From contig CAZJIN010000001.1 of assembly GCA_964545955.1 (NCBI GenBank), positions 1-29,063 on the forward strand: DNA of 29,063 bases, in the 5' to 3' direction. A model generated the notes under the pieces. That model saw only the letters and a list, made by a program, of their open reading frames with translations, was not told the origin of the DNA and made no database searches. Origin of the DNA: an uncultured Sediminispirochaeta sp. Lineage in GTDB: Bacteria > Spirochaetota > Spirochaetia > DSM-16054 > Sediminispirochaetaceae. The position numbers and the translations under genes were made by a program. This document shows, in pieces, positions 1-29,063 of this stretch. The number at the start of each line of letters is the position of its first letter. The stretch's first letter is position 1.

Positions 1-6
1 GAGGCA

Positions 7-49
7 AATTCTCATTTTAGAAGTCTCACAGACTTCTAAAATGAGAATT
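7..49. repeat. Perfect 19-bp inverted repeat with 5-nt loop, downstream of the MFS gene (terminator or REP/MITE-like palindrome)
   Basis: AATTCTCATTTTAGAAGTC (7-25), loop TCACA, GACTTCTAAAATGAGAATT (31-49). Extends to 21 bp with a one-base bulge. Confidence 0.85.
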
Positions 50-85
50 GCTGGGCTGGGGCAGCCTCAATTGCTGGGTCGGACG

Positions 86-1345
86 CTACTCCGGCCGCCA
101 TAACCTGAAGCTTATTCCCACGAGAAGGGAAAGAGCCACCGTAAAAAAAGCCACCGCTTCCAGGGAGCTCAACTCCACGGCAAGGCCGACCAGGAAGGGA
201 ATCCCTGCGGCACCGAGGCTTGCCGATGCGACTTGAATTCCGATGATGGTCGGCGCTTCGGTTTTTCCCACCACGTGGGGGGTGAGGGTCACAAAGAGTG
301 GAAAAAGGGGAGCACAGGAAAAACCGATCACCGGTAGCGCGACAAGAGCCGCGAAGGGGACCCATGGTTGAAGGAGGAGCAGGGCGCCGACGGCCAGGCT
401 TCGGATCATGGCCTTGATGATACCGGAAGAGCCCCAACGCCGACCCTGGAAGCCGAAGAAGAGTCGGCCACCGGTAAGGGCCGCCCAGTACGCGCCGACC
501 CAAAGGGCTGCCGTGGCCGGATCGATTCCCCTTTCCGCGGTAAGCAGGCTAAAGCTCCATGCCCCGACGGTGACCTCGAGGCCCGTGTAGAAGATAAAGA
601 GGGCTATACCGGTCGCTTTTTTGCCCCTGCCCGCGACGGAGGGTGCGGGGGCTTTCCCGTCGGGATTGCCCACATCCCCGGTGTTATTGACGCTGTTTTC
701 GGTGCTATCCTCGGGGTTTTTTCCCGTGGTTCCAATAGTAACATCGGTCTCGAGATACCAAAGGCGCCGAAGGAGGATAAAAAGCGTGAGAAGACACAAA
801 AGGAGGACCAGGGTGATCACGTAGCCCCGCTGCCAGGGAAGGTTTTTTTTGAGCACACCCTGCATAATCATGGGGCCGAGCATCGCACCGAATCCGTAGA
901 AAGCATGGAGGAGGGTAACATGCTCTTTGGTGAAGTGTTCCGCCGAATAGGCGTTGAGCCCCGCGTCGATCGCCCCGCCGCCGCCTCCAAGCAGGATGGT
1001 CGCCCCTACCATCACGTACCAGTGAGGGGCGGTCACGAAGCCGAAGAGGGAAAGGGCGATCATGGTATTGCTGAAAATGAGAAGTTTTCCCACTCCCAAA
1101 CGGCGAATGAGCCGTCCGGCATTGGTACTGGAAAAAAAGAAACCCACGGTCATCCCGATCTGTAGTACCGCAAGGCGGCTGAGGGGCACGTTGAAGTCTT
1201 TGCTGATCGAAGGCCATGCAACACCCAGGAGACCATCGGGCAGTCCGAGGCTAATGAAGGCGAGAAAACTGAGTACCAGAAGCAGTCGGTACAGACCGAC
1301 CCGTTTTAAGATGAACTGCCGTAAATTCATGGCGAAACATTTCAT
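86..1345 (-). CDS. Major facilitator superfamily transporter
   Basis: 419 aa with about 12 hydrophobic segments; FISLGLPDGLLGVAWP in TM1, motif-A-like GRLIRRLG, GGGAIDAGLN, and a central hydrophilic loop. Confidence 0.9.
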   Translation of the reverse strand: MKCFAMNLRQFILKRVGLYRLLLVLSFLAFISLGLPDGLLGVAWPSISKDFNVPLSRLAVLQIGMTVGFFFSSTNAGRLIRRLGVGKLLIFSNTMIALSLFGFVTAPHWYVMVGATILLGGGGGAIDAGLNAYSAEHFTKEHVTLLHAFYGFGAMLGPMIMQGVLKKNLPWQRGYVITLVLLLCLLTLFILLRRLWYLETDVTIGTTGKNPEDSTENSVNNTGDVGNPDGKAPAPSVAGRGKKATGIALFIFYTGLEVTVGAWSFSLLTAERGIDPATAALWVGAYWAALTGGRLFFGFQGRRWGSSGIIKAMIRSLAVGALLLLQPWVPFAALVALPVIGFSCAPLFPLFVTLTPHVVGKTEAPTIIGIQVASASLGAAGIPFLVGLAVELSSLEAVAFFTVALSLLVGISFRLWRPE

Positions 1346-1380
1346 GGATTGATCATATCCCCGGGGAAGGAATCCATCAA
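1345..1380 (-). promoter_or_regulatory. Sigma70-like promoter, leaderless, for the MFS gene
   Basis: TTGATG (1380-1375), 17 nt, TATGAT (1357-1352), 6 nt, ATG (1345). No Shine-Dalgarno. Confidence 0.6.
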
Positions 1381-1383
1381 CTC

Positions 1384-1464
1384 CCGACCGGCTTCCCCCG
1401 CCGGGGGAAGCCGGAGAGGGAAGCTGGTCGGAGAAAAGCCGGCAGAGGGAAGCCCGCCGGGGGA
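1384..1464. repeat. GC-rich hairpin plus degenerate short GGGAAGCC repeats in a divergent intergenic region
   Basis: CCGGCTTCCCCC (1388-1399), loop GCC, GGGGGAAGCCGG (1403-1414) is a perfect 12-bp stem. GGGAAGC(C/T) recurs at 1405, 1418 and 1447. Confidence 0.7.
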
Positions 1465-1512
1465 ATTTTCTTTTTTGCCCTTTTTGTTTATATTGTGGAT
1501 GGAGGTACCGGT

Positions 1513-2271
1513 ATGAAAATGAAAAAAACTATTCTTGCCATTGCTATTCTGATTGTTGGTTTTGGTGTTTCGGTGCAGTTGTCTGCTGAATCACCGCGAT
1601 TCTGGGTCGATATAGAAACGGGAGCCGCCTTCACCGGCTATAATGACGTGCGCATACCTTCGGATACGGGGACTAAATTTTCTTTGGCCGATGATTTAAC
1701 TCCGGATACCATATGGTACTACCGTTTGCAGGCGGGGGTCGATTACCGCAGGCATTCCCTTTTCGGATTGTATGCTCCCCTCAAGGTCGAAAGTACCGGG
1801 AAGGCAGACGGGGCGATAGTTTTCAGGGATACATCCTTTCCGGATGGAACGGATCTCACCGGCACTTACGTTTTCAACAGTTACAGGCTCACCTACGCCT
1901 ATACTTTTTTTGAAAATTCACGATTTAAGACCTCGGCCGGACTGACCGGAAAGGTCCGGGATGCCTATATCGCCCTTGACGACGGGTCTACCGAGGAAAA
2001 GAGGGAAAACCTGGGATTTGTCCCTTTGATTCACCTGATGGCCAGGTGGAACTTCGCGCCGGGATTTGCCCTGCTTCTCGAGGGTGACGGACTGGCGGCA
2101 CCCCAGGGACGGGCGGAGGATTTTCTGCTGGCCCTGGTCTATTCGCCCGATCCCGACCTGGAACTGCGACTGGGATACCGCCTTCTGGAAGGTGGGTCTG
2201 ACGGGGGAGGTTCCGTGTATACCTTCAGTATGTTCCACTATGTCGGCGCGGGATTGCGCTGGAGCTGGTAG
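1513..2271 (+). CDS. Putative outer-membrane beta-barrel protein
   Basis: GGAGG at 1501 supports the ATG at 1513. Sec signal peptide (MKMKKTILAIAILIVGFGVSVQLSA), alternating amphipathic strands, aromatic C-terminus (GAGLRWSW). Confidence 0.7.
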   Translation: MKMKKTILAIAILIVGFGVSVQLSAESPRFWVDIETGAAFTGYNDVRIPSDTGTKFSLADDLTPDTIWYYRLQAGVDYRRHSLFGLYAPLKVESTGKADGAIVFRDTSFPDGTDLTGTYVFNSYRLTYAYTFFENSRFKTSAGLTGKVRDAYIALDDGSTEEKRENLGFVPLIHLMARWNFAPGFALLLEGDGLAAPQGRAEDFLLALVYSPDPDLELRLGYRLLEGGSDGGGSVYTFSMFHYVGAGLRWSW

Positions 2272-2313
2272 AGACATGATGACCCTCTATCTGTAATCCT
2301 GTACAATTCGGGT

Positions 2314-2859
2314 ATGGAAAACAACAACAGTTCCGGAAGCAACCGGAAGATTGCCACCCGTCAGATAGAGATGACCACCCTTGAAGGCCCTGAGGGGATT
2401 CTTGTCATTGAAGGAGTCCTGCGAGATGATCGCCATATAGAGTTCAACGGTTTTTCCGGTGACACAATTCCCGCCGGTCGATTCCACACCATCAAAGCCC
2501 GCCTCTCCGTATCCGTCGAGGAGATGAGGATAGAGGATATCAAGGTGGACTTCGAAGATGTTCCCTACCGGGAATGTCGGGGCCTCGGGGCGAAATACCG
2601 TAGTCTGATAGGCCTTAGTATAGAATCGGGGTTCACCCGAGCGGTACTCGAACGGGTTGGAGGGGAAAAAGCCTGTTCCCACCTCACCCACTTGATCATC
2701 ACCATGGGACCCGCTTTCGTGCAGGCGGCCTTCACCTATCGGACCAGGGTTGAATCATCCTCGTATCCCACCAACGACCAGGTTCGAAGGTATTTTCTGG
2801 ATAGCTGTTATATATGGAGAGCCGACGGTCCACGGGGAGAAAAGTACAGGCAGAAGTAA
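2314..2859 (+). CDS. DUF2889 family protein
   Basis: LRDDR, H-x-I-x-ARL, VPYREC and GGEKACSHLTHL match the pattern I recall for DUF2889. Confidence 0.75.
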   Translation: MENNNSSGSNRKIATRQIEMTTLEGPEGILVIEGVLRDDRHIEFNGFSGDTIPAGRFHTIKARLSVSVEEMRIEDIKVDFEDVPYRECRGLGAKYRSLIGLSIESGFTRAVLERVGGEKACSHLTHLIITMGPAFVQAAFTYRTRVESSSYPTNDQVRRYFLDSCYIWRADGPRGEKYRQK

Positions 2860-2967
2860 CCCCTCAGCCTTCTATTCTTCTATTTATTCTCGTGAATTGT
2901 TGATATTTTTTGTGAAGATCGATAAAAATTTCAAACCGTGGTATACTTAACGGAGAGAGGTAGTGAT

Positions 2968-5046
2968 ATGAATCTCAGGGGGTACTCTATCGTTGGTATC
3001 GCGGCCGCGATTACCATGATGGCCTTACTGGTTCTGCCGGTTTCGGTGTATTCTCAGAATCTTCGGGTCCATGCCTCTCCCCGGGTACTTATTCCCCTGA
3101 AAGACGGAGACATATACGGTGTCGGTGGCGGTGGATCTCTGACGATCAACGCGGAACTGACACGGTTTCTTGCTCCCTGGGCGGGTCTGCGGGTCCAGTC
3201 CGTACCTCCCGCAAGCTCGGACCTGGAGAGTTCCCTTCTTCTTACCACCATTGGGGGTGGAATCAATCTTTTCACGTTTCCCCTTCCCAGACTCAAAATC
3301 GCCGGTTCTGCGGGCGGGGGTGTGTATGTCGGACAATACGGCAGTGGTGACGATGCCGTTTCTACCGGGAACCTCTATTGGGAAGTCGGCACGGAGGTAG
3401 GTTATCGGTTTTCACCCGGGTTTACGGTTTCCGCGGGTGTCGATTACGTGGATTTTTTGCGTGAAAAAGATTCACTCTATCAGGGTCTCGCCGTTTCATT
3501 GGTGGTTGACCTGGGATTCAAATCAAGAAAAACAGAAGGAAGGGCCATCCTCGATTCAGCCGAATCAAGCCCGGTTTTTCCAATCCTCGCATCGCACTAC
3601 CAGGAGGGTGAGTTCGGTTCGATCACCATCAGGAATGGGGAAAGTGCGGAGATACGAAACGTGGAAGTGCGGTTCGAGGCGGGAGAATACACATCTTCCC
3701 CCCAACTCTGCGGAGAGATCGACTACCTTCCCAGGAACGGGGGGGCGACCCTGCCTCTCAAGGCGAGTTTTTCCGACCGGATGATGACGGTGACTGAAAA
3801 GGTGCTTACCACCGGTGAGATTATTATAGACTATGAACTGCTAGGTGAAGCCAGAACATCCCGGGCGGAGACGACGATATCGATACACGACCGAAATTCC
3901 TTTACCTGGAAGGATCCGAAGGTTCTTGCCGCCTTTGTAAGTCCCAACGACAGGGCCCTCCTTGATTTCAGCAAATACGTGGCCGGTCTGGTCCGGTCGG
4001 ATACCCGTCCGGAGGTGGATTCCAACCTGCAGTACGCGTTGGCCCTTTTTGAAGGGTTCAGACTTTCCAATATAGCGTGGAGTGAGGATCCCCAGACCCC
4101 TTACAGGGCCATGCGCCGGTCTCCCGACGAGATCGACTACGTGCAATATCCCCACCAGACCATCTCCTATCGAGGGGGAGACGCCGACGATCTCGCCGTG
4201 CTCTACGCGGCGGCGGTTGAATCGGTTGGTGTTCCTTCAGCCATTATCCCCCTCGAGGAGGATGTGATTGTAGCCGTGAAGCTCGAATACGGAAAATCCG
4301 GAATTCGCTTCTTTTTCTCCGATCCTGGTGATTTTATTTTTCTCGATGATGAAGTATGGGTACCGGTTAGGGTTTCTCTCCTTCGGGAAGGCTTTCTCCG
4401 TGCATGGAGTGAAGGCGCCCGGATTGCGGGAGAAACGGAGATGTCCCGGGAGCAGTTTTTTCGTCTTGACGAGGCTTGGGAGAAGTATCCTCCCGCCGGT
4501 GTCCCCGGCATCCAGGCTGTAACGGAAAAACTGCTGGAGGAGCAGGTGGTCCGAGCGTTCAACAATATTGTTTCCCTGGTAGTGGAACGGGAAGTTTCTC
4601 CCAAGGCCGAACGTATGAGAGACGCCTTCGGACCCAATGGCGGAACCGGTAGGCAACGAAATGCCCTGGGGGTACTCTACGCCCGTTATGGTGTGTACAG
4701 AGAAGCCCTGAAGGAGTTTCAGGCGGCTTCGAGGGCCGATTATAAGATGGCCCACATCAACATTGGTAACATCGCTTTTCTTATTGGAGATTATGATACC
4801 GCCCTCTCCTGGTATCTGAAGGTATCGGAGGAATATCCCGGCAACCCCGCGGCGATTATCAACCTTGCCCGCACCTATTACGAACTGGATCGCTTTGATG
4901 AGGCGGACTACTATTTCGGTATTGCCAGTGAGATGCAACCCGAACTGGCCGAGCGTTATAGCTATCTCGCCGCGCGAATCGAAGGATCGGTAGCCCGGGC
5001 TTCAGCTGCGATGGACAGGCTGGGTGATATGATGTGGGGAGAATAA
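2968..5046 (+). CDS. Secreted/outer-membrane TPR protein with a catalytically degenerate transglutaminase-like domain
   Basis: SD GAGAGG before ATG 2968. Signal peptide, beta-barrel-like N-domain, Ig-like domain, YVQYP..T..YRGGDADD, C-terminal TPRs (NALGVLYARYGVYREALKEF). Paralog of the next gene. Confidence 0.75.
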   Translation: MNLRGYSIVGIAAAITMMALLVLPVSVYSQNLRVHASPRVLIPLKDGDIYGVGGGGSLTINAELTRFLAPWAGLRVQSVPPASSDLESSLLLTTIGGGINLFTFPLPRLKIAGSAGGGVYVGQYGSGDDAVSTGNLYWEVGTEVGYRFSPGFTVSAGVDYVDFLREKDSLYQGLAVSLVVDLGFKSRKTEGRAILDSAESSPVFPILASHYQEGEFGSITIRNGESAEIRNVEVRFEAGEYTSSPQLCGEIDYLPRNGGATLPLKASFSDRMMTVTEKVLTTGEIIIDYELLGEARTSRAETTISIHDRNSFTWKDPKVLAAFVSPNDRALLDFSKYVAGLVRSDTRPEVDSNLQYALALFEGFRLSNIAWSEDPQTPYRAMRRSPDEIDYVQYPHQTISYRGGDADDLAVLYAAAVESVGVPSAIIPLEEDVIVAVKLEYGKSGIRFFFSDPGDFIFLDDEVWVPVRVSLLREGFLRAWSEGARIAGETEMSREQFFRLDEAWEKYPPAGVPGIQAVTEKLLEEQVVRAFNNIVSLVVEREVSPKAERMRDAFGPNGGTGRQRNALGVLYARYGVYREALKEFQAASRADYKMAHINIGNIAFLIGDYDTALSWYLKVSEEYPGNPAAIINLARTYYELDRFDEADYYFGIASEMQPELAERYSYLAARIEGSVARASAAMDRLGDMMWGE

Positions 5047-5063
5047 GTATCGATTGAAATCTT

Positions 5064-8000
5064 ATGAATAATCTATATCTGCGATTCAGGCGATTCATCA
5101 TTTTTTCCCTGTTGTTCTTTCCTGCTTTCGCGGGTATCCTCCCTCAGCTTGAAGCACAGGATGAATTTCCCTCCTCATCGGCGGTCGATGTCAGTGTCAC
5201 TATGGACGGTTGGTTCCCAAAGCTCATCGATCCCGACAACGGTATTTCCAATGTCTTCGGTATTACGACTCAGGCAAAATTCCTGCCCTTCGGCCCTTTT
5301 TCACTCCTGGCAAGGGCGGGGGTCTATTCTCTGCAGACCGGAACGAAGGAATCCCTGCTCTACGCGGGAGGGGCCGGGGGACTGCATTTTACCACGAATA
5401 TCACCGACAGCCTCTCCCTGAACCTCTCGGCTTATGCCGGTCTTGGGAAAATTCCCGACATCAAGGTCCCCGATCTCGAGGAAAAGAACTACGGCTTATA
5501 CGAGGTCGGAGGTCGCGTGGATGCCTCTTTCCAGATATCCGCGGCAATGAAAATCTCACTTTTCGCGGGATTCGAGCGTCTTGCCACGCCTACGGCCGCC
5601 TTTATCGATGCGCCTGCGGCGGGGATAGGATTCAGGATCACCCCCGGCGAGCTGCTCAGAACTCGCGGTCATATAGATTTTGTCGAAATCAGGTCCAATC
5701 CGGTTTTTCCGGTACTCAGGTCCTGGTACTCCACCGACCCCCTCGGTACGGTCTCCCTCCGGAACCTGGAAGACGGACCGATCGAAAAAGTTCGGGTTTA
5801 TTTCCATGTTCCCGAATACATGGGTGGGCCGCGACTCTGCGCCTCCTCGGAGAACCTTGAAAAGGGAGAGGAGTTCGAGGTGCCGCTTTATGCCGTGTTC
5901 GACGAACGGATTCTCAATCTTACCGAAAACAGCCGATCCAATGCGACTGTCGAGGTGGAGTACAGTCGTTATGGAACACAGCGGGTCTCGAGGGAGACCT
6001 TTTCCCTGCAGATATACCATCGCAATACCATGTCCTGGGAAGACGACCGCCGCGCGGCGGCCTTCGTCTCACCCACCGATCCGGCTTCGCTCTGGTTTTC
6101 CCGCTATGCCGGCAGTATCGCGCGGGACCGGATGCGAACGGACCTGCCCCGCAATCTCCAGAACGCCTTGAGTATTTTCGAAGGACTGAGACTCTATGGG
6201 GTGAACTACGTGGTGGATCCAAACAGCTCGTACATCGAACTGTCAAAAAACGCGACGGCCCTCGATTTTCTACAGTATCCAAAGGAGACCCTCACCTATC
6301 GCGGGGGAGACTGCGACGACCTCTCGATTCTCTATTGTTCGCTCCTGGAGGCCTCCGGAATATCCACGGCCTTCATTACTATCCCCGGCCATATTTATAT
6401 GGCCTTCGACTTGGGAATGAGTGAGAAAGAGGCGAAAAAACAGTTCTTCGATCCTGGTCTGTTGATTTTTCATGAAAATCGCGCGTGGGCCCCCATCGAG
6501 ATCACCATGGTCCAGGAGGGCTTCGTCAAGGCTTGGCGGATAGGGGCGAAACAGTGGGTAGACAATGAAAAATCCGGGAATGCCGACTTTTTTCCCATGC
6601 GGGAAAACTGGGATCGGTATCCTCCGAGCGCTCTTCCCGGCGCGGAAGCTCGTTTCGCCCTCCCCGAAGAGAGCGATCTCATGGTGGCCTTCGACGAATC
6701 GATAGACCGCTTTGTCATCCGCGAGATTGGACCGACTATCAACGAGTTTGATAGGCAGCTCGTCCTGGAGCGTGACCCCGAAACGCTGAACGACTACGGG
6801 GTCATTCTGGCGAAGGCGGGAATGCTCGATGATGCATGGGAAAAGTTCGCCGAAGCCGCCGATGCCGGCTATGTGTGGGCGTGGAACAACCTGGCGAGTA
6901 TCGCTTTTATCAGAAAAAACTACGAGCTCTCTCGTTCCTACTACGAATGGGCGGAGAGCCTTCTCCCGGAAGACCCGGTTGCCATCCTCGGCAAGGCCCG
7001 CGCGGCCTATGAGATGGACCTCTACAGGGAATCTGAACTTCTCTACACCCAACTTCTCACCAGTGCTCCTTCGCTGGCCGAGCGATTCGGCTATCTCGCC
7101 TCAATCTACGGCGGCAGCGGACGGGCCTGGTCCATGACCGACCGTCTCTCCTCCATCATCTGGTCCGAGCCGGGGCTTGCCTTTACCTCTGACACCGGCA
7201 CCGGCACTGATACCCGGACCGGCGATCAAACCGGTACCCCGAGAGAGCCCGTGCAAATAGCCGGAAATGCGGGGGACGCGGGGACGGCGAGAAAAACGGC
7301 ATCTGCGGAGGCTGTGGCATCTGCGGGGGCCGTCTCCGAAGGGGGGGGCGAGAGATCGCCTAATCTATTTAAAAGAGAGGTTCCCTCCTCCCTGGTGGTT
7401 TCAATGCCCGACCAGGAGGAAGAGCCTTCTTCCCGGATAGCGGAACCTTTAGATCCCCCGGTAGAAGCGGAGGCGGCACTAGAGCCGGAGGTAGTAGTAG
7501 AGTCCGAAGAGGTAATTGAGCCCGAGCCAATGGGGCCAGTAACTGGAGACCAGCCTGAGCAGGAGGCCCCGTCCGAAGCCGTGGGTGAAGCTGAAGAAGT
7601 TGTGATGGCCGAAATAGAGGCGGAACCGTCGCGGGAACATGGGGAACAGGAAAAAACTCCGGAACCCGTGTCAAAGCCTCCTGAGATTCAGCAGAAAGCC
7701 CCGGAGGATACGGAGATAAGCTCCCGGCGACAGCGCTCAACAAAAACCGAGGTGTCGGTACCAAAGGAATCAGAACCTCCACCGGACCGGAAAACCGATC
7801 GGGAGTTACAGCAGGAGCCGAAGACGCAAAACGAGCAGGGATTCTCCGCACCGCCGCAAATAGCAAAAAAAGCGCCCTCCGATGTCGAAATCATCGAAAA
7901 AGAAAAGAAGGAAGAAGACCTTCGTGTTGCCCTTACTGATACTCCGGAGGTAGAGAAAACTGTACCGAAACCTAATGCCGAGCCGGAACCCGAAGCAGAT

Positions 8001-8897
8001 GCAAAGGCGGAACGGGAATCTTTACCGGAACCCGAAGCAGATGCAAAGGCGGAGCCGGAAACTGAGGTAGAGGCGGAGCTTGAGCCGGAGGCCGAGCCGG
8101 CATCCGTGCGTGAGCCGAAAATTGCGCTTGCTCCGGAGCCTGAGCCGGAACCGGAGATAGAAAAAAAGCCGACAGTTGAATCGATGCCCGAACACGGAAC
8201 TGAACCCGATATAGAAGTAACACAGGCAGAACCTGAGCCGGAAGTAGAGCCGGAACCCGAAACTGTTTCTGTCGAGGAATCGGAGTCGCCCATCAGGGTA
8301 AGTTTTCTCGACGACGGAATTCGTCCGGCCAACGGAGAATGGCGACTGGGCACATACCTGGCCGAGATGACCGATCAGCAGGCCATGTATGCAAAACTGA
8401 TACTACCTTCTCAACCCGTGGAGGGGCCGATGGTCTATGAATTCAAAGCCCGTTCCACCGGCAGTGGTTTTGTGGGATTTGGAATACATATCCATGGCCT
8501 TGAAAGAAAAAACAGGGAAAAATGGAAGTTGTCCCACTTTGGTGGGGGAGATTCCATCCTCATATGGGTCACCAGTGATCCCGAAGCATATGGTAATGCC
8601 GCGCCTCGATTGCAGATTTATTATTCCCGGGGAGAGGTCTGGATGAAAATGACCAATTCCGCCGTTATCCCCGGAACCGTATTTGATTTAAGAGAATACC
8701 GTATAGACTACGATCCTGCGGGGGGAAATCTGTCGGTCCGTGTAGACGGCACCGAATATCTCAACACCGACGGTTTTCTTAACCCCCCTCAATTCGATTA
8801 TTTTCTACTAAGAGCACTCAATTCCGCCGAGTTTTCCGATTTGAGCGTTCACCCATTACACCGCGACAGTATATCCAAGGAGAAGAGCGATGAATAA
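5064..8897 (+). CDS. Large secreted/outer-membrane transglutaminase-like (Cys protease fold) TPR protein with Pro/Glu linker and C-terminal beta-sandwich
   Basis: 1277 aa. Signal peptide; FLQYPKET..YRGGDCDD (Cys at 6312-6314), IPGHIY, WAPIEIT; TPRs; acidic EPEPE-rich region at about 7190-8290; all-beta C-terminal domain. Confidence 0.8.
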   Translation: MNNLYLRFRRFIIFSLLFFPAFAGILPQLEAQDEFPSSSAVDVSVTMDGWFPKLIDPDNGISNVFGITTQAKFLPFGPFSLLARAGVYSLQTGTKESLLYAGGAGGLHFTTNITDSLSLNLSAYAGLGKIPDIKVPDLEEKNYGLYEVGGRVDASFQISAAMKISLFAGFERLATPTAAFIDAPAAGIGFRITPGELLRTRGHIDFVEIRSNPVFPVLRSWYSTDPLGTVSLRNLEDGPIEKVRVYFHVPEYMGGPRLCASSENLEKGEEFEVPLYAVFDERILNLTENSRSNATVEVEYSRYGTQRVSRETFSLQIYHRNTMSWEDDRRAAAFVSPTDPASLWFSRYAGSIARDRMRTDLPRNLQNALSIFEGLRLYGVNYVVDPNSSYIELSKNATALDFLQYPKETLTYRGGDCDDLSILYCSLLEASGISTAFITIPGHIYMAFDLGMSEKEAKKQFFDPGLLIFHENRAWAPIEITMVQEGFVKAWRIGAKQWVDNEKSGNADFFPMRENWDRYPPSALPGAEARFALPEESDLMVAFDESIDRFVIREIGPTINEFDRQLVLERDPETLNDYGVILAKAGMLDDAWEKFAEAADAGYVWAWNNLASIAFIRKNYELSRSYYEWAESLLPEDPVAILGKARAAYEMDLYRESELLYTQLLTSAPSLAERFGYLASIYGGSGRAWSMTDRLSSIIWSEPGLAFTSDTGTGTDTRTGDQTGTPREPVQIAGNAGDAGTARKTASAEAVASAGAVSEGGGERSPNLFKREVPSSLVVSMPDQEEEPSSRIAEPLDPPVEAEAALEPEVVVESEEVIEPEPMGPVTGDQPEQEAPSEAVGEAEEVVMAEIEAEPSREHGEQEKTPEPVSKPPEIQQKAPEDTEISSRRQRSTKTEVSVPKESEPPPDRKTDRELQQEPKTQNEQGFSAPPQIAKKAPSDVEIIEKEKKEEDLRVALTDTPEVEKTVPKPNAEPEPEADAKAERESLPEPEADAKAEPETEVEAELEPEAEPASVREPKIALAPEPEPEPEIEKKPTVESMPEHGTEPDIEVTQAEPEPEVEPEPETVSVEESESPIRVSFLDDGIRPANGEWRLGTYLAEMTDQQAMYAKLILPSQPVEGPMVYEFKARSTGSGFVGFGIHIHGLERKNREKWKLSHFGGGDSILIWVTSDPEAYGNAAPRLQIYYSRGEVWMKMTNSAVIPGTVFDLREYRIDYDPAGGNLSVRVDGTEYLNTDGFLNPPQFDYFLLRALNSAEFSDLSVHPLHRDSISKEKSDE
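7983..8053 (+). repeat. 29-bp direct repeat (42-bp period) in the Pro/Glu linker
   Basis: CCGGAACCCGAAGCAGATGCAAAGGCGGA at 7983-8011 and 8025-8053, encoding PEPEADAKAE twice. Confidence 0.9.
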
Positions 8898-11800
8898 AAT
8901 CAGTCTGTATATAAAAAAGATACTTGTTCTATTCATCCTAGTGGTGCCGCTTTTCTTCTCTTCTTCATGCAAGGACTTCTTCGGCACCTCGGACATAAAA
9001 GAGGAAATCAAAAAAGAAGTGGAGGAGGCGAATGCGGAAGAATTCACCGTGCGTGTTCAACCCCTGGATAGCGATATGGGTACTACCAACCCTTCCGGTC
9101 CTGTGACAATTAAAGTCGGACAGCCTTTCACCATAAGTATGACGGAAAATTCCAAATATGCATTTATCGGATGGTCGGCAAATTCAGATATCATATCTTT
9201 TAACAATGAGAATGCAACAGAAACATCTGCGGAAGCTACGAGTGTACAGAATGACGTGGTCATAACGGCTAATTATGATGCGAGGCCGGTAGTAGTCACT
9301 CATGAGCCTTTTTCTCAAGACGGTGTATTGATGAATCAGAAAGTCACGATTGTCTTCTCTGAAGATGTAGACCCTCAAACAGTCAGTTTCGATACTATTT
9401 CTGTAGAGGCGAAAAGTAGAAATACAACTGACCCGTTAGTGTCTATGACCGATCGGCTACTTGATCCGATAGTAAACGGCTCTAATGTTGAACTACAATT
9501 CGAAGGGAGTAAAACCTATGATGCCCAGAACCAGGTTGTTGTTACCGTTGACAAGACAATCTCCGATCTTGACGGGCATCAAATGGCAGATGATTTCTCA
9601 TGGTCATTTATTACCGGGAGCAGTACCGATCTATCCGATCCCGCAATAAACAGTATCACCTTAGTAATAGATATTGATGGTGTTGAGAATACAATTACGA
9701 ACTTTGACAACCCGATTCTTGCTGATGAGATTTCCATGGTACTAACGGTAAATGCGGTTGATGATGTGGGTGTTGAAACAATACATATTGCAGAGACAAA
9801 ATTGACTGATGCTTTTGGAAACGAAGATATAGCAGCGGCAAACCTTTGGCAAAGTGATTACTATGGTACTACTTATGAATATAACTTCAATCTCGCTACA
9901 ATTGGTTCTGAATATGCAGACAACGGTGATGGACAAAAACGTCTAAGGGTAACAGTTCTCGATGCACCTCAGAAAGTGAGTAGTTTTGAGGATATAATAG
10001 TAAACCTTGATCGAACTGCTCCAGAAATCAGCAGTTTCGAATTGAATAACGGCAACACCTTTGTGCGTACCGGAAGTGGTACGAATACTCCTGTTTCCAT
10101 AAACGCAAGCGATCCGGGATATGATGCAGGTATTGGGGCGGGAATAACTGCTTATGCATTGACCTATAACGCCTCCGAACCGAGTTCATGGACTACCGGT
10201 GATCCGAATACTCTTACACAGGTAGATTTGCCGGATAAACCTGATGGAAACTATGAGGTTTACCTTCATATAAAAGACTTATTAGGAAACCAAGATGCAG
10301 ATAGCAGCCCAATTTCTGTTGACACCACATCGCCTTCGGTAGACGGGACGCCGGTAGTCTCGACCACGGGGAACCCTGGATACGTGAGAAATGGGCAGAC
10401 AGTTACCATAGAGTTCAATATGATCGAAACCGGCTCCGGACTCGACGGTAATCCGACGGTTGAGATCGGAGGAAGGGGCGCAACGGTAGTAGCCGGAAGT
10501 ACTTATGATTATAAGGCGAGCTATTCTATTCCTTCAGGCGAGTCGACCCTCACTCAGGGATCTCTACAGTACACGATAAACGCCTCGGATAATGTGAACA
10601 ATACGATGAGCACCTATTCAGCCTCGACCGGCATCACCTACGACCGTGAAGGGCCGACGGTAAGCGTTGCGAAACAGACAGGAGAACCCTCTTACGTGAA
10701 TAGCGCAGACCAGGTGGTCTTCGATGTGACTTTCAGTGATACGAATACTTTCAGCGGAACCCTGGAAGCGGCGGACGTAACAGTGAATGTGAACGGAACA
10801 GAAAACGCCGACGCCTCTGTCCTCGTATCGGATGCGAGTACCGACAGTCCGAGCATCACCGTGAGCGGAGCCACGGGCGACGGAGACATGGGGATAGAGA
10901 TAGCCGCAGGGGTGAAAACCGATGTGGCAGGCAATGTCAATACCGCCTACAGCACTACAACTACCGTAGATGTAGACAACACAGCTCCAAATACCCCCAC
11001 GGTGAGCTTTACCGACACCGCCGCCACCCACCAGTCGGGAGGAACGTATTACTACAACAGTGCCGCGCAGCCGAGCGGAATCGCCTTTGATCTTTCGGCA
11101 ACTGATCCGACAACCAATTCGGTATCCTCCGGCATAGCAGGATACTCCAACACTTCCGACGGAGTCACCACGGATATAGACGTGGGGACAAGCGGTGAAG
11201 TCACACTTCCGGCAACCGAAAGCTATCATGCGGTGGACTTGGCGGGCAACGTATCGAGTTCTGCTCTTCAGATTACTATAACTACTGACACCACCGATCC
11301 TGCGGTAGACGGGACGCCGGTAGTCTCGACCACGGGGAACCCTGGATACGTGAGAAATGGGCAGACAGTTACCATAGAGTTCAATATGATCGAAACCGGC
11401 TCCGGACTCGACGGTAATCCGACGGTTGAGATCGGAGGAAGGGGCGCAACGGTAGTAGCCGGAAGTACTTATGATTATAAGGCGAGCTATTCTATTCCTT
11501 CAGGCGAGTCGACCCTCACTCAGGGATCTCTACAGTACACGATAAACGCCTCGGATAATGTGAACAATACGATGAGCACCTATTCAGCCTCGACCGGCAT
11601 CACCTACGACCGTGAAGGGCCGACGGTAAGCGTTGCGAAACAGACAGGAGAACCCTCTTACGTGAATAGCGCAGACCAGGTGGTCTTCGATGTGACTTTC
11701 AGTGATACGAATACTTTCAGCGGAACCCTGGAAGCGGCGGACGTAACAGTGAATGTGAACGGAACAGAAAACGCCGACGCCTCTGTCCTCGTATCGGATG

Positions 11801-12567
11801 CGAGTACCGACAGTCCGAGCATCACCGTGAGCGGAGCCACGGGCGACGGAGACATGGGGATAGAGATAGCCGCAGGGGTGAAAACCGATGTGGCAGGCAA
11901 TGTCAATACCGCCTACAGCACTACAACTACCGTAGATGTAGACAACACAGCTCCAAATACCCCCACGGTGAGCTTTACCGACACCGCCGCCACCCACCAG
12001 TCGGGAGGAACGTATTACTACAACAGTGCCGCGCAGCCGAGCGGAATCGCCTTTGATCTTTCGGCAACTGATCCGACAACCAATTCGGTATCCTCCGGCA
12101 TAGCAGGATACTCCAACACTTCCGACGGAGTCACCACGGATATAGACGTGGGGACAAGCGGTGAAGTCACACTTCCGGCAACCGAAAGCTATCATGCGGT
12201 GGACTTGGCGGGCAACGTATCGAGTTCTGCTCTTCAGATTACTATTGTCGATGACACCACAGGACCCACTATTTCAGGTACATTACAGCCTTCGGACAGT
12301 GATAGCGATGGGGACTTTGATACCATAATCGGTTTCAGTACTGCAGATGCCTGCGGAGTTAATAGTAGTGATTATAATGCGACCAAAGACTCGGGAACCG
12401 GTGGAGTGGGAGATTTCACAGGTTCTGAGCTCAACGGCCTTACCGAACCAAATACCGATAGCACAAACACCTACAGTATCACCGCAGTAGATAATGTTGG
12501 CAACTCTACCGAAGTTCTTATAGATTACACTGACACTGGTGGTACATTATCAACTGACTTTCAGTAG
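8890..12567 (+). CDS. Large surface lipoprotein with multiple bacterial Ig-like domains (adhesin/S-layer-like)
   Basis: Lipoprotein signal ending LFFSSS-C27 (TGC at 8968). InlB-B-repeat-like and SbsA/Big_5-like segments, then Thr/Ser/Asp-rich Ig repeats starting D-x-T-x-P and containing D-x-AGN. Start overlaps the upstream stop by 8 nt. Confidence 0.8.
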   Translation: MNKISLYIKKILVLFILVVPLFFSSSCKDFFGTSDIKEEIKKEVEEANAEEFTVRVQPLDSDMGTTNPSGPVTIKVGQPFTISMTENSKYAFIGWSANSDIISFNNENATETSAEATSVQNDVVITANYDARPVVVTHEPFSQDGVLMNQKVTIVFSEDVDPQTVSFDTISVEAKSRNTTDPLVSMTDRLLDPIVNGSNVELQFEGSKTYDAQNQVVVTVDKTISDLDGHQMADDFSWSFITGSSTDLSDPAINSITLVIDIDGVENTITNFDNPILADEISMVLTVNAVDDVGVETIHIAETKLTDAFGNEDIAAANLWQSDYYGTTYEYNFNLATIGSEYADNGDGQKRLRVTVLDAPQKVSSFEDIIVNLDRTAPEISSFELNNGNTFVRTGSGTNTPVSINASDPGYDAGIGAGITAYALTYNASEPSSWTTGDPNTLTQVDLPDKPDGNYEVYLHIKDLLGNQDADSSPISVDTTSPSVDGTPVVSTTGNPGYVRNGQTVTIEFNMIETGSGLDGNPTVEIGGRGATVVAGSTYDYKASYSIPSGESTLTQGSLQYTINASDNVNNTMSTYSASTGITYDREGPTVSVAKQTGEPSYVNSADQVVFDVTFSDTNTFSGTLEAADVTVNVNGTENADASVLVSDASTDSPSITVSGATGDGDMGIEIAAGVKTDVAGNVNTAYSTTTTVDVDNTAPNTPTVSFTDTAATHQSGGTYYYNSAAQPSGIAFDLSATDPTTNSVSSGIAGYSNTSDGVTTDIDVGTSGEVTLPATESYHAVDLAGNVSSSALQITITTDTTDPAVDGTPVVSTTGNPGYVRNGQTVTIEFNMIETGSGLDGNPTVEIGGRGATVVAGSTYDYKASYSIPSGESTLTQGSLQYTINASDNVNNTMSTYSASTGITYDREGPTVSVAKQTGEPSYVNSADQVVFDVTFSDTNTFSGTLEAADVTVNVNGTENADASVLVSDASTDSPSITVSGATGDGDMGIEIAAGVKTDVAGNVNTAYSTTTTVDVDNTAPNTPTVSFTDTAATHQSGGTYYYNSAAQPSGIAFDLSATDPTTNSVSSGIAGYSNTSDGVTTDIDVGTSGEVTLPATESYHAVDLAGNVSSSALQITIVDDTTGPTISGTLQPSDSDSDGDFDTIIGFSTADACGVNSSDYNATKDSGTGGVGDFTGSELNGLTEPNTDSTNTYSITAVDNVGNSTEVLIDYTDTGGTLSTDFQ
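10337..12245 (+). repeat. Intragenic tandem duplication with 966-bp (322-aa) period
   Basis: 10337-11279 and 11303-12245 are identical over 943 bp by line-by-line comparison. GACACCAC occurs in register at 10321, 11287 and 12253. Confidence 0.95.
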
Positions 12568-12592
12568 ATAAAAAAATACGGAACAAAAAATT

Positions 12593-12632
12593 AAAGGGGT
12601 GTTCTGTTGTTAAGGACACTCCTTTCATTTTT
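12593..12632 (+). terminator. Probable intrinsic terminator of the envelope operon
   Basis: AAAGGGGTGTTC...GGACACTCCTTT stem (with G-U pairs) followed by CATTTTT, 25 nt after the stop. Confidence 0.65.
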
Positions 12633-12776
12633 GTAAAGTAGCGAACGGCTTTCGATGAAGATGGTTGAACGTGGCAGTTCTTAAGAGAAAATCGTTGGGG
12701 TCGGAGGTTCACAGGATTACTTTTATCGTAGGCGCAGGGTATCTTCTGTAAGTCCTGTGCGGGCTCCGCGGGCTTT

Positions 12777-12813
12777 TTGATGAAATCTATAAAAAAGATT
12801 ATACTAAAGAGAA
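12777..12813 (+). promoter_or_regulatory. Sigma70-like promoter, leaderless, for the nitroreductase
   Basis: TTGATG (12777-12782), 17 nt, TATACT (12800-12805), 7 nt, ATG (12813). Confidence 0.6.
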
Positions 12814-13622
12814 TGATAGATAAACAAAATGATGGATGGTATGAGGCTATCGCACAACGGCACTCCAGACGCAGGTTTTTGGAGACACGGATAGAGACTA
12901 GGAAACTCGATCAGCTTGGAAAACTTATCGCCGAGCTGAACGGATTGGCGGAAGCCTGTCGGGTCGAGTTGGTGCCGAGTCACGACGGGGGGATTTTTTC
13001 CGGTATCCGTGGTGGCTATGGGGTTATTAAAGGGGCCCCTTCCTATATCGCCTTTATTGGGACACCCGAAAAAGAAAACAGTTATGAACAACTCGGTTAT
13101 ATTGGCCAGGCGGTTGTTCTCGAGGCGACGCGGCTCGAATTGGGAACCTGCTGGGTCTCGGGAACCTTCGACGCAGGGGCGGCTACAAAGGATCTCGAGA
13201 TAGAGCGGCAGGAGCAGGTTGTGGCGGTTTCCCCTCTGGGCTATCCTAAGGATGGGCACACCTTGTCTGAAAAGGTGATGAGCGGCCTTGCGGGTAGCCG
13301 GAAGCGCAAATCCCTGGAACAGATGTGCGTCGGAGAACTCCTTGGGCGCTGGCCGGACTGGGCAAAAATCGCTGCTGAAGCGGGGCGACTTGCACCTTCG
13401 GCACTGAACCGTCAACCCTGGGTGTTTCGCTTCGAGGCGGACCGGTTGTCTGTCGAAACGGATGACGGCGGAGCGAGTACCAGCTCCGGAGGTTTAGGCA
13501 AAAAATACTCGAAGCGCCTCGACTGCGGAATTGCCCTCAGGCACCTTGCAGTCGGAGCACAACACAGCCTCGGTAAGCCCGTATCGGTCGAGGTGTCCAA
13601 GCATCTTTGCATAAGATTGTAA
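12813..13622 (+). CDS. Nitroreductase family protein (two-domain, TM1586-like)
   Basis: RHSRRRF FMN-binding start, LELGTCWV, LAPSALNRQPW, LDCGIALRH. Start placed at 12813 from promoter position; 12777/12780 are alternatives. Confidence 0.85.
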   Translation: MIDKQNDGWYEAIAQRHSRRRFLETRIETRKLDQLGKLIAELNGLAEACRVELVPSHDGGIFSGIRGGYGVIKGAPSYIAFIGTPEKENSYEQLGYIGQAVVLEATRLELGTCWVSGTFDAGAATKDLEIERQEQVVAVSPLGYPKDGHTLSEKVMSGLAGSRKRKSLEQMCVGELLGRWPDWAKIAAEAGRLAPSALNRQPWVFRFEADRLSVETDDGGASTSSGGLGKKYSKRLDCGIALRHLAVGAQHSLGKPVSVEVSKHLCIRL

Positions 13623-13653
13623 GCCTTTTTTCTTTGATTTACGGCTCATGTCT

Positions 13654-13905
13654 CTACCACTCCGGTCTCTTTTCGGTATTGGGGGGGAGCTCTTTCGGTC
13701 GCAGTTTCATCTCAAAATAGAGAGCCAAGAGGTATTTGAAGAGCGTCTCTACACTGTTGTTCTCTGATCTGTTTTCGAGGGCGGATACCGTTTTTGGCAG
13801 CAAGCCGACCAGCTTGCCGGCCTCCTGTTGAGTCAGTTCGAGACTCCTTCGCCGTGCCCGCAGTATCTTTGACAGTTGATCGGGTGTATTTGCTAGGTAT
13901 TTCAT
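13654..13905 (-). CDS. XRE-family helix-turn-helix protein, HipB-like antitoxin/regulator (no intact HipA alongside)
   Basis: 83 aa; LRARRRSLELTQQEAGKLVGLLPKTVSALEN HTH; SD GGAGGAG upstream. Confidence 0.75.
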   Translation of the reverse strand: MKYLANTPDQLSKILRARRRSLELTQQEAGKLVGLLPKTVSALENRSENNSVETLFKYLLALYFEMKLRPKELPPNTEKRPEW

Positions 13906-13973
13906 TTCTTCTCCTCCGTAAGGTATTTACCACGGGTGCCAGGGGTGCGGAGGAATTTAAAAAAACAAAAGGA

Positions 13974-14009
13974 TTGACACAAATGAAAAAAGTAATTACG
14001 GTTATTACA
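13974..14009 (+). promoter_or_regulatory. TA promoter with overlapping palindromic operator, leaderless
   Basis: TTGACA (13974-13979), 17 nt, TACGGT (13997-14002), 6 nt, ATG. GTAAT-N7-ATTAC (13992-14008) and the palindrome GTAATTAC overlap the -10. Confidence 0.7.
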
Positions 14010-14263
14010 TGAAGGTAAAGATAATAAAAATCGGCAATTCCCGGGGAATCCGACTGCCGAAACAGATTATTGACCTCTATGGACTGAAAGAAGGCACGGA
14101 GGTCGAGATTGAAGAGGAGCGTAACGGTATTTTCCTCCAGCCTCAGCAACGATCCTACCCCCTTTCATGGAAAGATTCCTATCGGGAAATGGCTGCGGAG
14201 AAGGAAGAAGCCCTGGAGTGGGAAGAATGGGATTCCGTGAGTGGAGACGGGTTGGATGATTGA
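14009..14263 (+). CDS. mazE: AbrB/MazE/SpoVT-family antitoxin
   Basis: KIIKIGNSRGIRLPK swapped-hairpin motif and acidic C-terminus; overlaps the toxin start. Confidence 0.9.
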   Translation: MKVKIIKIGNSRGIRLPKQIIDLYGLKEGTEVEIEEERNGIFLQPQQRSYPLSWKDSYREMAAEKEEALEWEEWDSVSGDGLDD

Positions 14264-14588
14264 GCGATACGGTGTGTATTGGGTCAGTCTTGATCCTGTC
14301 AGGGGAAGCGAAATGTCCAAAACAAGGCCCGTGGTTGTAATCAGCGATAATGAAATGAACCGTTCTCTCGAAACCGTAGTGGTCTGTCCACTTACATCAA
14401 GGATTCACGAAAAATGGCCCAGTCGGGTACAGACAATGGTAGGAGGGCAAAATTCCGAGATTGCGGTGGATCAAATCAGGACCATCTCCAGGGGAAGAAT
14501 AGGAAAACAGATAGGTAGGATTGATTCAACAAGGGCGGAACAACTCCGTCACATTATCACTGTGATGTATGGAGTGTTATCAATTTAG
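14256..14588 (+). CDS. mazF: PemK/MazF-family endoribonuclease toxin
   Basis: YGVYWVSLDPVRGSEMSKTRPVVVIS, VVVCPLTS, DQIRTISRGR. ATG at 14256 overlaps the antitoxin stop by 8 nt. Confidence 0.92.
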   Translation: MIERYGVYWVSLDPVRGSEMSKTRPVVVISDNEMNRSLETVVVCPLTSRIHEKWPSRVQTMVGGQNSEIAVDQIRTISRGRIGKQIGRIDSTRAEQLRHIITVMYGVLSI

Positions 14589-14673
14589 GCGGAACTTTTT
14601 ATGTTGTGTGAATAGAGGAGCTGCGCGACGCGCACGCTTGTGTCGTGGGAGATTTTTGGGGTACACTTTTTTC

Positions 14674-15075
14674 ATGAACAATAAGAGAGCGGGCAGCAAG
14701 ATCAGGACTTTCGTCTGGATGCGCGATGTGATCATCGTTGTCTTCGGCGTGGGGTTTTTCGAATTTTATATGGATTACAGTTTTCCCGAGGAAAACAACC
14801 TGCTTCTCTATTTTGTGGCCATTCCGATCATTTGGTCTACCCTGATTCTTATCTGGACGACCACCAGCTACCGAGAGCAGAAGGGAACGGGGATGGCCGT
14901 TTTTACCCACCTCATATCCGTACTCCTTCTGATCTCTTCGGTATTTCTTATCAGTGCAACCCTCAACACCATGTCGGGGACCCTGGGCAGTTTTGGAACC
15001 ATACTGTTCCACTTTGTGGGGTGGACCGTGCTGTTGTCGCTGGTCTACTACGATCTGGTTGATATTAACAGGTGA
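14674..15075 (+). CDS. Hypothetical membrane protein with about 4 TM helices
   Basis: 133 aa from ATG 14674 with four hydrophobic segments. TACACT lies 6 nt upstream of the ATG. Confidence 0.6.
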   Translation: MNNKRAGSKIRTFVWMRDVIIVVFGVGFFEFYMDYSFPEENNLLLYFVAIPIIWSTLILIWTTTSYREQKGTGMAVFTHLISVLLLISSVFLISATLNTMSGTLGSFGTILFHFVGWTVLLSLVYYDLVDINR

Positions 15076-15107
15076 GGGGCCTTGGAAGGTAAGATTTCGA
15101 AAACACC

Positions 15108-15728
15108 TTAGCTGTTTTTACCTTTTTGAGCGAGGGCGATAATCTCTTCAATTGTGTCGTTCCACTTTCCCTCATCACGGTACCAGACGGCCATGTCCTC
15201 CAGGAACTTGCGGTACAACTTGGCGAATTCCTTTTCCGCTTCGGGGTCCTCGGCCTTTTTTGCGTAGAGCTCCATGAGACGGGGATTTCTTTCTTTCCAT
15301 TCAGTTTTCAGGGGGGCTACCGTTTCAGGTGCTTCGACCCATCGACCGATCTCTTTCCCCTCACCATCCCACAGCGAGACTACTGGAATATGTACGGTAC
15401 CCTCGGAGCGATAATGTTCTTTTAGTTCCGGATGATGCTCCTCGTCAAAAACGCGAAAGGGGACGTTCGTCTCCCGAAAAAGGGAACGGAGGATGGGAAG
15501 GTTGCACGCCCAATCGCCGCACCAGCCTTCGGTGTGGGCTGTCGCTGTTACCGGTTGGGGATGGCCTTGCAGGGCGTTCTGTAAAGCTTCAATGTGAGAA
15601 CTCTGCACTACCGCGTCACGGGTCAGAGAACGAACCAGGGAACGGTAGCTTCGCAGATCCCTGAGGTAGTTTTCAATTTCACTACCGGATTCAAAATAGT
15701 CTTGTGTCATATATGTAAATTCTTTCAT
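15108..15728 (-). CDS. Thioredoxin-fold protein (Thioredoxin_9-like, single-Cys WCGD motif)
   Basis: TEGWCGDWACNLP, cis-Pro-like HIPVV, EIGRWVEAP. Start uncertain (15743, 15728 or 15710). Confidence 0.7.
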   Translation of the reverse strand: MKEFTYMTQDYFESGSEIENYLRDLRSYRSLVRSLTRDAVVQSSHIEALQNALQGHPQPVTATAHTEGWCGDWACNLPILRSLFRETNVPFRVFDEEHHPELKEHYRSEGTVHIPVVSLWDGEGKEIGRWVEAPETVAPLKTEWKERNPRLMELYAKKAEDPEAEKEFAKLYRKFLEDMAVWYRDEGKWNDTIEEIIALAQKGKNS

Positions 15729-15845
15729 AGTTATAATATACAAAAAAATTGCACCACCGTGTACACAAGAACTTCTCCCTTGAAAAAAATCGGGTTTTCA
15801 GTCATTCTGTCCCACCGACATAGAATCAATCTCAAGGAAACGCCG

Positions 15846-16241
15846 ATGATATTTAAAAAAGTGGAAGCAATGCTGCTCTACCTGTGGCAGTTGCCCCAGC
15901 ACCTGCTGGGGCTCCTGGTCGTCCTCCTGACGGGGGCGAGGTTCTACCAGGAATACCATTGCGCGAAGGTTTTTTTGACCGGGCTCCCGATGGGGGTTTC
16001 TCTCGGAAAATATATTATTGTGTATCACCATCCGGAGGCCCTGGATATGGTACCCCATGAATGGGGGCATACCCGGCAGTCCAGGATGCTGGGGCCGCTC
16101 TATCTGTTGTTGGTGGGGTTTCCGTCGATTACGATGAATATTTTTTCCCATCTGCAGGTGATGGAGATGGGTCGTTACTACCACCGCTGGCCTGAAAACT
16201 GGGCGGACCATCTGGGCGGGGTGGAAAGAACCGCAGGTTGA
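15846..16241 (+). CDS. Small membrane-associated protein with an HExxH motif (putative Zn metallopeptidase)
   Basis: 131 aa; WQLPQHLLG, GVSLGKYII, HEWGH, LGPLYLLLVG, ENWADHLGG; SD AAGGA upstream. Confidence 0.65.
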   Translation: MIFKKVEAMLLYLWQLPQHLLGLLVVLLTGARFYQEYHCAKVFLTGLPMGVSLGKYIIVYHHPEALDMVPHEWGHTRQSRMLGPLYLLLVGFPSITMNIFSHLQVMEMGRYYHRWPENWADHLGGVERTAG

Positions 16242-16435
16242 AAAATCTATCTGAATGTTCGTTCGGTATGGCCGCTAATGGCGGGAATATCCCTGTTCGG
16301 AGCGGCTGCACTGGGGATTTTTTTTCTCCTGGAATCGAAAAAGGAAAAGGCTAAAGGGGTTGAACAAGAAGGGGGTCTAAGTCGGTTGGAGCATCCGCCG
16401 TGTTCCGGCAGCCTCACCGAGGATCACCACAAGCC

Positions 16436-16473
16436 TTGACCCAACAGGTACCCATAATTAAGATGAACATCCA
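16436..16473 (+). promoter_or_regulatory. Sigma70-like promoter, leaderless or near-leaderless, for the GT2 gene
   Basis: TTGACC (16436-16441), 17 nt, TAAGAT (16459-16464), 8 nt, ATG. No SD. Confidence 0.6.
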
Positions 16474-17384
16474 TGACCAGAGGCAGCATACGTTTTACCA
16501 TCTGTACCCCCCTCCCCGAGTCGGTGGAAGCCCTCAGCCGCCTGTGGGCGAGTCTGAAAGAGCAGACCCTTCGCGATTTTGAATGGGTGGTGGTCTGTCA
16601 AGAGACGGGGGTGGGCCCCTGCTCCGCCGTGGAAGATCTTGCCCGGGAGGCGGATTTTGTAGTTCGTTCCGTGGTTTCAAAAAAAAGGGAACGGGCGGCG
16701 GCGATCAACAAAGGTGTGAACACGGCGGAGGGTGAGTTTTTTCTCATCCTCGATACCGACGGACAACCGGCTCCGGAGGCACTGGAAAAAATGGCGGCCC
16801 ACTGGGAAGCTATACCGGAGGAGGAGAGGGGATTCTTCATCTCGGTGACGGGCCTGGCGGCGTTGCGGACGGGTGAAGTCTACGGGACGACTTTTCCCTC
16901 CTCTCCTTTTGATTCGAACAGTATTGAGACTACCTCTCATTACGGGGTTTCCGGGCGGAAGTGGGGTTTCCTGCGGACGGAGGTGCTGCGGCAGGGGCTT
17001 TTTCCCGTATTCGAGGGGGAGGAGTTTGTACCGGAACAACTGGTCCTGAACAGGCTGGGGATCAGGGCGATCACCCGGTATGTGAATGATATATTTCTTA
17101 TACTCGATATTGAAAAAAAAACCGACCCCATCGAGGAGTTGCGGCGGTGGGTGGAGAGCCCAAAGGCCTCCGCGACCTTTTACAACGAATTTTCGGCACA
17201 ACGGGCCCCCCTGGTCCACCGGATTAAGAGCTGCGCTAACTACGTGCGGTTTTCCCTCCATGCCGGAGTCATTCCGGATGATATTTTTAAATCCGCTCAA
17301 AAACGGTTGATCACCTTCTTCATGCTGTGGCCCGGGGTCTTCCTGTACCGTCGTGACCTTCGACGGATGTCGAAGGCCGAATAA
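16473..17384 (+). CDS. Glycosyltransferase family 2 (GT-A) homolog with degenerate donor-binding motifs
   Basis: SLKEQTLRDFEWVVV, AINKGVNTAEGEFFLILDTD, FPVFEGEEFVPE. Confidence 0.75.
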   Translation: MTRGSIRFTICTPLPESVEALSRLWASLKEQTLRDFEWVVVCQETGVGPCSAVEDLAREADFVVRSVVSKKRERAAAINKGVNTAEGEFFLILDTDGQPAPEALEKMAAHWEAIPEEERGFFISVTGLAALRTGEVYGTTFPSSPFDSNSIETTSHYGVSGRKWGFLRTEVLRQGLFPVFEGEEFVPEQLVLNRLGIRAITRYVNDIFLILDIEKKTDPIEELRRWVESPKASATFYNEFSAQRAPLVHRIKSCANYVRFSLHAGVIPDDIFKSAQKRLITFFMLWPGVFLYRRDLRRMSKAE

Positions 17385-17457
17385 TAGTTCTCCTTCCATT
17401 TTGTAAAAATCCCGAATGTTAGTACATTGTAATAAGTTCATTCAAGGAGGATTAAGT

Positions 17458-17823
17458 ATGGCTGATTTTCATGAATCCATTGATCTATTGTCGTCGGATG
17501 CAAAAAATTATTCCCGGGCTCTCAAAAGTCTGAAGGAAGAAGTAGAGGCTATTGACTGGTACAACCAGCGGGTGGATGTCTCAGATGACCCGGCCCTTGC
17601 GGCAATCATGGCCCACAACCGTGATGAGGAGATTGAGCACGCCTGCATGGCCCTGGAGTGGCTTCGCCGCAACATGCCCGAATGGGATGAGGCGTTGAAG
17701 ACTTTTTTATTCACCACTGGAGATATCACCGAACTCGAGGAGGCCTCAGAGGGAAGTGAAGGGGGAGGTACTTCCGCGGGGAGCGGAGAAAACTCAAGCC
17801 TTGGAATCGGCGGAAAAAGCTAA
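17458..17823 (+). CDS. Encapsulin-associated ferritin-like protein (EncFtn/Flp cargo)
   Basis: EEVEAIDWYNQR and HNRDEEIEHA ferroxidase motifs; Gly/Ser/Glu linker; C-terminal SLGIG cargo-loading peptide; SD AGGAGG. Confidence 0.93.
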   Translation: MADFHESIDLLSSDAKNYSRALKSLKEEVEAIDWYNQRVDVSDDPALAAIMAHNRDEEIEHACMALEWLRRNMPEWDEALKTFLFTTGDITELEEASEGSEGGGTSAGSGENSSLGIGGKS

Positions 17824-17839
17824 GAAGGAGTAGATGAGT

Positions 17840-18631
17840 ATGGATATATTAAGAAGGAATTTAGCACCAATTTCAGACCGTGCGTGGGACGAAATTGACG
17901 AACTGGCCAGGACATATCTGAGGAATTCCCTGTCCGCCCGTTTTATGGTGGATGTGTCGGTATCCGGGAGCTGGGACCGGCAGGTTTTGACAGGAGGTCG
18001 GTTGAAGGACATAAAGGAGAAGGGGAAGGTTTCCTATGGGCTGTATGACGTGAAGCCCCTTCTGGAGTTGAGAATTCCCTTTGAACTTGATGTGTGGGAG
18101 ATGGATAACGCGGTGAGGGGATCGCGGGACGTGGATCTTGCCCCCGTCGAAGAGGCCGCTGAGGCGCTTGCAGGTTTTGAGGACAGGGCGTTATTCGAGG
18201 GTTTGAAGGATGCCGGGATTAACGGCTTATTCGAGGCGGCAGCGAACAGGGGAAAGATCGAGTTTCCCGGTGAACAGGGAAAGATTGCCGGTGCCGTATC
18301 CGCGGGTATTGCCGAGTTGATTAGAAATGGTATTGAAGGCCCCTGCAATCTCGCCGTTCCCATGGAAGTATGGCAGAACATCAAAAGCTTCGCGGGGGGT
18401 ATGCCCCTGGAACAACATCTGGAGAAACTTCTTGGGGGTGCGATTATTCCTTCACGACATCTGCAGAAGCCCCTGCTGCTCTCAGCTCGGGGCGGTGACT
18501 TCGAGATGAGTATCGGACAGGATATATCGATCGGGTATTCCTCCCATAGCACCAGGACTGTTTCACTCTATTTCACAGAATCCTTCACCTTCCAGGTCTT
18601 CGAACCACGGGCTTTACTGGTGTACAAGTAG
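17840..18631 (+). CDS. Family 1 encapsulin shell protein (Linocin M18-like)
   Basis: MDILRRNLAPISDRAWDEI, PLLELRIPFELDVWEMDNA, EDRALFEG, RGGDFEMSIGQDISIGY, LYFTESFTF. Alternative start at 17834. Confidence 0.95.
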   Translation: MDILRRNLAPISDRAWDEIDELARTYLRNSLSARFMVDVSVSGSWDRQVLTGGRLKDIKEKGKVSYGLYDVKPLLELRIPFELDVWEMDNAVRGSRDVDLAPVEEAAEALAGFEDRALFEGLKDAGINGLFEAAANRGKIEFPGEQGKIAGAVSAGIAELIRNGIEGPCNLAVPMEVWQNIKSFAGGMPLEQHLEKLLGGAIIPSRHLQKPLLLSARGGDFEMSIGQDISIGYSSHSTRTVSLYFTESFTFQVFEPRALLVYK

Positions 18632-18638
18632 GCGTTTT

Positions 18639-18693
18639 AAAAAGCAGCCGTTCCGCTCAGGTTAACGTGTAACCTGAAGCAGGACGGCTTTTT
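18639..18693. terminator. Bidirectional terminator-like hairpin between convergent operons
   Basis: AAAAAGCAGCCGTTCCGCT-CAGGTTA-acgtg-TAACCTG-AAGCAGGACGGCTTTTT, with A-tract and T-tract flanks. Confidence 0.75.
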
Positions 18694-18757
18694 ATGGAAA
18701 ACAATTTTTTGTGCTGATTTTCAGATTTGAACTTCAGCGCCACCCTTCTTTTCCGGC

Positions 18758-18799
18758 CCCAAGACTGAAGGCCCGAGACCGAAGTCCCGAGACCGGAGT
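18758..18799. repeat. Three degenerate 14-bp tandem units
   Basis: CCCAAGACTGAAGG / CCCGAGACCGAAGT / CCCGAGACCGGAGT. Confidence 0.7.
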
Positions 18800-18816
18800 A
18801 TCGATGGCTTCGAGGT

Positions 18817-20076
18817 TTATGCCCTGGCCCCTTCCTTCTCAGCTACCAGTTCCTGAAGCTGCTTCTTGACCGCGGGAACGGAACAATCGGTGCTGATCGA
18901 TGCCACCTCACCGTCGATGGTGTAAAATATGGTCATCGGTTCTACATCACAGCTCAAGCGGTCGCAGAGGGATTTGCCCTTGTACAGGTCGATTACATTG
19001 AGTTTAACCTGGTCCTCGTGTTCCTTCTCGATCTCCTGGAGGGTGGGCAGAAGCTCACGGCTCGGGGCGTCGATGGCGGAATAGATATAGATCATGCCGA
19101 TTTTGTCCTTCTGCATGATCTGGTTCTCGAAAACCTCTTCTTCGGCAATACACTTCTCGGCGTTCACGCCGGCGATGGCTCCGTCACCGACGGCTGTCGC
19201 GACCTGTTTGAGGCCCTTTTCACGGACGTCGCCACAGGCGTAGACTCCCGGAATTCCGGTTTCCATCTCCTCGTTGGTGATCACATAGCCCTGTTTGCTC
19301 AGGTTGAGGATCCCCTTGAAGATTTCGGTATTGGGTTCGTAGCCGATGAACTCAAAACAGGTGTCGACCGTAACAGGATCAAGTTCGCCGGTCTTAAGGT
19401 TCTTCAGAACCACCGTATCCAGATGCTCTTCACCCTCGAAGGAATCCACGACGGTGTTCCATTTGAACTCCATCTTCGGGTGGTTGAGGGCCTGGTCCTT
19501 GGCAATTTCATTGCAGTCCATCTTGCCGGTGTCGTGGATGACCGATACGATCACCTTTTTGGCAAATTTGGCCAGGAACATTCCTTCTTCGATAGCGGCG
19601 TCGCCGCTCCCTATGACCATGACGGTCTTGTCGGTGTTAGCGGCGGCGTCACAGGTGGCGCAGAAGGAGATGCCCTTGTCGAAGAGGTATTTTTCTTCGT
19701 TCTTTGCCTTCGTGATTCTGGGGCGACCCCCTGATGCCACAATGACGGTTTTAGCCTCGTAGATATTTCGGAAAGTTTCTACGGTTTTTTTCTCCGATTT
19801 GAAATCGACGGTTTTTACATCGGTCAACTTGAAGGTCACTCCGAATTTTTCCGCCTGTTTCTTAAACAGGTCCATGAGGGCCAGGCCGCCGGTCCCTTCC
19901 GGGAAGCCGGGAAAGTTTTCAATCTCGTTGGTATAGGTAGCCAGGCCTCCGACGAGGGCCTTTTCAATGATAAGTGTTTTTAGCCTGGCACGACCGCAGT
20001 AGATCCCGGCCGTTAGGCCGGCTGCGCCTCCGCCGATAATCACTACATCGTATTCTTCACGTTTTTTCTCACGCAT
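18817..20076 (-). CDS. trxB: Thioredoxin reductase-like flavoprotein with a C-terminal thioredoxin-like extension
   Basis: IIGGGAAGLTAG, GISFCATCD (CxxC), VIGSGDAAIEEG, TGIPGVYACGDV, KQVATAVGDGAIA, plus about 100 extra C-terminal residues. Confidence 0.85.
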   Translation of the reverse strand: MREKKREEYDVVIIGGGAAGLTAGIYCGRARLKTLIIEKALVGGLATYTNEIENFPGFPEGTGGLALMDLFKKQAEKFGVTFKLTDVKTVDFKSEKKTVETFRNIYEAKTVIVASGGRPRITKAKNEEKYLFDKGISFCATCDAAANTDKTVMVIGSGDAAIEEGMFLAKFAKKVIVSVIHDTGKMDCNEIAKDQALNHPKMEFKWNTVVDSFEGEEHLDTVVLKNLKTGELDPVTVDTCFEFIGYEPNTEIFKGILNLSKQGYVITNEEMETGIPGVYACGDVREKGLKQVATAVGDGAIAGVNAEKCIAEEEVFENQIMQKDKIGMIYIYSAIDAPSRELLPTLQEIEKEHEDQVKLNVIDLYKGKSLCDRLSCDVEPMTIFYTIDGEVASISTDCSVPAVKKQLQELVAEKEGARA

Positions 20077-20119
20077 GTATAAAAATCCTCCTGAATTAGT
20101 CTTTTTTTTAAAAAATATC

Positions 20120-20653
20120 CTACATAAAATACTTTACCAGCAGCTTGCTTCCCACGATTGCCCCGAGGAAGATGAATACTCCGAATACCCATCCCGAAAG
20201 GGAGAAAGAAGCGATACCGCTGTAGAGAGCTCCGATGTTACACCCGTAACCGATCCGGGCTCCGTAGCCCATCAGAAGTCCGCCGAGAATCGCGGCTATG
20301 ACCTGCTTCATGGACTTGATCTTCTTGAGCTTGAATCCCGAAGCAAGCAAGACCGCCACCAGAGCGCCGAAAATGATACCTATATTACGAATACTCCCAC
20401 CGTGGTTCAAAACACCGCCCTCAAGGGTCCTCTGAGCGCCTTCACTGGAGAAGTAGTACCACTTGTCCACGCTGCCGCCGAAGGCCTCGAAGATCCATGC
20501 GCCCCAGTTGGCCAGGACTCCGGAAACACCCCAAGGGCTACCGGTGGTGACCAGGGTAACGATCTGAAATACGGAGAGTAGAACAGCCCCGGTCAAATAC
20601 GGCCAGGCACCTTTGATCCACTCTTTGTAATATTTATTGTCTTTAATACCCAA
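20120..20653 (-). CDS. YeeE/YedE thiosulfate-transporter family protein, C-terminal-half type
   Basis: TTG start with SD GGAGG; SPWGVSG, GIIFGALVA, GGLLMGYGARIGYGCNIGALYSG. Confidence 0.85.
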   Translation of the reverse strand: MGIKDNKYYKEWIKGAWPYLTGAVLLSVFQIVTLVTTGSPWGVSGVLANWGAWIFEAFGGSVDKWYYFSSEGAQRTLEGGVLNHGGSIRNIGIIFGALVAVLLASGFKLKKIKSMKQVIAAILGGLLMGYGARIGYGCNIGALYSGIASFSLSGWVFGVFIFLGAIVGSKLLVKYFM

Positions 20654-20672
20654 AACGGTTGCCTCCGTATGA

Positions 20673-20900
20673 TTATTTCGCTTTTTCTATGATGACTTCC
20701 CATTCGCCGTCGTCGACTTCTTCGACTTCGACGTTGTGACCCTCTTTGCGGGCCCATTCGGGAACGTTTTTCATCGCGCAACTGTGGTCAATCTGTACGA
20801 TCAGTACATCACCGACTTCCATTTCTTTGAGTTTGTTCTGTGCCTTTACGAGAGGTACCGGACAGGCTTCCCCATAACAGTCAAGTTCTATTTCTTTCAT
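20673..20900 (-). CDS. TusA/SirA-family sulfur carrier (YeeD/YedF-like), copy 2
   Basis: LDCYGEACPVP (CPxP), IDHSCAMKNVPEWARKEGH. Confidence 0.92.
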   Translation of the reverse strand: MKEIELDCYGEACPVPLVKAQNKLKEMEVGDVLIVQIDHSCAMKNVPEWARKEGHNVEVEEVDDGEWEVIIEKAK

Positions 20901-20928
20901 ATTTCTATTCCTTCCTTTTTTAGTGTGC

Positions 20929-21156
20929 CTATTTCGCTTTTTCTATGATGACTTCCCATTCGCCGTCGTCGATTTCTTCGACTTCAACGTTGTGTCCCTC
21001 TTTGCGGGCCCATTCGGGAACGTTTTTCATCGCGCAACTGTGGTCAATCTGTACGATCAGTACATCACCGACTTCCATTTCTTTGAGTTTGTTCTGTGCC
21101 TTTACGAGAGGTACCGGACAGGCTTCCCCATAACAGTCAAGTTCTACTTCCTTCAT
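20929..21156 (-). CDS. TusA/SirA-family sulfur carrier (YeeD/YedF-like), copy 1
   Basis: Same motifs; 222/228 nt identical to copy 2. Confidence 0.92.
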   Translation of the reverse strand: MKEVELDCYGEACPVPLVKAQNKLKEMEVGDVLIVQIDHSCAMKNVPEWARKEGHNVEVEEIDDGEWEVIIEKAK

Positions 21157-21168
21157 TCTGGTATCTCC

Positions 21169-21879
21169 TTATGCTTCTTTTTCTTTACGGTCGGCCCATT
21201 TGTCCGCTGCAATCCAAAGCAGCGCGATAATGAGCAATTGAATGATAACTGCGCCGATCCATCCGAACAGATCGGGCAGAAAAACGGCTTTTCCCTTCAA
21301 TATCACATTGAGCTTCCACCACCCAAAATCGTGGGCGCCCCACAGTGATCCTACGACAAAGAAGAAGAGTGAGAGGATCTGCATGGTAAATCCCTCACCG
21401 ACTCTCATCAGTGTTCCCGAGGCACATCCACCGGAGATTACCATTCCGATACCGAACATAAATGCTCCAATAGCGGTGGCGAGACTCACCGGTACCACAT
21501 ATCCCTGTCCGGGAAGGGGAAGTCCTCGCAAGTAGGCACCGTATTTGACGGCGATGAAACCGATCGATGTGATCGCAAAAGCCGTGAGAACGGCCTTCGT
21601 GAGATTTGTACCACCGGTCAAATATGGATCCCGCATCGCTGCGGTGAAACAGAATCGTGCGTGCTGCAGAATATATCCGAAGGCAAGCCCGGTGATCCAG
21701 AACAGTACCAACTGCTCATTGCGGGTTCCAAGGTAAATCCCGATCGCCACTATAAGTACGAGCAGTGCTACACCAAAGGGTAGCTGGTTCTTTTTCTTCT
21801 TTCGGCTTCTCGAACGGGATGAACGGCGAATGCTGCTCCCGCCGGAAGACACGGTTGTACCTGAATTTACGTCACTCAA
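21169..21879 (-). CDS. YeeE/YedE thiosulfate-transporter family protein, N-terminal-half type
   Basis: TTG start; GLAFGYILQHARFCF, GAFMFGIGMVISGGCASGTLMRVGEG. Confidence 0.88.
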   Translation of the reverse strand: MSDVNSGTTVSSGGSSIRRSSRSRSRKKKKNQLPFGVALLVLIVAIGIYLGTRNEQLVLFWITGLAFGYILQHARFCFTAAMRDPYLTGGTNLTKAVLTAFAITSIGFIAVKYGAYLRGLPLPGQGYVVPVSLATAIGAFMFGIGMVISGGCASGTLMRVGEGFTMQILSLFFFVVGSLWGAHDFGWWKLNVILKGKAVFLPDLFGWIGAVIIQLLIIALLWIAADKWADRKEKEA

Positions 21880-21899
21880 GGTTGTATAACCCCCTTTTT

Positions 21900-22125
21900 T
21901 AGAGTTTATTTACACCCTTAATATACAATATTACGAAATATTTCTCAATAAAAATATATAAGAATATTTTTATTTTTTGTAAAGTGAATATAACCACTAT
22001 TCTATTCACGATTTTTGTTATAGACGTAAAAAGATAGGGAGTATGCTGAAGTTCCGCGCAAGGTGGTTCGTATTTTGACGGATACAGTTGCTCTTTTTTT
22101 GCTCTGATTCTAAAATAGCGGTATG
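21900..22125. promoter_or_regulatory. AT-rich divergent control region with inverted repeats
   Basis: AATAAAAATAT-N6-ATATTTTTATT (21947-21974), GAAATATTTC palindrome (21935-21944), GTGAATA-N12-TATTCAC (21984-22009). Confidence 0.55.
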
Positions 22126-22150
22126 ATCAAACCGTGGAGGAAGGAAAGAA

Positions 22151-23110
22151 ATGAACCATTTTCCCGATAGAGATACACTCCTGGCTGCCTTTCAGAGAGT
22201 GCGACCCCATGCGCGACGGACCCCGGTACTGACCTCAACGACCTTTGACGATATGACCGGGGGGCGGCTTTTTTTCAAATGTGAGAATTTTCAGAAGGGC
22301 GGGGCTTTCAAATTCCGCGGAGCGGTGAACTCGGTGTTCTCCCTGACCGACGAACAGGCGGGCCGAGGGGTTGCGACCCACTCGTCGGGCAATCATGCCC
22401 AGGCGGTCGCCCTGGCGGCCCGAATGAGGGGGATTCCCGCCGTCATCGTGATGCCTGAGAATGCCCCTCAGGTGAAGGTAAACGCCGTGAAGGGCTATGG
22501 TGCGGAGGTTGTTTTCTGCCCTTCCACTCTGAAAGACCGCGAGGAGAGTCTACGTAAGGTCGTGGACCGGACGGGGGCGGAGTTTATTCATCCTTCCAAT
22601 GATCTGAGGGTGATCGCGGGGCAATCGACTGCGACCATCGAACTGCTTGAAGAGGTGGGAGATCTCGATATAGTCCTTGGACCTGTAGGGGGTGGCGGCC
22701 TCATGAGCGGTACTTCCCTGGCGGTGCGGCACTTCGGCAAGGGACAGAAGGTGATAGGTTGTGAGCCCGCCGCGGCGGATGACGCGTATCGCTCCTTTCA
22801 AGGGGGGCGTCTCGTGTTTCCGGAGCATCCCGATACGGTGGCCGACGGTTTGAGGACCTCCTTGGGATCGAACACCTTTCCCATCCTGTGTGAAAATATG
22901 ACCGATATAGTGCTGGTGGAGGAAGATCAGATCATCGACGCGATGAAACTGGTATGGGAACGGATGAAGATCGTGATTGAACCTTCGTCCGCGGTACCGG
23001 TGGCGGCGGTCCTGAAGGGAATTGTCAATGTGAAAGACTTGAAGGCGGGGATTATTCTATCCGGTGGCAACGTGGACCTGGATGCCCTGCCCTGGTATAA
23101 GGAGCGATAG
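22151..23110 (+). CDS. PLP fold-type II serine/threonine dehydratase-racemase family enzyme
   Basis: KCENFQKGGAFKFRGA (PLP Lys), SSGNHAQA, GGGGLMSG, ADGL, EPSSA, SGGN. Confidence 0.9.
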   Translation: MNHFPDRDTLLAAFQRVRPHARRTPVLTSTTFDDMTGGRLFFKCENFQKGGAFKFRGAVNSVFSLTDEQAGRGVATHSSGNHAQAVALAARMRGIPAVIVMPENAPQVKVNAVKGYGAEVVFCPSTLKDREESLRKVVDRTGAEFIHPSNDLRVIAGQSTATIELLEEVGDLDIVLGPVGGGGLMSGTSLAVRHFGKGQKVIGCEPAAADDAYRSFQGGRLVFPEHPDTVADGLRTSLGSNTFPILCENMTDIVLVEEDQIIDAMKLVWERMKIVIEPSSAVPVAAVLKGIVNVKDLKAGIILSGGNVDLDALPWYKER

Positions 23111-24226
23111 ATGGCTTGGACTACACAGATAAGGAGACCCACTCTGGTGATCCGCCCCGACAGGGTCAAGGAAAACATTCGGGTGATGAGGAAGAAGGCC
23201 GAGAGGAGTGGGGTCCTTTTTCGGCCCCATTTCAAAACCCATCAAAGCGCCCTGGTCGGTGAGTGGTACAGGGAACAGGGGGTGAAGTCCATTACAGTTT
23301 CTTCGGTGAAAATGGGTATGTACTTTGCCTCCCATGGGTGGGAGGATATCACCATAGCCTTTCCGGTCAATACCCGGGAGATTGATGATATAAACGACCT
23401 GGCCGGGAGGGTCAAATTGAACCTACTCGTGCTTACCCCTGAGATTGCCGAGCAGCTGAGCCGGGAGCTTGTCAATCCCGTGGGGATCTGGATAAAGGTG
23501 GATACCGGGTACGGACGAACGGGGATACCCTGGGGCAATCGGGAGGCTATAGTCGACCTGAGCAGGAAGATTGAGGAACTTCCCGGTATAGAGTTTCAGG
23601 GGCTCCTCACCCATGCGGGGCACACCTACCATATATACGACGTTGGAGAGAGGACACGGATTTTTAGGGGTATCGCCGATGGGATGGGGCAGCTCCGTGA
23701 CGGCGTACTGGCTGCGGGATTGGAACAATGCCTCATTTCCGTGGGAGACACACCTGGAGCGACTGCCGCTGAAGATTTTTCCGGTGTTGATGAAGTGCGA
23801 CCGGGAAACTTTGTCTATTTTGACGCGCAACAACTGCACCTGGGTTCCTGCGATGAAACTGAAGTCGCGGCGGCAGTGGCCTGCCCTGTTGTGGCAGTCC
23901 ACAAGGACCGCAGCGAACTAATCCTCTATGGAGGGGCTATTCATCTATCCGCCCAACCGGAGGACCACCCCGAAATTGAAGGACAGAGAATGTACGGGTA
24001 CGTGGTTGAAGCCAGTCCCGACGGCTGGGGGGCGGTAGACCGTTACAACTACGTGAAATCGGTGAGCCAGGAGCATGGGGTCGCGCGGGTGGATGCGATG
24101 TTTCTCTCAAAGGTGAAGCCCGGGGATCTGGTCGGCGTGATCCCGGTGCACAGTTGTCTTGCGGTAGATCTCCTGGATCGCGGCATTACCACCGGATCTC
24201 AGTTTTTTGATCTGGATATGGTATGA
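23111..24226 (+). CDS. PLP fold-type III DSD1 / D-threonine aldolase family enzyme
   Basis: RPHFKTH, KVDTGYGRTG, HAGHTY, RPGNFVYFD, SQEHG, PVHSC. Confidence 0.88.
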   Translation: MAWTTQIRRPTLVIRPDRVKENIRVMRKKAERSGVLFRPHFKTHQSALVGEWYREQGVKSITVSSVKMGMYFASHGWEDITIAFPVNTREIDDINDLAGRVKLNLLVLTPEIAEQLSRELVNPVGIWIKVDTGYGRTGIPWGNREAIVDLSRKIEELPGIEFQGLLTHAGHTYHIYDVGERTRIFRGIADGMGQLRDGVLAAGLEQCLISVGDTPGATAAEDFSGVDEVRPGNFVYFDAQQLHLGSCDETEVAAAVACPVVAVHKDRSELILYGGAIHLSAQPEDHPEIEGQRMYGYVVEASPDGWGAVDRYNYVKSVSQEHGVARVDAMFLSKVKPGDLVGVIPVHSCLAVDLLDRGITTGSQFFDLDMV

Positions 24227-25059
24227 GATACGCCCTTCACAACGGTACGCTCATAGATAAAGCCCGGGCATTGCTCCCCGTGGAGCAACCGGAAGTGCTG
24301 ATGAGCTTCGGGGTATACGAATCTCTCAAGGTGAAGGGGGGAAGGGCTCTCTTTGTGGAAGAACACCTGGAGCGCCTGTTCGAGTCGGCCCACATATTGA
24401 GGCTTGAGCATCCCTTCGATGAAGCGCATTTTATTGACGGGGTACACCGCCTGGTGGAGGCCAATGGTGTTGACGAAGCCACCCTTCGGATACAGTTGTT
24501 CGGGGGAAGGGAACCCTTTTACTACGCCTTCTATTCTCCCCTTCCCAAGTACCCCTCTGAGTATTATCGAGAGGGGGTGGATGTGTTGACTTACCCGGGG
24601 GAGAGGCTTTTTCCAAGGGCTAAATCAAGCTGCCTCCTCTTGAATTACATGGCAAGGAGGGAATCATCGGAGAAGGGGGCTCTGGAAGCGCTTTTTGTCG
24701 ATAGGAATGGTTTGGTTCCGGAAGGGGCCAGGAGCAACCTCTTTGCCTTCGGTGGGGGTACTCTGTACACCGCTGACGAGAACGTGCTCAACGGGGTTAC
24801 ACGAAAACACATTCTCGAATGCTGTGCGGAAGAGGGGGTGAAGGTAGTTTTTGAGTCTCCGGTTCTGAAGGAAATCCTCGGGAAAAGCTTCGATGGCCTG
24901 TTTATTTCCAGTACGAGCATGGGGGCAATTCCACTCAAAACGATAGATGGACAGACGGTGCTGAAGGACCCTGAAGGGCGAGAGAATATGATCTCCCTCA
25001 CGGACAGGTTGAACGCTTATCTATCGGCGAGGGAAGAAGCTGACGCGACTAGGCCATAG
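24223..25059 (+). CDS. PLP fold-type IV aminotransferase (D-amino acid/BCAT/ADC lyase family)
   Basis: GVYESLK, HLERLFESA, RAKS (PLP Lys), EGARSNLF, LNGVTR, STSMG. ATGA overlap with the upstream gene. Confidence 0.88.
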   Translation: MRYALHNGTLIDKARALLPVEQPEVLMSFGVYESLKVKGGRALFVEEHLERLFESAHILRLEHPFDEAHFIDGVHRLVEANGVDEATLRIQLFGGREPFYYAFYSPLPKYPSEYYREGVDVLTYPGERLFPRAKSSCLLLNYMARRESSEKGALEALFVDRNGLVPEGARSNLFAFGGGTLYTADENVLNGVTRKHILECCAEEGVKVVFESPVLKEILGKSFDGLFISSTSMGAIPLKTIDGQTVLKDPEGRENMISLTDRLNAYLSAREEADATRP

Positions 25060-25191
25060 AGCCTTCGAAGGAGGCTGATAATGGTCAGCTCTTGCCCGCC
25101 TTGTCGGGGAAAAATTAGGTAAAAATTGAAAATGAAGGTGACAACCGGTGACGGTATCCATTACACTTCCCCATATAGGGAGACATAGGAG

Positions 25192-26133
25192 ATGAGTGGT
25201 CATGTGAAGGATTTTCCAACAGTGGTAATTCCCTTTGAATCCAGCTGTGAATCCGAGACCTGTCAGGATGTGTGTGTGTATCTTCGCCCGGAAACGAACG
25301 GCGTGCAGGTCGAAAGTACTATGATGCGCACAATTCAGGCGACACCACTCTACAGGGAAAATGTAAAGCTGGTGTATCTGGCTAATCTTCCCGGTGAGTT
25401 TATCAGCCGGCGCAGGATCATTGAGCACCATTATCGGCTCAAGATCCTCTTTGCGAAAAAGGGGAAACGGCTTTTCACGGAATATATGCGACGGGAATTT
25501 TCAAGGTATTTCAAGACGGATTTTGAAGAAGCAAGGATTCTTGGTTCCTTCGAAGCTATGAAAAAACTCGGTTTCTCACGGGAAGACCTCTTCAATATAT
25601 GGGTAGATAAAAAGGAGATCCTCCATCTCAACGGCCAGACTATCAAACACTTCGGTGAGTACTATATCATCAACTACGATATCCCCGCTCTTTTACTGAA
25701 GAACCGGACCAACACCGATGTGGCGGTTATGATCCTGAGGACAACACTCGGTCCAAAGACCGTTCACACCCTGATGATGGATATGGTTGATGCGCTTAAA
25801 CGCAGTGGGTATTTACATGAATCGGATAATTTTACACGGGTATTCCATTTTTCCCGAAGTCCCTTTGAGCAAATTCTGGACAGTATCGGTTTTCTCTACG
25901 ACGCGGAGGGCAGTCATGTCGCCCTCAGGAAGATCCGTTTTTATAATTACCTTCTCAAAAAAGGAATTGACGCGCTGACTATCAGAAAATTCCTGGAATA
26001 CCCGGTTTTCGGCTTTGAGAACGAGAAGGGCAGGTATTTTGAAGAGACAATCTACGCGGCCACTTATGGGCTTGGATATGAAGACGCGTTCAGGAAGTTA
26101 CAAACAGCTAAGACGCAGGTCCTTCTCGATTAG
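25192..26133 (+). CDS. Hypothetical protein, possibly a divergent nucleoside-diphosphate-kinase-like fold
   Basis: 313 aa, SD AGGAG. VYLRPE, IIEHHY and VFHFSRSPFE resemble NDK IKPD, LKEHY and HGSDS. CDS confidence is high; the NDK call is tentative. Confidence 0.5.
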   Translation: MSGHVKDFPTVVIPFESSCESETCQDVCVYLRPETNGVQVESTMMRTIQATPLYRENVKLVYLANLPGEFISRRRIIEHHYRLKILFAKKGKRLFTEYMRREFSRYFKTDFEEARILGSFEAMKKLGFSREDLFNIWVDKKEILHLNGQTIKHFGEYYIINYDIPALLLKNRTNTDVAVMILRTTLGPKTVHTLMMDMVDALKRSGYLHESDNFTRVFHFSRSPFEQILDSIGFLYDAEGSHVALRKIRFYNYLLKKGIDALTIRKFLEYPVFGFENEKGRYFEETIYAATYGLGYEDAFRKLQTAKTQVLLD

Positions 26134-26182
26134 ATGCTTTAAGGAATGTACGAAATAACCTATTAATTCAGGTGGAGTCAGG

Positions 26183-27181
26183 ATGCAGGAAAAACTTTTT
26201 TATATTATCTTCAATCCCACTGCCGACCACGGGAAATCCATGAAACGGATTGCGGGCCTCGAAGCGGAACTCGATAAGCTGGCTATGCCTTACGAACTGG
26301 TCCTGACCCGGGGGTCCGGCCACGCGATTGAGCTGGCCAGGCAAAGGGCTATCGACTTCGTCTTCTCCCGTGGTGAGAAGGGAGGGAGTTCCGGGGTAGT
26401 TGTCGCGGCAGGGGGAGACGGGACGACGAACGAGGTGATAAACGGTCTGATGCAGGCGAAGCGGTTTCTTGAAACAAAGGGCGATCTAACTGGATTCCCC
26501 GTTTTCGGGGTCCTTCCGATGGGACGGGGGAATGATTTTGCCTACGGAGCGGGGGTCCCCCATGATCTTCATGAAGCATGCCGTATACTGGCCGCTGAGG
26601 AGAACTATAGTATGGACGTTGGTCTAGTTCTCGGTGGGTATTACCCGGAGGGACGGTTTTTCGGAAACGGGATAGGCATCGGTTTTGATACCCTGGTCGG
26701 GCTTGAAGCCGCGAAGATGTCCTGGATTCCTGGCTTTCTGGGTTATGTATATGGGGCCCTGAAGGTTTTGTTGGTCTATCCGGAGGGCCCGCAGGTCAGT
26801 ATCAGGTGGAAAAACGGAGAAGACGGGAGTCTTGATACGGTGAGCCAGCAAATTTCAATCATGAACGGCCGTCGGATGGGGGGGGCTTTTTTCATGGCCC
26901 CTGAAAGCATAATAACCGACGGTCTCTTTGATCTCTGTATGACCCGGGGGCACCTACCCAGAAGTAGTCTTCTCAAGGCAATAGGACAATATACCCGCGG
27001 GACCCAGAAGGGCAATCCCAATGTGGTGACCGGGAGGGCCTCGGAATTCAGGATCACCGCCCCCGGGGGAGGCTTGGTATGTCATGCCGATGGAGAGACT
27101 ATCAGCATTAATAGTGATGAGTTGTCCGTGCGATGTATTCCGGGGGCTCTTCAGATCCGATCATCCCCGAGGAAGGGGTGA
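26183..27181 (+). CDS. Diacylglycerol/lipid kinase family protein (YegS/DgkB-like)
   Basis: IIFNP, AAGGDGTTNEVING, PMGRGNDFA, NGIGIGFD, NGRRMGG, HADGE. Confidence 0.92.
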   Translation: MQEKLFYIIFNPTADHGKSMKRIAGLEAELDKLAMPYELVLTRGSGHAIELARQRAIDFVFSRGEKGGSSGVVVAAGGDGTTNEVINGLMQAKRFLETKGDLTGFPVFGVLPMGRGNDFAYGAGVPHDLHEACRILAAEENYSMDVGLVLGGYYPEGRFFGNGIGIGFDTLVGLEAAKMSWIPGFLGYVYGALKVLLVYPEGPQVSIRWKNGEDGSLDTVSQQISIMNGRRMGGAFFMAPESIITDGLFDLCMTRGHLPRSSLLKAIGQYTRGTQKGNPNVVTGRASEFRITAPGGGLVCHADGETISINSDELSVRCIPGALQIRSSPRKG

Positions 27182-27184
27182 TGG

Positions 27185-27883
27185 GTGAAAACTGATCTGG
27201 GCGTATTCGGCCGTTTTGTCACCACTGTTATTCGATGGCTCTTTCGAATCCTCTGCAGAATCAAAGAAGAGGGAAGTGAGAGGCTACCGGACCATGGGCC
27301 CTGTATTGTGGTGGTGAATCATATCAACTTTCTGGAAGTACCGATTATCTATCCGTTCCTGTATCCCCGCTTAACCAGCTCTCTGGTAAAAAGAGAGACG
27401 TGGGAAAATCCTTTTCTCGGCAGGCTGGCAACACTGTGGAACGGGATTCCCATCAGGAGGGATACCGCCGATTTTACCGCTCTGCGAACGGCGGAGAAAC
27501 GACTCAGGGAGGGGCATATCCTGATGATCGCGCCGGAGGGAACCCGCAGTTATGACGGCAGGATGGGCCCCGGCAATCCGGGAGTGGTGATTCTCGCCCT
27601 CAGGGCGGGGGTTCCCATACTGCCCATAGTCCACTACGGGGGAGAGCGATTCTGGTACAACCTGAAGCGTTTCAGACGTACCCCCGTGACCCTGAAGGTG
27701 GGGCGTCCTTTCAGAATAAAGGCTCCTGAAGGCAGGGTGACTAGTACCGTTCGCCGTGCCATCGTAGATGAGATGATGGAGTATATGGCCGCCCTCGTTC
27801 CCGAGTATTACCGGGGGAACTACACGGGGAGGGCGGATAGGAATTTTACCTACCTGAGGACAACGGAATTCAACGATGGATAA
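27185..27883 (+). CDS. plsC: Lysophospholipid acyltransferase (PlsC family)
   Basis: NHINFLE (HX4D-type, with Glu), PIRR, APEGTRS, VPILPI. GTG start. Confidence 0.85.
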   Translation: MKTDLGVFGRFVTTVIRWLFRILCRIKEEGSERLPDHGPCIVVVNHINFLEVPIIYPFLYPRLTSSLVKRETWENPFLGRLATLWNGIPIRRDTADFTALRTAEKRLREGHILMIAPEGTRSYDGRMGPGNPGVVILALRAGVPILPIVHYGGERFWYNLKRFRRTPVTLKVGRPFRIKAPEGRVTSTVRRAIVDEMMEYMAALVPEYYRGNYTGRADRNFTYLRTTEFNDG

Positions 27884-28526
27884 GCGCTGTTTCGCCTTTT
27901 TTGATGTGGACCATACCATCCTCTGTGGATCCACGGGAAAACACCTGGCCGGTCTGAGTATGCGGAGGGGAATCATTCCCTTTTGGTGGTTCCTGAAATT
28001 GCCGGTGTTCTATTTTCGCTACAGGACAGGGTATCTCGATCCCTCAATGTTCAGCCTTCTATTGAAAAAATTCCAGGGTATTCCCTTCTCACAGATAAAA
28101 AAAATGGCGGAGGAGATTTTTCAGACCAAAATCAAACCACAGATCTACCTGGAGGCGATGCGCCTGATACAGTTGGAACGGGACAGGGGCAGAATCGTAG
28201 TCTTGGCAACATCCGCTCCGGAATCCGTGGTGCTGCCCCTGGCCAGATATCTGGAAGTCCCTGAGGTAGTGGCCACAAAACTCGAAGTACGAGATGAAGT
28301 CCTGACGGGCAATTTCGATGGTGACCCGGCCTTCGGACCGGGAAAACAGGCCAGGGTCCTGAAGTTCGTGGAGAAACACAAGGCAGAACTCTCCTGCTGT
28401 TCCTTCTATTCCGATAGCCATTACGACCTTCCCCTGCTGGAATGCGTAGAGGAACCGGTAGCGGTGAATCCGGACGGTCGCCTCTCCAGAATGGCCGATA
28501 ACCGCTCACTTTTTTCCCATCTTTAA
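27876..28526 (+). CDS. HAD-IB (SerB-like) phosphatase, last residues probably replaced at a junction
   Basis: FFDVDHT (motif I), ATSAP (II), GPGK (III), YSDSHYDLPLL (IV), VNPD. Confidence 0.88.
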   Translation: MDKRCFAFFDVDHTILCGSTGKHLAGLSMRRGIIPFWWFLKLPVFYFRYRTGYLDPSMFSLLLKKFQGIPFSQIKKMAEEIFQTKIKPQIYLEAMRLIQLERDRGRIVVLATSAPESVVLPLARYLEVPEVVATKLEVRDEVLTGNFDGDPAFGPGKQARVLKFVEKHKAELSCCSFYSDSHYDLPLLECVEEPVAVNPDGRLSRMADNRSLFSHL

Positions 28527-29063
28527 CAGGAGTTGTATGAACCTCACTTGTAATGGTTTGAATGGTCAGCAAATCAAAAAATTTACGCCAGAAAGGGATT
28601 TCTTCATAAAGGTAGAGACCGGCCGGGATTCCTATGGTTAGTGAGCTTTCATTTGTTTTTGGTGTGAACCTGTAAATTTCTTTTCTCTTTTTTATCAGGT
28701 GGAATGAGAGCGAGGGATTTTTCACGAATTTTTTAATATTATAATCCCTTCCGCATAAGAAACCGTAAGCTTCTGTTTCGTTGTCAATTTCCGCAATTTT
28801 GAGTTTGCAATTGTTGTTACATAAATTACAGATTTCGCTGTAAACAGGAATTTCTTTTTTATAGATATCCAGTCCTCTGAATTTTCTTACCCCTGCATTT
28901 TCTTTATATAATTCCAGTGCTACTCCCAAGGCCCCTGTTAAATGGCAGAATTTGGAAACCGTAATGGGTTTTTGCAGTTTTTGCTCAAATGCTGCAACCA
29001 GGGATTTGTTTTTTGCCGTAGCTCCCTGAAAAGTTATTTTCCTGCCAATTTTGCCTTCTGTGG
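28132..29063 (-). pseudogene. Truncated 2-hydroxyacyl-CoA dehydratase activase-type multidomain gene (BadF/BcrA ATPase plus DUF2229-like). It starts beyond the window; homology ends at about 28501.
   Basis: Frame is open from 29061: FQGATAKNKSLVAAFEQKL..HLTGALGVAL, CNLCNNNCKL, GFLCGRDY, IGIPAGL..FWRKFF..GKKVSG. It then reads through the antisense of the HAD gene to a stop at 28132. Confidence 0.75.

Follow-up and report, generated by a model that had tools for sequence, protein, structure and literature searches.

A split YeeE/YedE-type channel linked to TusA carriers and an atypical thioredoxin reductase-like flavoprotein: a putative module for sulfur import and reductive release in Sediminispirochaeta and other anaerobes

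Gene organization of the locus

The window analyzed in this study is a stretch of 29,063 nucleotides (contig CAZJIN010000001.1) from the genome of an uncultured Sediminispirochaeta sp. It contains five genes on the minus strand, in the order YeeE1 (positions 21169-21879, 236 aa, TTG start), TusA copy a (20929-21156, 75 aa), TusA copy b (20673-20900, 75 aa), YeeE2 (20120-20653, 177 aa, TTG start), and a gene for a thioredoxin reductase (TrxR)-like protein, designated TrxRL (18817-20076, 419 aa). The intergenic gaps are 12, 28, 19, and 43 nt, and a Shine-Dalgarno-like purine run lies ahead of all five genes. The five-gene order with gaps of 12-43 nt that the first-pass annotation had described was recovered in the open reading frames, and the Pfam assignments agree with it.

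A promoter-like site (TTGAGA, 17 nt spacer, TATATT; 10/12 matches) was identified on the minus strand at positions 21920-21948, about 40 nt upstream of the YeeE1 start codon and inside an AT-rich divergent intergenic region; its position is its sole support, and the count of promoter-like sites in the region was not above shuffle expectation. A terminator scan revealed no convincing terminator downstream of TrxRL, and an Rfam scan of the whole window found no riboswitch, T-box, or other RNA family. A functional tie of the operon to a nearby encapsulin/ferritin pair and a Thioredoxin_9 gene was considered and rejected, as the encapsulin pair adjoins the operon only within the genus (loci L119 and L120) and not in other families.

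Channel halves YeeE1 and YeeE2

YeeE1 and YeeE2 correspond to positions 1-156 (E 3.7e-30) and 167-310 (E 1e-32) of the Pfam Sulf_transp model, respectively. Alignment of YeeE1 with YeeE of Spirochaeta thermophila (6LEO, E 5e-14) placed Cys77 of an RFC motif at C22 and Cys152 of a GGC motif at C91, and alignment of YeeE2 with 8J4C/6LEO (E 2.6e-10) placed Cys138 (YGC; GCN motif) at C293. The 6LEO alignment thus bears out the earlier proposal that the three YeeE cysteines are split over two polypeptides, two of them in YeeE1 and one in YeeE2. These cysteines were invariant in the orthologues (90/90 for YeeE1 and 98/98 for YeeE2). Hydropathy indicated about six hydrophobic segments in YeeE1 and four to five in YeeE2. 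Additionally, a basic tail at residues 18-30 and a further transmembrane helix at residues 33-53, both N-terminal in YeeE1, match the central linker helix of YedE/FdhT.

In the NCBIfam comparison, the YedE_FdhT model (NF033796, cut-off 350 bits) matched YeeE1 over model positions 178-383 (95.7 bits) and YeeE2 over positions 3-159 (99.6 bits), while the TsuA model (cut-off 400 bits) matched YeeE1 over positions 7-116 (72.2 bits) and YeeE2 over positions 243-322 (54.2 bits). A second TsuA-family profile (NF041049 and NF052577 were tested) gave 63.7 and 28.5 bits for the two halves against a cut-off of 645, and TIGR04112 gave 32 bits against a cut-off of 200. By profile score, the predicted channel therefore resembles the selenium-linked YedE/FdhT more than TsuA, yet it stays under every curated cut-off. 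The Sulf_transp fold and the C22/C91/C293 set of the TsuA/YeeE family are present, but the family cut-off score and the single chain of about 330-350 aa are not. The N- and C-half labels originally given to the two proteins fit the chain convention of TsuA, but not that of YedE, which carries the two halves in the opposite order.

Two related loci contain the halves in this opposite order. In L114, they form a single, YedE-like chain between the same TusA and TrxRL genes, and in L124 they adjoin, with a possible stop between them, and are flanked by the same TusA and TrxRL. The L114 chain aligned with YedE/FdhT end to end and in the same half order (223.4 bits; cut-off 350). This natural single-chain orthologue was modelled as a proxy for the two-half channel; the AF2 model had a pTM of 0.84, and its matches at a probability of 1.00 were YeeE structures only. 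That the two halves belong together, as had been assumed at the outset, was corroborated by these results: the halves are always adjacent, they lie side by side in opposite order in two genomes, and the single-chain model matches only YeeE structures.

TusA carriers

Both small genes encode proteins of the Pfam TusA family (E about 1e-25; 8e-25 for copy a). Three cysteines are conserved: of 108 sequences, 104 have Cys8, and all 108 have Cys13 (in a CPVP motif) and Cys41. The nearest solved structures to copy a were TM0983 and YeeD of S. thermophila, whereas both of these proteins lack Cys8 and Cys41. The conservation of all three cysteines supports the view of this TusA as a putative redox-recycled carrier protein. 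Copy a was closer to E. coli TsuB (36% identity, E 9e-19) than to YedF (29%, E 2e-9); against the TsuB profile, the adjacent TusA-like gene scored 52 bits (cut-off 147.5).

The DNA of copy b is 97.4% identical to that of copy a. Where a genome has two copies, they share 90-100% identity and in every case resemble each other more than any copy from another genome, indicating a recurrent, optional tandem duplication that is incidental to the system. The five genes, including the twin TusA carriers that had first been emphasized, are present here, but the conserved unit consists of four components, since a second TusA gene was found in only 15 of 93 loci.

TrxRL flavoprotein

Residues 1-313 of TrxRL (19138-20076, minus strand) form a flavoprotein module with the low-Mr thioredoxin reductase fold, in which a CATC redox pair (19651-19662, minus strand) is located. 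Residues about 322-419 (18817-19113, minus strand) form a predicted C-terminal thioredoxin-fold domain. Pfam assigned Pyr_redox_2 and a weak Thioredoxin match (E 8.9e-5, below the cut-off), and the tail of the L048 orthologue matched Pfam Thioredoxin at E 3.4e-13. The best solved match was 2Q7V (E 1.3e-77; Foldseek E 2.8e-39). Foldseek searches with the TrxRL model returned only ordinary TrxRs over residues 1-313 and left the tail without explanation; in the AF2 model, the tail shows a beta-alpha-beta-alpha-beta-beta-alpha fold with a mean pLDDT of 87.6.

Like low-Mr TrxRs, TrxR-thioredoxin fusions (NTRC), and NADH-dependent Cp34/AhpF-like enzymes, TrxRL has FAD and NAD domains and a CATC pair. 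It is 44% identical to Deinococcus TrxR and, as in NTRC, has a thioredoxin-fold domain at its C-terminus. However, it scored 314.8 bits against TIGR01292 (thioredoxin-disulfide reductase), below the cut-off of 343.45, and while the GSGDAA motif is kept, HDTGKMD replaces the NADPH motif HRRxxxR. Among 88 TrxRL orthologues, CATC was invariant, GSGDA/SA was kept, and HRRxxxR was replaced by H-D/E in all, with a general form of H-D/E-x-G-x-M-D. TrxRL accordingly shares the two-domain flavoprotein fold and the CxxC in the NAD domain with TrxRs, but not their cut-off score or HRRxxxR. In contrast to NTRC-type proteins, which have a redox-active CxxC in the C-terminal thioredoxin domain, TrxRL has DAPS at this position, and the tail usually lacks an active-site cysteine among the orthologues (68 without Cys, 14 with xxxC, and 6 with CxxC). 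A further difference from TrxR and NTRC is the constant linkage of the TrxRL gene to genes for a sulfur channel and a carrier.

Recurrence and variants of the gene set

The same gene set was found in about 100 anaerobe genomes, and because of this recurrence the arrangement is far beyond chance. The core set of one half, one or two TusA genes, the other half, and TrxRL recurs in 17 spirochaete relatives. In all 75 of the TusA-containing loci whose downstream sequence could be read, TrxRL followed the channel; most of these loci are from Clostridia, and the others include Paenibacillus and spirochaetes. A canonical TrxB (360 bits) is encoded elsewhere in the present genome, on another contig. 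Both results support the initial description of TrxRL as a dedicated reductase, distinct from the housekeeping enzyme. In the same survey, the halves were adjacent with no TusA between them at L055, L058, and L089, and TrxRL was absent in all three; two more loci (L116 and L117) likewise had adjacent halves without an intervening TusA and without TrxRL. An even sample of 150 Spirochaetota added just one locus with TusA, channel, and TrxRL, in which the halves are in opposite order. Fused forms also occur in Treponema. The operon is also carried by Sediminispirochaeta smaragdinae, whose P0024 matches the L016 gene at 100% identity, and by Fusibacter tunisiensis.

Comparison with known transport systems

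The thiosulfate system TsuA/TsuB (YeeE/YeeD; E. coli and S. thermophila; PDB 6LEO, 8J4C) has in common with this locus the Sulf_transp fold, the cysteines C22, C91, and C293, an adjoining TusA-fold partner with a CPxP cysteine, and the order of the halves, which along the operon is that of the TsuA chain. It differs in that the channel is here encoded by two genes that enclose the carrier gene or genes, YeeE1 has one more helix at its N-terminus, and the halves score far below the TsuA cut-off (72 and 54 bits against 400). Moreover, a dedicated TrxR-like reductase is present here, whereas there is none in the E. coli TsuA/TsuB locus.

YedE/FdhT and YedF (a putative selenium transporter and carrier; NF033796, TIGR04112) provide the best profile match for both halves and also combine a channel with a TusA-fold partner. 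The fused orthologue spans the whole YedE/FdhT model in the same half order, and the central linker helix of that family is kept at the N-terminus of YeeE1. In contrast, the fused protein remains below the cut-off (223 bits against 350), the halves in the present genome are reversed and split, the occurrence of the operon does not depend on SelD, and its TusA resembles TsuB more than YedF.

Precedents for a channel encoded by two neighbouring genes, with a proposed heterodimer, are PmpA/PmpB of Serratia and Hyphomicrobium and the archaeal split YedE (PMC11582611, PMC5322559). PmpA and PmpB are each about 130 aa, with four helices and one cysteine (PMC11582611), and lack an equivalent of C22 and the linker helix. 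The present halves, at 236 and 177 aa and with all three cysteines, do not have this PmpAB architecture; unlike PmpA and PmpB, they are located on either side of TusA and linked to a reductase.

Proposed function in sulfur import and reductive release

We propose that the operon encodes a self-contained module for sulfur import and reductive release, a reading to which we assign a probability of roughly 55%. On the basis of homology, YeeE1 and YeeE2 would assemble into one channel of the YeeE/YedE fold with a path lined by the three cysteines. By analogy with the solved YeeE-YeeD complex, in which the carrier waits at the channel mouth, thiosulfate or another sulfane-sulfur species (e.g., polysulfide) may be handed to Cys13 (CPxP) of TusA at the cytoplasmic mouth. 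A second TusA cysteine, Cys8 or Cys41, could then resolve the bound thiosulfonate or persulfide, yielding sulfite, sulfide, and a TusA disulfide, which the CATC pair of TrxRL would re-reduce. The electrons probably come from NADH, because the motif for the 2'-phosphate of NADPH is replaced by H-D/E. The usually cysteine-free thioredoxin-fold tail might serve as a docking domain, which is a guess. The sulfide could feed cysteine synthase, and CysK/M is encoded in the genome. In fermenters such as S. smaragdinae, it could alternatively leave the cell, and the pathway would act as an electron sink.

YeeD has been reported to break down thiosulfate via its cysteine only with added reductant, and its cellular electron route was stated to be unknown (Ikei et al., PMC11073785). 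The work on YeeE-YeeD left open the electron source for freeing sulfide from carrier-bound thiosulfate, for which TrxRL may be a concrete candidate. S. smaragdinae produces sulfide by reduction of thiosulfate and elemental sulfur (PMC3035371). Our search of a literature library found no paper joining YeeE, TusA, and thioredoxin reductase. No siroheme sulfite reductase was found in the present genome; therefore, thiosulfate-derived sulfite would have to be exported, which counts against the proposed function. The profile placement nearer to YedE/FdhT, the selenium-type LysR neighbours in Clostridia, and the enrichment of SelD among the best matches, described below, also weigh against it.

Alternative functions

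The proximity to YedE/FdhT, which both halves and the fused orthologue matched best in NCBIfam and which is tied to SelD in the literature (PMC5322559), raises the alternative of selenium acquisition, in which a YedE/FdhT-like channel would import selenite or other selenium species, TusA would take the role of YedF, and TrxRL would produce selenide for selenophosphate synthesis. In Clostridia, the LysR regulator adjoining the locus fits the selenium-associated LysR model best (161-221 bits), and of the 30 best-matching genomes checked, 24 had SelD, compared with 20 of the 150 genomes in an even sample of Clostridia. All of these profile scores, however, are below the curated cut-offs (350 bits for YedE/FdhT, 250 bits for the selenium-associated LysR), and the TusA is nearer to TsuB than to YedF. 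Furthermore, SelD was not found in the present genome (80% complete), in 13 of 18 operon-bearing spirochaete relatives (nine of those 13 at least 91% complete), or in five of the eight genomes of close split orthologues in the even sample of Clostridia (completeness of at least 90%); the operon thus departs from the almost exclusive occurrence of YedE/FdhT in SelD genomes. To our knowledge, there is no specific selenium use without SelD. With no SelD in this genome or in 13 of the 18 relatives, a selenium-only role is unlikely, and it was rejected as the main reading on these counts; the selenium alternative put forward in the first-pass annotation is disfavoured in this lineage. The raw SelD enrichment keeps selenium acquisition as a rival, though an improbable one.

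Export rather than uptake would be compatible with the sulfidic, anoxic habitats of the operon carriers, as judged by the sources of the metagenome-assembled genomes. The channel would then release sulfite or reactive sulfane sulfur, and TusA and TrxRL would clear persulfides under sulfide or polysulfide stress. For PmpAB-type relatives, a non-assimilatory role in transporting sulfur ions or zero-valent sulfur has been discussed (PMC11582611), and an exporter role for YedE was suggested by Lin et al. However, the characterized relatives TsuA/TsuB of E. coli, S. thermophila, and S. aureus mediate uptake, and no gene for a persulfide dioxygenase, sulfide:quinone oxidoreductase, or CstR/BigR-type sensor was found in or beside the operon, so that we regard detoxification as quite improbable. 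It is very improbable that TrxRL is merely co-transcribed and acts on other substrates as an NADH-dependent reductase of disulfides or peroxides with a general role, comparable to Cp34/AhpF or NTRC. Its score against the AhpF-homologue model (305.6 bits) is almost equal to that against the TrxR model, and its architecture resembles TrxR-thioredoxin fusions; on the other hand, it is linked to the channel in all 75 readable TusA-containing loci, in two phyla and in different gene orders, and is absent exactly where the halves have no TusA between them. In addition, the operon has no peroxiredoxin gene, and the TrxRL tail lacks CxxC in 82 of the 88 orthologues.

Implications for sulfide-producing fermenters

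If sulfur import and reductive release is the function of the operon, the four-component module might, tentatively, represent the missing cytoplasmic route to sulfide from thiosulfate or elemental sulfur in fermentative, non-sulfate-reducing sulfide producers. This possible route would proceed via a YedE-like channel, a three-cysteine TusA, and an NADH-linked TrxR-like enzyme that regenerates NAD+, thereby serving as an electron sink; S. smaragdinae, Fusibacter, and Dethiosulfatibacter are examples of such sulfide producers. A genome study of Fusibacter detected no known gene for thiosulfate reduction (PMC10386464). We found no siroheme sulfite reductase in S. smaragdinae and F. tunisiensis, both of which carry the operon, and no molybdopterin enzyme at all in F. 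tunisiensis. At the genetic level, the module might underlie the reduction of thiosulfate and sulfur by fermenters of oil fields and sediments that have none of the known enzymes, an activity relevant to souring and corrosion.

The survey also places a reductase gene beside a channel and a carrier over two phyla and in several gene orders, and its natural split forms join the chain orders of TsuA and YedE. The 'selenium' YedE family has a sister clade that is large, unnamed, and independent of SelD.

Organization of the operon and the split channel

Five open reading frames on the minus strand of the window (18817-21879) formed the arrangement described in the first-pass annotation, with order and gaps recovered. 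These encode YeeE1, the first half of a split YeeE/YedE-type channel (21169-21879, 236 aa, Pfam Sulf_transp positions 1-156), two copies of the small sulfur carrier TusA (20929-21156 and 20673-20900, 75 aa each, Pfam TusA), the second channel half YeeE2 (20120-20653, 177 aa, Sulf_transp positions 167-310), and a thioredoxin reductase (TrxR)-like flavoprotein, TrxRL (18817-20076, 419 aa, Pfam Pyr_redox_2 and a weak Thioredoxin match). The genes are separated by 12, 28, 19, and 43 nt (5' to 3'), and a purine-rich ribosome-binding stretch precedes each start. About 40 nt ahead of the YeeE1 start, in the AT-rich divergent intergenic region, is a promoter-like site (TTGAGA, 17 nt, TATATT); a scan of the region as a whole gave no more sites than expected by chance. 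No Rfam elements were found in the window.

Cys77 (RFC) and Cys152 (GGC) of YeeE1 aligned with C22 and C91 of the solved Spirochaeta thermophila YeeE, and Cys138 (YGC) of YeeE2 with C293, bearing out the proposal that the three cysteines of YeeE are divided between two polypeptides, two in the first half and one in the second. These residues were invariant in 90 orthologues of YeeE1 and 98 of YeeE2. Escherichia coli YedE has the two halves of the thiosulfate channel TsuA in circularly permuted order, with the GCN half first and the half bearing R-x-x-x-CF and GGC second. Accordingly, the C-terminal half of the NCBIfam YedE/FdhT model matched YeeE1 (95.7 bits) and the N-terminal half matched YeeE2 (99.6 bits). 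The TsuA profile scored lower (72 and 54 bits, respectively), and all of these scores were far under the curated cut-offs. By hydropathy, YeeE1 opens with a basic tail and one additional hydrophobic helix, which coincide with the central linker helix of the YedE model.

The reverse order of the two halves was also encountered in some relatives. In a Clostridia genome (locus L114), a three-cysteine-type TusA precedes a 422-aa single-chain protein, after which comes a TrxRL 54% identical to that of the window. The 422-aa chain matches YeeE2 in its first part (47%) and YeeE1 in its second (40%), its basic linker corresponds to the YeeE1 N-terminal tail, and its alignment with the YedE/FdhT model spans both from end to end (223 bits, cut-off 350). 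An AF2 model of this chain (pTM 0.84), standing in for a multimer model of YeeE1 and YeeE2, retrieved only YeeE structures from the PDB at probability 1.00, with all others at 0.25 or below, and shows the two halves as parts of one predicted YeeE-fold unit. A distant spirochaete (L124) has the same order; its match contains a TAA, and thus the halves may be separate genes there. In several Clostridia (L112, L113, L116, and L117), a split YeeE/YedE-like locus and a single-chain one in the TsuA order lie within about 10 kb of each other. These paired loci in Clostridia suggest repeated fission, fusion, and permutation within the YeeE/YedE family.

The TusA carrier and the TrxRL reductase

The nearest solved structures to the operon TusA were TM0983 and S. 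thermophila YeeD, and E. coli TsuB was a closer match to it (36%, E 9e-19) than YedF was (29%, E 2e-9). Cys13 of the CPxP motif and Cys41 were kept in 108 of 108 sequences and Cys8 in 104, whereas counterparts of Cys8 and Cys41 are missing from the S. thermophila and Thermotoga proteins. The twin carriers noted in the first-pass annotation are present in the window, but conservation does not extend to the second copy, as only 15 of 93 loci had two. In each two-copy locus, DNA identity between the copies was 90-100% and exceeded that to any copy elsewhere, a pattern that fits repeated duplication or gene conversion.

By sequence and fold, TrxRL is a low-Mr TrxR (2Q7V, E 1.3e-77, with agreement from Foldseek), and its score (314.8 bits) is below the TrxR cut-off (343.45). 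Across 88 orthologues, CATC was invariant and GSGDA/SA was kept, and H-[DE]-x-x-x-M-D always replaced HRRxxxR. The HRRxxxR motif of E. coli TrxR binds the 2'-phosphate of NADPH, and NADH-using Rossmann folds typically have an acidic residue at this position; we therefore infer that NADH is the probable electron donor of TrxRL. The C-terminal tail was modelled as a thioredoxin fold, with DAPS at the CxxC position in the window. Since this position contained no cysteine in 68 orthologues, one in 14, and CxxC in only 6, the tail is not a conserved redox center, and we propose a docking function for it. A canonical TrxB (360 bits) is encoded on another contig of the source genome, so TrxRL is a second, specialized enzyme. 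Cysteines 188 (about 19511-19513) and 240 (about 19355-19357) of its NAD domain were kept in 83 and 87 of the 88 orthologues, respectively, whereas cysteine is absent from both aligned positions of the Deinococcus TrxR (2Q7V).

Conservation and spread of the module

The source genome, a 2.95-Mb MAG (80% complete), shares its family with Sediminispirochaeta smaragdinae; an annotated protein of that species, P0024, and the TrxRL of locus L016 are identical. The same gene string occurred in 17 of 40 relatives, and a wider scan with one genome per species yielded 80 loci (two interrupted by contig ends), mostly from Clostridia with some Paenibacillus and spirochaetes, in which the channel halves were 58-85% identical to those of the window. 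TrxRL came next in all 75 loci with TusA between the halves and readable downstream sequence, and was absent from all three loci with adjacent halves and no intervening TusA. The clade was rare among 150 evenly sampled Spirochaetota. Because the clostridial copies were as similar to those of the window as the copies of other spirochaete families, we read this distribution as lateral spread. Two genes are added at the clostridial loci, one for a divergent LysR regulator and one for a distant third TusA (L048, 2582-3693; L114, 910-2043; also L112, L113, and L115-L117), neither of which was present at the spirochaete loci. The top NCBIfam match of this regulator was the selenium-metabolism-associated LysR (161-221 bits, cut-off 250).

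Sulfur or selenium

SelD was not found in the source genome (80% complete). By raw counts, uncorrected for relatedness, SelD was missing in 13 of 18 operon-bearing genomes among the relatives sampled (nine of these 13 at least 91% complete), was no commoner with the operon (5/18) than without it (8/23), and occurred in 24 of 30 genomes checked from among the best matches elsewhere versus 20 of 150 genomes in an evenly drawn sample of Clostridia, in which three of eight close split orthologues were in SelD-positive genomes. Thus, the co-occurrence check revealed no dependence on SelD, although SelD was enriched among the best-matching genomes. These results show that the module can do without SelD and speak against a role confined to selenium; it may handle selenium in addition. 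Cysteine synthase was encoded in the source genome and siroheme sulfite reductase was not found there, so of the products of thiosulfate the organism would be able to use the sulfide derived from the sulfane atom and not the sulfite. Three molybdopterin oxidoreductase genes of the same genome (contigs C368, C69, and C47) had open frames of about 710-918 aa despite no SelD being found; if formate-dehydrogenase-like, these enzymes would have to be of the cysteine type.

Proposed mechanism and physiology

The YeeD cysteine binds thiosulfate and sulfide is released with a chemical reductant, the cellular electron route being stated as unknown (Ikei et al., PMC11073785). The linkage of TrxRL to the channel and TusA suggests that it could be this route for carrier-bound thiosulfate in this clade. 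The channel would hand thiosulfate or sulfane sulfur to Cys13 of TusA, the adduct would be resolved by a second TusA cysteine, and the CATC of TrxRL would re-reduce the carrier. The relay model put forward in the first-pass annotation is largely upheld by comparative evidence. Split YeeE/YedE channels and TusA partners are already known (PMC11582611, PMC5322559); we found no description in the papers searched of an obligatory TrxR-like partner with a degenerate thioredoxin tail, of the three-cysteine TusA carrier of this module, or of membership in a SelD-independent sister clade of YedE, to which the channel appears to belong.

S. smaragdinae, which carries the operon, reduces thiosulfate and sulfur to sulfide (PMC3035371). 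Fusibacter species do so without any known gene for it (PMC10386464); Fusibacter tunisiensis carries the operon (L061), and neither a molybdopterin enzyme nor a siroheme reductase was found in its genome. A dissimilatory, electron-sink role of the module is therefore a live possibility.

Genomic surroundings

Divergent genes for PLP enzymes (fold II PALP, D-serine-dehydratase-like, and class IV aminotransferase) occupy 22151-26133, and these and the next ORF adjoin the operon in three of the family's genera (L118-L121 compared), with individual members absent from some genera. An encapsulated-ferritin and encapsulin pair (17416-18631) converges on the TrxRL 3' end and adjoins the operon in two further genomes of the genus (L119 and L120), and not in Sediminispirochaeta. 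As the PLP genes were not beside the operon in two other families, nor the encapsulin pair in other families, both were taken as inherited synteny. A Thioredoxin_9-family protein is encoded about 3 kb past the operon 3' end (15108-15743, minus strand), with no conserved linkage seen. Just past the TrxRL stop (about 18760-18800), a short direct repeat comprises two copies of CGGTCTCGGG, one variable base, and CTTC; a terminator-like hairpin was not detected.
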